Source of the DNA: a virus
Strand: one strand, 5' to 3'
IMG/VR virus record: IMGVR_UViG_3300019888_000002
Location: 1 to 64,000 of that record
Length of the DNA stretch: 64,000 nucleotides
Positions 1 through 64,000 of this stretch are shown here, one piece after another. A program made the position numbers and the translations under genes. The notes under the pieces were generated by a model that did not search any database, was not told the DNA's origin, and saw nothing but the letters and a program-made list of their open reading frames with translations. Position 1 is the first letter of the stretch, and each line of letters opens with the position of its first letter.

Positions 1-34
1 GAACCGACCTGCTCACAGGAAACCTTCATCAGGC

Positions 35-220
35 TCATCGCCGGTTCCTCGCATCGAGCGCTACATGATCGACCGGCTGCCGAAACGGAGGCATCTCGTC
101 TTCGACCGGAAAGAAGAACCCGATCTCACGATTCCAGGACATGCCGCCCATCGATCGAGTCTCTTCGACAGCCAACACCACCGGCTTGGAGATGGGTGTA
201 TTGGAAGCGTAATCCGCCAT
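35..220 (-). CDS. Hypothetical protein, 61 aa, tail/baseplate region
   Basis: Strong RBS (GAAAGGAG) just upstream of the ATG; co-oriented with the tail operon. Confidence 0.6.
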   Translation of the reverse strand: MADYASNTPISKPVVLAVEETRSMGGMSWNREIGFFFPVEDEMPPFRQPVDHVALDARNRR

Positions 221-238
221 GATCGTTCTCCTTTCGGT

Positions 239-865
239 CTACGGGACCAGCCCACCAGGGATAGGACTGTTAGGGGTACTGGTACCTCGAGGTGTACCCG
301 GCACCCCGGGGATAGGACTCGGGTTCGTCGCGGTACCCGGTGGCGCGCTCTGATCCTTCGGAGTGGGATTCTGATTGTCGGCCTGGGTGGGAGACACCCA
401 GTTGTAGGCGTTGTGCTCGTAGCCGATACCTTCTTTGAGCTTGAACAACTCGGCGTCGAGAGTCTGTGCCGAAGCGATGCCGGAGACATCTTCCTGCACC
501 TTGAAGGTCATCGTGAATTCACGAGCGACCTCGGTCACCTTGTCGTTCAGCGGTATCCCGAGCGCATAGACCGAAAACTTCCAGCCCCGGTTGACGTACT
601 CGAAGACCCCCGGATCACCGGAATCACGCTGATTGACCAGCATGTCCCGGAAGAACAACACGGTCTGATAGAGGTGATCCCAACCGCCTCGACCGGCATG
701 GGCAGTAACGGTGAGACTGTCGATGTTCACGGCGAGCAACTGCACGACCCGGCCGCCGTAGGTCTCGTCCACATACTTGACCAGGTTGAAGGTCCAGGTG
801 ATCGAATTCGGATTGGTACGGAACTGATAGGTGTTCCCCCCATGGGTGAGCGTAGCGAGACCCAT
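239..865 (-). CDS. Tail tube initiator/baseplate-associated protein (putative)
   Basis: Directly follows the tape measure gene; GGAGG RBS; globular N-terminus, Pro-rich C-terminus. Confidence 0.6.
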   Translation of the reverse strand: MGLATLTHGGNTYQFRTNPNSITWTFNLVKYVDETYGGRVVQLLAVNIDSLTVTAHAGRGGWDHLYQTVLFFRDMLVNQRDSGDPGVFEYVNRGWKFSVYALGIPLNDKVTEVAREFTMTFKVQEDVSGIASAQTLDAELFKLKEGIGYEHNAYNWVSPTQADNQNPTPKDQSAPPGTATNPSPIPGVPGTPRGTSTPNSPIPGGLVP

Positions 866-868
866 GGG

Positions 869-3268
869 CTACCTCCCGCCGTTGGGAGCCAACTCGGAAG
901 GAGTGGGGGAGTTGTTCTGAGATCGGTTGTAATTGGAGTCGGCATTGAGCCCGGTGTTGGTACGGGTGGGACTGCCGTTGCCCTTGTCCATCTGGACAAC
1001 GAGCTTCTTGGCCGCGTCGGTGAGGTCCAGCAGGGTGTTCCCCACATTGCCGTTACCGTTGCCCCCCTGCGCTATGGCATCGGACAGGGTCATCATGTCG
1101 CCGCCGTTGATACTGACCTTGCGTTTGCCCTGCGCCACGGCATCGATCATGTCCTTGTTGTTCTGATCGAGTGTCTCTGTGCCGCCGCCTTCCTTCTCCA
1201 CCTCGATGGAACCGCTGCCGTACTTCGTGACAAGTTCCTGAATACGCGGGTTGGCATAGGTGGCGTCCCGATTCTCTTTGCCGGTAGTGAACGCCTTGGT
1301 GGCATCGGTGGTGTTGTGCCAGTCGTGGCCCCCTCCAGTGAAGAGGTCGTGGATGAAACCTCCGGCAACATCGAGAACACCTCTGGCGTCGTCGGCGGGG
1401 TTGCCCGGTCCGGAAGTACCGAGAACAAACTTCTTGAGAGTGCCGGTGAACCCACCGTCCGTCTTGTCGGTGACCTGCTCGTCCTTGGTTTTCACCGCGT
1501 CCCCGGCGCGGTTGGCCTCCTTGACCAGATCCCCCTTGATGGCCAGCTCGAGATAGTGCGTCACGATCTGAATGTCGTCCGAGCCCTTGATGCCGTACAT
1601 CTTCATGATGGTCTGTGCCTGTGAAATCACGGCATAACGCTGCGTGTCGGTCTTGGCAGCGGCCAACTGAGGACCGAGAGACTGAAGTGCCTTCTGGACC
1701 CCTTCCCACATCGTCACATTGACCTGGGACATGTCGCCGCCGACCTTGTCGGAAACAGCGGAAAGCAACATGTCCGGGGCAACACCTTGAAGCCCGTACT
1801 TGGTCCGAAGAGACTGCTGGGCCATGAAATTGGTGTCGAACGTGTTGAACAAGTCGGCCCCTTGACCGGCAAGCATCTTGTCTCCGGAGAACATTTCCCC
1901 CTCGATGGTGCCCATCAACCCTGCCTGCGTGCCCGAGAGCCCACCCTTCACACCCTGCTCGGACACCTTCTGGAAGGTGTCCTGCCGAGACTGAAGCGTG
2001 GCATACCCGTTACCGGCAAGACCCTTCATGGTCTCGAGCTGAGTGTTGAGCGAAGAAATGGACTGTCCACCCTCGATCACGTTGGTATTGAGCAGCTTCA
2101 CGGACTGAGCCACCGACATGTTCATATTCTTCAGGTTCTCGGCCATGAAACCGGTCACCGTGTCGAACTCTTTGCCGGTGTATCCCTCGGTGAGCGCACT
2201 GTTGATGATCTGCCGGGACTGCTCGGTGTTGAGAAACGGGCTCATGGCCATGGCACGGGCCTGCATCTCGTAACCGAAACCTTCGGAGGCACCTCCACCC
2301 CGGATCATGCCCGCGTTCTTGTACTGCTGATACTGCTCACCGATCGACTGACTGGCCTGGAACCCGGCAAGCGCGATCCCGGCAACACCGGCTCCCTTGG
2401 CAATGGTCCCCACGGCCCCCGCAGCGGCACCCATCCGACCCCCTGCGGCTGCCGCTCCCCGGAAGGAGGCTTCGGTGCCGCCCTCCGCGACATGCTGGGC
2501 CAGTGCTGCCCGCTCGATCGCAGCATTGGCTGCGGTTGCTCCGGTACGCGCCAGTCGAGTGGCCGCGTGGAGGTTGCTCGAGCCACCGGCACCCTGCCGG
2601 GTCTCCTGGAGGACCTGGTTGACGAGCCCCTGACCTTGACTGGCATACTGCTGACCCGTGGCCACCCAATCGTTGGGTGCGGTGTTACGTTCCTGAGTGG
2701 GGCTGCCGGGGAACGGGCTCTGTGGTGTTTCGTCCTCGGCCGAAGCGGTACTGCTGCCCCGTCGGCGGCGAGCTGGTGCCCCTTGTGGTGAAGAATCGTC
2801 TCGAGCGGACTGCTCCCCGGTACCACGCTGGGCTCGCATGTTCGCGGCTTGACGTGGGTCCCGTTGCTGAAGATCCTCAACCTGATCCTGCACGTTCTGA
2901 GCGTCGGCTGCGGAGACGATTCCACCTCGAGGGGCCTGTGCCTGTCCGGTGACCACCTCGGCCGCCGAACGCGGACCTGAGCCGAGCCCCCCGGCTGCTC
3001 GACCCGCTGCCGAACCGATCAGAAGAGCATCCTGCCAGCGCGACTGAGCCTGAGACACCCCCTCGAGCAGGTTGGGCATCTCACGGAGGTAATCGATCAC
3101 ATCGGAGTTGGCTCGGGCGATGGCCTCCATGGAGGTCCGAAGATCATCGGCGCGTCGAACCATGGCATCGAGCGATTGGATCGAATCGGCAGGGACATCG
3201 ACAGACAGCCGCGCGGCCACCGTGTCGTCGGTATAGGAGAAGGAGTCACCGGGAGTGGTCACTGCCAC
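869..3268 (-). CDS. Tape measure protein (putative), 799 aa
   Basis: Immediately downstream of the frameshifted chaperone pair; Ala/Gly/Gln-rich, largely helical composition. Confidence 0.7.
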   Translation of the reverse strand: MAVTTPGDSFSYTDDTVAARLSVDVPADSIQSLDAMVRRADDLRTSMEAIARANSDVIDYLREMPNLLEGVSQAQSRWQDALLIGSAAGRAAGGLGSGPRSAAEVVTGQAQAPRGGIVSAADAQNVQDQVEDLQQRDPRQAANMRAQRGTGEQSARDDSSPQGAPARRRRGSSTASAEDETPQSPFPGSPTQERNTAPNDWVATGQQYASQGQGLVNQVLQETRQGAGGSSNLHAATRLARTGATAANAAIERAALAQHVAEGGTEASFRGAAAAGGRMGAAAGAVGTIAKGAGVAGIALAGFQASQSIGEQYQQYKNAGMIRGGGASEGFGYEMQARAMAMSPFLNTEQSRQIINSALTEGYTGKEFDTVTGFMAENLKNMNMSVAQSVKLLNTNVIEGGQSISSLNTQLETMKGLAGNGYATLQSRQDTFQKVSEQGVKGGLSGTQAGLMGTIEGEMFSGDKMLAGQGADLFNTFDTNFMAQQSLRTKYGLQGVAPDMLLSAVSDKVGGDMSQVNVTMWEGVQKALQSLGPQLAAAKTDTQRYAVISQAQTIMKMYGIKGSDDIQIVTHYLELAIKGDLVKEANRAGDAVKTKDEQVTDKTDGGFTGTLKKFVLGTSGPGNPADDARGVLDVAGGFIHDLFTGGGHDWHNTTDATKAFTTGKENRDATYANPRIQELVTKYGSGSIEVEKEGGGTETLDQNNKDMIDAVAQGKRKVSINGGDMMTLSDAIAQGGNGNGNVGNTLLDLTDAAKKLVVQMDKGNGSPTRTNTGLNADSNYNRSQNNSPTPSELAPNGGR

Positions 3269-3630
3269 TCACCCCACTGTGGACTGTCTTCACCAGGAAG
3301 ATCGCCTGCGTTGACAGACTTCTTCTCATCGATATTCCTGAGGTATTTGTCGATCTCGTCAATGTCGGAGGAATCCATCGGCACTCCTTCCTCTTCCAGA
3401 TCGACCTCCGGTGCCACATACAGGTCCCGGAATCTCTTGGGGTCCAGCATAAAGAGCAGATTCTTCAGAGCCGACTCTTGCACCTCACCAAGGAACCAAC
3501 GCTGGTAACTCATGTGATAGATCAGAGCCCAGCGCTGCACCGGACTGATACTGCGACCCTGAAGCAACCCCTGCTCGTAGGCCAAACGCACTTCCAACTC
3601 GGAAAGTGGGTCCAGCCTTACAGTTTTCCC
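3259..3630 (-). CDS. Tail assembly chaperone, -1 frameshift extension (G-T fusion, T portion)
   Basis: Open -1 frame ...GKTVRLDPLSELEV... begins at the GGGAAAA slippery site at the 3' end of 3618..4160. Confidence 0.8.
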   Translation of the reverse strand, partial: GKTVRLDPLSELEVRLAYEQGLLQGRSISPVQRWALIYHMSYQRWFLGEVQESALKNLLFMLDPKRFRDLYVAPEVDLEEEGVPMDSSDIDEIDKYLRNIDEKKSVNAGDLPGEDSPQWGEWQ

Positions 3631-4160
3631 AGCTTCTCCAGCAGTCCCCTGAACTCCTGCTCCGCCTCCAACACCTCCTTGTAGATGTACTGCACCACCA
3701 AGGGGTACAACGAGCGAGCCTTGTCCAACTTCTGCTGGAACAACATCTCGGGAGCCGGGTTCTCGGTGAGCGTGTTCTCCCAAGACTCGTTGTCGACAGT
3801 GCGCATCGCCGCTGCCACCGTGGCCGTCTGATACGCACGCGGATAGGCGTTGGTGTTCTCGTCGGCCTTACACTCCCGGTACACCCGGATCTCGTCGTCG
3901 GAGTTCAGGGTGCAAACGGTGACCTTGTGTTCGAACAAGGTGAAGGTACGGGTCCGGCGACCAAGAGTCATCAAGTCACGCAACTGATCCCGTTCTTCCG
4001 GGGTGAGTTCGGTGACCTTCGACGCGGCGGTCGGTGGCGCGGCCTCGACCTCGGAATCGTCATCGACCCGAACCCGATCCTCTACGGGGGGATCTTGCTT
4101 CGGAGGAGAGAGAGCGTCCTGCTCGGCCTCATCGACTACTACGGCTTCTTCGGTCGCCAC
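3618..4160 (-). CDS. Tail assembly chaperone (G portion), 180 aa
   Basis: Between tube and tape measure genes; acidic; ends LGKL at the slippery site. Confidence 0.8.
   Translation of the reverse strand: MATEEAVVVDEAEQDALSPPKQDPPVEDRVRVDDDSEVEAAPPTAASKVTELTPEERDQLRDLMTLGRRTRTFTLFEHKVTVCTLNSDDEIRVYRECKADENTNAYPRAYQTATVAAAMRTVDNESWENTLTENPAPEMLFQQKLDKARSLYPLVVQYIYKEVLEAEQEFRGLLEKLGKL
3624..3630 (-). other. Programmed -1 ribosomal frameshift slippery site G GGA AAA
   Basis: Minus strand reads CTG GGA AAA CTG TAA; XXXYYYZ heptamer; -1 frame stays open to 3259. Confidence 0.85.
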
Positions 4161-4279
4161 TCGTGTTCCTTCTGCTCCCGGGAGCGCATCACCTCGAGGC
4201 GCTCATCGATCAGTTCCTGTGTCTTCACCGGAGGGGGACGCTTCCTCAACTCCCGGTCGATGTCTTCGAGGCTGCGCAT
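4139..4279 (-). CDS. Small hypothetical protein, 46 aa (MRSLEDIDRELRK...)
   Basis: Manual translation, below the ORF-track cutoff; fills the gap and overlaps the chaperone start. Confidence 0.4.
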   Translation of the reverse strand: MRSLEDIDRELRKRPPPVKTQELIDERLEVMRSREQKEHEWRPKKP

Positions 4280-4294
4280 GAGAAAAGACCCGGA

Positions 4295-4453
4295 TCAGCT
4301 GCTGAGCATCCCCGGAGTCACCCGAGGGCCAGCAAGAAGGTCCCGTACCTCGGCGAGATCGGGAAGCTCGACGGACGCCTCGTGCTCTTCTCCACGGTCC
4401 TGCACCGCTTCGGTGAAGGCGTAGTACTCCGACTGTCGTTCGATACCGGACAT
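4295..4453 (-). CDS. Small hypothetical protein, 52 aa (MSGIERQSEYY...)
   Basis: ATG 2 nt after the upstream stop; in frame with track ORF 4295..4552. Confidence 0.45.
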   Translation of the reverse strand: MSGIERQSEYYAFTEAVQDRGEEHEASVELPDLAEVRDLLAGPRVTPGMLSS

Positions 4454-4455
4454 GT

Positions 4456-4611
4456 CTAATACCACCGTGCCCGACCGCCGATAGGACGACCGGTGGAACC
4501 GAGAATCCACAAGATCGCACCGAGCACCAACAGGACGATGCCGATGTACCACAGGACCGGGATGGCCAGGAGGAAGCCGACCACCAGCAAGATAATCCCA
4601 ATTACTATCAT
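4456..4611 (-). CDS. Small two-helix membrane protein, 51 aa (resembles the actinobacterial DUF6131 family)
   Basis: Manual translation MIVIGIILLVVGFLLAIPVLWYIGIVLLVLGAILWILGSTGRPIGGRARWY; purine-rich RBS; family name recalled from memory. Confidence 0.7.
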   Translation of the reverse strand: MIVIGIILLVVGFLLAIPVLWYIGIVLLVLGAILWILGSTGRPIGGRARWY

Positions 4612-4673
4612 CGGGTCCCTTCTTTCGTTGTCACCTCACCGTACCGGATATGTACCCGTTATACAGGCAACTG

Positions 4674-5144
4674 TCAGACCGCCGACGTGTGGGTGTACGC
4701 GATCTGAATGGTCTTCGGAAGCGTCATCGATCCGATGTTGACGGTCTCTCCCTCGTTCACATCGGTGATCACGCAGTTGTAGTAGACCCTGGCGCGCATG
4801 ACCCCGGTCGGAGACTTGATCACCTTCCGGCAGGTGATGGCCCCGAGAGTGATCTGCCGCTTGAGCACGTCGAGCAGGTTGTTGGTGCCCTCGAAACCGG
4901 GGAGCTGTGCCCAGACAGGGGTATTCCACAGTTCGTAGAACTGAAGAGACAACACACCTCCACGCACGGCCTGAGCCGTCACGATCTCCAACGGCACCGG
5001 CTCGTCCAGAGGCTGCACCTCTTCGGCCTGCGCTACCGGCTGGGGTGTCCTGTCCCCCACCTCGCGGAGGTAGGCCAACCGTGTGCCCTGAAAGGACAAC
5101 ACGGTGAACCCGGACCCTGCGACCCTTACCTTGGGCTCAGTCAT
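4674..5144 (-). CDS. Tail tube protein
   Basis: 156 aa directly after the sheath gene; beta-rich, typical tube size and position. Confidence 0.85.
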   Translation of the reverse strand: MTEPKVRVAGSGFTVLSFQGTRLAYLREVGDRTPQPVAQAEEVQPLDEPVPLEIVTAQAVRGGVLSLQFYELWNTPVWAQLPGFEGTNNLLDVLKRQITLGAITCRKVIKSPTGVMRARVYYNCVITDVNEGETVNIGSMTLPKTIQIAYTHTSAV

Positions 5145-5174
5145 TGCTACTTACCTCCACGATGTCCGTTCCCA

Positions 5175-6614
5175 TCAGAGCGACGTACTGATCTCACCCT
5201 GAGTGACGTTGAGCGAATACCGCACCACCAGGTAGTTCAGCGGCAGGGCTGCGAGCCACTCGTAACGCACCTCGATCACGTCCGGCTGAGTGTCGAGCTG
5301 ACGTACCTTGAGCTGTGCGTAGTTCCGGATCACTCCGTCACGAACCAAGGACTGAAGCGCAGCATCCACCGATGCCTTGACGTTGATCATGGTCAGATCG
5401 GTGATGATCGCCCCGAGCAGCCGGTCGTTGTCCAGATACTCCCGCAGCCGGAAGATCATGGCGTCTTCCTGACCGATGATCGACCACTCCCGAGTGAGCG
5501 TGTCCTGCGGATTGGTGGTGACCCCGTGACGGACCCGGGTGAGATTGCTGCGGGTCTTCTCGATGACCATCAAACCGTTCTGGGACTCCAGATTCTTCTG
5601 ACCCTCGGCCGTCTTCTCACCGAGATCGGAGAAACCCACCACCTGACGACGGGTAAGCGGCATCGCCGAGTTCTGACTGACCGAGATACCGGCGACGGCG
5701 GCTGCCAGGAAATGACTGCCGAGCGTGATCTCCTTGTTCAGTTCCGGGACAAAATACTTCATCGTGGCCGGAGAGACCATGGCGACTCTGCTGTTGTGGA
5801 TGGCCTGGGCATCGGCGATACGCTGCGCACTCGAGACCGGAGTGGCCGAGCCGTCACGGCCGACGATCGCTCGACGTTCGTACCGGTTGGACGACTGTTG
5901 GTTCACATGCGCCTGCACGATCGTCTGAATCTGTTGCATCCCGGTGGCCGGGACGACGATCGAAATATCGGGCTCGTCCTTGAGCTTGTCCAGAGCCACC
6001 TGATAATCGGCCAGTGTCGGCGTGGCCGGTGTCACCGGATCGACGGCCACAGCGATGATGGTCTGCGCCCCGTTGGTGAAGGCGAAACGAGCAGCCAGAC
6101 TCAGCTCGGACTGAAGCTGACCGGCTGCGTCGTACGGGGTGCCATAAGCATCCCGGAAATCGTCGTAGTCATAGAACGAATAGGGCTGGAAATAGTCGGA
6201 ATTGACGTAGCTGTAGGACACCTGCACGCTGTCGGCCGGGTGAATGTGTCCCCCCGTGATCACCCGCTGAATGGAATACAGATCGTCTCGAGTCCCGGCC
6301 TGGGCATCGGCTCCGACAGTGATCGTGTTGACGGTGTAGTCCACATTGAGCTGCCACACCTGACCGGAATCGGAGTTACGCACCACGATGGTGTCCGTGC
6401 GGATACCGGCCTGCCGAAGGGTGCGGTTGACTGCCGGTGTGCTGGCGTCGACATCGGGATCGATCACCAATGTTTCGGTATCGGTACGGTACCCAACCGA
6501 CATCCCGAAGATACCGACCGAGGTCGGTGTCAGCGACTGGACCGACAGCTGTGGTCCAGGCACAGCCTCCGTATAAACCCCTGGTGGTAAATAGCGGGTA
6601 AAGTCCAGCGCCAT
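5175..6614 (-). CDS. Tail sheath protein
   Basis: 479 aa; N-terminal YLPPGVYTE motif, sheath-like C-terminus (GVIRNY...IEVRYEW...PLNYLVVRY). Confidence 0.92.
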   Translation of the reverse strand: MALDFTRYLPPGVYTEAVPGPQLSVQSLTPTSVGIFGMSVGYRTDTETLVIDPDVDASTPAVNRTLRQAGIRTDTIVVRNSDSGQVWQLNVDYTVNTITVGADAQAGTRDDLYSIQRVITGGHIHPADSVQVSYSYVNSDYFQPYSFYDYDDFRDAYGTPYDAAGQLQSELSLAARFAFTNGAQTIIAVAVDPVTPATPTLADYQVALDKLKDEPDISIVVPATGMQQIQTIVQAHVNQQSSNRYERRAIVGRDGSATPVSSAQRIADAQAIHNSRVAMVSPATMKYFVPELNKEITLGSHFLAAAVAGISVSQNSAMPLTRRQVVGFSDLGEKTAEGQKNLESQNGLMVIEKTRSNLTRVRHGVTTNPQDTLTREWSIIGQEDAMIFRLREYLDNDRLLGAIITDLTMINVKASVDAALQSLVRDGVIRNYAQLKVRQLDTQPDVIEVRYEWLAALPLNYLVVRYSLNVTQGEISTSL

Positions 6615-6693
6615 TAGAGACCTCCTTCTGATCCTGCGGTCGTCTCGCTACTTCTGGTCGAAGCCCTAGACAATTCCAGCGTTCGGTTCATGG

Positions 6694-7371
6694 TCACATC
6701 CACTCCCCCGGCACCGGCACACCCTTAGGGGTGACGTTCTCGGGGATCACATCGATCCGAGACAGCCGGTACAGACCGGTGGAATCGGCCACCGACTGGA
6801 ACTCGCCGATGATGTCGAACCCGATGTTGTCCTCGTAGACCAACAGTTCCGGGTCCCACGGGGTACCGACGGTGACAGACTGCCCCCCGGGACGCAGCTC
6901 GTCGGCATTGACGGCAATAGCCACATACGGGTTGGCGGCGAAACTGGCATACATCGGGCTCCGACTCTCCTTGGTCACGGGATCGATCCCGGTGTCCTGA
7001 AAGGCCAGACTGCTGATCACCGAGTCGGTGATCCTGTCCCGTTCCAGTGAGGTCAAAGCCAGAATGGTCAGCGACACTCGGCCCTCGTAGTACCACTGCT
7101 TGGTGAGGTTGCCCTCCGGGGTGATGGTCTCGTGACCGATCCCGGAGGTCCGCAACACCGAGGTGGAGAACTGCACGAAGATATTGGGGTAGGTCTCGGC
7201 GCTGGCCGGATACTCCATGTCCACATGCACCTGGGACTGGTCGGTGGTCAGCGAGGTCCCGATGAACAGGGTGCGCAGCGCGACGATGACACCCTTCTTG
7301 ACCCCTTCGATCATGCCGCCAGCACTGTTGGGGGCGACCTCGAGCCCGGGAAACTCCATATGGCTAGACAT
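6694..7371 (-). CDS. Tail completion/terminator protein (putative)
   Basis: 225 aa immediately upstream of sheath; typical position. Confidence 0.55.
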   Translation of the reverse strand: MSSHMEFPGLEVAPNSAGGMIEGVKKGVIVALRTLFIGTSLTTDQSQVHVDMEYPASAETYPNIFVQFSTSVLRTSGIGHETITPEGNLTKQWYYEGRVSLTILALTSLERDRITDSVISSLAFQDTGIDPVTKESRSPMYASFAANPYVAIAVNADELRPGGQSVTVGTPWDPELLVYEDNIGFDIIGEFQSVADSTGLYRLSRIDVIPENVTPKGVPVPGEWM

Positions 7372-7822
7372 CGGGAGCCTTGAACCCTTCGATCACACTG
7401 CGGCGCAACATCGGCCTGGACTCGAGAATGGCCCGGCTGATGGAGTTCTCCAGAAACTTCTGCGGCTCGATCCCGGGATGCCGCCACCGTTGCTGTCTCC
7501 AGATGGAGCCCCTGATCGGGTTGTTCTTGCGGTCTTGATAACCCATCCCGGGGAGCCCGACACCCTTGACACGGAACAGGTGACCCTTGATCGGGACGGT
7601 CTTTCCCTCGAGTGCCGTCATGAGGAACGGCCGAATGCCCTTGTTCTGATACATCAGATGCTTGGCGGTAGCCCGGATGGCGACATGACCGACCGACGGC
7701 GCGGCCTCGATCGCCTGAGAGGTGCGGTCCGACCAGCCACGGCGAGCCATGTTCTGCCGGGCCAGAACCACAGCCCGCTCGGAGATGACCCGACTCAGGG
7801 GGAGCGAGATGGGCTCACGCAT
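7364..7822 (-). CDS. Neck/virion morphogenesis protein (putative), start revised to ATG 7822
   Basis: Basic 152-aa protein (RHPGIEPQKFLE resembles HK97 gp10-like C-termini); overlaps neighbours on both sides. Confidence 0.55.
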   Translation of the reverse strand: MREPISLPLSRVISERAVVLARQNMARRGWSDRTSQAIEAAPSVGHVAIRATAKHLMYQNKGIRPFLMTALEGKTVPIKGHLFRVKGVGLPGMGYQDRKNNPIRGSIWRQQRWRHPGIEPQKFLENSISRAILESRPMLRRSVIEGFKAPDV

Positions 7823-8546
7823 TGTCGGGCTCCAGATCGTATTTCTTCTCGCTGACGATATCGAGATACTTGTCCCCGAACTCGGCTCCAACGGTGTTGA
7901 ACTGAGTCGGTGGGCCTTCCCCGTAGAACCACTTCGGCTCCCGCACCCACGGTGGAAGAACATCCTCGGCCTGCGGAATCGAATCCATCGGAATCGGTAT
8001 CCGATAGGCCACATGCTCGGGCTTGAGCATGTTGACCGGGCATCTCTGACCCACTCGATCGTTGTCGTCCTGAGCGACCTGATTACCGGTGCGCAGACTC
8101 TCGTCGGTGACGACACCGACGACATACCGATCGGACAGTTCCACCGGCCGATGATCCGGGGACCATTTCGACACCCGAACCAGATAATCGTTCTGCATCA
8201 GATCGATGCTGGCCTCGAGCTGGACATTACGATTGTCGGGCTGCCATTCGCCCCGCTTCCGACGAAGCTCGTTACCGTCGTTCACGGTGAATATGGCCCA
8301 GGACCGAAGCATCTTCTTGATACCACCCTCGAAGGTGGTGCCGTAGCAGACATCGCAACTGAACTGTCCGGATGCCTTGTAGATGTCGTCATAACAGTTA
8401 GGACAGCGACCCTGTGTCCCCTCATCCGTGGTCGCATGGAACATCTGAAGAAGAATGACTTCCTCTCCGTGTGACTGCATTGCCTCCCGGACATTCTTGC
8501 GAAGGTTCCGAATGGCGAATGGTTCGACAAGATCGAGACGACCCAT
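7815..8546 (-). CDS. Head closure/stopper-region protein with CxxC...CxxC Zn motif
   Basis: RCPNC...CDVCYGT motif; in the head-tail joining block. Confidence 0.6.
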   Translation of the reverse strand: MGRLDLVEPFAIRNLRKNVREAMQSHGEEVILLQMFHATTDEGTQGRCPNCYDDIYKASGQFSCDVCYGTTFEGGIKKMLRSWAIFTVNDGNELRRKRGEWQPDNRNVQLEASIDLMQNDYLVRVSKWSPDHRPVELSDRYVVGVVTDESLRTGNQVAQDDNDRVGQRCPVNMLKPEHVAYRIPIPMDSIPQAEDVLPPWVREPKWFYGEGPPTQFNTVGAEFGDKYLDIVSEKKYDLEPDNA

Positions 8547-8549
8547 GGT

Positions 8550-9572
8550 TCACCGATTCCAGATGCCGGGCGAGGAACCGTTGATGCCGTTGACGATGCC
8601 GATGGCAGCGGTGGCGGGGTAGAACCGGTAACTGCGCACCTGCGCGGCGTAGGTTCCGGCCATGAAAATACCGTTGACCCCGCCGCCGTAGATGCCACCG
8701 GACACCAACAACGATCCTTGGGCGAGACCGAGCAGCCTGCGTTTGGCCAGCTTGAACGCCGGGTCGAACTCACGCTTCTCGTCGTCGTAGATGCCCTTCC
8801 AGCGCTGAAGATAGTCACGACGATCGGTATAGGTCACCTGCATGTTCTTGAAATCCGGTTGCTCGACATAGCTCCGCATGAAGTGTTTGAGCACCTCGAG
8901 ATAGAGCCCGAACACCAGCATCCCCCGGATGTAGTCGGGGACCTGTTCCCCGTCGTCCCCGGTGCCCACGGTCCAGCTCGTCGTGGGGTTCCCGATGAAA
9001 TTGAGCCGAGTCACGGTGACGTTCAGCAGCTGCGCAAGCCGCTCGTAGTTGTAATGGGTCTGGAAGTTCTCCAGCAGATTGGGGCCACCCTCGGTGGAGT
9101 CGAAGAGATCTCCGAACATCCAACTGACCTGCTGCACGGTGAACCGCTCGTAGTCCCGCAGCAACTCGTAGTTGGGCATCGGCTCCATGATGGTGATGTT
9201 GTCGGTGTAGGAGAACACCAGATCACCGATCTTGTAGCGCCACAACGCGGTGAGATTGCCCAGAACATCGGTGACATCGGGACCCAGCTCGACGTAATAC
9301 CGGCCGACGTCCTCCTTGATGATCTTGGCATCGCCAGTAGGCAACTCCAGAATCATCACCCCGAGCGCGTCGGTCTCGTTATAGGTGTCGAAATCGTTCT
9401 TCCGGAACAGCCGGAGACTCAGCTCGTCGGGGTCCACTCGACCGGTCTTGGACCTGATCTCGAGACCGAGGTCACCGTAGCCACCCTGGGAGACCTGCTT
9501 GCGCACCACGGAAGCCTGCCGGAGCTTCGGAGAGAAAACTCCGGTCCCCACCACCGTAATCGGACTGGTCAT
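8550..9572 (-). CDS. Head-to-tail adaptor (putative), 340 aa
   Basis: First gene of the neck block; globular; GGAGGG RBS. Confidence 0.6.
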   Translation of the reverse strand: MTSPITVVGTGVFSPKLRQASVVRKQVSQGGYGDLGLEIRSKTGRVDPDELSLRLFRKNDFDTYNETDALGVMILELPTGDAKIIKEDVGRYYVELGPDVTDVLGNLTALWRYKIGDLVFSYTDNITIMEPMPNYELLRDYERFTVQQVSWMFGDLFDSTEGGPNLLENFQTHYNYERLAQLLNVTVTRLNFIGNPTTSWTVGTGDDGEQVPDYIRGMLVFGLYLEVLKHFMRSYVEQPDFKNMQVTYTDRRDYLQRWKGIYDDEKREFDPAFKLAKRRLLGLAQGSLLVSGGIYGGGVNGIFMAGTYAAQVRSYRFYPATAAIGIVNGINGSSPGIWNR

Positions 9573-9606
9573 CGCTCTCGACCCTCCAGTTCTCGCCGAC
9601 TCTTCG

Positions 9607-10539
9607 TCATGGCGACATATACGAGATGTCTAGCCGGGAATCGATGGCTTGCGAAGGAGAACTGAACAGCCATTGCATAAAGAACCCGTTGTGGCTGGCT
9701 TGAATGGTCAGCCGATCGTTGACCGCGAATCGGTCCTGACACGAAAGATCCACGGCCTGACTGAAACCCGGGGTGAACAAGTTACCTCGGACGAATTCGA
9801 AGTGCTGCTTGGGAGTGGGGACTCCGTTCTTCATCAACCGGACCTGGGCTCGATCACCCCATATCTGATCCGGGTCCCAGGCGATAGAACAGTCGATCAC
9901 ATAGAGCCCGGGCTCACGAATGACCACCTCGGTAAGGCTGGAAGTCGAATCGAACATCCCGAAGGTGTCCTCGAGTTCGGTGCGCCATTCCACGATGGAA
10001 CCGGAATTGACGATCTGTTGCCGGGTGCCCTGAAGCAACCGGACCACAGGTTTGGACGCGGCCGGGAGCAGCACCCACCGAGGACTGGATTCCCCGGCCC
10101 AGGTGGTCCACACCCTGATCCGGTTGGTATCGGTCTCGTAGATCATGGCACCGGGAACCGGAGTGGCGGGCCTCGTGGTCGACGTGCAGACGAACTGAGC
10201 CAGACCGGTGATGTCGGCGGCCACATGGTGGTGATTACCGGGCGCGGCCTGATTCGCCCCGGCACCGAGCGTGTGGTGCAGGGCGGTCGGCGCGGTGTCG
10301 GTGTCGGGAGACTGATGGGTGTTGGCCTGGAGCAGCTTGGGTGCGGCGTTGAAACCGGTCCCCGAATGGTCGTGCGACTTGACGGCCACATTCGCTTCCA
10401 ACGCCTCGATGGCGTCACCCATGTCCCGGTGGGACTCGTAGTGATTACGATTGCCGGTGCCCGCACCGGAGAGCGGTGTGGTTTCCGGGGCCGAGGGCTC
10501 CACGAAGGAGTCGACATTCCCGGGGAAGACTGTCGGCAC
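9607..10539 (-). CDS. Virion fibre/minor structural protein, 310 aa
   Basis: DHSG/LHHTLG fibre-like segments, RPATPVPGAMIYETDT motif common in phage fibres, C-terminal beta-sandwich/C1q-like region. Confidence 0.6.
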   Translation of the reverse strand: MPTVFPGNVDSFVEPSAPETTPLSGAGTGNRNHYESHRDMGDAIEALEANVAVKSHDHSGTGFNAAPKLLQANTHQSPDTDTAPTALHHTLGAGANQAAPGNHHHVAADITGLAQFVCTSTTRPATPVPGAMIYETDTNRIRVWTTWAGESSPRWVLLPAASKPVVRLLQGTRQQIVNSGSIVEWRTELEDTFGMFDSTSSLTEVVIREPGLYVIDCSIAWDPDQIWGDRAQVRLMKNGVPTPKQHFEFVRGNLFTPGFSQAVDLSCQDRFAVNDRLTIQASHNGFFMQWLFSSPSQAIDSRLDISYMSP

Positions 10540-10563
10540 GGGCGAACCTCCTGGTGTACGAAA

Positions 10564-10604
10564 GGGACTGCCGTTCCCGGCCGGATGGGCAGGTCGGCAG
10601 TCCC
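10564..10604 (-). terminator. Intrinsic terminator-like hairpin
   Basis: GGGACTGCCG / CGGCAGTCCC 10-bp inverted repeat after 10629..11342, followed by TTT on the - strand. Confidence 0.65.
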
Positions 10605-10628
10605 CGTTCGGGTCTTACCTCCGACTGA

Positions 10629-11342
10629 TTACTGACCTTCGGTCGTCGGTGCTGGTGCTACCTTCTTCGGTGCTGCCTTCTTGGCGGCTGCCTTCTTCGG
10701 CTTTCCCGAGACGTCAGGGCCACGGCTGAAACCCGGGTCGGCTTCCTCGTAGAAACCGACACCCTGGGGTTGATCCGCAGCATCCGCAGGTGCCAACCCG
10801 GTGGCATCGGCACCGGTACTCTGAGCCCGATCCAGAACCGCACGCTCGGCCGCGACCGCGCCAGCGGTCGGATAGGCCAGGTTCTGAAGCAGGTCACCGC
10901 TGCCGGGCTGCGCATCGAAATTACCGATCTGCCATCCGATCCGGCCCATGGCCTCCTGAACCTCGACGGTGGGAATCTCCGACGGTGCCGAGGTGGCATC
11001 GTCCCGATTCCGTACCGAATCACGGTGCTCGTACGGGCTCGGGACGGGATCACGGTTCGGCGAACCCTTGTCCACCACCAATTCACCCGAAGTGTTGAGG
11101 ACCAACGACCCTGCTGCGGCGTCATCGATCGTTGCCGCTACATCACTGGGTGTCGTCCCCTCCACCGGAGCCTGAGTGGCCTCGGCCGTCGGTGTCGCAC
11201 CGGGACCGGCTCCACTGGGGGAGGTGCCGGTCGTGTCGGACGAACCGGCAGCGGGATCAGCAGCAGGAGTAGCGGGATCGCTGGCAGGGGTCGCTGCTGC
11301 GGTATCCGAACTCGTGCCATCGGGGGTGGTGGCGTCGGCCAT
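10629..11342 (-). CDS. Low-complexity acidic protein with Lys/Ala-rich C-terminal tail
   Basis: AAGGAG RBS; A/T/P/D-rich N-terminus; KKAAAKKAAPKK histone-H1-like end. Confidence 0.65.
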   Translation of the reverse strand: MADATTPDGTSSDTAAATPASDPATPAADPAAGSSDTTGTSPSGAGPGATPTAEATQAPVEGTTPSDVAATIDDAAAGSLVLNTSGELVVDKGSPNRDPVPSPYEHRDSVRNRDDATSAPSEIPTVEVQEAMGRIGWQIGNFDAQPGSGDLLQNLAYPTAGAVAAERAVLDRAQSTGADATGLAPADAADQPQGVGFYEEADPGFSRGPDVSGKPKKAAAKKAAPKKVAPAPTTEGQ

Positions 11343-11359
11343 GGTGGTTACTCCTTGAA

Positions 11360-11920
11360 CTAGACGGTCTCGATCTCGACCTTGACGGACTTCTGAATGG
11401 TCGGCCTGCTCCAGGTGACCTGCCGACTACGGGTCTCCGGGTCGATGGACTCGACCGGAATCCACTGACTCGCCTGATCCTTGAACCGTTCCGCCAACGG
11501 CGGAACCATGTCCTTGACTTCCTGTTCGGACTGAAAGACAAGCTCGTCGGAGATCAGGCACTTCATCGGCACCATCGACCGCGAGGCCGTGCTGGGCTCC
11601 ACGATGGCCTGAGTGGCCGAGGTGCGCTCCTGCTCGATCAGACCCTTCCGCTCGGCCTGGATACGCAACTCGTTCTCCATATCCGGGTCACTGGAAATCG
11701 TCATATCACCACGCAGATAGGCCCGCTGGAACCCGGGCACGACAGCCACCTCGGGAGGCAGCACCTGCACACTGTCGTCGGCACCACGAGGACCCAGGGT
11801 GAAGGAGAACTTCTTGTCGTTGCACGTGATCGTCTTCGGCGTGTTGTTCCGCACGAAGAGAGTGTCCTGATAGGTCCGAAGGTCCTTCAGTGTCAGGGTG
11901 CGAGGCTCAGCGGTAGTCAT
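11360..11920 (-). CDS. Hypothetical protein, 186 aa (likely structural)
   Basis: AAGGAG RBS; globular sequence; co-oriented with late genes. Confidence 0.7.
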   Translation of the reverse strand: MTTAEPRTLTLKDLRTYQDTLFVRNNTPKTITCNDKKFSFTLGPRGADDSVQVLPPEVAVVPGFQRAYLRGDMTISSDPDMENELRIQAERKGLIEQERTSATQAIVEPSTASRSMVPMKCLISDELVFQSEQEVKDMVPPLAERFKDQASQWIPVESIDPETRSRQVTWSRPTIQKSVKVEIETV

Positions 11921-12040
11921 GGTGGGTGGTTCTCCTTCGTGTGGGGTGGTTCGTTTCTTCTGTGAAGCCGGTGCCGAGAAAACAGTAAGGGCAGCCGAGC
12001 GTGTGTGCTCGGCTGCCCTGTCCTACTGCTGTCGACCTGA

Positions 12041-13192
12041 TCAGGCCGGGGTCGAACCCGTATCCGAAGTGGGAACGGCCGGGTCCGGTCCGTCGGCCGG
12101 GACCGGCACAGGTGTCGCACTGACATCCGCCGATGCCGCGATGTCGACCGGAGTGACCGTGGCCGAAGCATCGAGCGACCCTGCGGTCACCGGAGTGGCG
12201 TCGGCGGGAACCTCAGCCGGAGCCGAGGTGTCGGTCGCTGCCGGTACCTCTACGACGTTGGTGTCGGCGGGCAGGTCACCCGCCGCGACGGGAGCCGCAG
12301 AGGCGTCGGTCGGGGTGACGTCGACCGGACCCACCGTGACGGGAACGACGGTCGCATCGGGGGCGACCTCGGTGACCGCAACCGGAGTGGCGTCCACCGG
12401 GACCACGACGGGAGTAGCGACGTCGGCAGGAACTTCGACCACCGTGGTGTCGGCGGGCAACGTGCTTGCTTCTACCGGAGCCGCCGAAGGATCGACCGCC
12501 ACCGGAGCAGTAACGCCTCCCGAAGTGTCAGCGCCCGAGGCACCGACTGTGCCGAGAAACCCATCGGTGTTGTCCACCGTCCCCGGAATCACCGCACTGG
12601 AGCCGTCACCCGTACGAGGGGCACCACTGGCATCGGTCGGGACACCGGGACCGGCACTCGCGCTGGCATCGGGAGCCGGAGTACCGGCTGCCGGGGTGCC
12701 GTCGGGATTGGTGGCCTCGCCACCGGGAGCCGGGATCGCCGGGACCTGGTCGGGAGTGGGAACCGGAACAGGGGTGATCGGGGGAGCGTCGGCGACCGGC
12801 GCGACATCCGGCGTGGTCGTCGGTGCGGGCTGCGCAGGATCGACCACGACCTTGAAGTGATCGGCGACCAAACCGGCATCGGCCACGGCCTTGTCGAGCG
12901 CATCGAGCGCGGTATCGTCCACGGCCGCGTTCGCCTTGAGGTCGTCCAACGCCTTCTGAAGGTTGGCATTGCTGGTGAGCAGGGCATTGACGCCCCCGGT
13001 CACGGCGATGTTGTACGCCGTGAGCTGCTCGGTAGCGACCTGGACACGATCTGTTACTGCCATCAGTACTCCTAATCTGGTCAGGAGGGCCTCGAAACGA
13101 GCCCACTCTTCTCGGCGCTCACGCCGTTGACTTTCTTCGAGCCTTTGGAACTCGGTCATCACCGGCTCGAGAAGCCAGTCTCTGAACTCCAC
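12041..13192 (-). CDS. Coiled-coil N-terminus plus long acidic Pro/Ala/Thr/Val/Asp-rich tail; second RBS-backed start at ATG 13063
   Basis: AGGAGG before GTG 13192 and AGGAG before ATG 13063; repeated DTxVVEVPA segments. Confidence 0.65.
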   Translation of the reverse strand: MEFRDWLLEPVMTEFQRLEESQRRERREEWARFEALLTRLGVLMAVTDRVQVATEQLTAYNIAVTGGVNALLTSNANLQKALDDLKANAAVDDTALDALDKAVADAGLVADHFKVVVDPAQPAPTTTPDVAPVADAPPITPVPVPTPDQVPAIPAPGGEATNPDGTPAAGTPAPDASASAGPGVPTDASGAPRTGDGSSAVIPGTVDNTDGFLGTVGASGADTSGGVTAPVAVDPSAAPVEASTLPADTTVVEVPADVATPVVVPVDATPVAVTEVAPDATVVPVTVGPVDVTPTDASAAPVAAGDLPADTNVVEVPAATDTSAPAEVPADATPVTAGSLDASATVTPVDIAASADVSATPVPVPADGPDPAVPTSDTGSTPA

Positions 13193-13199
13193 GTGATCG

Positions 13200-13915
13200 A
13201 CCTCCTGTAGGGGCTCTGCCGCTCACACTACCTGCGGAATCTGTACCTCAGGTGAAAGGTCCAAGGGGATCACCACAACTGGTGGCTACGCGCGCACGCG
13301 GGTACCCGTTTCTACGTTTTTGACTCTTTTGATCTGTTCCCTCGCTGAGACAAAGTACTTCGTTTTGAAGTAGTACTCGCTCAAAACCGAGCCGAGCGAA
13401 GCGAGGTGAAGGTTCTCGGCTCGAAAGAGAACCGAACTGAGCGAAGCGAAGAGAGGTTCTTTCCAACAAGACTCCTCTGGAGTCTTTGAAGTACACAGCC
13501 TCGCTGGCTGGGGAGGTCGCTGTGGAGTTATGAGGACACGACTACCGACCCCATGTCGTTCAGGACATGTGGTTCGTAGCTAGGTGAGTTCCATGGGGCC
13601 TGGGATGCTATCCCAGTGAACGGTTCATCGGTCACTGTACACACAAGCAAAGTCCCCGGCAGAGGAACCGTTAAGAAACTCTCCGGGGACTTCCGAAAGG
13701 CGACCGAGGTAGCGAATCTCGGGCTAGTCGACTTCTGAAGATCGTTGGCACACGCCTCTCGTTGCTACTGGAGATCATCTCACATCACACGAGATCACAC
13801 GAGATCACACGAGATCACAATGGAACTATTCAGAACACAAGGAAGGACCCCTAGCTCGATCGAGGTCGGGGGGTGACCGTTTCTTATGATCGAAAACCGT
13901 AGGGGTCCTTCCGGA
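13200..13915. other. Long non-coding, hairpin- and repeat-rich region (origin-like or structured RNA)
   Basis: No convincing ORF; several perfect inverted repeats, an 11-bp direct repeat and tandem decamers; contains AT-richer stretches. Confidence 0.6.
13771..13820 (+). repeat. Tandem 10-bp repeat GAGATCACAC (two exact copies, one near-exact, two degenerate)
   Basis: gagatcatct cacatcacac gagatcacac gagatcacac gagatcacaa read directly. Confidence 0.9.
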
Positions 13916-13920
13916 AGAGC

Positions 13921-14448
13921 TTACTCGCCGATCGGCCACTTGTAGGCGTCTCTCAGCTCGTTGAGCAGAGCCGGTTTCTTGTCCTCGAGCAAGAGTTTCT
14001 CCACAGCGGCGAACACCTCCCGTTTGTGTCCGGTACCCACAGCCTGAAAGAGCTGACGAGCCCAGCCCATCTGACGACCCTCCCGGCAGGTACACGCCTC
14101 TTCGGGATCGAAACGCCCCTCGGGGTTGAGGTAGCTATGGGTCTTGAGCTTGATCTTCTGCGGCTTGTCTTCGCTGGCAGGTTCCCGACGCTGTGGTCGC
14201 TCCTCCGGGATGTACCCGGTCACCCGGTAGTCGGCATACTCCAGACGCTCCGAGAGCCCTCCCGCCGCATCGTCGGAGACCCACCAATACTTCGGGGTCT
14301 CGTCGGGATGCCAACGACGCTGAGCGCTGGGAATCTTCTTGATCTCGGTCAACACGTCGGGAAGATAACCACCCGTGACGACCCTCCAGCCCGAAGCTCC
14401 GGGCTCCGGGCTGAAAGTGATCTCGATGACGGTCTCGTCTTCGATCAG
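13921..14448 (-). CDS. Hypothetical protein ~175 aa, probable CTG start
   Basis: Protein-like part of track ORF 13921..14766 begins at CTG 14448, overlapping the upstream TGA (CTGA), with GGAGG 7 nt upstream. Confidence 0.6.
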   Translation of the reverse strand: MIEDETVIEITFSPEPGASGWRVVTGGYLPDVLTEIKKIPSAQRRWHPDETPKYWWVSDDAAGGLSERLEYADYRVTGYIPEERPQRREPASEDKPQKIKLKTHSYLNPEGRFDPEEACTCREGRQMGWARQLFQAVGTGHKREVFAAVEKLLLEDKKPALLNELRDAYKWPIGE

Positions 14449-15626
14449 GACGCCACCTCCAGTTTTGCTCTGGTGATCAGGGTGTTGTCGGTCCCTTGGT
14501 AGTTCTCGGTGCCCTTGACCGTGGCCCTGGTGATCACAACCTGTGTTCCGATCTCCAGCCCGGGAGGCGGGTTGGACGCGAACCACTTGACCGAATGACC
14601 GTCGGCGGTACGGAATCCGATCAAGGTGGTGATGCCGTAGTCGCCCTCGATCTCGCGAAGGAAGGTCACGGTGGCCTCGATGCCGGTGAGCTTGTCCTTG
14701 GCTGCTCCGAGGAACCCGGCAACATAGCCCGCGCTCTCGGCCTTCTTGGTCTCGTTGCGTGCCCACACCGACACCAGGCTGACCAGGGTGCCCAGACCCT
14801 TGAAGGAGACGGTCTCGTTGCCGAGGACGACCCTCATGTTGTCGGCATAGTCACCGTCACGCAGGGTGTCGGCCGACGCGATGACAGCGGCCACAACTTC
14901 GTCGGAGACGGTGGCGGCGACCTGACTCATCTCTGCGGCCCAGGGGCGCTCCTTGTTGTTCGGGAAGAGCACGGCAAGCACGCTGTCGGCCGAGGCAGCT
15001 CCACCGAAGTCACGAGCCCGACCCCGGCTGATGAAGTTCTTGCCCATGTCGGTGACGGCCAGCGCCAGTCGAAGGATGTGACCGACCGAGAAGATCATGG
15101 CCTCACGAGCGGGGCCACGGTCTTCGTTGATCGCTGCGATCTCCTCGAGCGTGAAGTCGCCGAGCAACCAGAGACCCTTGACCTCGATACCGAAGAACAG
15201 CTCGATGCAGGTGGAGCCCACAACCTTGAACTCGCCGGTCTCGGTGTTGCGGATGATGTAGGACGCCTTACGGGCGCGGTTCTGGTTGCAGTGGTCGCAA
15301 CGAGTCTCGGTGACGCGCTCGAGGCCGTCGGTGTTCTCCCCGGGAATCAGGTTGACCAGGACGCCTTCGCCTTCGGCATTGACCGAGCCGACGAAGCGCC
15401 AGCCGTCGACCTCGACCGAGGGACGGTTGAAGATGACGCTGAAGCTCTGCGGAAGGAAAACACCCTCGGTCGAGGACTCGACCAGCTCGTTCTCGGTGGC
15501 GACGAAGGTGAAGCGATCGGCGAAGTCGTTGCGCTCGAGGCGACGGTTGACGGTCTCGACCTTCTCGGCCAGACGGGCGAGGTTCTCGGCGTTCAGGATG
15601 TGGAAGACGGTCTCGGTGACGACCAT
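14445..15626 (-). CDS. Phage hypothetical protein, 393 aa, with CDHC...C motif and OB-like C-terminus
   Basis: Led by the recurrent promoter/GAAAGGAACC cassette; strongly biased codon usage. Confidence 0.85.
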   Translation of the reverse strand: MVVTETVFHILNAENLARLAEKVETVNRRLERNDFADRFTFVATENELVESSTEGVFLPQSFSVIFNRPSVEVDGWRFVGSVNAEGEGVLVNLIPGENTDGLERVTETRCDHCNQNRARKASYIIRNTETGEFKVVGSTCIELFFGIEVKGLWLLGDFTLEEIAAINEDRGPAREAMIFSVGHILRLALAVTDMGKNFISRGRARDFGGAASADSVLAVLFPNNKERPWAAEMSQVAATVSDEVVAAVIASADTLRDGDYADNMRVVLGNETVSFKGLGTLVSLVSVWARNETKKAESAGYVAGFLGAAKDKLTGIEATVTFLREIEGDYGITTLIGFRTADGHSVKWFASNPPPGLEIGTQVVITRATVKGTENYQGTDNTLITRAKLEVAS

Positions 15627-15698
15627 GGCGGGGGTTCCTTTCAGGGGTCCTGCTCTGTGCTGTACCCCTACTGTACCACAGGTTTAGCCGTGCGCAAA
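15627..15698 (-). promoter_or_regulatory. SigA-like promoter (TTGCGC..TGTGG-TACAGT) plus GAAAGGAACC RBS; one copy of a recurrent cassette leader
   Basis: Related motif at ~23281, 24904, 45311, 45572, 46050, 61624, 62031, 62352, 62618, 63596, and on + at 24961 and 27487. Confidence 0.7.
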
Positions 15699-16700
15699 CT
15701 AATAGATCGCACTCACCACAGCCGCCGCAAGTGGCACCGGGACACAGTCACCGACTTGCTGCTGTCTCTCCCCGAGCGAACCGACCCACGGGTAATCGGC
15801 CCGGAAACCCTGAAGCACACCCAGCTCGGCCGGGGTGGCCTGCCGGTTGCCTTCGGGGCTGAGCCAGGCTGCGGTGTTGCGGCCGGTGACCGTGTGCGCG
15901 GGCATGTCGAGAGATCGAGGGATCTGTCCGGCCGTACGCTCCGAAGCCGCTCCGGCTCCGGCAAAATGCCACGGCTGATCGGTGAACCGATCGATGAGCC
16001 CGGTGTCGATGAAGGCTTGTCGGATCGATACCCATCGCTTGAGAGTGAGATCGGCGAAAGGATCGAAGATCGGCTTGCGTGGATTGAACTTGCCGTGTGT
16101 CGGCTTGGGCAACTTGGCCGGTCCCCGGGCTGCGGTCTCCTCGGGACTCCGTGCCACCAGGAAAGCCCGGGTCCGAGTCTGTGGCGTCCCGAATTGCTCG
16201 GCGTGCAATTTATCCACCTCGACGGACCAGCCGAGTCTGCGCAACACCTCGGCACATGTCTGCCAGATCGGGAGGACAGCCGGAACCTGCTCCCACAACA
16301 GCCAACGAGGAGTGGTCCTCAGTGCCCAACGCAACGGCTCGAGAACCAGGATCGAGCGGTCGTCTTTCATGTGCCGACGGAGATAAAGGATCGCTGCGTC
16401 GACATCGTCGGCATCCCGGATATGTGTGATGGCCTCGAGCAACATCACCGAATCGCCATGCCCGAGCTTGAGTCCGGCCGAAGAGAAACCCTGACAGCTC
16501 GGGCTACCGAGAAGACCGGTGGGTGAGTACTCGAGCGGGTTGATCAAGGTGACATCGGCACAGAGCCGAGGGTGTCCGGCTGCACGAGCTGTACGGCAGA
16601 CTGTGTCGAGCCACTCGATACCGAGCACCTCTTCGGTGATTCCGGCCTGTTTCAAGCCTTCATCCGTCCCACCCGCACCCGCGAACAAATCGATGATCAT
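15699..16700 (-). CDS. DNA cytosine-5 methyltransferase
   Basis: Motif I DLFAGAGG, motif IV GSPSCQGFS, motif VI EQV, motif VIII PQTRTRAF, motif X VGDCVP. Confidence 0.92.
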   Translation of the reverse strand: MIIDLFAGAGGTDEGLKQAGITEEVLGIEWLDTVCRTARAAGHPRLCADVTLINPLEYSPTGLLGSPSCQGFSSAGLKLGHGDSVMLLEAITHIRDADDVDAAILYLRRHMKDDRSILVLEPLRWALRTTPRWLLWEQVPAVLPIWQTCAEVLRRLGWSVEVDKLHAEQFGTPQTRTRAFLVARSPEETAARGPAKLPKPTHGKFNPRKPIFDPFADLTLKRWVSIRQAFIDTGLIDRFTDQPWHFAGAGAASERTAGQIPRSLDMPAHTVTGRNTAAWLSPEGNRQATPAELGVLQGFRADYPWVGSLGERQQQVGDCVPVPLAAAVVSAIY

Positions 16701-16739
16701 CGAGCAAGCGTACCCGATCTGTACCCGAAACTCGAGTAG

Positions 16740-17183
16740 CTAAGCAGTCTTCGCCGGAACGGCTGCACTAGTGGGCGCTGTGGTGGCAGCAACCGATGGT
16801 TGGGCGACACGCATCTGACCCTTGAGAAACTCGTCCACAACCTGACTGAGCGCCTGACCGAGAAGTGCTCCGAGCGCGCCGCCGATGGTGGCTCCGGCCG
16901 GAGCCCCGAGCATCGGGCCGAACGGCCCGCCGATGGTGATGCCGATAGCGGTACCCGCCGCCGTACCGATGGCACCCCCGATAGCAGTAGCTGCCCGGGT
17001 GATGGCCTGAGCCCGTACCAATGCATCGGACTGACGGACCACATCGTTGGCGAGGTGAACAACGATCGGGCGTACGGCTTCGACATTGAGCCGAAGCTGA
17101 GGGGCGACCTGATTGACGCCGAATTCGACCTGAGTGAAAAGCTGATCTACCAGTGTGGTAACAGGAGTAACGGGAGCTGTCAT
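16740..17183 (-). CDS. Glycine-zipper membrane protein, 147 aa
   Basis: AIGGAIGTAAGTAIGITIGGPFGPMLGAPAGATIGGALG hydrophobic Gly-zipper. Confidence 0.7.
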   Translation of the reverse strand: MTAPVTPVTTLVDQLFTQVEFGVNQVAPQLRLNVEAVRPIVVHLANDVVRQSDALVRAQAITRAATAIGGAIGTAAGTAIGITIGGPFGPMLGAPAGATIGGALGALLGQALSQVVDEFLKGQMRVAQPSVAATTAPTSAAVPAKTA

Positions 17184-17270
17184 AACCCTCAGACTAACTT
17201 GCGAGTCGACTGTTCGGACTCATCGTCGTTGGATTGTCGCCCACATAAGTGTCGGCCTGACGCTGGATTC

Positions 17271-17846
17271 TCACGAGCTGGTTCGCACCTGAATACCCGA
17301 CGCAGGAATCGACCGCCAGCCGTCGCCCGCGTCGTAGTGGATCTCTGTCAGCTCTACCATTTGTCCGTGGGGAAGATAGCTGTTGCCCATCATGCCCATG
17401 TCGGCAGAATCGAGATCGGGGTCCCACGGTCGATCACTCACCGTGGGTCGCTTGCCGACCAGAACAACAGGCATGGTGGCGATCACTTTGCCGTAATCCT
17501 CGATGGTGCCATCGCCCAGAGCACCGATAACGCTGTACTCGGGATCGAATCCGTTCTCGGCATACTCCTTGAAGTCGACCAGGTCACCGAAACTGCTCAT
17601 AATGCCCCACCACTCACCCGTCGAACCGAATTGGGCCTGAGTGGCAGCGGCGAGCATAGAGGCGGAGACCTGATGTGCAGCAACAGCTAGAGATAGTTCG
17701 TTGGAATGCTCACTCATATCGAGAGAGAACCCCCGAGCGATCAGTTCGTCGCCATAAGCAATGCGTTCGAGACACATGGATGATACGACTACTCGCACAT
17801 TGAGCGCCTCCACCTGCTCGCGAAAGGTGACGATACGACGAGTCAT
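17271..17846 (-). CDS. Hypothetical protein, 191 aa (start revised to ATG 17846, MTRRIVTFREQ...)
   Basis: GAGGGAAG RBS; begins just after the upstream stop. Confidence 0.65.
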   Translation of the reverse strand: MTRRIVTFREQVEALNVRVVVSSMCLERIAYGDELIARGFSLDMSEHSNELSLAVAAHQVSASMLAAATQAQFGSTGEWWGIMSSFGDLVDFKEYAENGFDPEYSVIGALGDGTIEDYGKVIATMPVVLVGKRPTVSDRPWDPDLDSADMGMMGNSYLPHGQMVELTEIHYDAGDGWRSIPASGIQVRTSS

Positions 17847-17857
17847 GTCTTCCCTCT

Positions 17858-19114
17858 TTAGACCGTGAACACTGCCGCGTTGATCGCCGCCGCCATCGCA
17901 GCGTGTCCAGCGTCGGTGGGATGTATTCCATCTGTCGTGTATCCGGCCTTCCACAGGCCGGTGATAGGTGTTGCCTCCGCTGCTGCTGCGGTGTCGAAGA
18001 AGCCGACTGCCGGATGACCGGACTGCCCGAAGCGGACCACTGTCGAGCTGCCAGCCGTGCCGGTAGCGACCGCCGCAAACGTGGTCGGGTTCAACGGTGC
18101 GCCGTCCCTGACCCATGCGTTGAACGGGTCACGAATGGCAGTGCTGTTTGCAACCGCGTTACCCGCGTCGGTGGACGGGATTCCCGTCACAGCCCACACC
18201 TTCATTCCCGCCATCGCCATGAACCGCCAGCCCTTGATTGTCATTATCTGGATATCAGAGAATATATATCCGCGATCGTTTGTCCAGTGCGCCCAGATAC
18301 CATGCGTGTGCTGAATGCCCTTGGTGAGCTGCATTCTGCGATAGTGGTTCTGGGGAACAACGAACTGGGAACCGGAAGACCCACCGACTGCGAGGTTTTG
18401 GTGCGGAATCCCGGCTGGAACAAGAGCGCGATTGACCCAAGAATTGTCGGAAACAGTACCGCCGAGCCCGTACTCGACGGACGTTCCGATTGTCATCACG
18501 CACGGTTTCGGTACGTTCGTGATCGCTGTGATAGCTGCTGGTCCCCACGAGTATCCCGCCGTGTACGTGTAGTTGGCCGCTATGGACGACATCGAAATGT
18601 CCGTGTTCGGAGAGGCTGAAGTGTCCAGTATCCCTTCGCCTGCGTAGACAATCGGGTTCCCAAACGACCATTTCATCCCGAGCGTTGCCACGGATACTTG
18701 CGTTCTTACCCAAAGGGTGTCTCCCGCAGTGACACGGAGCCCGACATTAAATGTCACCGTTTGCCCCGGCAAGAGCGTGTATCCGTTCGGTGGTGTGATC
18801 GGGATAGGGGCGGTGAATCCCGGTGGCTCAACTGCCGCGTACACCGTGATCGGGTTAGGGCCGTCACTCTCCCCTAAGGCAGTGATGTTCTGGACGTTCG
18901 AATACGAAATTTCCAGGGAATGGCCCGAATTGATCACAGGGTGCTTGGATCGCCATGCGAACCCCTGCTTCGTCCCGTCCGACAACGAGCCGGGATTGAA
19001 ATACGGCGGGAATACCCTATCGCAGACAGGAATACGGTTTCCTCCCGCAACATACTTGGCCGCAGCGGACTTCGACGTGAGTACTGGCGGGTCCAGCGGG
19101 TTCAGTAGCCCCAT
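17858..19114 (-). CDS. SGNH/GDSL-family hydrolase with N-terminal beta-domain (possible virion-associated esterase)
   Basis: Block I IGTSV, block II NLAVGGS, block III WTND, block V DGIHP. Confidence 0.8.
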   Translation of the reverse strand: MGLLNPLDPPVLTSKSAAAKYVAGGNRIPVCDRVFPPYFNPGSLSDGTKQGFAWRSKHPVINSGHSLEISYSNVQNITALGESDGPNPITVYAAVEPPGFTAPIPITPPNGYTLLPGQTVTFNVGLRVTAGDTLWVRTQVSVATLGMKWSFGNPIVYAGEGILDTSASPNTDISMSSIAANYTYTAGYSWGPAAITAITNVPKPCVMTIGTSVEYGLGGTVSDNSWVNRALVPAGIPHQNLAVGGSSGSQFVVPQNHYRRMQLTKGIQHTHGIWAHWTNDRGYIFSDIQIMTIKGWRFMAMAGMKVWAVTGIPSTDAGNAVANSTAIRDPFNAWVRDGAPLNPTTFAAVATGTAGSSTVVRFGQSGHPAVGFFDTAAAAEATPITGLWKAGYTTDGIHPTDAGHAAMAAAINAAVFTV

Positions 19115-19132
19115 ATCTCTATTCTCCGATTC

Positions 19133-19972
19133 TCATGCGTAGACCCAGATGACACGGCAGAATCCGGGACCGCCGGGCGAGCCCGCGCCGCTGTTGAACC
19201 CGTTCAGGCTGGCCCCACCACCAGCTCCGCCGACGCCGTACCCCAACGGTGTCGCGCCCGCTTGCGCGTTGGCCGTCTTCGATGCCGCGCCGCCGCCAGC
19301 GCCGGTTCCGGGAATGCCTGCACGTGCTGCTGGGCCAGCGCCAGGCAGGGCACCGGCCACGATGCCTCCAGCGCCCGCCGCGAGTGTCGAGTAGCCGACC
19401 TGCAATCCGCCAGCACCACCCGCGCCTTCGACGTCTGCGGAGGTAATACCTCCACCCGTGCCGGAAGTCGTACACTGCGCACCCCACGCGCCGGTTCCCG
19501 CAGTACCGACGCCGCCGGTCGTAGACGCGGCGGAACCAGCGATACCGTTGAAATTGCCGAACCCTGCGATGCCGCCTAGTCCGGTTGCATTCGTTCCACC
19601 TACGCCCACACCACCAGCGCTCATCTTCACGCAAGCGGTGCCCGATACGAACGACGTAGCAGTCGGTGCGCCGCCAGAATTCCCGTTCGTGTCGTCGGTC
19701 GTGACAGCAGCGCCACCGGCACCGGGGGCCGGAACGGTGACAGTGAACGTGGAGGCCAATAGGGCTGCCGGAATCCACACATCGTAGGCAGCTGCCGACG
19801 ATCCTGCCGACCCGCCACCGCACCGGACTGTTCCCGCTGCCCCGCGCCTTCCCGAACCGCCGCCAGCACCGGGCGGAATCAGGGTGACATAGCAGCCGAG
19901 GACGTTGGGCGGAACCGGAACACCGGAAACCGTGGTCGTGTAATCCGTCGACGTGCGTTTCGACTCTGCCAT
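19133..19972 (-). CDS. Glycine-rich fibre-like protein (start revised to ATG 19972)
   Basis: GAGGG/GGAGG-type repeats throughout; ends GGPGFCRVIW like phage Gly-rich domains. Confidence 0.75.
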   Translation of the reverse strand: MAESKRTSTDYTTTVSGVPVPPNVLGCYVTLIPPGAGGGSGRRGAAGTVRCGGGSAGSSAAAYDVWIPAALLASTFTVTVPAPGAGGAAVTTDDTNGNSGGAPTATSFVSGTACVKMSAGGVGVGGTNATGLGGIAGFGNFNGIAGSAASTTGGVGTAGTGAWGAQCTTSGTGGGITSADVEGAGGAGGLQVGYSTLAAGAGGIVAGALPGAGPAARAGIPGTGAGGGAASKTANAQAGATPLGYGVGGAGGGASLNGFNSGAGSPGGPGFCRVIWVYA

Positions 19973-19974
19973 TA

Positions 19975-20601
19975 TCAGCTCACCACAATCGCGGGAAGGA
20001 TCGAGACAGCACCGGAGGTGTCTCTGGTGACAAGGGGCTGCGTGTACGTCTTCGTCACAGGACTTCCGTACGTCACGGTGTAACTGTCGACCGCACCGGG
20101 GAACGCCGTGGACAACGCTGTTGCTGTGTATATTCCAGGCGACCCGTCCGGCCATACCACCGCGAACGACGTAATAGCCCCGTTCGCATCCCTCGTGACC
20201 GCGCCAGAGATGATCTGACCAAGGTCGCGGGCGAGTTGTGGATACCTTGGCGCTGTATCCGCCTTGCCAAGCGACGTTTGCACCCCCGCCGAAAGGTCCG
20301 TCGCGGGGATACCGCCACCGGGCCTCAGGTACTTCGTCCCGCTGCTACTCCACCCCGGATCGGAGTCGTACATGATGACCAAGGGGTCCGAGGCACTGAA
20401 ATCCGGCCCCACAGCCCCCCTCGGGAGAGTGAGGACGTTGCCGGAAAGCGAAGCATTGCGCGCGTCCGCAGCCGAATAGATCAACTCGGTGCCGCGCCGG
20501 ATCGAGCGAATCTGTTCCTTGACAGGGTTCGTCAAACCGGTCAGTGTGACGGTTCCTGCTACCGGGTTGAAGGCATAGGTAGAAACAAGCTGCGAAGTCA
20601 C
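19975..20601 (-). CDS. Hypothetical virion/fibre-associated protein, 208 aa
   Basis: AGGAGAG RBS; beta-rich; heads the 3-gene fibre/esterase block. Confidence 0.7.
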   Translation of the reverse strand: MTSQLVSTYAFNPVAGTVTLTGLTNPVKEQIRSIRRGTELIYSAADARNASLSGNVLTLPRGAVGPDFSASDPLVIMYDSDPGWSSSGTKYLRPGGGIPATDLSAGVQTSLGKADTAPRYPQLARDLGQIISGAVTRDANGAITSFAVVWPDGSPGIYTATALSTAFPGAVDSYTVTYGSPVTKTYTQPLVTRDTSGAVSILPAIVVS

Positions 20602-20655
20602 ATCTCTCCTAACACATAGTGCTGAATATATGTGCGGGTCGAGCTAGATGACCCT

Positions 20656-21048
20656 TCATAAGTTCGCGCTCACCCACTGCCGAAGCCACGGCTCGAGATC
20701 CTTGGCCCCCTGAGTCCCGAGATAGGCCAGATCCACTTCGTCCCAGGTATCCACCGACACCGGGACCTCGTAGAGACCGAGCTTGCGGGCGGCAGCAATC
20801 CGATGATTGCCGTCCTGCATCAGCGCCTGACGATGATCGCTGCCGAGCGCAATGCTCAGCGGCTTCTGGATGCCGTAGGCGGCGATGTCACGCTCCAGCT
20901 CCTCTTGGCGCTCGGCATCGCTCGGTCCCTCCATCTCGGCATAGACATCGAACTTACGGTAATGCCACGCTGCCTCGGTCGGCATCTGGAAGACCTCGTA
21001 GTTGTAGGCCACCCTGGTGAAGGTCTCGGCCTGACGTTGAATGCGCAT
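20656..21048 (-). CDS. ParB/sulfiredoxin-like N-terminal domain protein
   Basis: DIAAYGIQKPL...QDGNHRIAAARKLG..VPV signature. Confidence 0.85.
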   Translation of the reverse strand: MRIQRQAETFTRVAYNYEVFQMPTEAAWHYRKFDVYAEMEGPSDAERQEELERDIAAYGIQKPLSIALGSDHRQALMQDGNHRIAAARKLGLYEVPVSVDTWDEVDLAYLGTQGAKDLEPWLRQWVSANL

Positions 21049-21050
21049 GG

Positions 21051-21374
21051 TCACCACACTGCCGCGACGATAGCCCAGCCATCGGAGAATGCCGACTCGG
21101 CTGCGGGGTTGCTGTCGTAGACCGAGAGGTAGTTCTCGATCGGCTTCCGATTGCCCCGCTTGGAGGTGTCCCAGCCCTTCTTGAAAGCTGCCTGTTCCTC
21201 GGGAGTGGTATATCGAGACGCCAACTCCTTCCGAATCGCTGCCATGTCAAGGCCCTGGCTGTGGAGCTGGTGATATTCGTCGGTGTCAGCGTGATAGGAC
21301 GCGATGCGCATCCAAGAGTTCTCGTCATAGGCTGCGGGTTTGACGAAGGTCTCGGTCTGCTTCTGGATGCGCAC
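21051..21374 (-). CDS. Hypothetical protein, 107 aa, sharing its N-terminal leader with the next gene
   Basis: MRIQKQTETF vs MRIQRQAETF; GGGAGG RBS. Confidence 0.7.
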   Translation of the reverse strand: MRIQKQTETFVKPAAYDENSWMRIASYHADTDEYHQLHSQGLDMAAIRKELASRYTTPEEQAAFKKGWDTSKRGNRKPIENYLSVYDSNPAAESAFSDGWAIVAAVW

Positions 21375-21376
21375 GA

Positions 21377-22162
21377 CTACCTCCCGTGCCGGACGGACCC
21401 GGCCTCGATCTGGCCGAAGGTGCGCTCACCCTGCCGCTTCTGGAAATGACGAATTCGATTGGCCGGGATACCCACCTTGTTACTGGGGGCCAACACACAA
21501 AGCAGGTCGTTGTCGTCCTGGCTGAAGTACCCGGCCTCGGCAATGGCTGCCTCGGAGGGAAACACGTCGGCATGTCGGTCGAGTTCGAGATCGAGGAGGT
21601 GGTCTTCTTTGCCGCCGAGGGAGTAGACCCAGAGGAAATTCGACGGCACCGAGGCCAATGTCTCGAGCACACGGCGGAACCGAGAGACCTCCTTGGTGTA
21701 CGCATAGAAAATGATGTTGTCGTGCTCGCGAGCGATCGTGATCCAGTTCATCAGATACTCGTCGGAGAAGAAATCTCCCGAATCGTGGATGCGGATCGCT
21801 GCGGCCCCACGAACAAGCAGATCCTGCATCTTCGGGTCCAGATGAGCGTGAGACTCGAGCCCGATATCCCGGGAATATCCTTTGGGTTGAAACCGGCGAC
21901 TGTGTAACTCGGCGCTCATCCGATCGACAAACTCCTGAGGGCGATCCATCGCCAACATGAGGTTGGATTGGTGAGCGGTGAGAACATTGGAGAACAGATA
22001 ACTGCCGTTGCGGGCATAGCAGAGCTTGGCACATGCTCCGGCCTGCGGGCAGACGTTGATCACCCGGCCATCAGCAAGCCGGGTGACCCATGCGGGCAAC
22101 GTCCAATTCCAGACGTGATCTTTACGCAGTTCGGAATTTTGTCGCAACAGAGTTTTGTTCAT
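21377..22162 (-). CDS. GP88-like (radical-SAM-related) phage protein
   Basis: CPQAGACAKLCYA Cys triad, RIHDSGDF and FYAYTK motifs. Confidence 0.75.
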   Translation of the reverse strand: MNKTLLRQNSELRKDHVWNWTLPAWVTRLADGRVINVCPQAGACAKLCYARNGSYLFSNVLTAHQSNLMLAMDRPQEFVDRMSAELHSRRFQPKGYSRDIGLESHAHLDPKMQDLLVRGAAAIRIHDSGDFFSDEYLMNWITIAREHDNIIFYAYTKEVSRFRRVLETLASVPSNFLWVYSLGGKEDHLLDLELDRHADVFPSEAAIAEAGYFSQDDNDLLCVLAPSNKVGIPANRIRHFQKRQGERTFGQIEAGSVRHGR

Positions 22163-22192
22163 CCCGGGCCTTCACTGTAAGACAACAGAGCT

Positions 22193-22732
22193 TCAGGTCC
22201 ACTCGTAGTGAGCCTGCTCGGCTTCGGCCTGAGCCTGACCGAGGGAAGGCACCGGGCCACCCTGTTCGATGATCTCTTCGTCGCGAGACACGGACCAGAA
22301 GAACTGACCGGTACGAGGTTCGGCCACCGTGAGCGCACAGCCGTCGACCTCGGCATACCACTCGAAGTTGCCGTAGGGCTGCCAGTTGGCAGCCGTGCGC
22401 TCCTTGGCGGCGAGGACCGAACCGGTGCCGATCTCGACCCGGTACGAGGCACCGTAGCCGGGGCCACCGTTGTCGCCGGTCGGAATCCAGGGACTGAGCC
22501 CGGCCGAGTAGCCAGCGAGTGCCAGCGCATCGGAAGCCACTCCCCAGTTGCCATTGACGATCGGGGCCACTCCACGAATCACGTCGATCTGCGCCATGTC
22601 GGCGTTGTGGATCGTGATGAAGTCCGTGTCCTTCCACATGAAGGCATAGGCGGCACCCTCGACACCGGCCGTGATGACCGGGGTCTCGATGCGCTCCCAG
22701 TTGGTGGTGGGCTTGCTCCCGAGCTTGTGCAT
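22193..22732 (-). CDS. Hypothetical protein, 179 aa
   Basis: GGGAGG RBS; C-terminal W-rich beta module followed by an AQAEAEQ helix. Confidence 0.75.
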   Translation of the reverse strand: MHKLGSKPTTNWERIETPVITAGVEGAAYAFMWKDTDFITIHNADMAQIDVIRGVAPIVNGNWGVASDALALAGYSAGLSPWIPTGDNGGPGYGASYRVEIGTGSVLAAKERTAANWQPYGNFEWYAEVDGCALTVAEPRTGQFFWSVSRDEEIIEQGGPVPSLGQAQAEAEQAHYEWT

Positions 22733-22775
22733 GTCTGCCTCCCTCTCTCATCTCTTCCCCTGTGGAAGTGACTCT

Positions 22776-23270
22776 CTAGATATGTTTCCAAGACCGATGA
22801 GTTACGACTCCATAGACAGTCGAATCTGCAATCCCGAATTGATTCATCAGATCTCGGATGGAGCTACCACTGGCGTACCCAGCTCTGATCTCCAACACCT
22901 GCTTCTCGGTGAGCTTGGAGGTAGGGACACCCTCACCTTTCCGATACCGATCACGCTCCATAGCCTCATCGGTGTTTTGCCTACGGGTCCCAAGCTTCAA
23001 ATGATTCGGATGAACGCACCCCTTGTTATCGCAGGTATGAATCACGAACATGCCCCGAGGGATTGGACCGTGGTGGACGATGTAAGAAAATTGATGCGTC
23101 GGCCGGTACCTGCCAGCGAACCAGACCGTCCCGTACCAGTTGTTGACCGAATCTTCTTTCCAGAACCAGCACCCCTCCTCTGGCGGTGATCCGGGAAGAA
23201 ACCAGGAAAACACCTCCTGAGGAGTTAAGCCCGAGGGAGGAGACTTCCTCCTCGATCTCGATTTCGTCAT
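22776..23270 (-). CDS. HNH homing endonuclease with C-terminal HTH (start revised to ATG 23270)
   Basis: HQFSY...HTCDNKGCVHPNHL...N motif; C-terminal SIRDLMNQFGIADSTVYGVV HTH. Confidence 0.9.
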   Translation of the reverse strand: MTKSRSRRKSPPSGLTPQEVFSWFLPGSPPEEGCWFWKEDSVNNWYGTVWFAGRYRPTHQFSYIVHHGPIPRGMFVIHTCDNKGCVHPNHLKLGTRRQNTDEAMERDRYRKGEGVPTSKLTEKQVLEIRAGYASGSSIRDLMNQFGIADSTVYGVVTHRSWKHI

Positions 23271-23355
23271 AAGAAAATCGTACCACAAGTGTACCAAGTT
23301 CCACGCACTGTGCTCGGGGGTATCCCGAGGGAGAAGAAACGAAAGGAGGTGCATC

Positions 23356-23451
23356 GTGGACGACCACGTGTTGTTGATCATCATCCTGATAGTCGTTGCC
23401 ATTCATCTGGCAGTCGATCTGTTCGGGACCTACGGCCACCGTCGGGTGTAA
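23356..23451 (+). CDS. 31-aa single-helix hydrophobic peptide (type I toxin-like), antisense to the operon
   Basis: GAAAGGAGG RBS then GTG; MDDHVLLIIILIVVAIHLAVDLFGTYGHRRV; followed by a terminator. Confidence 0.65.
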   Translation: MDDHVLLIIILIVVAIHLAVDLFGTYGHRRV

Positions 23452-23465
23452 AAGGTCTCGACACG

Positions 23466-23507
23466 GAGAACGGCCTCCGGGCGTGATGCTCGAAGGCCGT
23501 TCTCTTT
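23466..23507 (+). terminator. Intrinsic terminator after the 31-aa peptide
   Basis: GAGAACGGCCT / AGGCCGTTCTC 11-bp stem followed by TTT. Confidence 0.65.
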
Positions 23508-23626
23508 CGGTGACCCAGCAGGAGGGGAACCCCCACAGGAACACCGTCCTGCTGGCTTCCTCCAGTCTAAGCCCTAACCACAACATGTTGTGGTGATGTG
23601 GGGTACTTCTCCCACACATGTAGGGG

Positions 23627-24247
23627 TCAGAGTTTACTGACTAGCACCTTGGTCACCTGCTCTGCGAGACCCTGGGAAATTCCAGCGGTCAGTTTCGTCT
23701 TGAACTCGGCCACGACCTCGGCCGCCGCCACCCTGAGATCCTTCTCGAGTGCCGCCTTGACGGCCTGGTCGACCTTGATATCGACCAGACTCTTGGTATC
23801 ACGGTCGTAGCTCGACGCCCGATTCCCACTCGTGGAGTATTTCTCGTTGAGCACTTCCTTGACACGATCGATGACCATTTCCCGAATGGTGGCCTCCTTG
23901 CCGGTGCGTTCCCCGTAACTGTTGGTCAGGGGGAAAGGATCGGTGAAGACCTTCTCGATCAAAGGCTCGATCCGGGCCTTGGCCGACTCGATGGCAGCCT
24001 GCTGCACTGCCTTGTCCAGAGTTTTCCCGATCCGTTGCTCGAGCCGGTGGACGAGCTGCCGGACGATCTCCTCCTTGACCCCGTAGAAGGGCTCGGGAAC
24101 CTCGACATCGGGGTCTCCGGTGTAGGCCAGATTGGGCCACATGGTCTCGAGAAGCTGTGCCGGATCGAACTGGAAGGTGATGGGAGCGAGCACCTGACGG
24201 GACTCGAGAGGGACAGACTGCTGTTCCTCGGAAAATGATTCGGTCAT
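23627..24247 (-). CDS. Hypothetical helical protein, 206 aa
   Basis: AAGGAG RBS; amphipathic helical sequence. Confidence 0.8.
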   Translation of the reverse strand: MTESFSEEQQSVPLESRQVLAPITFQFDPAQLLETMWPNLAYTGDPDVEVPEPFYGVKEEIVRQLVHRLEQRIGKTLDKAVQQAAIESAKARIEPLIEKVFTDPFPLTNSYGERTGKEATIREMVIDRVKEVLNEKYSTSGNRASSYDRDTKSLVDIKVDQAVKAALEKDLRVAAAEVVAEFKTKLTAGISQGLAEQVTKVLVSKL

Positions 24248-24304
24248 GGGGGTTCTCCTTGGGGAAAGTCTAATCGAACGAGGTCTCGAACAGTTCTCGT
24301 AACG

Positions 24305-24853
24305 TCAATTGACCGGAGTCAACTGTAAATCCTGCACTTTGATGGCGACCTCGGTGCCGTCGAGGGTGACGTAGCCACTTCCCTGGACGATGTCGTTGCT
24401 CATGACGCACTCGAACGCACCCGTCAGGCAGGACAACCGTTCCCAGTAGCCCATACCGCTCGTTGCGGTCGCCGTGTACTCACCGGGCGCGATGTCTTTG
24501 CCCAACTTGAGTGTCCCGTTCTTGGGGAGCTTCTTGGGAGCGGGAGGGGCCGGGGGTGTCGGCACCGTGGTGGGAACCGGGGCTGCCGAAGGAACAATCA
24601 CTGGCGGAGGCGGAACTGCTGGCAGAGATGCCTCGGTCGAAGTGTTACCGCTACCTGCGTCGTAACCCTTCTTGGCCGAGTCGGGGGAAGCGAGCACCGA
24701 GATGATGATCAGCAGTAACACGACTCCGCCGACAATCCAGGGCCACTTGTGCTTCTTCTTCGGGGTCCGAGGTGGTCCATAGTATTGCGGCCCGACCGGG
24801 GGCTGTTGCCCAGGGAACTGTGGATAACCGGGCTGGGGGTTCTGGTGGGGCAT
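24305..24853 (-). CDS. Membrane-anchored protein: Pro/Gln-rich N-terminus, one TM helix, Pro linker, extracellular domain
   Basis: WPWIVGGVVLLLIIISVLA TM; GTLKLGKDIAPGEY...GYWERL domain typical of actinobacterial surface proteins. Confidence 0.75.
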   Translation of the reverse strand: MPHQNPQPGYPQFPGQQPPVGPQYYGPPRTPKKKHKWPWIVGGVVLLLIIISVLASPDSAKKGYDAGSGNTSTEASLPAVPPPPVIVPSAAPVPTTVPTPPAPPAPKKLPKNGTLKLGKDIAPGEYTATATSGMGYWERLSCLTGAFECVMSNDIVQGSGYVTLDGTEVAIKVQDLQLTPVN

Positions 24854-25007
24854 GAGAGGTCCTTCTCGGTTGTGGGGGTTCAAGCTCGGTGCCTGTACTC
24901 AGACTGTACCATAATCATCAGATATAAGATAACTCGGCCTCGATTGACGAGATAACTCCCGTGGTACGGTGCAGTTATCTATTCTCACACAGAACAGGAA
25001 CCCCCAC

Positions 25008-27008
25008 ATGAGCTTCATCCAGCCATTGATCATGGCACCCAACCCCCGGGGAGCGGCGCTCCTGATCAATCGCACCTTCAAGGAGGGCGAGATCGATCAG
25101 TACAAGCGAGAGCTGGTCAAGAACGCCATCGAGGCCAATGCCACCGAGATCAGAACCACAGCTCTGCGCCTCGAAGACCTCGGGGACGAAGGAGGTGTCA
25201 AGGCAGCCTTCGTGGACAACGGCGACGGCATGAGTTCGAACAAAATCACCGACTACATCGGCGAACTGTTCAACGGGGCCTCCTCCATGGGTGCCGACGG
25301 CAACTTCCAGATGGGTGCCCGCGTGTCCACCCTGCCCTTCAACCAAGCAGGCATCCTGGTGGCCTCCTGGACCGAGGCCGAACCCGAAGGCACCATTCTC
25401 TGGATCAGATGGGACAAGACCGAGCAGTGTTACGGCGTCGAGCCCTGGGAAGACGAAGACGGAGTAGCACAGCCGACCGGAATCCCTGACCCCTCGCTCA
25501 AGCACGAGATCATCGAGAAGACCGGGCACGGGACCGTGTTCGTTCTGCTGGGCAGTAAGGACGAAGACCACACCGTCGGCGAGATCGGTCAGGGTCTCGA
25601 CGGCCACTTCGTCTACCCGGACGTACGCAACACCCGTGACGACCTGCTCTTCTACAACTCGAAGTTCTGGGTCCTTCCGGAGGAAGTGGTCCTCAAGACC
25701 ATGTGGGCTCCCCGGGACCTCATATCCTGGAAGAACAAGATCGCCCCGGGGCAATGGTTCGATGACATCGTGGACCACAACTCCTGGCGCTGGCGCAAGT
25801 ACGAAGGTGTCGAAGACCGAATCACCAAGTTCGCCGAGACCAAGGGCTCGGTTTCGGTGACCTCTCACCGAGGTCACAAGGCCACGGTTCACTGGGCACT
25901 GTTCCCCGAAGGTAAGTTCATCGGCCAGGACGGAAGCGGGGCCTCTCGAGACACCACCGACTACTACATCCCACTGGGACTGTTCGGTGAGATGTTCAAA
26001 GGCGAGATCTACAACATTCGGCAGTTCGGCAAGGCTCGCACGGCCATGGAGCACTACGGCGTGGCTCGCAGAGAGCTACGGGACAGGCTCGTCCTGATCA
26101 TCGAGCCGAACAAGAAAAGCGCATCCTTCATCGGTGCCGAGCCCTCGGGTGCGAGAGGCCACCTCATGATCGCCAACGGTCCACTGCCACACGAAGAGTG
26201 GGGTGAGAACTTTGCCCTGCATATGCCGCAGGCGATCAGGGAACGCCTGGACGACCTGAACTCGGCGAACACCGACGACCAGAAGGAGAAGATCAGGCGC
26301 ATCCACGATCGGCTGAAGAACTACTTCACGCGCACGATCAGAAGCACCCTGCCGACGGCCGAGGAGGCCCCGACCGGAGACGAGACCGACGAAGACGGTA
26401 ACACCGGACAGAATCCCGACACCGGCTCGACACCGGGCAAGTCGAGAAGAATCATCGACGGCCCCGAGTTCCCGCGCGGACCTCGGACAGGAATCAAGGT
26501 GACCAGGAGACCACGCAAGCTCTCCAGGATCGGTGGAGGGGCGAAGAAACGGGCTCCAGGGCTCAGCTCCAGTCATTCCAATCCGACCCAGCAGATCAAC
26601 GAGGTCTGGGACACGACCGGAGAGGAGTTCACCGACGGCCTGGAGGCACTCGTCGTGAAATGGGTCCCGGCCGGGCGTCGGCTCATCGTGAACGGGGCTC
26701 ATCCCTATATCACCGAGCTGCTGCGGATCGAGAAGGTGGAGCGTAAGGAGAGCAAGGCCGAGGAGGTCGAACGATACCTCAGGGAGGCAATCTTCACTCA
26801 CCTGATCAGCCACATCCTGTCGGTGGAGCTGTATGCCAGGTCCACGATGGCCGGGTCTACCGGGGTCGGGACCGACTTCACCAAGGCTGCTCTGTCCGAT
26901 CAGTCTCTCTCGGCCACGGTGCTGAATCTGCCGACACTCGAGTCTCTGGTCCATGCCAAGTTCAAGGGCCGAACCGGTCTCGGGAAGACCAAGACTCCAG
27001 CGGCCTAG
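25008..27008 (+). CDS. GHKL (HSP90/MutL/MORC-like) ATPase, ~666 aa
   Basis: RELVKNAIEA (N box), VDNGDGM (G1), GNFQMGAR (G2), HGTVFVL; C-terminal LIVNGAHP; RBS before ATG 25008. Confidence 0.85.
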   Translation: MSFIQPLIMAPNPRGAALLINRTFKEGEIDQYKRELVKNAIEANATEIRTTALRLEDLGDEGGVKAAFVDNGDGMSSNKITDYIGELFNGASSMGADGNFQMGARVSTLPFNQAGILVASWTEAEPEGTILWIRWDKTEQCYGVEPWEDEDGVAQPTGIPDPSLKHEIIEKTGHGTVFVLLGSKDEDHTVGEIGQGLDGHFVYPDVRNTRDDLLFYNSKFWVLPEEVVLKTMWAPRDLISWKNKIAPGQWFDDIVDHNSWRWRKYEGVEDRITKFAETKGSVSVTSHRGHKATVHWALFPEGKFIGQDGSGASRDTTDYYIPLGLFGEMFKGEIYNIRQFGKARTAMEHYGVARRELRDRLVLIIEPNKKSASFIGAEPSGARGHLMIANGPLPHEEWGENFALHMPQAIRERLDDLNSANTDDQKEKIRRIHDRLKNYFTRTIRSTLPTAEEAPTGDETDEDGNTGQNPDTGSTPGKSRRIIDGPEFPRGPRTGIKVTRRPRKLSRIGGGAKKRAPGLSSSHSNPTQQINEVWDTTGEEFTDGLEALVVKWVPAGRRLIVNGAHPYITELLRIEKVERKESKAEEVERYLREAIFTHLISHILSVELYARSTMAGSTGVGTDFTKAALSDQSLSATVLNLPTLESLVHAKFKGRTGLGKTKTPAA

Positions 27009-27020
27009 CTCGGCAACGGA

Positions 27021-27054
27021 AGAAGCGCCTCAGGTCCGGACCCGAAGCGCTTCT
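27021..27054. terminator. Hairpin between the ATPase and the convergent RNA candidate
   Basis: AGAAGCGC / GCGCTTCT inverted repeat. Confidence 0.5.
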
Positions 27055-27107
27055 CCACTGTGCATCCTCTTCGTCAGGCTATGACCTCTGACTATCGCCG
27101 AACTCTA

Positions 27108-27395
27108 GGTCTTCTTCCCCTGGGGGTCAGTGCCGGATGGATGAATCCGCCCCCAGGATGCACCTGCTCGTGAGGTTCTCGGAACCTCAGGCAGACTTCC
27201 CAGCGTGTGAGGAGAGGCCCGGTTGCGTCCGGGTCGGGGCCGTCGGCGACCGAGCCTCTCCAGGCCCTGACTCATGTGCTGCTCCAGCGGAGATGGCGGG
27301 CCAATCCCTCCGTGGCGGCTCTTGGCTTGTCCGAGATGGGCCAAGTCGGTGATCTTTCGGGCCGAAACCTCGAGCGCTCGGAATCACGCAAGACC
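27108..27395 (-). ncRNA. Candidate ~290-nt structured non-coding RNA, family unknown
   Basis: Starts just downstream of a TACAGT -10 motif; 5' GGTCTT pairs with 3' AAGACC; six consecutive helical domains with 5-8-bp stems; no credible ORF. Confidence 0.6.
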
Positions 27396-27537
27396 ATTAC
27401 TGTACTACACCTGAGCCAGCCACCGGAAGAAACCGACGGTAGCGGCAACCAGCAGCGGCACATTGACAACCAATGGGTCTATAGGGGTACAGTACTAGGA
27501 CATCTATCGGACACAATCGAGAAAGAGAACCCCCACA

Positions 27538-27978
27538 ATGAAAACAGGTATGCGTGCAGTGAGTCTGAGTCTGATCACGTTGGTCATGGGCGCGGCCGGG
27601 ACGGGGATAGCCTCGGCGGCCCCGGTGGAGAGAGCTGTCGTCTCCCCTGCCGAGCAGAACACGGCGTGGAACACCTTCGGCGAGGAGGTCGCTCTCGGTA
27701 CGGCTGTCGGCACCCCTCTGGGTGCTGCTGCCGGGATCGTCCCCGGAGCGGTCATCGGAGCCGGGGTCGGGTGTGTTGCTGCCGGTCTGCTCGCCGGAGT
27801 CGTCATCCCGGTTGCCGGTTTGGTGTTCGCACCGAGTGCGTGCCTGACCGCTGGACTGGTCGGTGCGGGTACTGGTGCCGCTCTGGGGGCTGCGCTCGGC
27901 GGCGCTCTCGGTGGTGCTGCCGGTGCCGGTACTGCCGCTGCGCTGGGGGCCAATCAGCTTCAGGACAAGCTGAAATAG
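27538..27978 (+). CDS. Secreted glycine-zipper protein
   Basis: Signal peptide ending ASA-APV; long GxxxG array; TTGACA..TACAGT promoter upstream. Confidence 0.8.
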   Translation: MKTGMRAVSLSLITLVMGAAGTGIASAAPVERAVVSPAEQNTAWNTFGEEVALGTAVGTPLGAAAGIVPGAVIGAGVGCVAAGLLAGVVIPVAGLVFAPSACLTAGLVGAGTGAALGAALGGALGGAAGAGTAAALGANQLQDKLK

Positions 27979-28012
27979 TTCGCGTCGGTCGGGCAATCGA
28001 AGGAGGTTCGCG

Positions 28013-28207
28013 ATGACATTTTCGCAGAAGACTTCGGCGCAGAAATTCCACGGCGTGCTGGCGCTGTTCCTGATCGTCGTCGTGATATTCGACCTGATCA
28101 GCGGCGTGAACACCGTAATGGAGTGGGTCGGCGCTATCGGGCTGACGGTCTGTGTCGTCTCGGGTCTCTTGTCGTTCTTCCGGGCACCGCGCCCGGATCG
28201 AAGGTAG
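28013..28207 (+). CDS. Small two-TM membrane protein, 64 aa
   Basis: AAGGAGG RBS; two hydrophobic helices. Confidence 0.75.
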   Translation: MTFSQKTSAQKFHGVLALFLIVVVIFDLISGVNTVMEWVGAIGLTVCVVSGLLSFFRAPRPDRR

Positions 28208-28214
28208 GAGAGAT

Positions 28215-28544
28215 ATGAAGATCAGTGTTCTAGGCAGTAGGCGTTCTCTGACGACCGGGATGGTTCTTGCTGCTGCTGCGGTGGGATGTCTGACATTGCA
28301 GGCTTCCCCGGCTCACGCAGTACCGGGTGACGCAGGCAAGTGCGTGACGGGAGCTGTCGTATTCGGTGCCGGTATCGCGGGGACCGCCGCCACCGATGGC
28401 GTAGCAGGGGCATTCGGAGGTCTGGGAGCGATGCTGGGAGGGGAGGAGACCATGCACACAAGCTGCCCTCCGGCTCCGGGTGTGGTTGCCGAGATTCCTA
28501 CGAATCCACTGTTGGTCAAGCCCCATAACGACGGGACAGCCTGA
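28215..28544 (+). CDS. Secreted Gly-zipper protein with two Cys (bacteriocin-like), start revised to ATG 28215
   Basis: AGGAGAG RBS; signal peptide ending AHA; KCVTGAVVFGAGIAG...TSC. Confidence 0.7.
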   Translation: MKISVLGSRRSLTTGMVLAAAAVGCLTLQASPAHAVPGDAGKCVTGAVVFGAGIAGTAATDGVAGAFGGLGAMLGGEETMHTSCPPAPGVVAEIPTNPLLVKPHNDGTA

Positions 28545-28620
28545 GAGAGCCGATGTCGGGTCGGGGCTGACACCTCGGCCCGACATCGAACCAACCGAGA
28601 GCAACGTGAAGGTGGTGGGG

Positions 28621-28851
28621 ATGGAGTTCTGCATGAAGGGTCTGCACAGCTGGACCCCCGAGAATATTACTTTCCACCGTCTCAAGGACGGCGAACTCAA
28701 GCAGACCTGTTTGCCCTGCCGTAGGGCATCGCGTCAGCGCTGGGAGCGGGCGAACCGCTGGAAACGACAAGAGCGAGACCGGCAGCGCGGGGCCTACAAA
28801 GCGAGAACCCCTCCCCGGATCGAGAAGGGGAGGGGTTTCGTCAGCTCTTGA
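28621..28851 (+). CDS. Stand-alone Zn-binding domain resembling the C-terminal module of actinophage HNH proteins
   Basis: CMKGLH..TPEN...QTCLPCRR motif; basic tail; start uncertain. Confidence 0.5.
   Translation: MEFCMKGLHSWTPENITFHRLKDGELKQTCLPCRRASRQRWERANRWKRQERDRQRGAYKARTPPRIEKGRGFVSS
28806..28837. terminator. Bidirectional terminator-like hairpin after the major capsid gene
   Basis: AACCCCTCCCC / GGGGAGGGGTT 11-bp stem. Confidence 0.7.
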
Positions 28852-28865
28852 ACCAGAATGTTAGC

Positions 28866-29864
28866 TCAAGATTTGCGCAATGCAATCAGGCCGCGCGGAT
28901 TTAGGATAGCCATACCTACCAATTCGTCCATCACCCAGCCCTTGTGGAACTGCTCCACCTGGTTGTTCTCTTCGACGTCCAGGCTGTACATCACCGGGAA
29001 CACGCCGAGGAACTCCGGTGCGGGCGCGAGGTACACCGTCCCCTTCGGCACGATGATCGACTTGCCGATCTGGAACTCACCGAACTGCACGATGCGCTCA
29101 CCCGCGACCACACTGTCCTTGAACGCCCAACCGGTGGTGTTGATATCCCACCGGTAGAAGTCGCGGAACTCCGACGGATGGCAGAGGAGTCGGCTCGAGT
29201 CCAACTGCCGGGTGTCGGTGTAGCTCACGGCCGTGTAGAGATCATCGGGCATGAGGTGCGTGCCGGTGATGGTGATCTCGTTGGGCAGGGTGCCGCCGAT
29301 GTTGGCCGTGGAGTCCACCGTGCGGTACTGGACGATGGCCGCCTCGATCAGGGTGACGAGACGTCCGTCCTCCTGCCGCATGATGGCCTGCTTGGTCATG
29401 TCCTGCGTGTACTCCACGATGTTGCTGCGGAGGTAGTACAGGTCTTCCTTCTTGATCTTGGGGAAGCTGGCGATGCGGAAGAGCTGCACCTCCACACGCT
29501 TGCCCTCGAACGGCGTGATCTTGATCTCGCCCTCGTTGCCATGAAGGATGTACGCCTGACCCAGGTCGTCCAGCACGTCGTACTGGATCGGCACGCCGGG
29601 GGTCAAAGCATCTTCCAGCAGCACGTTGCGCAGGATGCCCTGGTAACGAAGCTGAAGCTGGATCGGACCGATCATCGACTGACCGAGCCGGAGGATGCCG
29701 TTCTGCTGATCCGAGACGATCGTGCGTAGCTTCGCCTTCTTCTCGGCTGCGGTCAATGTACGACCACCGAGCTTCTGACGTGCTGCGACAATAGACTTCA
29801 CGTACTCGTCCGATGCCTTGGCGAACCTGCCGAGGCCCGACGCTTCTGCGACTGCGAGTGTCAT
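28866..29864 (-). CDS. Major capsid protein (start revised to ATG 29864, 332 aa)
   Basis: AAAGGAGAG RBS; follows the decoration and protease genes; sequence recalls cluster C capsid proteins (LRYQGILRNVLLED...). Confidence 0.9.
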   Translation of the reverse strand: MTLAVAEASGLGRFAKASDEYVKSIVAARQKLGGRTLTAAEKKAKLRTIVSDQQNGILRLGQSMIGPIQLQLRYQGILRNVLLEDALTPGVPIQYDVLDDLGQAYILHGNEGEIKITPFEGKRVEVQLFRIASFPKIKKEDLYYLRSNIVEYTQDMTKQAIMRQEDGRLVTLIEAAIVQYRTVDSTANIGGTLPNEITITGTHLMPDDLYTAVSYTDTRQLDSSRLLCHPSEFRDFYRWDINTTGWAFKDSVVAGERIVQFGEFQIGKSIIVPKGTVYLAPAPEFLGVFPVMYSLDVEENNQVEQFHKGWVMDELVGMAILNPRGLIALRKS

Positions 29865-29886
29865 TGGCTTCTCTCCTTTCTTTCGA

Positions 29887-30381
29887 TCAGTGGACCAGGA
29901 AGCGGACGACGATCTTGTCCGCACCGACGACGTCGATCAGCTCGAACTGAGCTGTCGCGGCGACGGCCCCGGTGGGGGTGAGTCGGCCCTGAGCATTACC
30001 GGTCAGGTATTTACGGCTGCCGTCGGTCGGCAGCGTCCAATCGCCGGTGGCGTCGAATGCCGGTGCGAGGATCTCGAACGTGGCATCGGGGCCACCGACC
30101 CAGACGGTGAAGTTGCTGTTCCCGGTCGAGCTGATCTCATCGACCCCGAGAACCGGAGCCAGGAAGAGCGCAGCGAGACCGAACGGGACCTGCCCTGTCG
30201 CCGCTGTGAACGGCGTGAAAATCTCTTTGGTCTTCCGGGCCATGACGATGCCGGGAAGGATGTCGAAAGCCTTGTTCCAGGTCGGGTCCAGGAAGCCCGC
30301 GTAGGTCGTGGCCTGATGCTGTGCATACAGGGGACGGATCGTGCGCTTCAAGGCCGGATTGGCCAGTGGTGGACGAAACAT
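29887..30381 (-). CDS. Capsid decoration/cement protein (putative)
   Basis: 164 aa between protease/scaffold and capsid; beta-tulip-like composition. Confidence 0.75.
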   Translation of the reverse strand: MFRPPLANPALKRTIRPLYAQHQATTYAGFLDPTWNKAFDILPGIVMARKTKEIFTPFTAATGQVPFGLAALFLAPVLGVDEISSTGNSNFTVWVGGPDATFEILAPAFDATGDWTLPTDGSRKYLTGNAQGRLTPTGAVAATAQFELIDVVGADKIVVRFLVH

Positions 30382-30429
30382 AAGCTCTTACTCCTCTCGT
30401 GCGAAACGTGGTTGTTGGTGGGTCTTGTC

Positions 30430-33400
30430 TCAGCGCAGGAACAACAGGGAGTCGTTCTCCACGTCGTTATCCGACGCTGCCGTGCGCGGGGCTGCTCCCA
30501 TGGAGGAGAGACCCTGCGGAATTGCACTCTTGACGCTCGACCCTCGAGTAACACCAGCGGTCTTCGTACGTGCGGGAGTAGCTTCCACGACTCGATCCAA
30601 CAGAGCGATCCTGTCCAGAACGGTGGCGCGGGTTGTCTTCTCGAACTGATCGACCAGGTTCCACTTGTCAGCTTCCTTGTCGATCCCCAGCGCGATGTGC
30701 AGCTCGGCGAGTCGTACCGCCTGTGCCGCGCTGGCCTTGCGGACCGCCCCGGACTTCTTCCCGTCACCGGGAGCCCAGTTCTGATCCGTGCTCAGGTCCG
30801 GCTTGGCAACACCGTCTCCGGCGTTGTTCCCGAAGTCGGTCTTGTCGAACTGAGAATCCTGAGCTTCGTCGTCGGTCGTGCCCGAAGTGGGACGTTCCAC
30901 ATCGATCCGACCGTCCGGCGCGGCGACCTCGAGCTTGTCGTCGGCGGTGCGGCGACGGGTACTCGCCCGCACACGCGACTCCTTCTTCTTGTCGTCGGTG
31001 TCTTTGTCGTCGTCGGTGTCGTCTTTGTCTTTGTCGTCGTCGTCGGAGTCGTCCTTCTTCTTGTCGGCGTTCTCCTTGAAAGAATCCGGCAGCTCACCGG
31101 CCCGGCGACGACGAGCGGACTCCTTGGCCTTGTCCTTCTCGTCGTCCTCGGCCTTGGTCCCGGTGGGTCCGTCGTCATCGGGATCAGTGGCCGCACGGCG
31201 GCGCGATGCCTCGAGAACCTGACCCAACTTCGGATACAGCTCGGTGACCTCGACCCGGGCGAGCTTGGCATAGCTGCGTGCCCATTTACGGATGTCGTTG
31301 GTCGACGCGGCGCGCAGGTTGCCTCCCTCACGGGCCACGTAACGCTGGAACCGAGAGAAATGCATGGCTCGGCGCTGCGCCACCAGGTTGCCCGGGGTGT
31401 TGCTGATCGGATCGTCCTCGTTCGGTGCCACGACCGGCTCCGGAGGAGGGGTCTGAGTGACGAAAGCGTCCTCGGCCACACCTTGATCGTTGCGGCTCTG
31501 GTCCGCTCGGCGGGTTCGCGTGCGTCCCATATCCTTGCCTCCGGTGGTGGATCGACGGTTCATCTGTTCTTGTGCAGAAGGGGTACGGTTTCCAGCGCTC
31601 CGGCCACGATTGCCGGTGAAATGGCTGTTGTCGGCTCCCGCAGCCTCGGCGGCGGCCTTGGCTTCGTCCGGGGAACCAGCAGAGCCCTGCTGGATGTAGA
31701 CCCCGCCGGAATCGTTCACACTCCAGCCGAAACTGCCTCCGTTGTTGGTGACCTTGAGGTACCACCCGGACGGCAGATCCTTGACGATGATGACACCGTC
31801 GAGCGGGTTCTCCTCGTAACGCCAGCCCGACGCCGTCTTCTTGCTGGCGACTCGAGGAAGGTTGTTCCAGACCTGCTCGGCCTCGTGCAGGGTTTCTTCC
31901 AGGCTCGGATTGATGTACTCGTGGCCCTCCACGTCATCGTTGGCGGCGTAGTCCCAAATCCAGTAGCCCCAATAGGTGTTGGCATCGAGTTCGCCGTAGG
32001 ACTTGGCCTCGTAGACGTGGATCGAGTACTGACCACCGGGCGCGTAGTTGTACTGGGTGTTGCCATCCAAGACTTCCTTGACCCACGGGATCGAAGCCGT
32101 CTTGGTGGAGCCATAGTGCTCATCGTCGTCATCGTCGTCGTCATAGTTATAGTGCTCTTCGAGCGAAGCACCTTCGGACTTGCCCATTTCGGCATCGTCG
32201 TAGCCGAGCTGAGTCCAATAGGACATACCAGGGAACCGAGTCAGCCCCAACGCCTTGCCCTGATAACCGAACTCGTAGTCCCTGTAAATCTCGTCCCAGT
32301 TGTCATCACGTCCGTGTCCGAGGTCCCCTGAAAATCCACCGTCACTGTTGTTGAAATCGTCAACCATCTGCTGGGTGACAACGGCCTGCTTACGGTTCTT
32401 GCGTGACTTCTTGGTGGAGTCGGCAGCCTGCTTGCGCTTGGCCGTCATCGACTTGAGCGCCTGCTCGGCGGCGTCCTTGGCCGAAGACGTGTCGGTGGCA
32501 ACACCGTGAGCGTAGGTCGAGCCCGAGTACGGGTCCTCGACGTACCAGGCGATTCCTCCACCGACCTGCTCGACCACCTGACCGGACGGACCGACCGGAG
32601 GTGTGGCGTTGGGATTCCAGGTGGAGAAACCCTTGGTGAAGCCGTCGTCCACGGTGAACCAGGTGACTGCGGCCGTCTTGCGGCGCTTGGCGAACAAAGC
32701 GCCCTGGCCCCCACCGAGAGCCTCGAGTTGCTGCTCAGCCCACATCTTGGCCTCCTCGACCGTGGCGAAAGTTTTCTCTGCGACCGTGCGATCCCATTCG
32801 TTGGGGTAGATCGAGCACAGGTGCGGGGTGGGGTCGTCATCGAACCACTGATCGATCCGGGCGAACGGGGCCTCGGTATCGGTATTGAGATTGGTACCGG
32901 GAAGGGTGCCGATCGACTCGTCGCCGTTGTCACTCCATTCGAGAGAGGCCGTCTTCTTGCTGGCCCACAGGTGAGCGTTGTCCGGGTCGTTCCACCCGCC
33001 AGCGTCCAAGAACGTATCGGTCACATTCTGATCCCATCCTCGGCTCTGACCGAAATCACGCACATGCTGCGGGGAAGCTGTGCCCGGCAGATCGAGCGAG
33101 CGGAGATGCTCACTCAGCTCGTCCCACTTGCCCTCGTTGTGGTACTGCTCGAACGAGTTGGCGATATGCGGGACGACGAGCGGCTTGTGCAGCGCGGTCC
33201 GGCGAGGAACGGTCATAACAGATTCCTTCTTCTTCGTGTCCGACTCGTCGGCCTTGTCATCGTCATCGTCTGTGTCGTCGCGGGGGTCTTCGGCTTCGTC
33301 GTCCGACGGGTGTTGCACCTCGAGGTTCTTCTTCAGGTCGGGGTCCCTCAGCTCCGGGGGAGACTCCACGAACTGATGGAACTCGGACTCGTCCTCTTCA

Positions 33401-34290
33401 TCGCGTAACGTATCGACCCGCTCCGGGGATTCGATCTCCCCATATGCCTTCTTGGAGAGGTTGGCTACCCGCCAGTTCGGGTTGGCCATCTCGAAGGTCC
33501 GGCGATGACTCTCGGAGCAGTAGTCGTAGGCGGCATGAGTGCCGGAGGTGTGAACCCACCGGTCGGTGTCGGACTTCTTGGCCCAGCGCTTACAGCCGGG
33601 AAGGTCACAGAGCACCCGGCCGGGCGCGGCACCGACTCGACGGCTGGCGGCGATCACGTTGGAGGTGAGCGCGGTCTCGTCGGCGGGGTCGAACACATAA
33701 CTCAGTTCGAAGAATCCGATGCCCCGGCATTCTTCGTAGACGAGCTTGCCGTCGATCGTCTGCCCCTTGTGATGAAGCACGTGATCGCACATGTCGAACA
33801 TGTCGGTGGCCGTGTTCCCACACACCGAGCAGATTGTCAGTGCAGCAACGCATCCCATGGACACGGCATCGATGCCACCCTCTTCCAGCTCCTTGGCCAG
33901 CTTCGGGTACTTCTTCGCGCTGACTTCCTGGATGACCTGGATGTACTTGTCGGTGCCGTTCTCCACATACCGAGAACCGATCACCCGGCCACGTGCCTTG
34001 CTGGCGTCGTCGTTGGCATGGTTCACGAACAACGGCTTGCCGAGGAAGGTCTTGTACGCGGCTTTGAGTTCCGAGGACGGGAAGCCGTCGAAGTTCTGGT
34101 TGATCCGCGCCGAAATTGCCCTCGTGACGGTGTAGATATGACCCTCGCGCGGGACGAAGCCGTCGACCAAAGCGGAGTCAGGGTAGCTCTGCCAGGTGGC
34201 GATCAGATCACGAGCGGCCTCGATCGAGGACGCAGCGTGCTTGATACGACCTCGAACGCTGTTGGCCTTCTTCATCGTGTCGACGCTCAA
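30430..34290 (-). CDS. Prohead protease/scaffold polyprotein, 1286 aa, with inserted modules
   Basis: N-terminal protease-like domain (FVNH...GRV...SMG...CSVCGN...FFELSYVFDPAD), modular middle, acidic/basic linker, helical scaffold-like C-terminus. Confidence 0.8.
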   Translation of the reverse strand: MSVDTMKKANSVRGRIKHAASSIEAARDLIATWQSYPDSALVDGFVPREGHIYTVTRAISARINQNFDGFPSSELKAAYKTFLGKPLFVNHANDDASKARGRVIGSRYVENGTDKYIQVIQEVSAKKYPKLAKELEEGGIDAVSMGCVAALTICSVCGNTATDMFDMCDHVLHHKGQTIDGKLVYEECRGIGFFELSYVFDPADETALTSNVIAASRRVGAAPGRVLCDLPGCKRWAKKSDTDRWVHTSGTHAAYDYCSESHRRTFEMANPNWRVANLSKKAYGEIESPERVDTLRDEEDESEFHQFVESPPELRDPDLKKNLEVQHPSDDEAEDPRDDTDDDDDKADESDTKKKESVMTVPRRTALHKPLVVPHIANSFEQYHNEGKWDELSEHLRSLDLPGTASPQHVRDFGQSRGWDQNVTDTFLDAGGWNDPDNAHLWASKKTASLEWSDNGDESIGTLPGTNLNTDTEAPFARIDQWFDDDPTPHLCSIYPNEWDRTVAEKTFATVEEAKMWAEQQLEALGGGQGALFAKRRKTAAVTWFTVDDGFTKGFSTWNPNATPPVGPSGQVVEQVGGGIAWYVEDPYSGSTYAHGVATDTSSAKDAAEQALKSMTAKRKQAADSTKKSRKNRKQAVVTQQMVDDFNNSDGGFSGDLGHGRDDNWDEIYRDYEFGYQGKALGLTRFPGMSYWTQLGYDDAEMGKSEGASLEEHYNYDDDDDDDEHYGSTKTASIPWVKEVLDGNTQYNYAPGGQYSIHVYEAKSYGELDANTYWGYWIWDYAANDDVEGHEYINPSLEETLHEAEQVWNNLPRVASKKTASGWRYEENPLDGVIIVKDLPSGWYLKVTNNGGSFGWSVNDSGGVYIQQGSAGSPDEAKAAAEAAGADNSHFTGNRGRSAGNRTPSAQEQMNRRSTTGGKDMGRTRTRRADQSRNDQGVAEDAFVTQTPPPEPVVAPNEDDPISNTPGNLVAQRRAMHFSRFQRYVAREGGNLRAASTNDIRKWARSYAKLARVEVTELYPKLGQVLEASRRRAATDPDDDGPTGTKAEDDEKDKAKESARRRRAGELPDSFKENADKKKDDSDDDDKDKDDTDDDKDTDDKKKESRVRASTRRRTADDKLEVAAPDGRIDVERPTSGTTDDEAQDSQFDKTDFGNNAGDGVAKPDLSTDQNWAPGDGKKSGAVRKASAAQAVRLAELHIALGIDKEADKWNLVDQFEKTTRATVLDRIALLDRVVEATPARTKTAGVTRGSSVKSAIPQGLSSMGAAPRTAASDNDVENDSLLFLR

Positions 34291-34350
34291 GAAACTTCCC
34301 TTCCTTCGCCTCTTCTGACTCCGGCCGTGCGGGAATCCATGGTGGATCGG

Positions 34351-36189
34351 TCACAGGAGATAGTGCGTGCCCTCGAGGCTCAACTCTTTGGGGTCCAACG
34401 GAGCCCCGTCGGCCGATGCCTCATTGATCAGTGCCTCCTGCTCGGAGAAGGTGTAATTGCGACCGGCCACCTTGGGCACTCCACCCATCAGATAGGCCAA
34501 CGGGTCCCCCTGATCGCTCACAGCGGCTTCACGAGTATCCACAGCGGAGAACATGGCCAGCGCGGGATCGTCGGCCTCCACCGGGGCCGAGCTGGACCCC
34601 GTGGACCCGGCCAGCGGGTCCATGTTGCCGAACGCCTGAATCGAATCCAGGGATGCCTCCCGGAAATCGTGATCCTCGGAGGCCGCCATCACCGGATTGA
34701 TCCCCGGCACGTTCACCCGTTCCATGCGAGAGCGTTCGTGCCGCTCGACATAGGACTCGCTGGTGTCGATGTCCGGTGCGTCGACCGCGCCGGAACCCTG
34801 GAAAGGCTCATGATTCTCGGGTTCGTAGAGCCCGCCGCAGGCTTGCACCTCGATCGCCGCCGTCAGGTTGTCGGCGTTGTACCCGCGTGCGCGTAAGACC
34901 TGCACGATCCGGCTCATCTCCCGATTGCGCTCCTCGTTGTGCTGCGGCCGGTTGTTCTCGGCACCGAGCGCACGGAGACGTTCCAGCAGCTGCTGATCCT
35001 CGGGATCGATCACCCGTTGGATGTCGATGATGGCGGCCATGATGCCGATGGAGCTGCTCACTCCGATCAAACCGTGCTCGGACCGAAGGTCTTCGTGATG
35101 CAGGTGGCCCCCGGCGTCCGGGATGTCGTTGTCATCGAAATGCAGCGAACCCGGCTCGTGTGTGAGGTACCCCGGTGCGGGCTCGTAGCCCCTCCGTCCG
35201 GCCGTGTTCTGCATGTCGGCATTCGGGTCCTGGTCCTGCGGTTGACCCATGTCGCCCTCGGCATCGGCGGCGGGAACGGGCTCACTGCGGCCCTCACCGT
35301 CGGCCTCGACACTGCGAGAGGCATACCAGGCCGGGGTCTTGTCCTTCTTCTGATGCTGACTCCGCAGCTCGAGATAGGCAGCATAGGCATGGCTGCACAA
35401 CCGGCCGACGAAGGTGAACTTACGTTTGAACGCCCACTTGCCCCATTCACAGGTGCAGTCCCACTCCGAGATCGAACTGTCCCCCGCCATCGCGCCGGAA
35501 CGGACCACGATCGTCTCGTACACCCCGTGGTCCCCCATGACATAGGCGTAGATCGACTGCGGAGTGGCCCCGATGACCTCCACCTGACCGTCGTTACGGA
35601 TACGCACGCCCTTGGCGCGTACGTCCTTCCACGCTGCGGTGCGGATATCGGCATCGGCGGCGAGAAGATTCAGGTAATTGGCGGTGTGCTCATCGATCTC
35701 GTGACCGTCACCGGCATGATGAGCGAACTGGAGGTCCTGAGCGAGCCGGACCGGGTTGTGACGCAACCGGGAGATGATCGAGTCCTTGTCGAACTCCTCC
35801 GGCACGGCAGCGAACCGGGCATCCCGGCTGCCGTAGGTCTCCTCGGTCGACGCCTCGGCGAACAGGTGCCCGGCCGGTGCGGGCTCGGCGGCGTACGGGC
35901 GTTCCTCGAAGGTCAACGAGTCGGACGGGCGCAACCGCTTGTCCGGGTCGATTCTCATGTCTCCGAGCGGCTGCTGATAGACCTCCGAAGGCCATTGCGG
36001 GCGAGGATCGTAGGGCAACGTGGTGGTGTTGCTCCGGTTCACCTCCGGAGGGTTCTCATCGAACTGGAGCAGGGCGGCATCGATCCAGATCTCGAAGCCC
36101 TCACCTGCGACCTTGTGGGTCGTACGACCGTGGACGGTCTGTGTTTCCACGACCTCCCCGAGGCCGTAGGAAGTGTGCACCTTAGACAT
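34351..36189 (-). CDS. Head-region protein with SWIM-type zinc finger, 612 aa
   Basis: WDCTC...LCSH (CxC-xn-CxH); between portal and protease. Confidence 0.75.
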   Translation of the reverse strand: MSKVHTSYGLGEVVETQTVHGRTTHKVAGEGFEIWIDAALLQFDENPPEVNRSNTTTLPYDPRPQWPSEVYQQPLGDMRIDPDKRLRPSDSLTFEERPYAAEPAPAGHLFAEASTEETYGSRDARFAAVPEEFDKDSIISRLRHNPVRLAQDLQFAHHAGDGHEIDEHTANYLNLLAADADIRTAAWKDVRAKGVRIRNDGQVEVIGATPQSIYAYVMGDHGVYETIVVRSGAMAGDSSISEWDCTCEWGKWAFKRKFTFVGRLCSHAYAAYLELRSQHQKKDKTPAWYASRSVEADGEGRSEPVPAADAEGDMGQPQDQDPNADMQNTAGRRGYEPAPGYLTHEPGSLHFDDNDIPDAGGHLHHEDLRSEHGLIGVSSSIGIMAAIIDIQRVIDPEDQQLLERLRALGAENNRPQHNEERNREMSRIVQVLRARGYNADNLTAAIEVQACGGLYEPENHEPFQGSGAVDAPDIDTSESYVERHERSRMERVNVPGINPVMAASEDHDFREASLDSIQAFGNMDPLAGSTGSSSAPVEADDPALAMFSAVDTREAAVSDQGDPLAYLMGGVPKVAGRNYTFSEQEALINEASADGAPLDPKELSLEGTHYLL

Positions 36190-36733
36190 GCGAAGCCTCC
36201 TGCTCGACTATCTCTTCCTGTCCGAAAGATGCAGGGAATACACCATCCGGGATCAATCGAAGGACCGATTGAGCTGTCGTCGGCACGCATTCGATCAAAG
36301 TGAGCCACAACCCCTGGTTGATGACTCGCATCGGTTCGGAGTGTTCGACCGACCCCACCAGATGCGTCACGATGTGCCGGGGCGACATGGTGACGATGAA
36401 GGACACCATCACGAAATCCGGAAGAACCCGCTCGGCTTCGGCCCAGCTGGCCCCTCGGGAGCGTAGCGACTCGAAGAGGGCCACGGCCTGGGCTGCCAAC
36501 TCGTTGTGACGGTCCTGCTGGCTCGAGGGGACATGAAAAGCGATGTCCCGGGTGTGGGTGTCCACTCTGCCGACGGTCTTGGAGACCAATTGGTCCCCGA
36601 ACTCCGATTGAACGAAGCGTGGGGCCACGATCTGCCAGGTGATCGAGCCATGAGCCAACCCGAGATCGTCACCGACGGAGTCTCGGACGATGTTGACCTC
36701 GATCTCTTCGGTGAAAACCGGTCTCATACCCAT
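36182..36733 (-). CDS. Hypothetical protein, ~181 aa
   Basis: Overlaps both neighbours as in a coupled operon. Confidence 0.6.
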   Translation of the reverse strand: MGMRPVFTEEIEVNIVRDSVGDDLGLAHGSITWQIVAPRFVQSEFGDQLVSKTVGRVDTHTRDIAFHVPSSQQDRHNELAAQAVALFESLRSRGASWAEAERVLPDFVMVSFIVTMSPRHIVTHLVGSVEHSEPMRVINQGLWLTLIECVPTTAQSVLRLIPDGVFPASFGQEEIVEQEASHV

Positions 36734-39204
36734 AACGGCTGGATTCCGTGGACCAATTCGTACTGCTCGAGCATTCCTTCGAGATCTTCGTGCTGACTGA
36801 CGATGCTGGCGGCCGTGCGCCGACGCACTTCGTCGGAGGCGAAATGATATTCCTCGATATCGGGCCAGTCGGTGTGGAAATCCAGTCCGTTTTGATTGAG
36901 CGTGGAGTAGAAGTGCTCACTGGAGACCAGATCGGCGACCGTGGGCATCTTGTAGGCCATCCGGTCGATGGCTTCCCGGACACTCTGGTCGTCGGCGCGC
37001 AACACGGCTCCCACCGAGGACGGAGCCTGACCCAATCGATTGACCACCACCGGTACCGGCTCTTCTCCGTCGACCGAGGCGGCCTTGGGCATGGTCTTGC
37101 GCTGCTCGTCGGATTCGGCCGGACGAGACCGGTTGCGCGGGCTCGGTGGTTTGGTCTTGGTGTCTTCCGTACCGCTCGGCGGGTTCGCGTCCTTGGCGTC
37201 GGAGATCGAGGTCTCGATCCCGTTGTCCATGTCGTTGGGTCCGGCGCTGTCGGCACCCTCGGCACCGGCTGCTCCAGCCGTTCCTGGCATCTCACCGGTT
37301 TCCTCGAAGTGATCCTTGGTCGACTCGGCCATTTCGGCGTCGGTCTTGGCCTTGTCGTTGTTGATTCCGGCCTGTTCGGCCATCTTCTCTTCACGCTCGA
37401 GCTGCGACTGAGCTGCCAAGAACTTGGCCAGCTCGGGCGGCATCGGCAGCCCCTGAGCCTTGATCAGCTCGGCGGCCTTCTTCATGGCCTGAGCCTGAGC
37501 GACCAGCTTGTCCACCATCTCCTCGGACTGCTTCTCCAGCTCCGACTCGAACTCGATCGGCACGTTGACGGCCAGACTGCGATCCGAGATCGGGACCCCG
37601 GCGTTCTTGAGCATCTGAAGGAACGACCGCTCCTGTGCTTCGTCGCGCAGATTGAGTGACTGGAACTTGATGTCGGGAATCAACAGCTTGGGCACCTTGC
37701 GGATGGTCTCCTCGCCGGTCCGGGGATCGGTCTCCACGATCTCCCGATAGACCGGCTCTCGATTGCCGCCCCGAGTGTCGTAGTCGTAATGGCCTTGGGC
37801 CTCGGCGATGACCAGGCACCGCTTCCGAACGTGGCGTTTCACGGCGTTCTGGTAGCTCAGCATCATCTGCGTGACGAACTCGCGGTTGAGCGCGGTCGAC
37901 GCATAGTTCTGGGTGCCGGTGCCACCGGAGATCAGAGCCTCGCCGATGCCCCATGCCTGCATCAGCTTCTTGTCGATCCGGCTGTAATCGGTGTCGAATC
38001 GGGGAACGGCTTCCCGGCCGAACACACTCTTGATGTCGAGCCCCATGTGATGCACCATCAGGCGGAAATCGGCGGCCAGGGCGCTTTGAAGGTTCTCCCG
38101 GGTTTCGTCCAGTTCGGCAGGGGTGGGAATCCACGGTCCGGCGTCGTCACCGAGGTTGGCGATGCCGAGAGTGGCCAGGATCAGCGGGCTGTAGAGCCGA
38201 TCCGCCACGGCGTCCTGTGCGGCGTTGAGCGATTCTTCGAGCATCAGGGTCTTGAAGGAACGCATCATGTGAGGTGTCCCCCGGGTGTCCCACGGCTGCA
38301 CCTTGTTGACGATCCGAGAGATCAGTGCGTCGGAGATGTCGATACCGTCGTCCTGGGCGGCGGCGGCGATGAACTCGGGGTACTCGTTGACCAGGGTCTG
38401 GTAGTCGTTCTGTCGCTGACGGCGTTCGCTGGCCGAAAGGTTGGCGTCGTCCATACTTCCCGAACCGGAGCGCAGGCCCTCGACCATTTCCTTGACCATG
38501 AGCTGCACTCGTTCGACCGGCTGATCGGTGTCGCTGTTCCCGAACATCGGTTTGGAGACGTGCAGGTGATCGGGGTCCATGATCTCTTCGGCTGTCCAGA
38601 TGCCGAGGGTCTCGGAGAAATGGCCCAGTGCGTTGATCTCACCGGAGATGAAGTATTCCCGACCCATGTCCTGAAGGAAATTCCCGTAATCCAGGGTGTC
38701 GAAGAACATTTCGTTGTAGAAACGCTCGATCTCCGGATCTTTGTTGGTCAGTTCAAACCCGATCACCGGGAACTTGGAGTAGATGTCGATCAGCAACGGA
38801 ATCAGGTCGTGGGTGCAATAGAACAACCGAGCCCAACGCCTGATCTCGATCAGTTCCTTGGGGTTACGGGTGTCGAACGGGATGCCCTTGTCGATCAGCG
38901 AGGACATCGGTTTGCGGACCTTGGGCAACGCCAGTTGCACGTTGGCCCCGGTGCGGGACATCGCCGCCACTCGTTGACGAGCGGCCCCCATGGACGCGGT
39001 GAGCGTCCGATTGTCCATCGACTCCCGGACCCGCGCTGTCTCCGACATGGCCGAGCCGTCGGAATAGGGCAAGGTGTATCCGGCCTGCCGAAGCTGCTGC
39101 ATGTGGGTGTTGAGGTTGGTGGTCACAAGCCGGGGGTTGGTGGTGGCTCCACCCACACCTGCCGTCCGAGAACCACGGAGGTCTCTCACCGTGAAATCGG
39201 CCAT
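36724..39204 (-). CDS. Portal protein with long acidic C-terminal extension
   Basis: 826 aa; helical portal-like core (RLFYCTHDLIPLLIDIYSKFP...MMRSFKTLMLEESL) upstream of protease and capsid. Confidence 0.85.
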   Translation of the reverse strand: MADFTVRDLRGSRTAGVGGATTNPRLVTTNLNTHMQQLRQAGYTLPYSDGSAMSETARVRESMDNRTLTASMGAARQRVAAMSRTGANVQLALPKVRKPMSSLIDKGIPFDTRNPKELIEIRRWARLFYCTHDLIPLLIDIYSKFPVIGFELTNKDPEIERFYNEMFFDTLDYGNFLQDMGREYFISGEINALGHFSETLGIWTAEEIMDPDHLHVSKPMFGNSDTDQPVERVQLMVKEMVEGLRSGSGSMDDANLSASERRQRQNDYQTLVNEYPEFIAAAAQDDGIDISDALISRIVNKVQPWDTRGTPHMMRSFKTLMLEESLNAAQDAVADRLYSPLILATLGIANLGDDAGPWIPTPAELDETRENLQSALAADFRLMVHHMGLDIKSVFGREAVPRFDTDYSRIDKKLMQAWGIGEALISGGTGTQNYASTALNREFVTQMMLSYQNAVKRHVRKRCLVIAEAQGHYDYDTRGGNREPVYREIVETDPRTGEETIRKVPKLLIPDIKFQSLNLRDEAQERSFLQMLKNAGVPISDRSLAVNVPIEFESELEKQSEEMVDKLVAQAQAMKKAAELIKAQGLPMPPELAKFLAAQSQLEREEKMAEQAGINNDKAKTDAEMAESTKDHFEETGEMPGTAGAAGAEGADSAGPNDMDNGIETSISDAKDANPPSGTEDTKTKPPSPRNRSRPAESDEQRKTMPKAASVDGEEPVPVVVNRLGQAPSSVGAVLRADDQSVREAIDRMAYKMPTVADLVSSEHFYSTLNQNGLDFHTDWPDIEEYHFASDEVRRRTAASIVSQHEDLEGMLEQYELVHGIQPLWV

Positions 39205-39569
39205 CAGTGTGCCCTCTCATGAACCCTGGTCAAACAAATACCGGTGTACCAACGATCTTCGGGCCACTTCTCCGGATCGTCCATCTTCACGAGATACGCG
39301 GGGAAGACCGGTGTCCCCCCGTCGTGCAACTCCTCGGAGACCCGGACGACCTCCCCGTTGCCGTCGTAGTACTCGCCCACGGTGCGGCACTCCACCCGGT
39401 CTCCGACCCCGAACGGGAGCAACGAGTCGAGAAACTGAAGGTGCACGTTGAAACTGGAGGTGATGTCGTTGGACGCACATCCCCGGCAATAGCCTCGCTC
39501 GGTGATCTGGTCGACAAAGGCCACCGGTTCTCCATCAGCGCCCCAACACCTCTGCTCTGTATCCGACAT
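39204..39569 (-). CDS. Small Zn-ribbon plus SH3/KOW-like protein
   Basis: C...CRGC motif then FGVGDRVEC...GEV. Confidence 0.65.
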   Translation of the reverse strand: MSDTEQRCWGADGEPVAFVDQITERGYCRGCASNDITSSFNVHLQFLDSLLPFGVGDRVECRTVGEYYDGNGEVVRVSEELHDGGTPVFPAYLVKMDDPEKWPEDRWYTGICLTRVHERAH

Positions 39570-39581
39570 GAGCCAACTCTG

Positions 39582-40304
39582 TCATGTTCGAGAGGCCAGC
39601 ACGGCGTCGGCGCGTACCGGTACCTCACGGGCGATCATCTTGGTTCCACTGGCCGACTGCACCGTGTGAATATTCCACTGCTTCCCACACTCACAGACAC
39701 CGAAGCTCGGTGCTGCGATCTTGACTCCACAAGTGCAGTCGAACGAGTCGATACCGGACTGAGCGATATATCCGGACTGATGGTGATCCCAATCCCATCC
39801 GGCGATACGCGCGATGTTGCCGCTCTGTGGCTGAATCGGCATCAGCGCGGTCTTCTCTCTCGAACCGGTCTTGTGGCTCTTCTTCCCCGGACCCCACTTC
39901 TCCAACGCCTTCTTGTGCTGGGAAGAGCCGGTGCCGAACATGGTCTCGGCATTCCTGATCTTCTCCTCGTTGGAGAACTCACCGGGAGCCGCTGTGCGGG
40001 CTGCCCGACGAGCGGACATGAACTGGCGCTGGAACTCGAGCCGAGTCTCCTCGACTTCGTCCTGACTCTTGAGCGCACCCTCGGCCATCAGCCAGTCCTC
40101 GAAGGACTGCACCCCATGATCGGTGTAATAGGCCCCACCGACCTCGTTGAACCACTGCCGGTAGTCCTCGATGTTCCCCTCGGCGATCAACTCTTTCTCA
40201 CCGGGTCCCAGTGCTTCCCAGTTCTCGGTGGCCTGCCGGGGCACCGATGCCTCGAGATACTGAAGCGTGTGGTGCCCTTCCTCTTCGGTCGCCTCACCGA
40301 TCAA
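39582..40304 (-). CDS. Modular head-region protein with C-terminal Zn ribbon
   Basis: FDCTCG...CECGKQWN; internal RTAA and KTAL motifs; start uncertain. Confidence 0.65.
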   Translation of the reverse strand: MIGEATEEEGHHTLQYLEASVPRQATENWEALGPGEKELIAEGNIEDYRQWFNEVGGAYYTDHGVQSFEDWLMAEGALKSQDEVEETRLEFQRQFMSARRAARTAAPGEFSNEEKIRNAETMFGTGSSQHKKALEKWGPGKKSHKTGSREKTALMPIQPQSGNIARIAGWDWDHHQSGYIAQSGIDSFDCTCGVKIAAPSFGVCECGKQWNIHTVQSASGTKMIAREVPVRADAVLASRT

Positions 40305-40336
40305 CGGGTTCAGTGTCCAGCCCGACGCGCTACCAG

Positions 40337-42526
40337 CTATGCGCGACGGGCCTTGCCGAAAGACTCTGCCCTCACAGCCAGCTCGGGGAAGTCCTTACTG
40401 GCCTGTTGGCGCATGGACTCGTACCCCATGCTCCGGCGCAATGCCCGCAGAACATCGTTGACGGCATCGGCGAGGAACTGCGAGGTGCCCGAGACGATCG
40501 TGGAGCCCGCCTGCCGCAGGTACCAGTCCCAACCGTTGTCCCCGGAATTGATGCCCATGCTGCGAAGCTGGTTGTCCGGGCTGCTGTACCAATGCTCGGT
40601 GTGATAACCCTCGGCCACACCCTCGGAGTACTGCCACCCGTTGTCGATGAGCCAGCGGTCGACGTTGTTCGGGTCCGGCACCACCCAGGCATAGTCCTCG
40701 GCCGTCTTGCGCAGCTCGGGGAAGTCCTTCATGGCCTGCCGCAATTCCGGGAAGTCCCGCGCTGCCACCGTCGGGTCGAGCGGCTCAGCGTCGTCCTTCA
40801 TCTCTTGCTCGTTGGTACCCGAGAGCGGAGGGTCGACCTTCTTCGGCGGGTTGTCGGCCTGTTTGCGGCGAGACTGCTTCCAAACCGGATGTCCGGCCCA
40901 CGATTCGAAGTCGAGCGGATGACTGCCTCCGGCTTCCTGAAGGCCACCGAGCGAAAGAGTGCGCTTGGCGATCCATGAGGCATACCCTTCGGCCACATCC
41001 GAATCCACCCCCTGGTCGATAGCCCAGTCGAAAGCGTGCTGGAAGGCGAACTGCGACTCCTCCCACAGCTCGGGAGACACATCGTCCTTGCTGGTGCCGC
41101 CTTCTTCCCCGATTCCGAAGACAGCCAGCTTCTTCCGGGCTGCGGCACGCTCCGAAGTGTTGTCGGACTTGCACTGCTCGAGCAGTTCGGCGACCTCTTC
41201 CCAGCTCAGTCCACCGGGCTGGATGGCTTCCTTGCGTTTTCCGTGGAAATGCGGGTTGGAACCGACCGGTTCCCCGGTGCTGGGCACAATGCGCGGGCTG
41301 CTGAGCACCTGCTCGGCGAAAGCTCGAGCCTCGGCGGCGGTGTTGAACTCACGACCCTCGGAGTCACCCGAAAGGGGTTCCACATAAACCGTGAACCCTT
41401 CACCAGTGGACCCGATCTCATAACTACCCCGGTCGTCCGAATGAGATTCGGCCGTCTTGCGAGCCGCCGTACGCGGGTTGCGGTAACCGTTCTGCCACGC
41501 CATCCGAGTGGCCGAATCCAGGGCCGGAAGTAAAACGGACTCATCGGTCTCGGAGGCATATGCCTGAGCCAAGAGTGCCAAATCGACCCGATCGATCACG
41601 TTCTGAGTCAGGATCGTGCCTCGGCGTGACTCCCACGATCCGCCGTTCAGTTCGGGCGCAGGGGCGAGGCCGGAAGGATCACCGGCCGTCTTGCGACTCG
41701 AATACAGCTCCGGGAAATCCTTGCGCAGCTGCTCCTCGGTACCCCGGTCGTAACCCTTGGTGAAATCCTCCATGATGGACTGATTCGCAGGGTCACCCAC
41801 CGGTCGGCTCTTCATGCCGTCGTTGACCACGTTGTTGAGCGAGGGAGCCCGCATATCGCCCCGGCCGTGCGCGGCATAACCTTCGTCTTCGTAGATGCTG
41901 GCTCGCCGGTCGCTGTCCTTGGCGAAGTCGGCACGCTCGACCTCGGCGACATCGCGTTCCCGCTCCCACAGGTACCCGTCGAAGTCGTCCTTGGGGATCA
42001 GTGGTCCCCCGTCGATCGGCCCGGTGCTGTCAGCCTGCTTACGACGAGCAGTCAAAGACCAAAGCTTGTCGACCACCCTTTGTAGATCGACAGTCTCGAT
42101 GACCTGCTTGGTCTTGTCGCTGCCCTTCTCGTAAGCCTGGAGAAGAAGGTTGGCAGTGTTGATATCGACCAAGAGCCCGTCGATGTTCTGGTGACCCTGA
42201 GTCTCGACAATGGAACGAATCGTGTCGATCCGACTGGACTGCTTCTCAACACTTCTTGCGAAGTCCGGCTTCTGAGAGGCCACCACCCGGCGCATCACCC
42301 CCGGCTTGGGCATGAGGAACTCGGCAACCCTCTTCATCATGTCGGACTTGACCAGCGCTATCCGGTCGGTGAAATCGTCCTTGTCCTTGGCGGCACCGAG
42401 GAAGGTCCCGAAGTCCTCGGACACGGCGTGAATCGCTCGTTCCAGAACCTGGTTCGCATCTCGTGCGGCGATCCGCTGTTCGCCCTCGTTTGTGTCGAGA
42501 GCATCGAAAACTCCGAAAACACTCAT
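40337..42526 (-). CDS. Modular polyprotein-like head-region protein, 729 aa
   Basis: Six R-K-[T/Q/E]-A motifs and four DFPEL repeats separating small domains. Confidence 0.75.
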   Translation of the reverse strand: MSVFGVFDALDTNEGEQRIAARDANQVLERAIHAVSEDFGTFLGAAKDKDDFTDRIALVKSDMMKRVAEFLMPKPGVMRRVVASQKPDFARSVEKQSSRIDTIRSIVETQGHQNIDGLLVDINTANLLLQAYEKGSDKTKQVIETVDLQRVVDKLWSLTARRKQADSTGPIDGGPLIPKDDFDGYLWERERDVAEVERADFAKDSDRRASIYEDEGYAAHGRGDMRAPSLNNVVNDGMKSRPVGDPANQSIMEDFTKGYDRGTEEQLRKDFPELYSSRKTAGDPSGLAPAPELNGGSWESRRGTILTQNVIDRVDLALLAQAYASETDESVLLPALDSATRMAWQNGYRNPRTAARKTAESHSDDRGSYEIGSTGEGFTVYVEPLSGDSEGREFNTAAEARAFAEQVLSSPRIVPSTGEPVGSNPHFHGKRKEAIQPGGLSWEEVAELLEQCKSDNTSERAAARKKLAVFGIGEEGGTSKDDVSPELWEESQFAFQHAFDWAIDQGVDSDVAEGYASWIAKRTLSLGGLQEAGGSHPLDFESWAGHPVWKQSRRKQADNPPKKVDPPLSGTNEQEMKDDAEPLDPTVAARDFPELRQAMKDFPELRKTAEDYAWVVPDPNNVDRWLIDNGWQYSEGVAEGYHTEHWYSSPDNQLRSMGINSGDNGWDWYLRQAGSTIVSGTSQFLADAVNDVLRALRRSMGYESMRQQASKDFPELAVRAESFGKARRA

Positions 42527-42600
42527 TGCCGTGGCTGTCCTTCCAGTCCAGGAATTGTCACTCTTTCCCTGTCCTGACCCAGAACATCACAGCATCGGGC

Positions 42601-42960
42601 TCAGCCTCGGCGTCCGGCCGGTGGCATCAGGCGATCTCCGAGCATCCGACCGGACCAACTGTTCGGTCGCTCGAGCCGAGCCCGGTGTGCCGCCACAGCA
42701 CCGAAGAGCACACACATCAGGGCAGTGGTCAGGGCTGTGTCCCGGCCGAGCACGGCATAGTCGACAGTCCACATGGCATAGAGAAGGCAGAGGGCCGACC
42801 ACAACCTGGCCCGCTCGATTCCGGCACAGAACCCCAGGCGGCAGAAGAGAACGAGAGTGACAGTCGTGAGAATGCCGGTCCCGACCCATGCCGATGCCGA
42901 GGTCGCACTAGACATTGGGTACCACCCACCCAGTGTGCGCTGCATCACAGAATCTGCCAA
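42601..42960 (-). CDS. Membrane protein, ~115 aa
   Basis: Three hydrophobic segments; start uncertain. Confidence 0.55.
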   Translation of the reverse strand: MADSVMQRTLGGWYPMSSATSASAWVGTGILTTVTLVLFCRLGFCAGIERARLWSALCLLYAMWTVDYAVLGRDTALTTALMCVLFGAVAAHRARLERPNSWSGRMLGDRLMPPAGRRG

Positions 42961-42967
42961 GAGGACC

Positions 42968-43477
42968 CTACTTCGCTCCGCACTTCGGTTCCGGTAGGGG
43001 ATTGTCCTTGCGTATCTGTTCGTTCATCGCGCGTTTCGTATCGGTAGCACCCACCTGAGCGTTGTAGTCCTCGATCAGTTTGCGTGACTGAGCGGCACCC
43101 TCCTCGCGCGAAATATTCTGCGGAATCGACAAGAGCTTGACGAACAGGTCCGCCAGCGATTTACGGTCACTCGTGGCCAGCATCTCGTTGTCCTGCGACA
43201 CCGACGACCGCACCTTCAGCGTGGAGTTGAACTCGGCATTGCACGCTTCCTGACGGCGAGCCTGAAGAGCCGTGATGCCCACTGCGAAGATCGAGGTCAC
43301 CAGCATCAGGATCACGATGAGCGTGAAGTTCTTCGAATTCCGATCGATAAAAGGAACAGTGACCGCCTTTCCGTGTATGTGAACTTTCCCGGAAGAAAAT
43401 ACAATTCCGATGACGATCCCGACTCCCACCGAAACCCCGTAACGAACCAATGCCAATAGAATTTCACTCACACTCAC
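42968..43477 (-). CDS. Two-TM membrane protein with Cys-bracketed extracellular helical domain
   Basis: TM helices, then QEACNAE...RKDNPLPEPKC. Confidence 0.7.
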   Translation of the reverse strand: MSVSEILLALVRYGVSVGVGIVIGIVFSSGKVHIHGKAVTVPFIDRNSKNFTLIVILMLVTSIFAVGITALQARRQEACNAEFNSTLKVRSSVSQDNEMLATSDRKSLADLFVKLLSIPQNISREEGAAQSRKLIEDYNAQVGATDTKRAMNEQIRKDNPLPEPKCGAK

Positions 43478-43734
43478 GGAGTCGTCCCTTCTCTCTCTGT
43501 CGTTCTGTTTCCGGGACCATTGTCGTTATTCGGTGGTTTGGTCAACCGTTGCTGCGCCACAAAGAACGCAGTGACCAGGGCAATCATGGTCTCGTTCAAC
43601 CCCGTGGGTGCGTGGTACTCCGGCTTGAAGATCTCAGCACTCAACGAGGCCAACCACCCCAGAACGAAAACCACCAAAACCGAAGTGATGACCCACGGCG
43701 GGATTCCCCCTATGGTGTTCTTCTGAGACGCCAC
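43474..43734 (-). CDS. Small two-TM holin-like protein
   Basis: 86 aa, two hydrophobic helices, charged C-terminus. Confidence 0.6.
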   Translation of the reverse strand: MASQKNTIGGIPPWVITSVLVVFVLGWLASLSAEIFKPEYHAPTGLNETMIALVTAFFVAQQRLTKPPNNDNGPGNRTTEREGTTP

Positions 43735-43809
43735 AATCGTCCGCCCCTTCGTTAACCCTGGGCCACAACGGCCGGGATTGCTGCTTGTTCCGTAATCCCA
43801 CTTGCATTG

Positions 43810-44373
43810 TCAGCCATACAGCAAGGCGTCGTCGAATTCGGTCCGAACCTGCGCCTCACGCACAACCGGACCCTGCGGCCGAACTGCTTCGGCAACCTTT
43901 TCCCGGAAACATGCCACGATCGGCTCCGCTTCCTCGACCGGAAGTCCGGAGACATGACGTTCGGCATATCGGACGGCACGGAGATCGAGTTCGTCGCCGT
44001 TGCTCACGGCATCGGCATTGTCGGTGACGAACGCGCTCACACGGGTGGCCACAAACTCTCGGCCCCGGGCCGAGAGCGGTCCGGTGGCGGCGGTGCGCTC
44101 GGGGACCTCTTCGAGCCCGGCCCCGATGGTGGCGATCTTGGCGAAATTCGCCATCTGGATCAGTTCCGTCTCGAGTTCGGCCGCCAAACAGATGGCCTGA
44201 TCGGTGCCGAGCTGCTTGGCCTGATGCAGGATCGCCTCCAGGAAACGTCTGCGAGCCGTGATCGATGCCTCGGTGCCGTCGAACCAGGTCTCGGCGGCAT
44301 CGTTGAGCGCGGCGACCTTCTGGGAAAGAGACTCGGCTCGCTGCTCGACAAGATGGGAGCGGGGAGAAAACAT
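43810..44373 (-). CDS. Hypothetical helical protein, 187 aa
   Basis: AGGAGG RBS. Confidence 0.75.
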   Translation of the reverse strand: MFSPRSHLVEQRAESLSQKVAALNDAAETWFDGTEASITARRRFLEAILHQAKQLGTDQAICLAAELETELIQMANFAKIATIGAGLEEVPERTAATGPLSARGREFVATRVSAFVTDNADAVSNGDELDLRAVRYAERHVSGLPVEEAEPIVACFREKVAEAVRPQGPVVREAQVRTEFDDALLYG

Positions 44374-44436
44374 GATCGTGGCCTCCTGAAGGGTGTGTCA
44401 CCTATTCCATCGGCAAGAAGGCAACATCACACCATC

Positions 44437-44532
44437 TCAGGTGTAATTGCGAAGCAACCGTTCCACCTCTTCGATCTCCTTCAGCAGACTGGTCCATTCG
44501 TCTCCCTGGCCGCTCACCCAGTATGACTGCAT
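44437..44532 (-). CDS. 31-aa small protein (MQSYWVSGQGDEWTSLLKEIEEVERLLRNYT)
   Basis: Manual translation; AGGAG RBS; amphipathic helix. Confidence 0.45.
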   Translation of the reverse strand: MQSYWVSGQGDEWTSLLKEIEEVERLLRNYT

Positions 44533-44581
44533 ATCCGACTTCTCCTGGAGCAAGTCGGCGAGCACAGCCAGCAATTCGGTC

Positions 44582-44878
44582 TCACTCTTGTCCTGATACA
44601 GACTCACTGTCTTCATCCCTTTCCCCCTCCAGAATGGCTTGTGCCGTCATCGGACCCAACACGGACGCAAGTATCGGTTGGTGATCTACGCGGGTCTCCA
44701 CGAGGCACAGGGAGCGAATGAGAGTGATAGGAACCTTGACGACCTCGAGGCGGCCGGTACGAATACGCCACGACCGGATGTAATCCCGATTGGCCTGGGT
44801 ACATGACTCACACGCCCAGCCTCGAAGCTTCATCTCCTTCTGGAACTGAGCCGTCGTGCCGTGCGCGACCTGTTCCAC
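44582..44878 (-). CDS. Small Zn-binding protein (HGT...CxxC...Y motif), start revised to GTG 44878
   Basis: AGGAG RBS; motif common in actinophage small DNA-binding proteins. Confidence 0.6.
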   Translation of the reverse strand: MEQVAHGTTAQFQKEMKLRGWACESCTQANRDYIRSWRIRTGRLEVVKVPITLIRSLCLVETRVDHQPILASVLGPMTAQAILEGERDEDSESVSGQE

Positions 44879-44946
44879 AGAGACTCCTATCCCGGACCCT
44901 TTCGTACTTTCAGGTCCGGGATCGGAAGATATTCCATTGTCGAGAC

Positions 44947-45264
44947 TCAGGAACGGTCCTGAGCAGCGCGGTAGGCGTCCTCGAACTGCACGACGCCCCG
45001 CGCGTCTTCCATCTGACGGTCGAGTTCGGCCTCTTCCCAGCCCGCGTTCTCCGCGTGTCGAAGCCAAGCGTTCTCGGCCCAGATTTCTCCGGCCTGCTGA
45101 GCAGCCCATTCTTCGAGCTGACCGACCTCTTCGTGGCTACGGATGCCGCCCTCGCGGGAGTAGCACAGACGAACCTGAGCGACGGAATCGTGGTGGTGGG
45201 CCATGCCCTCCAGCTCTACCGCGAAGTGCTGGTGGCACTTGTTGCCGCAACGTACGTCGGACAT
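44947..45264 (-). CDS. Cassette gene, His/Cys-rich N-terminus, 105 aa
   Basis: Own promoter/RBS cassette; RCGN..H...HHD.VAQ...C. Confidence 0.8.
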   Translation of the reverse strand: MSDVRCGNKCHQHFAVELEGMAHHHDSVAQVRLCYSREGGIRSHEEVGQLEEWAAQQAGEIWAENAWLRHAENAGWEEAELDRQMEDARGVVQFEDAYRAAQDRS

Positions 45265-45354
45265 GGTGGGGGTTCCTTTCGAATGATCTTGCCTTGTTCC
45301 TGTACTAACACTGTACCACGGCTGCGCCGAAGCGCAACCGTGGCTGTCAAGAGA

Positions 45355-45528
45355 TCAGGAACGCATCTCCAGCTCGAAGATCGCGTCGGCCCAGTCGTCC
45401 ATCTGCCGCTCCTCGATGGAACGAACCGGCCGGACCAGCTGGCAGACCTTGGTCTGAGCGACCGTGTCGTGGTGGGCGTGGGGACCGGCGTTGAGGGCCA
45501 TGTGGACTCGGTTTCCGCAGCGGATCAT
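45355..45528 (-). CDS. Cassette gene, 57 aa, paralog of 44947..45264 (start ATG 45528)
   Basis: Own promoter/RBS cassette; same RCGN...HHD.VAQ...C motif. Confidence 0.75.
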   Translation of the reverse strand: MIRCGNRVHMALNAGPHAHHDTVAQTKVCQLVRPVRSIEERQMDDWADAIFELEMRS

Positions 45529-45649
45529 GGGGAGTTCCTTTCTCGGGTCTTGCTCTTTGCTTGTACTAATACTGTACCTCAAGATTCCTCGGTCCGCAAC
45601 CCCCGAATCGCGACGATCGAGAAGGTGGGGCCGAAGCCCCACCCCGAGA

Positions 45650-46006
45650 TCAGCAGAGCGTGGAGATCACGCTCGAGTCGAGCAGGCCCAGGCCCTTGGC
45701 GAAGACGCCCTCCCGCTTGGCCATGGCGATGAGATCGCCCTTGAGCTGACCCTTGCGGAACTGGTGAACCGGAAGGTCGACCGTGACCTTCGTGCCGTCC
45801 TTCAGCTCGCCGTAGCAGTAGCTGAGGTCCCAATACGGGAAGCCGGGATCGGTCAGGAGGCGAAGCCGGACGACGCGGGCAAGACGCGGATCGTTCAGGG
45901 AAACCCGCTGGCTGCGGTCGATGTTCTCGCGGAAGTCGTGCCAGTGCTCGGTCATCCCGTTGGTCTCGTAGACACCGTAGGTCTGGAGTGCGTCCTGGTT
46001 GATCAT
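45650..46006 (-). CDS. Cassette gene, hypothetical, 118 aa
   Basis: Own promoter/RBS cassette; followed by GTGGGG/CCCCAC hairpin. Confidence 0.8.
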   Translation of the reverse strand: MINQDALQTYGVYETNGMTEHWHDFRENIDRSQRVSLNDPRLARVVRLRLLTDPGFPYWDLSYCYGELKDGTKVTVDLPVHQFRKGQLKGDLIAMAKREGVFAKGLGLLDSSVISTLC

Positions 46007-46092
46007 GGGAGGTTCCTTTCGTGGGTCCTGCTCTGTGCCTGTACTAGAACCATACCATAACTGTACTAGGCACGCAACACCCCCGGGTCACC

Positions 46093-46818
46093 TCAGCTGT
46101 CGATCAACGGGAAGACATATTCCTCTGACCCCCAGCGTAAAACGATTCGGTCGAAGGTGATCTCTCCCGGGGGTGCCAGCTCCTCGATCGAACCGTCGTA
46201 CTTTGCTGTGAGATGGGGCAGCCATGGCTCGTGCTGCTCAGGAAGAGGCCGGGGGCCGAAGACGGAGACCGTGTGGTTGACGATCTCTTTGAGTGGAGTG
46301 AGCAGAGTGGAGTCGCTGACCAGATAGACAGCACAGGGTTCTTCGGAGGTGGGGTTGAACATGGCATGAGCGAAAAGCTTGGCCGTGATCGTCGGATACA
46401 TCTCCAGCTCGGCATCGAGCCCGGTGAGCAGCTCTCTACACGAGAGCGCGGTGACGTCGGAACCGAAGAAATAGAGCGTGACGTGAAGATCTTCGACCGG
46501 TTCCCCGCCCTCGACGGCATAGTAACGGGCATCCTCGATCCGGGGTATGAGCGCCAACATCCCACCGGTCTTCTTACTCTGCTCGGCGTCGGCAAGATGT
46601 AGCTGTGGTGTGGTCATGAACCCAGTGTCTCTCAGCATCGGAGGATTGGGCTCGAGATCGACATCCTGGGGATAGCCCCCGTGCTCCACGACCCACCCGA
46701 TGATCAGCTCCGCGCGGCGCTCGAAATCGATGCGTTCGTGCTCGGTCAAAGGCTGTTGCGGACAACAGGCTTCACATTGATGAAGGAAAATGGCGAGACG
46801 TCTTTGTAAGTCCGACAT
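46093..46818 (-). CDS. 2H phosphoesterase (2'-5' RNA ligase/LigT/Acb1-like)
   Basis: Two HxT motifs: DLHVTLYF and WLPHLTAKY. Confidence 0.85.
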   Translation of the reverse strand: MSDLQRRLAIFLHQCEACCPQQPLTEHERIDFERRAELIIGWVVEHGGYPQDVDLEPNPPMLRDTGFMTTPQLHLADAEQSKKTGGMLALIPRIEDARYYAVEGGEPVEDLHVTLYFFGSDVTALSCRELLTGLDAELEMYPTITAKLFAHAMFNPTSEEPCAVYLVSDSTLLTPLKEIVNHTVSVFGPRPLPEQHEPWLPHLTAKYDGSIEELAPPGEITFDRIVLRWGSEEYVFPLIDS

Positions 46819-46822
46819 AGCC

Positions 46823-47011
46823 TCAGCTCGGCGAAGCGGTCCGGGTCCTGATCCTGAGCAGAATGTCCATCGGTTTCACCCCGAGAGTGGCACAAAGTTC
46901 GGATACGGCCTGTTTGTAAAGATCGTGCTCAGCGGATAATTCGTCCAATCGGCGGACACACCAGGCGATGGAACCCGAAGACGAACCGGCGTCTCTGTCG
47001 CTACCACACAT
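46823..47011 (-). CDS. Small hypothetical protein, 62 aa
   Basis: Fills the gap in the operon; coiled-coil-like. Confidence 0.4.
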   Translation of the reverse strand: MCGSDRDAGSSSGSIAWCVRRLDELSAEHDLYKQAVSELCATLGVKPMDILLRIRTRTASPS

Positions 47012-47020
47012 GACACAGCC

Positions 47021-47215
47021 CTATGAGATCTCGACCAAGGCGAAAGCTGTCCTGGGATCAAGGCCCAGCATGAGGAAGGATTCCTCGGCCTCCTCCCGAG
47101 TCTTGGAATGAGCACAGACGGTACGGATGGCCTGGCGTTCCTGTTCGGTGGTGGTGGTGGCAGGGTCCACCTCTTCGATCTGATCGGCCAAGACACGATA
47201 CGACATTTGTACCAA
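47021..47215 (-). CDS. Small hypothetical protein, 64 aa
   Basis: Downstream of terminase; helical. Confidence 0.55.
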   Translation of the reverse strand: MVQMSYRVLADQIEEVDPATTTTEQERQAIRTVCAHSKTREEAEESFLMLGLDPRTAFALVEIS

Positions 47216-47272
47216 ACCCTTTCTCCGCTAGGAACTTTCTCTAAGGTAACTCTGCCGCAAGGACTTCGGGGA

Positions 47273-49375
47273 TTAGCGTGTGGTCCGTCGCAGTGGGGTG
47301 AGCCCGGGCTGATCCCCTCCGGAGTGTCTCCCCGAGGACAGGTTCCGCAACCGGTCCCGCGCGCTCCCGGTATTCCAGCCTCGAGTTTGACCGATGGCGC
47401 TTTCCCGGAATTGACCCATCCGTTCCAGTTCATGGCCTGCCCGAAGCGCCGAGACGTTGGACGATCCGACAGACGGAGCGATACCGAGATTCTCCTCGTA
47501 CCATCGGTCCAGGCTGGCACCCAGAAGCTTGTCGGTGACCACCATCAAAGTGTCCGAAAGATCCTTGGTGGTGACCGGTCCGAAGTCTTGCTTGTCGACC
47601 TTTCCGTTGGGCTTCTTCTGAAGAAACTTCAGCTCCATTTCCAGCAGACTGCCGTCTTCCTCATCGAAGAAATTGTCCCGAAAAGAGTGCACCCAGCCAA
47701 GATTGATCGCAGTCTTGAAACGCTCGAACCGACTCTGGTTGTAGGCCGCATTGAAGTTCTCTTCGGAGATACGGATACGCGGGGAGTACTTCTTCCGCAG
47801 CGCTGCGATGAATCCGGCCGAGTTCCACTGGTCGAAGCTCATGTGCGTGGTCGAGGGAAAACGCTCCAGGATATCGTCCAGCTCTTCGCCGATCTCGACA
47901 TAGTCGACGGTGTGGTCCTCGAAATTCTCCGGTTTCCACACGTGCATGAAGTCGACCACGACATGGGGCCAGACGGTACCGTTCTTGTCGGCCGGACCGT
48001 CCTCGAGGTGGGCGATCGTGATGGCGAAATTGGCGTTGGTCGTAGAAGGGTCGACGTGGATGCGGTAGGGGATGTCCATCCGGCCACGCGAGACGGACTC
48101 GAGTACCCGGCCCTCGAACGGGTCGAAGATGGCCTCGACCTTGCGAGGGTTGAGGTAGGCGTCGAGTACCGAGGCGAACTGAGCCTTACGCTCGACCGCG
48201 AACTTGTCCGGGCTGGTCAGCTCGAGCCGTTTCATGCGCTCGTCGTACGCCTGAATCGGCCGTTTGATCTTCGGTCCGCCGAGGCTCTCGGACTTCTCGT
48301 AGTCCTCGTAGAGCCCCCAGCTCGGCAACTGGACCACCAACATCTCGGGGTTGGCGGTCAACTCCACCAGCCGCTGTGCCTGTTCGTCCCGGGTGGTGCC
48401 CAGCTCCTTGGCCGTCTTCATCTCGATACGATGGGTATCGGTCTCGGGATCGTAAGTGCTCATCAGCACCTGACCCTCTTTGTAGAGGCTGTACGCCTTA
48501 CCCGTCTTCGTGAACGGACTCGAGGGGATGTACGTCAGGGAGTCCTTGCCGAACTGATCCAGCGAGGGCTGGTACGCCTCGTAGATCTCCTCGCTCGACT
48601 TCTGTGACCCGGTACCGGACACCATATGTGCGAATTCGTCGTAGAAATTGGCAAAGCCCGTACCGCCACGGCCGGAGGACGAATTGGACGACATTGCCAC
48701 CACTCGTAACGAAGCCACCACATGGTCGATCGGCATCCTCTTGGCCCGCATGTAGGCCAACCGTCGGGAATCGGCCGGTGTCCGGATGGCCACCTCCGAA
48801 GCGCTGGAGAGGACCAGAGCGCGCTCGAGGTATTTACAGGATTCGATAGTCTCCCGGATATCGGCGAACTGGAACTTCTTGGCCTGGTTCTGGCTGGTGG
48901 CCACCACCGAGGCATAGCCGTCCTTGCCCCGGGCGATGCCGTAATGCTCCTGCCAGTTGTCCAGGGAGTACATCTGAGCGACCTTCTCGGCCCCGAGAAC
49001 ACCCCCGATCAGACCTTTGGAGCCACGGCGGCCGACGAGCGACTCGATGTGCGGGAAATGCCGGTAGCCGCGCTCCTTGAGGTAATGCACACGCTCCCAG
49101 ATGTCCTCCTGGACGCCAGCGACCTCAGAGGTGTCCCTCCACCCCTCTCGCCACCCTTCGATCACGTCCACGTCGTACGCGGTCATGTTCTCGGTCTCGA
49201 GATAGATCAGCCGGAGCAGCGTGATCTGACGGGGGTAGAGCCGGAGCCCACAGAAGCTGGAGTGCGTGGCGAACGTGGTGATGTTGTCCCAGGGCAACGA
49301 GACGTCCTGATTCAGTTCGTTGTGGAACTCACTGATCAGATCGAACGGAGCTGTCGTCGTTCCGTTGCGGGGCAT
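47273..49375 (-). CDS. terL: Terminase large subunit
   Basis: Q motif LYPRQ, Walker A VGRRGSKG, Walker B FYDEFAH, RNase H-like IHVDPS, FDQWNS, KDLSD. Confidence 0.92.
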   Translation of the reverse strand: MPRNGTTTAPFDLISEFHNELNQDVSLPWDNITTFATHSSFCGLRLYPRQITLLRLIYLETENMTAYDVDVIEGWREGWRDTSEVAGVQEDIWERVHYLKERGYRHFPHIESLVGRRGSKGLIGGVLGAEKVAQMYSLDNWQEHYGIARGKDGYASVVATSQNQAKKFQFADIRETIESCKYLERALVLSSASEVAIRTPADSRRLAYMRAKRMPIDHVVASLRVVAMSSNSSSGRGGTGFANFYDEFAHMVSGTGSQKSSEEIYEAYQPSLDQFGKDSLTYIPSSPFTKTGKAYSLYKEGQVLMSTYDPETDTHRIEMKTAKELGTTRDEQAQRLVELTANPEMLVVQLPSWGLYEDYEKSESLGGPKIKRPIQAYDERMKRLELTSPDKFAVERKAQFASVLDAYLNPRKVEAIFDPFEGRVLESVSRGRMDIPYRIHVDPSTTNANFAITIAHLEDGPADKNGTVWPHVVVDFMHVWKPENFEDHTVDYVEIGEELDDILERFPSTTHMSFDQWNSAGFIAALRKKYSPRIRISEENFNAAYNQSRFERFKTAINLGWVHSFRDNFFDEEDGSLLEMELKFLQKKPNGKVDKQDFGPVTTKDLSDTLMVVTDKLLGASLDRWYEENLGIAPSVGSSNVSALRAGHELERMGQFRESAIGQTRGWNTGSARDRLRNLSSGRHSGGDQPGLTPLRRTTR

Positions 49376-49403
49376 TCGTTGTTTGTACCACTTCCGTGCT
49401 AGA

Positions 49404-50051
49404 TCAGGAGACAGGTGTCGGCGAGGAATCCCCCGGTGAAGTGCTTTCCACCGGGCTCGGCGCTGGTGACAGCGTTGCCACTGTCACCGAGGTCTGCTCG
49501 GGAGTGGTGACGACGGTGGTTGTGGCTTGAGTGGTCTGAACAGTGCTCTGCTCGGGTGGGGACGTTGTCTCTGTGGTGGTGACGACCGGAGGGGGCGACG
49601 ATCTCGTCACCGTGCTCGAGGTGGGCACCGAGACCGAACTACCAGTCTGTTGCGGAGGAAGGGGAGGTGGGGGAGACAGCGAACTGCTGCCCCCACCGAG
49701 CACGACACACGCCGGTCCGGAGATCACCTCGGCGAGGCATCCGTTGTAGACCTTCACGTCTTCGGCCGTGGACAGCCTCGAGCGAGGATCATCCGGAGGG
49801 AAAGCGTTCGGGTTCAGGGCTACCGGGTTCCCGTCGGGGTTGAGGACATCGGGACGACGCGCTGCCGACGGGGGAACTGTGGTTGTGGTGGGGGAGGGCC
49901 GGACCTTGGTGCCATCCGAGGAATCGTTCGCCGGAGGCGAGTAGCTGAAGACGAAGACGATCAGCATGACGAAGAGTAACGAGAAACTCCCCACCACCCA
50001 GATCACCAACCATGGGCTGACAGGGGGTGTCGACTCCTTCTCCGGGATCAC
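49404..50051 (-). CDS. Membrane-anchored protein with Pro/Thr/Ser-rich extracellular tail
   Basis: N-terminal TM helix; two Cys; mucin-like C-terminus. Confidence 0.7.
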   Translation of the reverse strand: MIPEKESTPPVSPWLVIWVVGSFSLLFVMLIVFVFSYSPPANDSSDGTKVRPSPTTTTVPPSAARRPDVLNPDGNPVALNPNAFPPDDPRSRLSTAEDVKVYNGCLAEVISGPACVVLGGGSSSLSPPPPLPPQQTGSSVSVPTSSTVTRSSPPPVVTTTETTSPPEQSTVQTTQATTTVVTTPEQTSVTVATLSPAPSPVESTSPGDSSPTPVS

Positions 50052-50061
50052 AAACCTCGCC

Positions 50062-50667
50062 TCAGTCGCAGTGGATATCCGGGATCGGGTGGTCCTTCTG
50101 GTCCTGCGTCAACGCTGTCCGCTGTTGGCCCGTCGCCAGAGTATCGGTGTGGTATCGGTCGAACAGCGCTCTTATCTCGGCCTGAGCGTCCTGTCTTCCC
50201 AGGTAGGGGATGACTCCGAAGACGAGAGCCGAGATGTTCTGGGCGTCCTGAGCGTTGACCATGTTGATCCTGGCGTCGATCGACTGTTGTGCGATAAGCG
50301 CGACCTTGACCTCCTGATTGCACGCGGCCTGCGCTTGCACGCTGTTGCTTTGCCGGTTGAGGGCGAAGCCGCTGATCACGATCGAGACCGCCGAGATGAT
50401 CAGAATGATCACCAGCATTGCCGTCTGGCCGTTCTCCCACCTCCGAGTTTTCGCCTGCAATTCGCCGGTCAGTATCTCCGCCGCGCGAGTCTCCTTCTCG
50501 GAGGCCCGGGTTTCCTTCTCCGAGGCCCGAGTCTGTGTCTCGGAGGCCCGAGTCTCCTGCTCCGAGGCCCGAGTCTGCGCCTCCGATGCGCGGGCTGTCT
50601 GGTCCGACATCTTCTGCCGCAACCTGTCCTCTTCGTTGAACACAAATCCGCCTTCTTCATTCGTCAT
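50062..50667 (-). CDS. Single-TM lysis-cassette membrane protein with heptad-repeat N-terminus
   Basis: (Q/E)TRASE heptads, TM helix, QAACNQE...KDHPIPDIHC. Confidence 0.75.
   Translation of the reverse strand: MTNEEGGFVFNEEDRLRQKMSDQTARASEAQTRASEQETRASETQTRASEKETRASEKETRAAEILTGELQAKTRRWENGQTAMLVIILIISAVSIVISGFALNRQSNSVQAQAACNQEVKVALIAQQSIDARINMVNAQDAQNISALVFGVIPYLGRQDAQAEIRALFDRYHTDTLATGQQRTALTQDQKDHPIPDIHCD
50480..50596. repeat. 21-bp tandem repeat (~5-6 copies) encoding (Q/E)TRASEx
   Basis: gaggcccgagtct... recurs with period 21. Confidence 0.85.
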
Positions 50668-50682
50668 TTACGGAGCACCCTG

Positions 50683-51216
50683 CTATTGAGGTGGCTGAGC
50701 GTAGTTCGGCGTGATCTTGAGTCGGGCCACGTACGAAATCGCCGTCTGGATGACCGTCTTCGCGACCAGGATCGCCAACACGCTCCACGCGGCCTTGTTG
50801 AAGAAATCGAAGCCCGTCCCCGACGTCAGCACGAGGCCGAACACCGACAGCAACGCGAACCCGATGTCGATGCCGAGGCCCTGCACGAACGTGCGGAAGC
50901 TCCGGTTCCTGGCCGACGCGATGGTCAGCTCCTTGCCGGTGACCGTGGTCCCGGTGATGTTCGGGACGACGCCGGGAAGCCCCTGTCCGGTCAACTCACC
51001 CATGCCGACCTGCTGCACGTAGCCAGCCACCTGAGCCTGAAGAGCCGGTTGCTGCGCCTTGATCTCGTCGCGTGCCGCCGTGGCGGCCTCCGCGCGGACG
51101 GATTCCCAGAATGAGACCTTGCCCTCGCCGGGTATGTGCTGCCCCGGTGTGTCGGGATTGGCCACACCGATCAGCTCGGGAGGCGGAGAAGGTGTCGAAT
51201 CCTTCGGCGTGCTCAT
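50683..51216 (-). CDS. Holin (putative)
   Basis: Directly after the lysins; C-terminal RTFVQGL... two-TM domain typical of actinophage holins. Confidence 0.75.
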   Translation of the reverse strand: MSTPKDSTPSPPPELIGVANPDTPGQHIPGEGKVSFWESVRAEAATAARDEIKAQQPALQAQVAGYVQQVGMGELTGQGLPGVVPNITGTTVTGKELTIASARNRSFRTFVQGLGIDIGFALLSVFGLVLTSGTGFDFFNKAAWSVLAILVAKTVIQTAISYVARLKITPNYAQPPQ

Positions 51217-52553
51217 TTGGTCATCTCCTTCACTACGGCATCGTGTTCGGCCACCGTGAGCGGAGAACCTTTCTCGGCGGCCTTGCGCAGCAACGCGAGC
51301 ACGATGTTCAACTCACCGCGTGCGGACAGAATGTGGCCGAAGGCGTCGTCGTCCTGTGCCGGGGTGACGGGACGCTTGATCGTGCCCTCGCCCCACACCC
51401 TCAGCCGCTTGGTGGTCTTCCACAGCACCTTCGCGAATGCGCCACGCAGGCTGAGCTTGTCGCCCTGCTCGTTCTCCTGCAACGGCAGACCCGCGCTCGC
51501 CGACAACTCCGAGGCGATGTTCTGGAGAGATTCCTCTGCGGTCATGGTGGTGATTCCTTTCGATGGGGTTGCGTTCTGAGCTGGGGGTGCCACGACGCGA
51601 GGTAACGAACCCCGCACCTGCATGACGTGATAGGGATCGGCGTTGTCTCCCCACTGACTGATCGAATAATGCAGGTTGTCCATCGTGGAGAGCGGGTGAA
51701 AGAAGCCCCCGTAGAGCCGGGGGAACTGCACTCCGGTGGCGAGATCGTGCCGTGGTGCGGTGTAGGCGTTCCCGGTGGGTCCGTCGAGCACTCTGCCGGT
51801 GACCGCGTAGCGAGTGGGCTCGAATACCGAGATGACCCAGTTGCCCTCGATCTTGCGCCAGTGCGGCTCACCGAAAATTCCGGTGATGATGGGTGACGGT
51901 GGCCGTCCCCATTTCCAGTCCCGAGAATCCTTGTCGTAGCCCCAGCCCTCATAGGTGCTCAGGTCACTGAGCGACCCCACCGGAGCCCGCTGAATGAAGA
52001 GGCCATCGGCCAGGTGCCGTCCGTTCGACGTGGACAGGCAGTAGGCGTAGTTGCCGTCCACGATCCACGACTGCATCTGGAAGATGTCGCTGTGCACGAG
52101 GTTGTTGTTCCACAGCTTGTGATCGTCCCAGGTCTCGCCCCGGTCGGCCGAGAAGGCCAGGCCAGCGTAGTTCGTCTCCCAGGTGCCGTGATCCCAGTTG
52201 TTGACGCTCATGTAGCTCATGCAGAAGATGCCGTCGACCACGAACACGTCGGTCGGAATCTTGGTGACCTCGCCCTCGTACCACTTCTGATGCGCGTTCG
52301 GGAGTAGCTCCCTCCCTCCCGCCAGAGCCCGGTCGAAGGTGATACCGGAGTCGAGGTCCGTCGCGGTGGACACCAGACCCACCGGAGAACGCCACCATCC
52401 CGGCCTGCCGACGTTGTCCTCGAACGAGTCGCCGAACAGGGCACCGAACTCGCCATTTCCCATGTCCCACCAGATACCAAGATCGGTACCGCCGAGACCC
52501 AAGGTCTTCGGCCTGACGTCACTGCCCACGAGGGTCTTGATCAGGTCGCTCAT
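51213..52553 (-). CDS. DUF4185/GH183 endo-D-arabinanase-like lysis protein (start revised to ATG 52553)
   Basis: GGTDLGI...LFGDSF...WRSPV, KIPTD, MSYMSVNNW, LYGGF motifs; ATGA overlap with the lysin stop. Confidence 0.85.
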   Translation of the reverse strand: MSDLIKTLVGSDVRPKTLGLGGTDLGIWWDMGNGEFGALFGDSFEDNVGRPGWWRSPVGLVSTATDLDSGITFDRALAGGRELLPNAHQKWYEGEVTKIPTDVFVVDGIFCMSYMSVNNWDHGTWETNYAGLAFSADRGETWDDHKLWNNNLVHSDIFQMQSWIVDGNYAYCLSTSNGRHLADGLFIQRAPVGSLSDLSTYEGWGYDKDSRDWKWGRPPSPIITGIFGEPHWRKIEGNWVISVFEPTRYAVTGRVLDGPTGNAYTAPRHDLATGVQFPRLYGGFFHPLSTMDNLHYSISQWGDNADPYHVMQVRGSLPRVVAPPAQNATPSKGITTMTAEESLQNIASELSASAGLPLQENEQGDKLSLRGAFAKVLWKTTKRLRVWGEGTIKRPVTPAQDDDAFGHILSARGELNIVLALLRKAAEKGSPLTVAEHDAVVKEMTK

Positions 52554-54124
52554 GGCAGGAACTGCCTCTCGATCAACTCGACCAATTTCTCCTCGATCGA
52601 AGTCACTGCCGGAGCCGGTGAAGAGGTCGGCGTAGCTCCTGGCGCGGACTGAGCAGGCGTTTCTCCTGGCGTCGGCGGTGCCTGAGCTGGCGCTGCGATA
52701 GATACCGGCGCGGGAGCCAGACTCGGCGCTGCATCGTTGACACCCCACGCCGACAGCCACACATGCAGCGGCATCTTGGAAACATTCATGTCGGTAGGAC
52801 CGAATGGAGCGGTGTCTTCGGAGTCGGTGTACTGATGACCGAATATCGGGTCCGGGCTGTCGGGCTCGTTGTCGGCCCCGTTGTAGGCAGGCACGACGAG
52901 CTTGATGCCGTTGGGCCTTGTTTGCCACAACTCCGCGTTGGAGTTGAAGTTGAGGTATCCCGCCGTCGCCTGTGGGTTCTTGAAATAGTCGTTGATCTTC
53001 GAGATCAGCTCGTTGACCTCCGCGCTCTGGTCGCCGGAGATGCCCCACTTGGCCCCGCCGTCTTCGACGTCGACCATCGCGCACAATTCGGCGAACACCC
53101 CACCTGTTTGCGTGATGACCCCGGTGAACGTGCCGAGGTTGTCGACTCCTGGAACGAAGAAGTGATAGCCGATGACCTTCTGGAGCTTCCCCCTCGATAC
53201 GGCATCGCGTGCCTTCTGCATCTGCTCGACAGCGTGCTCGTCCACGGTATCGCCGATGGAGAGCCGGAACGCGATGACCGGATAGGGGTAGGAATCGTCC
53301 AGGAAGGCGTCCTGATACTGGCTGTAGTCGCCCCACTTGACCACGACCGGCTCGGGGTCCGAGATAACGGAGAGCGGGGCCTTGAGTCGCCAACCGTCCT
53401 TGATGACCGCGTCCCATTCCCACGATCCGACGTGACCGTGCGGTGCCCAGCCCTTGTCGAGCTGAAGCAGAGTCGCGGCCTTCGAGGTGGCACCGTCGTT
53501 CCATTTCTTGGTGACCGGCAGACCGAGAGCCTCCTGCCAGCGGCCCAAGCCATCCTTGGCCGCCTGCGAATCTCCACGCCACTCACCCGAGACGGACTCG
53601 TCGGGACCATCCTGCGGCCCGTAGTAATAACCGAGCGGTAGCGGAAACTCGTTGGGGTCCGCAGCGGCCCAGATGTTGAGGTAGCCACCCTGTAGCTTCG
53701 CGGCGAACGGAGCGATCTGTTCCGCGTTGCCCTGAATCTGGAAGTGCATTTCGTCGGGACGATCCCAATCCCGGCCCCAGAACACCGTGCCCTCGAACAG
53801 TGCGAGACCGACACGAATCTTGTCGATCATCCACTGCGGCATGGTGTATTCCTGCCAGGGCCACTGACTGGAGTTGATGTCCATCGCGGTGCCCGAGAGG
53901 TGGTTGGAATTCCAGACGGTATTCGTCCGACTCCAACCCCATTCGTCGCGCTCACCTTGATCTATCGGTGCGACGTTGCGGTGATACCAGGCTGCGAACC
54001 CCTTGAGAATGGTGGTGACATCACCCTGAAGAATCTCGCAGACAGCATTGGTGCCGGGAATCAGTCCCCGATCCAACACATCGGAATCGCATTGATCCCA
54101 ACCGTTCTCGGTCACAATAGTCAC
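52550..54124 (-). CDS. lysA: Endolysin (LysA): M15-type peptidase, PG-binding region, GH25 muramidase
   Basis: SNHLSGTAMD and DEMHFQ (M15), DYSQYQ...VDVEDGG (GH25). Confidence 0.9.
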   Translation of the reverse strand: MTIVTENGWDQCDSDVLDRGLIPGTNAVCEILQGDVTTILKGFAAWYHRNVAPIDQGERDEWGWSRTNTVWNSNHLSGTAMDINSSQWPWQEYTMPQWMIDKIRVGLALFEGTVFWGRDWDRPDEMHFQIQGNAEQIAPFAAKLQGGYLNIWAAADPNEFPLPLGYYYGPQDGPDESVSGEWRGDSQAAKDGLGRWQEALGLPVTKKWNDGATSKAATLLQLDKGWAPHGHVGSWEWDAVIKDGWRLKAPLSVISDPEPVVVKWGDYSQYQDAFLDDSYPYPVIAFRLSIGDTVDEHAVEQMQKARDAVSRGKLQKVIGYHFFVPGVDNLGTFTGVITQTGGVFAELCAMVDVEDGGAKWGISGDQSAEVNELISKINDYFKNPQATAGYLNFNSNAELWQTRPNGIKLVVPAYNGADNEPDSPDPIFGHQYTDSEDTAPFGPTDMNVSKMPLHVWLSAWGVNDAAPSLAPAPVSIAAPAQAPPTPGETPAQSAPGATPTSSPAPAVTSIEEKLVELIERQFLP

Positions 54125-54215
54125 GCGATATCCACCCTCTCTCGGTCTGCCCTTCTCTCTTTCTCGGGAGTTAGTGAGCAGATCACATCAGCTCCCTCGA
54201 ACGACACACCCTCTG

Positions 54216-54962
54216 TCAACCGATCTTCACGAGATACACCACTGCCGTTACCAGGTACCCGGTAGCGCCGAAGGTCACCGACGTCCCCGAATTGTTGAAC
54301 GGCTCCACGATGTTCAACGAAATATTCGGGGTACTGGCCCCCGAATACGAAGTCGGCGGATTACCGGACTGAGATGTGATGTCCGGGGCCGGATGAAGCG
54401 AGACCGCCTGATATCCGTTGTAGGCGAAACCCCAACCGAACCCGATCAAGGTGCCGCTGAGCCTGGCTTCGAGACAGGGCCTGGTCGAGCCCGCCCCGCT
54501 GATGATCGCCGAGGCGAAGATGAGCGGTCGCCAGGAGAATCCGGGAGCCGAGAGAGTCCAGTTCGCGATGGTGAAGGAACCACCCTGTCCGGCCGTACCC
54601 GTCGTGCGGGAGGTCGTACCGAACGGACCCTGAATGTTCCCCGCCCCGAACGCGGGAATCTGCGCAACGGGAATCTTGGAACCGGAATCGAGACTGGCGA
54701 CCCCGTTGGCGGCCGCCTTCTGCGCATTGGGAATCAGCAATCCGTCTTGTTGCTGGTAATAAGCGGGGGTGGCAGCATTGTTGTCTGCGGCGTCCACATA
54801 ATCCGTACGCGCGAGCCCGGTGACCCCGGTAGCCACCTTGTTGTCGACATAGGAACGCTGGGTCCCTCCGGCAAAAGTATTGTCGATAGCAAGGCGTCTG
54901 GTGATGTCGGTAGTCGCAGTGGGAGCCTTACCTGTGTACTTTAACGAAGACGTTTCACTCAC
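54216..54962 (-). CDS. Minor tail/fibre protein, paralog 3
   Basis: MSETSSLKYTGKA N-terminus; GVASLDSGSKIP fibre motif. Confidence 0.75.
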   Translation of the reverse strand: MSETSSLKYTGKAPTATTDITRRLAIDNTFAGGTQRSYVDNKVATGVTGLARTDYVDAADNNAATPAYYQQQDGLLIPNAQKAAANGVASLDSGSKIPVAQIPAFGAGNIQGPFGTTSRTTGTAGQGGSFTIANWTLSAPGFSWRPLIFASAIISGAGSTRPCLEARLSGTLIGFGWGFAYNGYQAVSLHPAPDITSQSGNPPTSYSGASTPNISLNIVEPFNNSGTSVTFGATGYLVTAVVYLVKIG

Positions 54963-54968
54963 CTCCCT

Positions 54969-55712
54969 TTACAGCGACGGCAGTAGTAGCGCATAGAAAA
55001 TGAAACCTGTGCTCTGGAAATAAAAGGTTCCACTCCCGGAATACAGCGACAGCCACAATTCCAGTGTCCTTCCGCCACTCAGTCCATAAGCCGCCTGTGC
55101 AGCCGCTGCGTACGGCATGACCTGGTAGCTCTGAATATTGGTGTTGTCCCCGGTAACACCTACGCCAGTCCACCCGTTGTTCGAGGGGTCGAGAATGACA
55201 CCCTGGCCCCAATTGCCTGCCGCCGAGGCGAACCCTCGCAACGTGGCGAACGAGAACATCACATACGGCCAACCGGGATCGGGAACCGTCAGGCTGGCTG
55301 CCCGATAGGTCTTCGTCGTCGTACTGGACACCCCTTGCGTACCGCTGAGATATTGCGTTCCGGTGGCGGCAACAACTATGGAGCGGTCGGGTATGGACGT
55401 TGGCACCTGCGCGGCCGGGACCAGATTGTCCGCGCCGAGGGACGCTATGCCGCTCGCGGCTCCGCGCGCCGTCGCCAGGAGATATCCGTTGTCCGCCGTG
55501 TCGACTGCGGTCTTCTTGGCCTTGGTGTTGTCCTGGGTGTCGACATAGGTCTTGAGCGCGAGAACGCCGGTTTGCGCTGCCACAGCCGAATTGACGTACG
55601 CCTGATTGACACCGGTCGTGGCGAATCGATCGTCTACGGTCTGTTTACTCGAGATCGAAAAGTCGGAATCGGCTGCTTTCCCGACATATTTAAGTGACGA
55701 CGTTTCACTCAC
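54969..55712 (-). CDS. Minor tail/fibre protein, paralog 2
   Basis: MSETSSLKYVGKA N-terminus; GIASLGADNLVP. Confidence 0.75.
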   Translation of the reverse strand: MSETSSLKYVGKAADSDFSISSKQTVDDRFATTGVNQAYVNSAVAAQTGVLALKTYVDTQDNTKAKKTAVDTADNGYLLATARGAASGIASLGADNLVPAAQVPTSIPDRSIVVAATGTQYLSGTQGVSSTTTKTYRAASLTVPDPGWPYVMFSFATLRGFASAAGNWGQGVILDPSNNGWTGVGVTGDNTNIQSYQVMPYAAAAQAAYGLSGGRTLELWLSLYSGSGTFYFQSTGFIFYALLLPSL

Positions 55713-55715
55713 CCC

Positions 55716-56426
55716 TCACGAAGGTATGGCCATCACGTAGAAATACGGCTTGTAGGTCGACACTGTCACCTGACCATTGCTCCCGCCTTGATACAGCGTC
55801 ACATAGAGCGTCGTCGCGCCGGTCTTGATCGTCTGTCCGTTCACGTTGTACGGCTCCACGTTCACACCTGTCCAGTACGTCGCATCGGCTGGCCCCCACC
55901 CCTGCGCTATCAGCTGTCCACCGGAACTGCCGACCCGAACCTCGATGACGGGATAGGTGGAGATATCGGCGGAGTGCACCTCATGACTGGCAAAACACAG
56001 CAACCTGTACGAATAGCCAGGGTCGCTGATCGCACAGGTGTAGAGGACTGTCGTTCCGCTGTAAACATCGACGTTCGAGCCGGGGTAGGACGAAGGACTC
56101 CAGAACAGTCGGTTGTTGCGTTGCGTGACCGTGACGTTGAGCTTGCTGGCCAACACCTTGCCGGTCGCGCCAAGCCCAGGGACCCCGTTCGCCACATCCT
56201 TCTGCGCGAGCTTGAGCCGGAGGTTGTCCTGACTGTCGACATAACTCGTCGTCGCGTTGAGCGCGTCCTGACTGTCCACATAGGTCTTCGCGGCATACGG
56301 GGCGAGCTGGCTGTTGACCGAGGTATCGACCTGCGCCTGGGTCAGAGCCGTAGCCTGGACGGAATCCACATAGGATTTCCTGGCGATCGTCTTGGCGACA
56401 TCGACAGACTTGCCGACATATCTCAA
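55716..56426 (-). CDS. Minor tail/fibre protein, paralog 1
   Basis: MRYVGKS N-terminus; GVPGLGATGKV. Confidence 0.75.
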   Translation of the reverse strand: MRYVGKSVDVAKTIARKSYVDSVQATALTQAQVDTSVNSQLAPYAAKTYVDSQDALNATTSYVDSQDNLRLKLAQKDVANGVPGLGATGKVLASKLNVTVTQRNNRLFWSPSSYPGSNVDVYSGTTVLYTCAISDPGYSYRLLCFASHEVHSADISTYPVIEVRVGSSGGQLIAQGWGPADATYWTGVNVEPYNVNGQTIKTGATTLYVTLYQGGSNGQVTVSTYKPYFYVMAIPS

Positions 56427-56474
56427 GGTGCTGATCTCACTCGCCTCCCGTCACTCGACACGAAACCCTCATTG

Positions 56475-59400
56475 TCATCCGATTATCGACGCTTCCCATT
56501 GGTTGGTCGTCGGTGCCGTGTCGAACTCGATGGAAGCCGAAGTCAACGAGATAGCCGTGACACCGATGAGCTGAATGTCGTTGGTGGACAGGTCCCGGAC
56601 CCAACCCCAGACCGCCTGAGTGTTGAGATTATGTGTGAGCGTGACCAGCGTGCTCCCTGCGGGTACGACCTGGGTGTACTTCCGCATGACAGCCGTGGTG
56701 TCCAGGGTGAGACCGCTGGCCCCGATGAGCAACGGTGCCGCGACCTTGACGGCCAGGGTCTTGGCTGCGGAGTCCACCACGATCGAGGCGTACGGCGAAG
56801 TCGACGCGGTATAGGCAATCGGCAGACCACCCCGAAGAATCTTGGCCCAGTTCTGTGCGGTGGTGTCCACTGTCACGGTACCGGTACCGGTCATCTGCCA
56901 AATCGAGTCGGCGTTGGTTCCACCGGACTGGATGGCGATGAGCGCACCGGGCATCAACGCAGAGCCACTGGCCATGTCGGTCGGCCGAATCCACGCCCCG
57001 GCCTTCACGATCCAGATACCGTTCTGGCTCGAGGCCGACTGAAGAGGAAGCAGCACTCTCTTGTCCAGGGCGACCAGGGTGCCGTCGATCGATTGCTGAC
57101 CGGACAACGAAGACACAGCGGCATTGGCGGCATAATCGACCGCGAACTTGGCCTGACCCAACGTGGCCACCTGATCGGTGACATTGGACGGGGTGGTCCG
57201 GGTCGCCACCTGAGCGTTGACATAGGTGGTGTCGGCCTTGTTGGTGAGCGCCGTGGTCAGACCGGTGATGTCGGATTGTGGGATGGCCACGGCGGCCGAG
57301 CGCGCGCCCACATCGGCGGCGTTGAGCACGATGGTGCCGGTGTACCCGTTGACCGAGGTGACCGCGTTCGGCAGAGACTGATAAGCCAGCCAGTTCCCGA
57401 ACTGACTCGGGTCGGCGGCCACCAACGCATAGGTGCCCTGATCAGCGGTGGAGGTGATGATGGCCACATCACCGAGCTGTACCTGAGCGGTGGTCAGTGC
57501 CAGCATCGCGGCCCTGTTGGCCACGGCATATGTTTCGTGAGTAGCGATAGCGGGAATCTGACCGGTGGGCACTTTGCCGCCAACGAGGTCGGCTTTGCCC
57601 GCTAGTCCGGTCGTGAGGGCCGAGCTGTCGGCCTTGGAAGAAAGCGCCGTATCAACTTGGTCCTTGCGATACGGATGCCCCGCCGCCGTCGCGGCGACCA
57701 CAGCGAACAGTCCCGCACTGTCGGTCTTGACGAGCTGGCTGGCTGTTCCGGTCGCGGTTGCGGCGTCGACCGAGGTCTTGGCGGCGTCTCCTCGGTTCAG
57801 CTTGGACTGGGTTCCCGCGTCGAGCGTGGTGGCGGGGATACCTCCGACCGGAACCTGATACTTGGTGGCCAGCTGCTGGTCCACCGAATCGGACTGGGTA
57901 TTGAAGGTGGACGTGTCGACCTTGGACTGTAGTGCCGTGTTGGTGTTGTCCAGTGCTGTCTGGTCGGCCTTGGTGGCGACCGTGGTGCTCAGCGCATTCA
58001 GTGCGGCTGTGGTGGCCTTGGTGCCGACCGTGGTGACCAAGGTATCGAAAGCGGCCTGGGCCACCTTCCCGTCGACCGTGGTCTGAAGAGCGTTGAGCGC
58101 TGCTGTGGTGGCCTTACCAGCGACCACGGCAGTAAGTGCATCCAGAGCGCTCACCGTGGCAAAGGCTGCCTCGGCCGGAGCGTTGAGATCGAGTTTGCGG
58201 AACGAAAGCGCGCCGTTAGCGGCGACATAGGGCCACATGGCCTCGGCCGGGTCCGCACCGAGGTGGTTGTAGTAGAGCACTCCCCCCGGGGTCCGGCCGA
58301 ACGGGGAACGGATGGCCACGGTGCCGATGTCATCGAGACCGTTGTCCACCCAGGACACCAGGTTCTTGGGAGCACTGCCGCCGCCCCCGAGCGCGGCGAT
58401 ATCGGTCTCGTTCTGCGAGATACGACTCAGTGCCGACGTGAGTCCGGTCTGTGCGGCCTTGGCGTCCAATGCGTCCTGAAGCCCGGCCACATCGGCCAAG
58501 GGCACAGCGACCGTACTGTCTCGAGCCCCCACATCGGCAGCGTTGAGGACAACAGTGCCGATATGACCGTTGACCGAGGCGACCGCGCCGGAGCCACCCC
58601 CGGTGGAGATGACCGTGCCGTCTTTCTTGACCAGCTGATTGAGGTTGTTCACCAACGGCACATCGGAATCGAGCAGCGTGGTAGGGACGAAACCCCCGGC
58701 CGTCTTGAGCACGGCAGAGTTCTGAAGCGTGGACAACGAGGCAGCGCTGGCCTTGGTGCCGAGCGCGGTGTTGATCGTGGCCAGGTCGGTCTGAGAAAGC
58801 TTGGCCGCCAGGTCTGCGGTGAGCCCGGTGATCTCGGATTCGGCGATCGCCAACCCGACCGGTCGTGCCCCCACATCGGTGGCCCCCAGTGTGATAAGCC
58901 CGGTCTGTCCGTTGACCGAGGTGACACTGCCTGCGGCTGCCGAAAGCCGTTTCCAGGAGGCGAGCAGAGCAGGGCTGGCAGACACCAACATCCAGGTGCC
59001 GTCCGGCCGGATCGCAATGTCTCCGGGCTGTACCTGCGTGGTGGTCAGTGCCAGCATCCCGGCTTCGTCGTTGACCGAGAGGGCAGTGCCCAGGGCGATC
59101 GAAGGGATCTGACTGGTCGGGATCTTGCCTCCCACCAAGTCGGCCTTGGTGGCCATGGTGGCGTTGAGCAGAGCAAGCGAAGACGACAGCGAAGCCACCG
59201 AGGCGTTGGTGTCGGTGACGATCCCGTTGACCGTGATCTGAAGCGCGGCAATCGCGGACTCTCGAGCAATCCGCTCGGTGAGATCGGCAGCCCGGAACTC
59301 GGTGATCGCACCGTTGATCATGGCGGTGCTCGAGGAGATGACAGAGCTGATCTGGATCTCGAGCTGCGCAGCGGCATAAGACCGGTTGGCAGCGTCGATC

Positions 59401-59969
59401 GTCATACGATCCAGAATCTCCTGAGTGATCCTGTTGTCGAGTGCGGCAGTGGCATCGCCCCCGGTGACCTCGTTGCCGTTGGCGTCGATCACCAGACCGG
59501 CCGAGTTGAGCCGGGCCACCCGTCCCGCCACCCCGAGGTCTTGCTCCTTGAGGTAGGTCTCGTCGCCCATGATCGCACCGAGATCGAAGAGATCGTCGTA
59601 GCTGATGTCGGAGTTCGGCATCGTGAAATCGGTGTTCTCCACCCGGCCGAGGAAGTCCTTGCGCCAGGAGACTCGGTACAGGATCGGCCGATCGAGTCCG
59701 GGTTCGTAGCTGGGGGTCAGCATGAACTCGGCTGTGTTGATGTCGTCGGTGAGCGTGATCATTCTGCGCTCGAACACAGCCGGGTAGGTCACATTGCCAC
59801 TGCCGGAGCTGCTGGTGGTCAACGACCGGACGATGACCTCGATCCGGTCTGCTTTCCCGGTGGCGGTGATCGAATGCCCGAACGGGACCGAGAATTTCCG
59901 TTTCACTCTGTCTCCCAGGGCCGACGGTTGGGCTTGTCGTCCATTCTGTTGCCAGCCGGGGGAGGTCAC
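56475..59969 (-). CDS. Long tail fibre protein, ~1160 aa, internally repeated
   Basis: KADLVGGK.P..QIP.IA...MLALTT.QVQ.GD twice; SVNG.xG..xL.A.DVGAR three times; coiled-coil shaft. Confidence 0.85.
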   Translation of the reverse strand: MTSPGWQQNGRQAQPSALGDRVKRKFSVPFGHSITATGKADRIEVIVRSLTTSSSGSGNVTYPAVFERRMITLTDDINTAEFMLTPSYEPGLDRPILYRVSWRKDFLGRVENTDFTMPNSDISYDDLFDLGAIMGDETYLKEQDLGVAGRVARLNSAGLVIDANGNEVTGGDATAALDNRITQEILDRMTIDAANRSYAAAQLEIQISSVISSSTAMINGAITEFRAADLTERIARESAIAALQITVNGIVTDTNASVASLSSSLALLNATMATKADLVGGKIPTSQIPSIALGTALSVNDEAGMLALTTTQVQPGDIAIRPDGTWMLVSASPALLASWKRLSAAAGSVTSVNGQTGLITLGATDVGARPVGLAIAESEITGLTADLAAKLSQTDLATINTALGTKASAASLSTLQNSAVLKTAGGFVPTTLLDSDVPLVNNLNQLVKKDGTVISTGGGSGAVASVNGHIGTVVLNAADVGARDSTVAVPLADVAGLQDALDAKAAQTGLTSALSRISQNETDIAALGGGGSAPKNLVSWVDNGLDDIGTVAIRSPFGRTPGGVLYYNHLGADPAEAMWPYVAANGALSFRKLDLNAPAEAAFATVSALDALTAVVAGKATTAALNALQTTVDGKVAQAAFDTLVTTVGTKATTAALNALSTTVATKADQTALDNTNTALQSKVDTSTFNTQSDSVDQQLATKYQVPVGGIPATTLDAGTQSKLNRGDAAKTSVDAATATGTASQLVKTDSAGLFAVVAATAAGHPYRKDQVDTALSSKADSSALTTGLAGKADLVGGKVPTGQIPAIATHETYAVANRAAMLALTTAQVQLGDVAIITSTADQGTYALVAADPSQFGNWLAYQSLPNAVTSVNGYTGTIVLNAADVGARSAAVAIPQSDITGLTTALTNKADTTYVNAQVATRTTPSNVTDQVATLGQAKFAVDYAANAAVSSLSGQQSIDGTLVALDKRVLLPLQSASSQNGIWIVKAGAWIRPTDMASGSALMPGALIAIQSGGTNADSIWQMTGTGTVTVDTTAQNWAKILRGGLPIAYTASTSPYASIVVDSAAKTLAVKVAAPLLIGASGLTLDTTAVMRKYTQVVPAGSTLVTLTHNLNTQAVWGWVRDLSTNDIQLIGVTAISLTSASIEFDTAPTTNQWEASIIG

Positions 59970-59994
59970 AGCATCGGTAGACCTACCAGGTACC

Positions 59995-60576
59995 TCAGTC
60001 GGTTGCGTAAGGCGTCTTGGGGATGTCCGAGATGTTGTCGATGTTCCCTAGACCAATTTCCTGCTTGTACGGCCGGACCGTGCGCTTCTCGACAACGGGT
60101 TTACTCCGAGAAGCGTCATAGGGGTCGTACATCAAACCCTTCTGCACCTCACCAGGACCCAGATCCTCCAGCATGATCTCGGCTTCTCGAGCCTTGATCT
60201 GTGACCGTAGCTCGACGGCCTCGGTCACCCAGGTGGCACCGTTCTCCACGAACCAGCGGAGGTCGTCGTCGCTCAGGTCATCGATCCGGTGGTCGTAGTC
60301 GGGGATTACGGTGACCGTGAACTTGGGGTCGAGCTTAGGCAGGTCGTACACGGTGAACATCTCAGGAATAGCGTTGATGACATCTTGCTCGGCCGATCCG
60401 GATCGGGGCTTGATCCCCCAACCCACCACGATAGATGCCACCATGACAGCGAACAGCACGTAATTGATCTCCAGAGGCAGAAGATATCTCGGATTCATGA
60501 TCTGAACCACGATCTGAAGAGCCCAGACGACACCCGTCAGCACAGTAAGGAATCGAAACACCTTGACCGGGATCAT
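59995..60576 (-). CDS. Membrane protein with two N-terminal TM helices (start ATG 60576)
   Basis: Hydrophobic N-terminus; ATGA overlap with the upstream gene. Confidence 0.7.
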   Translation of the reverse strand: MIPVKVFRFLTVLTGVVWALQIVVQIMNPRYLLPLEINYVLFAVMVASIVVGWGIKPRSGSAEQDVINAIPEMFTVYDLPKLDPKFTVTVIPDYDHRIDDLSDDDLRWFVENGATWVTEAVELRSQIKAREAEIMLEDLGPGEVQKGLMYDPYDASRSKPVVEKRTVRPYKQEIGLGNIDNISDIPKTPYATD

Positions 60577-60893
60577 CGTCTTTCCAACACCCGACGAACC
60601 TTCTCGATATCGGCGCGAGCATCGGCCAGACCTTCTTTGCCCGCCGTACAAAGCACCTGATCGGCCAGACGCTCGAACGCAGCCTGCGCCGGACTCCGAC
60701 GCAACTTGCGAGTACGGAATCTACCTTTGAAACGCCACACGGCCGTGGCTTTGTGGTTGCGGAACTGCTCGAGACCCACGCTCTGCGGGTCGAGACAGTG
60801 ATCTTTCGGTCGGTGAGCCTCGTAGGCGTCCCCATTGATGAAGATCGATCGGCAACGCTCACACCAGGTCTCGTCTGGCAGAAGTAGAGGCAT
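60573..60893 (-). CDS. Small Zn-finger-like protein (CERC...H...HC)
   Basis: Start ATG 60893 inferred; motif read directly. Confidence 0.55.
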   Translation of the reverse strand: MPLLLPDETWCERCRSIFINGDAYEAHRPKDHCLDPQSVGLEQFRNHKATAVWRFKGRFRTRKLRRSPAQAAFERLADQVLCTAGKEGLADARADIEKVRRVLERR

Positions 60894-60931
60894 GGAGGTA
60901 GGCACGGTGTGGGGGTTCCTTCCGTCGGAGG

Positions 60932-61183
60932 CTAAGCCGAGGCTGGATAGAGTTCTCCAGTCTCCGGATCGGCAACGGTTTGTTCGCGAAGTGCCGTGGC
61001 AAGGTTCTCGCACATCTCGAGAACTGTTCTCAGGGACATTCCTCCAGCAAGAATGACCTGGATGTCTGGTTCGTCCCCACACGTGCATCCCCGAGGATGT
61101 CCGGGCAGAAGAAGAACGCCGGGCTGTACCGACTCGGTGTTGTACTGGATCGCCACCGAGAGATCATTCTGACCTTGAGACAT
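60932..61183 (-). CDS. Small hypothetical protein, 83 aa
   Basis: AAAGGAG RBS before ATG 61183. Confidence 0.6.
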   Translation of the reverse strand: MSQGQNDLSVAIQYNTESVQPGVLLLPGHPRGCTCGDEPDIQVILAGGMSLRTVLEMCENLATALREQTVADPETGELYPASA

Positions 61184-61252
61184 TGGTGGCTCCTTTCCTT
61201 CAGGTAGCCACAGTGTATCCAACCTGTCCTAGCATTGACATGATCAACTGGG

Positions 61253-61579
61253 CTACAGCGTGTGACCGATGGTGTCGATGAACAAGAAGGGCTTGGGTCT
61301 CAACCCGTCGGGGGTGTTGACGGTATCGCCCTTGACTCGGCCGACCACGTTCACCAGGTCGCCCTTGACGACACCCTCCTTCACCGATTCGGCCTGATCA
61401 CCGAAACAGATGGCCTCGATCTCGAAGGAATCACCGGGCACCTTACGGCCCAGGTTCTTGTCGAAGCGTTCCGAACTGAAGCGCAGCTGAACCAGAGTCG
61501 TACCTTTACCCTTACCGTTGCGGCTGAACGAAGGGTCCTCGAGCAACTCGGCTTGTCCGTTCAGATACGGAAGTCCCAT
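61253..61579 (-). CDS. ssb: Single-stranded DNA-binding protein (OB fold, no acidic tail)
   Basis: G.L..DP...F...FDK...W-equivalent...C+G.QAE.V...+KGD.V.V.GR pattern. Confidence 0.8.
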   Translation of the reverse strand: MGLPYLNGQAELLEDPSFSRNGKGKGTTLVQLRFSSERFDKNLGRKVPGDSFEIEAICFGDQAESVKEGVVKGDLVNVVGRVKGDTVNTPDGLRPKPFLFIDTIGHTL

Positions 61580-61679
61580 GATGGATCACTGTTCCTTTCG
61601 AGTGGTCGTGCTCTGTACCCAGACTGTACCACAGTCAGAGGTTGTCGTTGGGTGGGGCTCCCGAAGGAACCCCACGAGA

Positions 61680-61985
61680 TCAGAGGCTCTGAGCGCGGAG
61701 CTTGGTCGAGTTCGCCATCTTGTCGGCGAAACGCTCGATGCTCGGCCGGAGCATCTCGGCGTAGTTCAGCCACGCCTGCTCGTCGGAGGCCATCCAGCCC
61801 ATGCCGTAGACATCGGAGACCGGCCGGTAGCAGCTCCGGCAGATGACCCCGTGCTGTCCGCCCTTGCCGGACGCCTTGCAGCAATCGGTGAGGTAGTACA
61901 CGATCCCGTCCTGGGCTACCAGGGTGCCGCCGACCGAGTCGGACGCGAGGACTACCGGCTGGCTGGGGGCGAAGGTGGAGGACAT
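61680..61985 (-). CDS. Cassette gene with CC...CxxC Zn motif, 101 aa
   Basis: Own promoter/RBS cassette; TDCCKAS...ICRSC. Confidence 0.8.
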   Translation of the reverse strand: MSSTFAPSQPVVLASDSVGGTLVAQDGIVYYLTDCCKASGKGGQHGVICRSCYRPVSDVYGMGWMASDEQAWLNYAEMLRPSIERFADKMANSTKLRAQSL

Positions 61986-62079
61986 GAGGTTCCTTTCTCG
62001 GCGAGGCCCGGTGCCTTGCTCGTAATAGAACTGTACCACAGATGTACCTAGGGTTGTCAACCCCCGAACCGAAAGCAAA

Positions 62080-62110
62080 AATCCCCTCTCCCGCGAGGGG
62101 AGAGGGGATT
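62080..62110 (-). terminator. Strong intrinsic terminator
   Basis: AATCCCCTCTCCC / GGGAGAGGGGATT 13-bp stem followed by a T run on the - strand. Confidence 0.85.
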
Positions 62111-62118
62111 CCGGGGAA

Positions 62119-62313
62119 TCAGGCGTTGATCAGGAACTTCACGCCGTTACGGTCCTGGCGGAAGTCGCGACGGTCACGACGGTGGCTGGAAGCCTTGACG
62201 ACCTTGCGAACGCGAGCAACCTTGCGGCTCTGCACGATGTGATCACAATGACCGTCGCACTTGCCGTGGAAGATGTCCAGCTCGTCGGCGGTGGTGTTGT
62301 GAAGGGCTCGCAT
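62119..62313 (-). CDS. Cassette gene, Arg/Lys-rich 64-aa protein with H/C cluster
   Basis: Own promoter/RBS cassette; HGKCDGHCDH then RKVARVRK..RRDRRDFR. Confidence 0.8.
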   Translation of the reverse strand: MRALHNTTADELDIFHGKCDGHCDHIVQSRKVARVRKVVKASSHRRDRRDFRQDRNGVKFLINA

Positions 62314-62364
62314 CGGGGGTTCCTTTCGTTGTTCTTGCTTGTGTACTCATACTGTACCACAGAT

Positions 62365-62580
62365 TTAGGAAGCCGCAACGGTCGATTCCTGGAGGGCTCG
62401 CTGAATCGTCGCGGCGATCATCTCCTCGGTGGCCCCGGCCGACCGGGCCTCGTTGGCCCAGCTGATCTGAGCGGCTCTTCGAGTCCGGATCAGGTCCCGA
62501 TCAGCGTTCTCCAGCGCGGCCTGATAGAGACGCTGGGTGGAGTCGTGAACGCGCCCCAGGGACTGGTCGAGAGACGACAT
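62365..62580 (-). CDS. Cassette gene, helical 71-aa protein
   Basis: Own promoter/RBS cassette before ATG 62580. Confidence 0.7.
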   Translation of the reverse strand: MSSLDQSLGRVHDSTQRLYQAALENADRDLIRTRRAAQISWANEARSAGATEEMIAATIQRALQESTVAAS

Positions 62581-62812
62581 GTGGTTTCCTTCCGAGAGGT
62601 TCTTGCCTGTACCCATACAGTACCACAAATGAACTACATGCACGCCCGAACGGACCGGGGTTTTACATCTCGTACCAGTGCGAATCCAACTGACCTGTTG
62701 CCCGCCCGAACTCCAGAATTCTTTCCAGTTCCTCGTTGCTCATCGTCGTGTCCTCTCGTGTGAAGTAGAGCGTGAAGTGGCCGGGGAGGTTGCCCCCCTC
62801 CCCGACATCCGA

Positions 62813-63556
62813 TCAGGAGAACTGTACGTAGAAGGCGGGACGGTCCCGACGATCCTTCTCGACTGCCTTCAGGTCTCGCTTGTTCTTCGCGGCTGCCTTG
62901 TCCTCGAATCCCTTGAGCACCTCGATGAAGTCCCTCCCATGCTTGGCAGCAACGGCCCGAGCGATCCGGTCTGCTGTATTGATCCACTCGGCAGCGTCGG
63001 GGTGCGTCTGGCCGTACCAGAGAAGACTGGCCAGACCGGACACTGCTTCGAGTTCCGCGCCCCGCTCGGTCTTGAACATCATCTCGCCGGTCGTCGGATC
63101 GTTGAGCTGCTTGGCGTTCTTCTCGATGTTCTTGGCTGCCCGCTCCGCACGAACCTGCTCCAGGCGACGGTCCTCGTCGGTCTTGATCGTCCCCGGACGG
63201 CTGGTCATCTCGACCGGAGCGTCCGGGTAGCACCAGGTGCACGCCTTGTTGCCTGCGGCGGCGATGATCTCGTCCTGAGCCTGCCCGCTGAATTCGGTGA
63301 GCCACACGTACTCGGTGGTAATGAAGCACGATCCGCAATGAGTGCTGGTGTGCACGTGCCCCCCGGTGTTGTTGACCAGGAAGGCCCGCTCCCATCCGCC
63401 CCGCGCCGCGAAGACCTCGTTGAGGTAGTCCTGACGCTTGCGAACCTCGGCCAGCTTGGCTGCCAACACGGCCTCTTCGCCACCGAGCTTGGACAACTCG
63501 CGATCGATGTCTGCTGGGGTGCGAACCTGGTCTGTGTGGCGGATCGTGGTGGTCAT
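62813..63556 (-). CDS. Cassette gene, 247 aa, with H..C..C / CxxC Zn motifs
   Basis: TTGACA-18-TACTAT promoter and GAAAGGAACC RBS; GHVHTSTHCGSC...ACTWCYPDAP. Confidence 0.85.
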   Translation of the reverse strand: MTTTIRHTDQVRTPADIDRELSKLGGEEAVLAAKLAEVRKRQDYLNEVFAARGGWERAFLVNNTGGHVHTSTHCGSCFITTEYVWLTEFSGQAQDEIIAAAGNKACTWCYPDAPVEMTSRPGTIKTDEDRRLEQVRAERAAKNIEKNAKQLNDPTTGEMMFKTERGAELEAVSGLASLLWYGQTHPDAAEWINTADRIARAVAAKHGRDFIEVLKGFEDKAAAKNKRDLKAVEKDRRDRPAFYVQFS

Positions 63557-63665
63557 CGCGGGGGTTCCTTTCAAGTGGTCTTGCTTACAACTCCTATAGT
63601 ACAGGAGTGGTACAGCACCTGTCAACACATGTACCCAAACTGACCCAAGCCTGTGCTTATCGAAA

Positions 63666-63860
63666 CTAACGATCCGCCTGACCTGGGGAAACAGGAACCG
63701 ATACCTCGATCTCGTCGGCCAACTCCCGCAACCACCGAGCTACTCGGGCTGGAGTGTGATTGACCCCGGTCATCTTGGACTCGGGATTCTCCGGCCCACC
63801 ACCGATGTAGACCGAGACATGAATGTTCCCGAATCGATCGACCTTGTGCTGAAAACTCAT
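63666..63860 (-). CDS. Small hypothetical protein, 64 aa
   Basis: TGATG overlap with the upstream gene. Confidence 0.6.
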   Translation of the reverse strand: MSFQHKVDRFGNIHVSVYIGGGPENPESKMTGVNHTPARVARWLRELADEIEVSVPVSPGQADR

Positions 63861-64000
63861 CAGACCTCGGCTCCCGAGGTCACCAGCCTGCGCAGGGCAG
63901 TCTTGATGCTGGTCTCCCCGACCACGGTCAGGACCCGCTCGTCACGGCCCTCGAGCACGACGATCTCCTTGGTCGTGTTCGGCACGGCCTCGATGAAGAA
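63860..64000 (-). CDS. Partial CDS, 5' end outside the window
   Basis: Open frame FFIEAVPNTTKEIVV...GAEV-stop. Confidence 0.5.
   Translation of the reverse strand, partial: FFIEAVPNTTKEIVVLEGRDERVLTVVGETSIKTALRRLVTSGAEV

Follow-up and report, generated by a model that had tools for sequence, protein, structure and literature searches.

A gene-free gap in the genome of an actinobacterial phage may give rise to a discrete, structured non-coding RNA transcribed from the - strand, a reading to which we assign a probability of roughly 0.4. The stretch of DNA analysed here (64,000 nucleotides, hereafter the window) comprises the first 64 kb of a 131,157-bp virus record that carries direct terminal repeats. 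Its portal protein shares 55.7% identity with that of Rhodococcus phage Finch and about 51% with those of cluster C mycobacteriophages, the major capsid protein (gene at 28866-29924, - strand) is 82% identical to the Finch protein, and the products named through PHROGs include portal, terminase, tape measure and one virion structural protein; on these grounds the phage is placed among the Bxz1/Finch-like myoviruses of Mycobacteriales hosts. The gap spans 529 nt (27009-27537) and is bordered on one side by a gene for a GHKL-type ATPase, whose product matches Pfam HATPase_c_3 just under the cut-off, and on the other by a cassette of small Gly-rich membrane proteins that begins at 27538 on the + strand. 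The GHKL gene and the Gly-rich cassette together form a + strand island within a - strand gene flow. Inside the gap lies the stretch 27108-27395, which an initial annotation had proposed as a novel, highly structured phage RNA and which is unique in this genome, no paralogous copy being found elsewhere in it.

In the model that we favour, a promoter with a TTCCGG -35 element (27428..27423) and a TACAGT -10 element (27404..27399) would start a - strand RNA near 27392, and the transcript would pass through six GC-rich hairpins, from H6 to H1, before stopping at a 17-bp hairpin (T, 27056..27019), giving a molecule of about 375 nt with a stem-loop near each end. We infer that this promoter is active, that T forms the 3' end of the RNA, and that the hairpins near its two ends stabilise it; as a side effect, T would keep - strand transcription out of the GHKL gene. 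The features on which this model is built are the following, ordered along the direction of the proposed transcript.

27463..27537, + strand: partner promoter (TTGACA, 19 nt, TACAGT at 27488-93) and leader of the Gly-rich cassette; 19.9 bits
27423..27428, - strand: -35-like hexamer TTCCGG, 18 nt from the -10 box; direct reading
27391..27416, - strand: promoter-family core, three heptads 11 bp apart (GCTCA / GTACA / GTCTT); position weight matrix
27404..27399, - strand: -10 box TACAGT, with the expected start near 27392
27349..27387, - strand: H6, hairpin GTGAT/ATCAC with inner pairing; -11.3 kcal/mol on the - strand, -14.3 on the + strand
27321..27345, - strand: H5, hairpin CTTGGC/GCCAAG; -8.4 kcal/mol on the - strand, -13.5 on the + strand
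27288..27312, - strand: H4, hairpin CGGAG/CTCCG; -12.4 kcal/mol on the - strand, -10.8 on the + strand
27211..27261, - strand: H3, the longest internal hairpin; -33.3 kcal/mol on the - strand, -36.2 on the + strand
27165..27194, - strand: H2, perfect 8-bp hairpin TGAGGTTC/GAACCTCA with CTGC/GCAG flanks; direct reading and folding
27119..27157, - strand: H1, perfect 8-bp stem CCTGGGGG/CCCCCAGG with inner CGGAT/ATCCG; direct reading and folding
27058..27118, - strand: purine-rich, less structured spacer from H1 to T; direct reading and folding
27019..27056, - strand: T, terminal hairpin just after the GHKL gene; folding and inverted repeat
25008..27008, + strand: GHKL-type ATPase gene (start 24969 also given), 666 aa in public assemblies, convergent with the proposed RNA

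The promoter belongs to a family that recurs throughout this genome, with roughly 45 members whose core is made of GTAC-type heptads with an 11-bp period and a TACAGT -10. A weight matrix of the family yields 49 sites above 12 bits, compared with about 4 in shuffled genomes. TACAGT itself is present in 31 copies, 27 of them on the - strand, and its usual context is a -35 like TTGACA or TTGCGG followed, after 16-19 nt, by tgGTACAGTnnnGGTAC. The copy at 27404 scores 19.3 bits, and 16.7 bits with a matrix trained without it; sites that reach 16.7 bits number 0.07 per random first-order genome versus 41 in the real one. Its hexamer TTCCGG is one base off the TTGCGG of other family promoters, it shares CTGGCTCAG with the family member at 115867, and the motif is oriented, having no score on the + strand at this site. 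It is thus a significant, correctly oriented family member pointing into the gap, with three weak points: the -35 lacks the conserved G, the third heptad, GTCTT, is degenerate, and the base at the expected start is C instead of the A of other family members. The initial annotation, which had put the 5' end a few nt downstream of such a box, was right that a TACAGT box adjoins the stretch, but the box sits on the - strand, and the proposed RNA therefore has to be a - strand RNA.

Most clear copies of the family are followed by a conserved leader, a GGAACCCCC-type RBS and a start codon within 20-60 nt. No such leader, RBS or start is found downstream of 27399 on the - strand, and the unit would therefore be non-coding. 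At many family promoters the conserved transcribed leader consists of aCAgcAcAGAGCAGGACCC, then GAAAGGAACCCCC, then ATG; leader-bearing promoters of this kind are located at 45300-46070 and 61620-62630 of the window and at 64540-84010 of the genome, where they form standardised expression cassettes that lend themselves to cataloguing as a regulon. The 27404 promoter stands back to back with the + strand cassette promoter at a distance of 84 bp, and a second back-to-back pair (24903/24970) drives genes in both directions. Besides, the second-best family match of the whole genome (88627-88652, 28.3 bits) lies on the + strand among genes that run on the - strand, with the RBS and ATG of one such gene about 35 nt away, and on the - strand a TACCAT -10 falls on the other heptad of this match. 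Judging from this arrangement, the GTAC heptad pair may be an orientation-independent operator that is not part of the -10 itself.

The other end of the proposed RNA is marked by T. On the - strand this hairpin forms 17 contiguous pairs, three of them G-U (-29.1 kcal/mol), whereas on the + strand each of these three becomes a C-A mismatch (-20.9 kcal/mol); neither strand carries the U-tract that follows the GC-rich stem-loop of an intrinsic terminator. Since all three non-Watson-Crick positions wobble on the - strand only, the predicted pairing argues that T is used as a - strand RNA, an observation made post hoc. T is also the first strong stop structure downstream of 27392 on the - strand, and is likely to act both as the 3' end of the - strand RNA and as the stop structure behind the GHKL gene. 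The promoter copy and the - strand-only 17 pairs of T lead us to favour a transcript of about 375 nt over the closed molecule of 288 nt that had been drawn initially. The terminal helix of that molecule, GGTCTT at 27108-13 with AAGACC at 27390-95, can be read directly from the DNA; its 5' arm on the - strand (27395..27390) lies 4 nt after the -10 box and upstream of the expected start near 27392, and so the helix would fall partly outside the RNA. When the transcript 27392..27019 was folded as a whole (z -2.16), the terminal helix of 27108-27395 was lost. The closed 288-nt molecule is thus poorly supported, as its likely 5' end cuts the terminal helix, its likely 3' end is the 27019-27056 hairpin, and the helix does not survive in the full-transcript fold.

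All helices listed by the initial annotation were found by direct reading, and for either strand RNAfold recovered the terminal helix together with the first two hairpins. The arms of H1 are CCTGGGGG (27119-26) and CCCCCAGG (27150-57), those of H2 are TGAGGTTC (27171-78) and GAACCTCA (27182-89), and those of H3 are GGAGAGGC (27211-18) and GCCTCTCC (27254-61). The two inner hairpins assigned to 27211-61 compete with a longer, extended stem; on the - strand H3 has a 13-bp stem with one G-U and a C-rich apical loop, CCCCGAC. H6 would be the 5'-proximal stem-loop of the - strand RNA. The strand preference of the internal hairpins is mixed: H1 and H2 are equal on both strands, H4 favours the - strand, and H3, H5 and H6 favour the + strand, with H5 being longer there by three G-U pairs. 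The internal hairpins thus do not settle the choice of strand.

How far this structure exceeds chance was assessed in several ways. Counting perfect stems of at least 8 bp with loops of 3-40 nt gave 127 in the whole genome, or 0.29 per 300 nt, and the four such stems present here within 300 nt are the genome maximum, tied with one locus near 13.4 kb. The minimum free energy of 27108-27395 is -139.5 on the + strand (z -2.27; 4 of 200 dinucleotide shuffles fold as well) and -128.9 on the - strand (z -1.81; 8 of 200). After correction for GC content, the exact 288-nt segment ranks 17th of 1364 windows on the + strand and 147th of 1364 on the - strand, and the shifted - strand window 26977-27264, which takes in H1 to H3 as well as T, is the most stable of all 1364. 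Moreover, the ensemble diversity (mean base-pair distance) is about 24-25 on both strands compared with 65±23 in shuffles, of which 2-3% are as low. The description of the stretch as highly structured is therefore borne out by a hairpin density at the genome maximum and a well-defined ensemble, but only in part by its folding energy, which beats the dinucleotide shuffles narrowly (z about -2) and lies only moderately above chance; the excess of structure is real and modest, in a region that was chosen post hoc. The most stable fold of the whole genome after GC correction was found at 23233-23620 of the window (z -4.5 on the + strand, about -3 on the - strand), which contains a promoter-family site at 23294 on the - strand (24.1 bits); neither a standard leader nor an RBS follows this site. 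By these scores, 23233-23620 looks like a stronger structured-RNA candidate than the stretch 27108-27395.

The better fold on the + strand (z -2.27, rank 17 of 1364) and the greater stability of H3, H5 and H6 there would also suit a 3' extension of the GHKL ATPase mRNA, produced by + strand read-through and equipped with hairpins for stabilisation or processing. T may leak in that direction, as it is imperfect on the + strand and has no U-tract. Even so, T remains a -20.9 kcal/mol hairpin directly after the stop codon, no + strand promoter motif occurs between 27009 and 27460, and the oriented - strand promoter would be left unexplained; taken together, these points make read-through a distinctly unlikely source of the structure.

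Homologues of the stretch were sought widely. A distant-mode blastn search of 50,697 phage records returned no match to it, and exact and degenerate patterns of the stretch identified no homologue among contigs from viruses, metagenomes and genomes. Other copies come solely from Logan contigs (SRR7026568 and SRR7026569) and are 100% identical. A covariance model built on 27108-27268, which scored 202.7 bits on the window as positive control, found no homologue in Finch, RedWattleHog, Stormageddon, Skog, HyRo, five IMG/VR relatives, and eleven loci of GHKL homologues or capsid relatives; its best match falls inside the coding sequence of DnaE, the DNA polymerase gene of Skog. As no homologue was found and the other copies are identical, the stretch offers no covariation.

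Homologues of the GHKL ATPase reach at most 49% identity, and none were found for the downstream 146-aa protein. In two metagenomic phage contigs, the GHKL homologue (47-49% aa identity) is directly followed by a gene for a D12-class (Dam-like) DNA methyltransferase (L008:5971-6897 and L009:6067-6993), and in a third contig a convergent gene follows; none of the three loci has a gap. This suggests that GHKL ATPase and D12 methyltransferase constitute a two-gene module, of which the phage studied here has the ATPase alone.

The gap stretch is non-coding, as judged from flat codon phase, spurious-like ORF scores, and the lack of both Shine-Dalgarno-backed ORFs and protein homologues. GC content by codon phase is flat over 27030-27500, compared with 0.58/0.44/0.80 for the GHKL gene. 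In a codon log-odds model trained on 100 long ORFs, the ORFs of the gap score between -0.03 and -0.34 per codon, within the range of spurious ORFs (-0.19±0.23); for the two genes next door, of 146 and 64 aa, the values are +0.28 and +0.21. A search for Shine-Dalgarno-backed ORFs in the gap turned up none above 16 aa, merely scraps of 15-16 aa, and the earlier statement that the stretch holds no RBS-backed ORF was confirmed by codon phase, ORF scoring and this search alike.

A small protein, or a gene that decayed recently, was nevertheless weighed. It could be encoded by a - strand ORF of 79/56 aa (27105-27344), which has GGAG 6 nt before the ATG at 27275 by direct reading, or by the + frame 27207-27537, which continues the phase of the GHKL gene without a stop and whose score (-0.05 per codon) is the best among all six frames; the D12 methyltransferase gene that follows the GHKL homologue in two relatives also speaks for such a gene. 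Nevertheless, all ORFs of the gap remain in the spurious score range, their translations are Arg/Pro/Gly-rich, and no family-type RBS precedes them. The 110-aa translation of the + frame from 27207 has no homologue in 1.84 billion protein representatives or PHROGs, and the 79-aa and 71-aa gap ORFs gave no match in tblastn against 50,697 phages. We also considered a decayed remnant of the methyltransferase, which was rejected since tblastn detected no similarity to it in the gap or anywhere in the genome. A protein-coding origin is thus very improbable.

The capsid relatives (84-89% aa identity) share about 76% DNA identity with this phage up to the end of the capsid gene at 28873, and have no detectable DNA similarity to the segment of approximately 22.7-28.87 kb that includes the candidate; within 22740-28870 the GHKL gene is the exception, matching two other contigs. 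Behind the capsid gene the cargo differs from each relative to the next, with beta-helix proteins or a GDSL lipase as instances (L026-L032), and on comparison of these loci this slot looks like a hot spot for accessory cassettes. Because the relatives share nothing past the capsid gene end, the candidate is located in a phage-specific accessory island, and because the closest relatives show no similarity there, the island could be a mosaic junction too recent for selection to have shaped it much. Insertion by way of flanking direct repeats about 405 nt apart was examined as well and dismissed, such repeats being not above shuffles. Elsewhere in the window, the stretch 20257-20578 is 81.7% identical in DNA to the stretch right after the capsid gene of one relative (L029, 8193-8514), compared with 75% for the capsid gene itself; in L029 it is the start of a 702-aa gene and here it lies within a 208-aa ORF (19975-20601, - strand), and it looks like an N-terminal module common to different proteins.

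Such a history would agree with the view that the gap is ordinary spacer DNA separating two cassettes that were acquired independently, that its hairpins are terminators or insulators together with leftovers of mosaic recombination, and that no discrete functional RNA is made from it. We regard this as quite possible. The - strand motif would then be a relic, or would serve the nearby + strand promoter as an auxiliary operator, and the fact that it is composed of GTAC heptads, which may be protein-binding sites rather than promoter elements, fits with this. So do the variable cargo behind the capsid gene, the loss of similarity over about 22.7-28.87 kb that ends at the capsid gene, the fold z of only about -2, and the finding that other hairpin-dense windows also overlap gaps of the crude gene map or strand switches. 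However, a relic is not expected to carry the densest cluster of perfect stems in the genome, nor a T in which all three mismatches become G-U on one strand, and the motif at 27404 is oriented and has a -35-like hexamer at the family spacing.

Comparison with known RNA families was carried out with Rfam 15, whose 4227 models include 6S-type RNAs, tmRNA, RNase P, SRP, ribozymes, and large phage-associated RNAs. No match was obtained over the whole window at gathering thresholds, and in a sensitive scan (E<=10) of 26900-27600 the best matches stayed at or below 20 bits against cut-offs of 45-230, consisting of hairpin-type noise; ARAGORN detected no tRNA or tmRNA. The initial annotation had recognised no tRNA, tmRNA, RNase P, SRP or ribozyme signature and had named Infernal against Rfam as a check; its view holds, since no family was matched.

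One of the weak matches deserves mention. The model of the actinobacterial sRNA F6 (RF01791) aligns with H3 on the - strand over its whole 57 positions, with an identical loop core CCCCGACCCG, at 18.5 bits against a cut-off of 46. The assignment of H3 as F6 was rejected, as GC-rich hairpins in general reach a score of this order: on H3 itself, miRNA-precursor models with no relation to F6 do as well, and terminator-like hairpins of RedWattleHog and Stormageddon attain 19.7-21.7 bits with the F6 model. That GC-rich, terminator-like hairpins of related phages do equally well with RNA models would also be in keeping with an ordinary spacer.

The suggestion that the RNA might be a polymerase decoy like 6S or Ms1 was not sustained, and the wider idea of an early-expressed, functional RNA gained no support either. 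RNA polymerase decoys of the 6S/Ms1 type are long, mostly double-stranded rods with a central bubble that resembles an open promoter. The candidate shares with them a size range of about 200-300 nt and GC-richness, but its predicted fold is multi-branched with six short hairpins in both MFE and centroid structures on both strands, rather than a rod with a bubble, and there was no Rfam match even at E<=10.

A second comparison is offered by the type I toxin-antitoxin loci txpA/RatA and bsrG/SR4, which consist of convergent antisense RNAs overlapping at their 3' ends. The candidate likewise would be a small non-coding unit that converges on a protein gene, the two having a two-way terminal hairpin in common. 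Here, however, the partner is a 666-aa GHKL ATPase and not a small hydrophobic toxin, and the overlap would be confined to the 38-nt hairpin.

The closest parallels are found in other actinobacterial phages. In cluster A mycobacteriophages, gene-free gaps (a Pleft-proximal region of about 500 bp, and the gap between genes 63 and 64 of D29) are the most highly transcribed regions, and the gap RNA, the most abundant transcript, is toxic when expressed, with no role known (PMC5712189). In Rhodococcus phage WC1, gene-free gaps, which give the RNAs nc_1 to nc_3, are likewise the most highly transcribed loci (PMC10986025). In both cases the RNAs were demonstrated by RNA-seq and Northern blots (PMC5712189, PMC10986025). 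The candidate is similar in being a gene-free stretch of a few hundred nucleotides in an actinobacterial phage, directly after a phage promoter and with no credible ORF. In contrast, the cluster A and WC1 RNAs are conserved within their clusters, whereas the candidate is a singleton known from sequence alone, and they have no sequence similarity to it in the distant-mode search of 50,697 phage records; the resemblance is one of kind only, not of sequence. By analogy, the most likely role of the candidate would be that of an abundant, stable phage non-coding RNA like those from the gene-free gaps of other actinophages.

Whether such an RNA would have a function of its own in trans is doubtful. 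Actinobacterial sRNAs with C-rich loops pair with G-rich ribosome-binding sites, and action in trans might be pictured as that of a protein sponge, or as pairing of the C-rich apical loop of H3 with G-rich ribosome-binding sites. The most far-reaching version, in which an orphan structured RNA that belongs to no Rfam family, is about 375 nt long and possesses both a promoter and a terminal hairpin of its own acts in trans on the host and moves as a mobile cassette in the post-capsid slot, we consider unlikely.

Thus, we speculate that the gap encodes a plausible orphan phage non-coding RNA, as suggested by its promoter, hairpins and setting. The candidate is a single, unreplicated sequence whose fold statistics are modest (near the 2% level), and its value is that of a lead and not of a result; as such, the unit makes a compact construct for testing. 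If the reading is true, it would add a further example of such RNAs in a Bxz1/Finch-like myovirus, one with its own promoter and a strand-specific terminal hairpin, and would indicate that RNAs of this kind can travel as self-contained cassettes, as protein morons do.

Follow-up and report, generated by a model that had tools for sequence, protein, structure and literature searches.

The herpesvirus assemblin precursor pUL26 with its nested pUL26.5 (MEROPS S21), which carries an R site and an M site, is among the nearest known parallels to the gene described here (PMC4498786). Among phages, T4 gp21 (IPI-III, Alt), phiKZ gp175 and SPN3US gp245 are gp21-fold head proteases (PMC5694885, PMC10052503), and the cuts mapped for the head proteases of T4, phiKZ, 201phi2-1 and SPN3US follow Glu (PMC5694885). 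In T4, phiKZ and SPN3US, many head proteins are processed at a short motif, including small internal proteins copackaged with DNA; the proteases remove their own C-terminal parts, and cargo proteins have genes of their own and carry a propeptide or targeting peptide at the N terminus. Polyvalent proteins join several unrelated domains to a peptidase proposed to separate them, in a late or head gene block. An assemblin-like peptidase is among the peptidase types listed for them (Iyer et al. 2017, PMC5512222); it is found at their C termini, with no repeated junction motif or scaffold fusion described (PMC5512222). Finally, the mt3 motif of phage TM4 is a host-interaction domain carried as a passenger in an essential virion assembly protein, the tape measure (Piuri and Hatfull 2006, PMC1796659), without release by a protease.

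The window analyzed here, a stretch of 64,000 nucleotides, comes from a large soil phage of actinobacteria. It contains a protease-scaffold gene between those for the portal and the major capsid protein, all on the minus strand:

30430..34290, minus strand: whole protease-scaffold ORF, 1286 aa (P0001), a PHROG 2774 member (phrog_2774, E 9e-190)
36724-39204, minus strand: portal gene
29887-30381, minus strand: cement gene
28866-29924, minus strand: capsid protein gene

The 1286 residues were counted from a TTG, and a database copy (P0002) begins at an ATG five codons later. At least 343 relatives were found at an E value of ≤1e-10, in Bxz1, E3, Finch and Gordonia myophages and in metagenomes. 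We consider it fairly probable that the ORF is the head maturation protease/scaffold gene of a Bxz1/E3/Finch-type actinobacterial myophage, with a layout like that of UL26/UL26.5, in which the linker has been expanded with six modules that would be released by cleavage. Comparison with relatives supported the proposal of an earlier note on this DNA that a protease-linker-scaffold-type gene has had its middle expanded by discrete modules.

The N-terminal part of the protein contains the following features:

33634..34224, minus strand: prohead protease domain (aa ~23-219) with the T4 gp21/herpes assemblin fold, from a profile and an AF2 model
34018..34020, minus strand: His91 (in FVNH), candidate catalytic His, aligned with T4 gp21 His85 by hhalign
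33859..33861, minus strand: Ser144 (in VSMG), candidate catalytic Ser, aligned with T4 gp21 Ser140 by hhalign
33490..33609, minus strand: small Cys/His knuckle (aa 228-267), in variable zone V1

The protease domain matched phrog_18299, "head maturation protease" (E 1.5e-20), and no Pfam or NCBIfam model. The best structural match of its AF2 model (pLDDT 74) was T4 gp21 (5jbl_A; Z 8.2, rmsd 3.1, 128 aa), followed by the VZV, PrV, CMV, KSHV, EBV and HSV proteases (Z 5-6); the domain is thus structurally closer to T4 gp21 than to the herpes proteases. The Foldseek E values for the model were weak (0.02-0.3). Both His91 and Ser144 were invariant in the two alignments of relatives (38 and 34 sequences). 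The third residue of the triad is Asp in T4-type and His in herpes-type proteases. In the segment DMCDH, the nearly invariant Asp166 and the invariant His170 both lie 22-26 residues past Ser144, and either could be this third residue. The PHROG profile, the His/Ser alignment and the structural match to T4 gp21 confirmed the protease-like N terminus that had been read from the sequence.

Behind the protease, an acidic linker is followed by six modules of 8.6-10.9 kDa, which precede the C-terminal part:

33193..33444, minus strand: acidic linker (aa 283-366), ending in PRRTA, conserved in relatives
32947..33192, minus strand: module A (aa 367-448), ending in SKKTA, predicted helical with low confidence
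32671..32946, minus strand: module B (aa 449-540), ending in RRKTA
32425..32670, minus strand: module C (aa 541-622), ending in KRKQA, five strands then a helix (pLDDT 60-70)
32383..32424, minus strand: 14-aa basic spacer between two KQA motifs
32095..32382, minus strand: module D (aa 637-732), ending in STKTA, very acidic
31831..32094, minus strand: module E (aa 733-820), ending in SKKTA, Trp/Tyr-rich
31621..31830, minus strand: module F (aa 821-890), a distant relative of module C

The linker has a net charge of -19 (aa 284-366). Each module has [KR][TQ]A at its end, usually directly preceded by a further basic residue; the modules are aromatic-rich and acidic (pI 4.1-5.7), so nothing suggests that they bind packaged DNA. 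Of 120 relatives, P0003 alone had module A. Modules B, D, E and F were absent from the 120 listed relatives and from 50,697 phage records, against which tblastn of aa 371-897 gave no match. No homolog was found for module B in the family, the phage records or 1.84 billion representatives, or for module E in the family, the phage records or the sequence-representative search. Module C was common to P0003, P0004, P0005 and P0007, and it also occurred in P0122, a different head polyprotein, where it was again flanked by the motif. Stand-alone homologs were found for two modules: 88-89-aa proteins for module D (P0123, E 1.8e-12, and P0124), which also matched the C termini of P0125 and P0126, and the 82-aa P0128 for module F (E 4e-5). 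None of these five proteins has the motif, and no genomic loci for the stand-alone homologs were found in IMG/VR or metagenome contigs. Module F also had a weak match in RedWattleHog gp8 and in a 136,319-bp IMG/VR contig (L009).

The earlier note had several modules share Trp-rich strands plus a helix. The helix strings TVEEAKMWAEQ, SSAKDAAEQ, TLHEAEQ and PDEAKAAAE are present, but detectable homology was limited to modules C and F (BLASTP E 3e-4 in a six-sequence database; E 1e-3 for the module C profile against F). One common fold for all the modules was unsupported. AlphaFold of aa 367-900 (5 sequences) gave a mean pLDDT of 38, with only module C at 60-70, and this model was therefore too poor for a fold search. 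An ESM Atlas search with module C returned no usable match. Pfam searches at an E value of ≤5 with each module, the linker, the C-terminal part and two neighboring polyproteins gave nothing meaningful, and the NCBIfam search gave no match.

The motif was then quantified. All eight copies quoted previously are present at their places, six of them within positions 31831-32955 (SKKTA, aa 444-448; RRKTA, 536-540; KRKQA, 618-622; NRKQA, 632-636; STKTA, 728-732; SKKTA, 816-820), followed by RRRTA (1112-1116) and RTKTA (1241-1245); two further copies are PRRTA (362-366) and APRTA (1267-1271). The sequence [KR][TQ]A occurred 10 times in the ORF versus 1.65 expected, and 8 times with a further basic residue versus 0.39 expected, and 0 of 20,000 shuffles reached these counts. 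The reversed motif occurred once. Over the whole genome (131,157 bp, 135 ORFs), the background was 1.07 per 1000 aa. The strongest outliers were the protease-scaffold ORF (p 1.9e-6) and a 729-aa head gene (p 1.7e-6), the third was the 240-aa gene adjacent to the latter, and enrichment was confined to these three head genes:

40337..42526, minus strand: second motif-rich head polyprotein, 729 aa, 8 motifs
39582..40304, minus strand: 240-aa head protein, 3 motifs

An extended consensus, [AS]-[SR]-[RK]-[KR]-[TQ]-A followed by a small residue, was seen both in the window and among relatives. Outside the window, P2 was variable (T, V, S, Q, L or R), which makes "R-x-A" by itself a poor indicator for an individual site. 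The capsid protein was considered as a substrate as well, but its EKKA/KL (the slash marks the candidate cut) was dropped because the Ala position is not conserved, being A, Q, I, V, S, G or L in relatives; no motif was conserved in the capsid protein across the relatives compared. The N-terminal motifs of the portal (aa 13 and 39) were not common to Rizal or E3. In the literature, we found no cleavage, virion proteomics or N-terminal data for this phage or for Bxz1-type or E3-type relatives, and the Myrna capsid paper mentions neither a protease nor cleavage. The motif behaves like a processing site: it is enriched in head genes only, keeps its positions in distant relatives, flanks modules that are turned over and is missing from stand-alone copies of these modules. 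It is likely that the protease cuts at this motif, after Ala. The sequence evidence points to Ala at P1, which would set this enzyme apart from the T4-type proteases, whose mapped cuts follow Glu.

At alignable sites in relatives, Ala is kept together with a basic residue at position -2 or -3: after the protease, within the scaffold part and 10-15 aa before the C terminus, the layout of the herpesvirus R and M sites. In the window, four candidate sites were delimited:

33445..33456, minus strand: S1, SKKA/YGEIESP, candidate release site behind the protease
30943..30957, minus strand: S2, RRRTA/DDKLEVAAPDGR, a landmark in relatives
30556..30570, minus strand: S3, RTKTA/GVTRGSS, 41 aa from the C terminus, position conserved in family tails
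30478..30492, minus strand: S4, APRTA/A, 15 aa from the C terminus, candidate maturation site; the tail after it ends ...NDSLLFLR

At S1, the residue preceding [YFW]GExEAP was Ala in ~90% of the listed variants among 98 relatives and otherwise Gly or Ser. At S2, [KR][KR]xA/D was retained in nearly all of the 57 relatives that have the landmark. Almost every one of the ~75 distinct family tails listed (of 89) had an R-x-A 10-15 aa before its end.

Sites S2 to S4 lie in the C-terminal part, for which two features were noted:

30433..31530, minus strand: conserved C-terminal part (aa 921-1286), scaffold-like, alignable across the family
31528..31545, minus strand: internal GGAGG, 7 nt, ATG (Met921), candidate nested scaffold start

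We infer the scaffold-like character of this part from its position, conservation and layout. A Shine-Dalgarno-like sequence lies 6-9 nt ahead of the equivalent ATG in 6 of 6 annotated relatives and at 18 of 18 IMG/VR loci; it is kept even though the residues encoded there differ between genomes. This conservation suggests a nested scaffold gene, as in UL26.5. No sigma-70-like promoter was found inside the ORF on the coding strand. A scaffold role for the C-terminal part, with a nested start at Met921, is reasonably well favored by these sequence features. The whole arrangement is then similar to that of pUL26. Each begins with a Ser/His protease of one common fold, directly followed by an Ala-P1 release site (a candidate in the window), a linker and a C-terminal scaffold part with an in-frame internal start (probable in the window); another Ala site, again a candidate in the window, lies a few dozen residues away from the C-terminal tail. 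The window gene differs in that its linker spans ~640 aa with six modules versus ~21 aa in PrV, a basic residue takes the place of a hydrophobic one at P3, the sites are many rather than two, with other head proteins of the phage carrying the same motif, and the host is bacterial.

According to the earlier note, an invariant middle region across relatives would speak against its reading. We compared this region among relatives and found it far from invariant, with gain, loss and relocation of modules; the reading was therefore not refuted on this ground. Variable zone V1 ranged from 6 to 769 aa and V2 from 129 to 677 aa across the family, and the middle of the protease-scaffold protein was hypervariable while the capsid protein was 77-89% identical. 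P0019 and P0021 differed by one module, located exactly between two RRxA sites. The same modular build was seen in RedWattleHog gp8, gp9 and gp12, and a Cys-rich C-terminal module of the 240-aa head protein was motif-bounded in three phages. In Bxz1-type orthologs, an L5 gp82 domain was found along with the peptidoglycan hydrolase motif mt3 known from the tape measure of TM4 (E 3e-12); both would count for an entry role in relatives. The carrier of mt3 is thus the tape measure in TM4 and the protease-scaffold in Bxz1-type orthologs; the window copy of the gene is without mt3.

As in T4, phiKZ and SPN3US, the head protease of the window phage has the gp21 fold, and by analogy it may process many head proteins at a short motif, small internal ones included, and remove its own C-terminal part. 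In contrast to their separately encoded cargo, the putative cargo here belongs to the same polypeptide, placed in cis between protease and scaffold; the predicted cut motif ends in Ala rather than Glu. The analogy with T4 IPI drawn previously is limited to function: an N-terminal targeting peptide of the T4 type is missing, and the T4-type proteases with mapped sites cut after Glu, not Ala. No shared N-terminal peptide was found ahead of the modules, and the motif is C-terminal to each. The likeness to polyvalent proteins lies in the several unrelated domains, the peptidase proposed to separate them and the late or head gene block; the modules are very small, and none matched an enzyme family catalogued for those proteins (PMC5512222).

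We propose the following mechanism. The C-terminal scaffold part would bring the full-length protein into the procapsid and would probably also be made alone from the internal start at Met921. The protease would cut behind the Ala of each motif, which would free the protease and six modules of ~9-11 kDa; the scaffold would be clipped from the C-terminal tail at 15 and 41 residues from the end, and the neighboring 729-aa and 240-aa head polyproteins would be cut likewise. The interval between protease and scaffold would act as a loading dock at which small genes are inserted, lost and exchanged. From the sequences, the modules may be retained in the head and delivered into the host, a step that we put forward tentatively. 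Still more tentative is the extension that the segment from the protease to the nested start is a general cargo cassette site of Bxz1/E3/Finch-type actinophages, where, as in neighboring head polyproteins, captured small genes might gain a [KR][KR][TQ]A junction; their products might enter the procapsid in cis, be freed by a gp21-fold protease that has shifted to herpes-like Ala specificity, stay in the head and be injected along with the DNA as ready-made early effectors. Examples would be antidefense proteins in this phage and the cell wall hydrolase in Bxz1.

Alternatively, the motifs could be cut but the modules be disposable filler of the scaffold core that helps to fill or organize the inside of the procapsid, is expelled before or during DNA packaging and has no role in the next host. 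We regard this as doubtful, though propeptide fragments are generally expected to exit the head in maturation (PMC10052503), and the modules can be likened to these and to most of T4 gp22. The lack of any recognizable enzymatic or binding family and the acidity of the modules, which does not suggest DNA binding, fit such filler, as does Finch gp17, which has no modules but a long acidic linker rich in Pro at this position. However, filler has no need for discrete folded domains that exist as stand-alone genes or for the exchange of modules between different head genes, and it leaves the peptidoglycan hydrolase motif and the L5 gp82 domain of Bxz1-type orthologs unexplained. Moreover, since the modules turn over among relatives whose capsid protein hardly changes, their makeup does not follow capsid geometry.

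Cleavage itself would be dispensable if the motifs were conserved interdomain linkers or patches binding DNA, portal or capsid, and the protein remained in one piece, as a large internal protein of the head or a factor for assembly. Such basic patches may bind DNA or acidic parts of the scaffold, and P2 and P1' are variable across the family. This explanation is nevertheless improbable, given an invariant Ala with a basic P3 at several sites in distant relatives, one of them 10-15 aa from the C terminus, stand-alone copies of modules without the motif, a motif adjoining a protease domain with intact His and Ser, and a site arrangement that copies the herpes R and M sites (PMC4498786). It is very unlikely that the protease keeps the Glu specificity of the mapped gp21-type enzymes and releases itself at GExE/AP, with the Ala motifs recognized by something else or not at all: GExEAP beside S1, with E and P invariant and G nearly so in family alignments, could itself be a Glu-type site, but GExE occurs once per protein and cannot account for module release, and no Glu-containing motif recurs at the module borders, every one of which has [KR][TQ]A.

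Should the motif be the cut site, as we favor, a first specificity code would be available for the head protease of a large and frequently isolated phage group, among whose members are more than 200 cluster C mycobacteriophages. A gp21-fold enzyme with herpesvirus-like Ala specificity would be a further link between phage and herpesvirus maturation. Inserting small proteins with a junction tag between protease and scaffold would be a simple and evolvable way to load a capsid, usable for engineering cargo-carrying mycobacteriophages, and dozens of orphan small domains would become candidate injected proteins. A point against our main reading comes from the annotation of a relative: gp70, gp78, gp87 and gp89 are labeled structural proteins in the E3 record, but gp77 is labeled only prohead protease.

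The N-terminal part of P0001, the 1286-aa product of the prohead protease/scaffold-type gene, had been described as protease-like in an earlier note based on the sequence; this was borne out by a PHROG match, an alignment with gp21 and a structural match of a model. PHROG 18299 (head maturation protease) matched aa 67-211 with an E value of 1.5e-20. When the family profile was aligned with T4 gp21, His85 and Ser140 of gp21 corresponded to His91 and Ser144, both invariant in the P0001 family. The AlphaFold model of aa 6-295 (pLDDT 74) had T4 gp21 as its top structural match (5jbl_A; Z 8.2; rmsd 3.1 over 128 residues), followed by many herpesvirus proteases at Z 5-6. T4 gp21 and herpesvirus proteases were again on top with Foldseek, with weak E values. 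Asp166 and His170, both conserved, are candidates for the third triad residue. Inside the same domain (window 33775-33849, minus strand; aa 148-172), Cys154, Cys157, Cys168 and His170 are family invariant; a zinc site formed by them next to the catalytic Ser is one possibility, and completion of the triad by His170 is another.

The gene belongs to a head-gene block on the minus strand of the window, which covers the first 64 kb of a full phage genome of 131,157 bp. The members of the block are as follows.

40337-42526, minus strand, 729-aa head protein
39582-40304, minus strand, 240-aa head protein
minus strand, 121-aa protein
36724-39204, minus strand, portal (phrog_2833)
minus strand, 183-aa protein
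34351-36189, minus strand, 612-aa head protein between the portal and protease genes, with a SWIM-like zinc finger (PF04434, E 0.003, below the Pfam cut-off)
30430-34290, minus strand, P0001, 1286 aa
minus strand, cement protein (PF23968)
28866-29924 as listed, minus strand, major capsid protein (phrog_2522)

The closest annotated relatives are actinobacterial myophages, namely, Rhodococcus phages Finch and E3 and Gordonia phages RedWattleHog, Stormageddon and Skog; more than 200 Bxz1-type cluster C mycobacteriophages are likewise among the nearest.

The P0001 family comprises at least 343 clusters at 90% identity, and protein length ranges from 836 to 1551 aa among the 120 relatives listed. 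Two variable zones were delimited by conserved landmarks: V1 extends from the protease core to [YFW]GExEAP, and V2 extends from there to SRNDQG. Their lengths vary from 6 to 769 aa and from 129 to 677 aa, respectively, in the family. By contrast, the capsid proteins of 120 relatives are 77-89% identical to that of the window. In P0001, V1 is short and holds a Cys/His knuckle, whereas V2, at 650 aa, is the second longest and consists of an acidic linker and six small modules, A to F (8.6-10.9 kDa; pI 4.1-5.7; Trp and Tyr rich). Part of the V1 length variation is accounted for by inteins. P0083 and P0118, two family members outside the window, have an intein in or just behind the protease domain, with Hint and intein-splicing matches in both and a LAGLIDADG match also in P0083.

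The motif [KR][TQ]A, a candidate cutting site, occurs 10 times in P0001, and each of the copies quoted in the earlier note was found in its place. Shuffled versions of the protein had a mean of 1.65 copies, and none of 20,000 shuffles reached ten; for the motif with an extra basic residue, 8 copies were present and 0.39 were expected. The background over the whole genome (135 ORFs) was 1.07 motifs per 1000 aa. Only three proteins stood out strongly across the genome: P0001, with p 1.9e-6; the 729-aa head protein, with 8 copies and p 1.7e-6; and its 240-aa neighbour, with 3 copies and p 2e-3. The extended consensus, [AS]-[SR]-[RK]-[KR]-[TQ]-A followed by a small residue and often by Trp three places on, is identical in the window and in the relatives. 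The 729-aa and 240-aa proteins (39582-42526, minus strand) are also motif-delimited polyproteins; in the former, DFPEL repeats lie next to several motifs and there is a further strands-plus-helix module, and tblastn with it against the loci of seven relatives gave nothing at E<=1e-4.

Candidate sites at alignable positions were compared. At S1, behind the protease (33445..33456), Ala stands directly before [YFW]GExEAP in about 90% of the variants listed from 98 relatives, and Gly or Ser in the rest; in most cases, a basic or hydrophobic residue lies two or three positions upstream of this residue. At S2 (30943..30957), [KR][KR]xA precedes D-x-K-L-[DE]-V-A-A-P-D-G-R in nearly all of 57 relatives. 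The C-terminal tails (about 75 shown of 89 distinct ones) are rich in R-x-A strings, one of them 10-15 residues from the end, ahead of a conserved ND.S.LF tail, and a second about 40 residues from the end, ahead of G..[ST]RG. [quoted passage not shown] Across S1, S2, the C-terminal tails and the tail of the 612-aa protein, what stays constant at these putative sites is thus Ala at P1 together with a basic residue at P3. In the window phage, P2 is usually Thr or Gln; it is looser in relatives. No conserved motif was found in the capsid protein when it was compared with its relatives.

The passengers had been supposed to vary among phages, and the middle region does so in module content as well as in length. 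Among the 120 listed relatives, module A is common to P0001 and P0003 only, and module C is common to P0001, P0003, P0004, P0005 and P0007. For modules B, D, E and F, no match was found either in these relatives or in 50,697 phage records. In a search of 1.84 billion representatives, module C was also found in P0122, a 461-aa protein that resembles the window's 729-aa head protein at the N terminus; there, it is bounded by RRRTA/A and HKQA/N. The same search identified homologs of module D as stand-alone proteins of 88-89 aa (P0123, E 1.8e-12, and P0124) and as the C termini of P0125 and P0126. Module F likewise had a stand-alone homolog, of 82 aa (P0128), in this search, and the motif is missing from the stand-alone copies. 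One Trp-rich module, about 75 aa long and bounded exactly by RRTA/ and RREA/, distinguishes P0019 from P0021. RedWattleHog gp8, gp9 and gp12 are strings of similar small modules with RRTA, KRTA, RKQA and the like between them, and one of these modules weakly resembles module F; gp12 (974 aa) is the ortholog of the 612-aa protein, with extra inserted Trp-rich modules. The 240-aa protein ends in a Cys-rich module that has the motif at its borders in three phages, with different neighbours. C and F, and only these two, are detectably related; for the others, the strands-plus-helix pattern said to be shared by several modules appeared only in a low-confidence prediction.

Just upstream of the conserved C-terminal part, an in-frame ATG (Met921) is preceded by GGAGG at a distance of seven bases (window 31528-31545, minus strand). 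A Shine-Dalgarno (SD)-like sequence was found 6-9 nt before the equivalent ATG in all 6 annotated genomes (including Finch, Rizal, E3, Skog and RedWattleHog) and before it in 18 of 18 distinct IMG/VR loci, two counts that are not fully independent because the sets partly overlap. Roughly one-quarter of the other in-frame ATGs likewise have some SD-like string. The amino acids encoded across the SD vary (TGGKD, TRSSA, GKGTD and KGTAN), which argues for selection at the nucleotide level. These data are suggestive of a candidate nested scaffold gene starting at Met921, like herpes UL26.5 or lambda Nu3.

In herpesvirus UL26/UL26.5, a protease is followed by an Ala-ending release site, a linker, a scaffold for which an internal start is also used, and an Ala-ending maturation site a few dozen residues before the capsid-binding C terminus (PMC4498786). 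The layout predicted for P0001 matches this one, and we therefore read it as a putative UL26-like protease-scaffold with the linker as a loading dock. The scaffold part would bring the full-length protein into the procapsid, and cuts by the protease at every motif would then release both the protease and the modules and separate the scaffold tail; the head polyproteins encoded nearby would be cut likewise. In gp21-type proteases whose sites have been mapped, the cut falls after Glu (PMC5694885, PMC10052503), whereas the P0001 motif ends in Ala; the invariant GExEAP adjoining S1 could be a Glu-type cutting site. A literature search found no proteomic data for the Bxz1/E3/Finch-type group. Cutting of head proteins at a short code together with small packaged proteins (T4, phiKZ, SPN3US), a herpesvirus protease-scaffold gene with a nested start, and multidomain late proteins with a processing peptidase, the polyvalent proteins (PMC5512222), are already known. 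In the last, the assemblin-like peptidases are at the C termini (PMC5512222), whereas the P0001 protease is N terminal. What is new is the placement of candidate cargo modules in cis between an N-terminal gp21-fold protease and a scaffold, a basic-x-Ala junction code common to several head polyproteins, and the cassette-like turnover of the modules.

Bxz1-type orthologs have an mt3 peptidoglycan-hydrolase motif in V1, located in Rizal gp94 (L002) and at aa 438-541 of P0023, which aligned with aa 797-889 of the TM4 tape measure (E 3e-12) and with PDB 9flh (E 1.2e-8). They also have a domain encoded by phage L5 as a separate gene (PF25735). The mt3 family includes a Bxz1 protein, and mt3 helps TM4 infect stationary-phase cells (PMC1796659). 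One hint that passengers can act at infection, as opposed to assembly, is the presence of mt3 in these orthologs. In public records, the P0001 ortholog is labeled "hypothetical protein," "prohead protease" (E3 gp77), "LysM-like endolysin" (Skog) or "tape measure" (a note on Rizal gp94); mt3 probably explains the last two labels.

Two start codons deserve mention. The listed capsid ORF (28866-29924, minus strand) begins at a GTG 20 codons too early; the ATG at 29862-29864 is where the database copy (332 aa) and the proteins of the relatives start. At the beginning of P0001 (window 34276-34290, minus strand), the TTG at 34288-34290 may be the true start because a purine-rich SD-like stretch lies 6 nt upstream of it, versus about 20 nt upstream of the ATG of the database copy.
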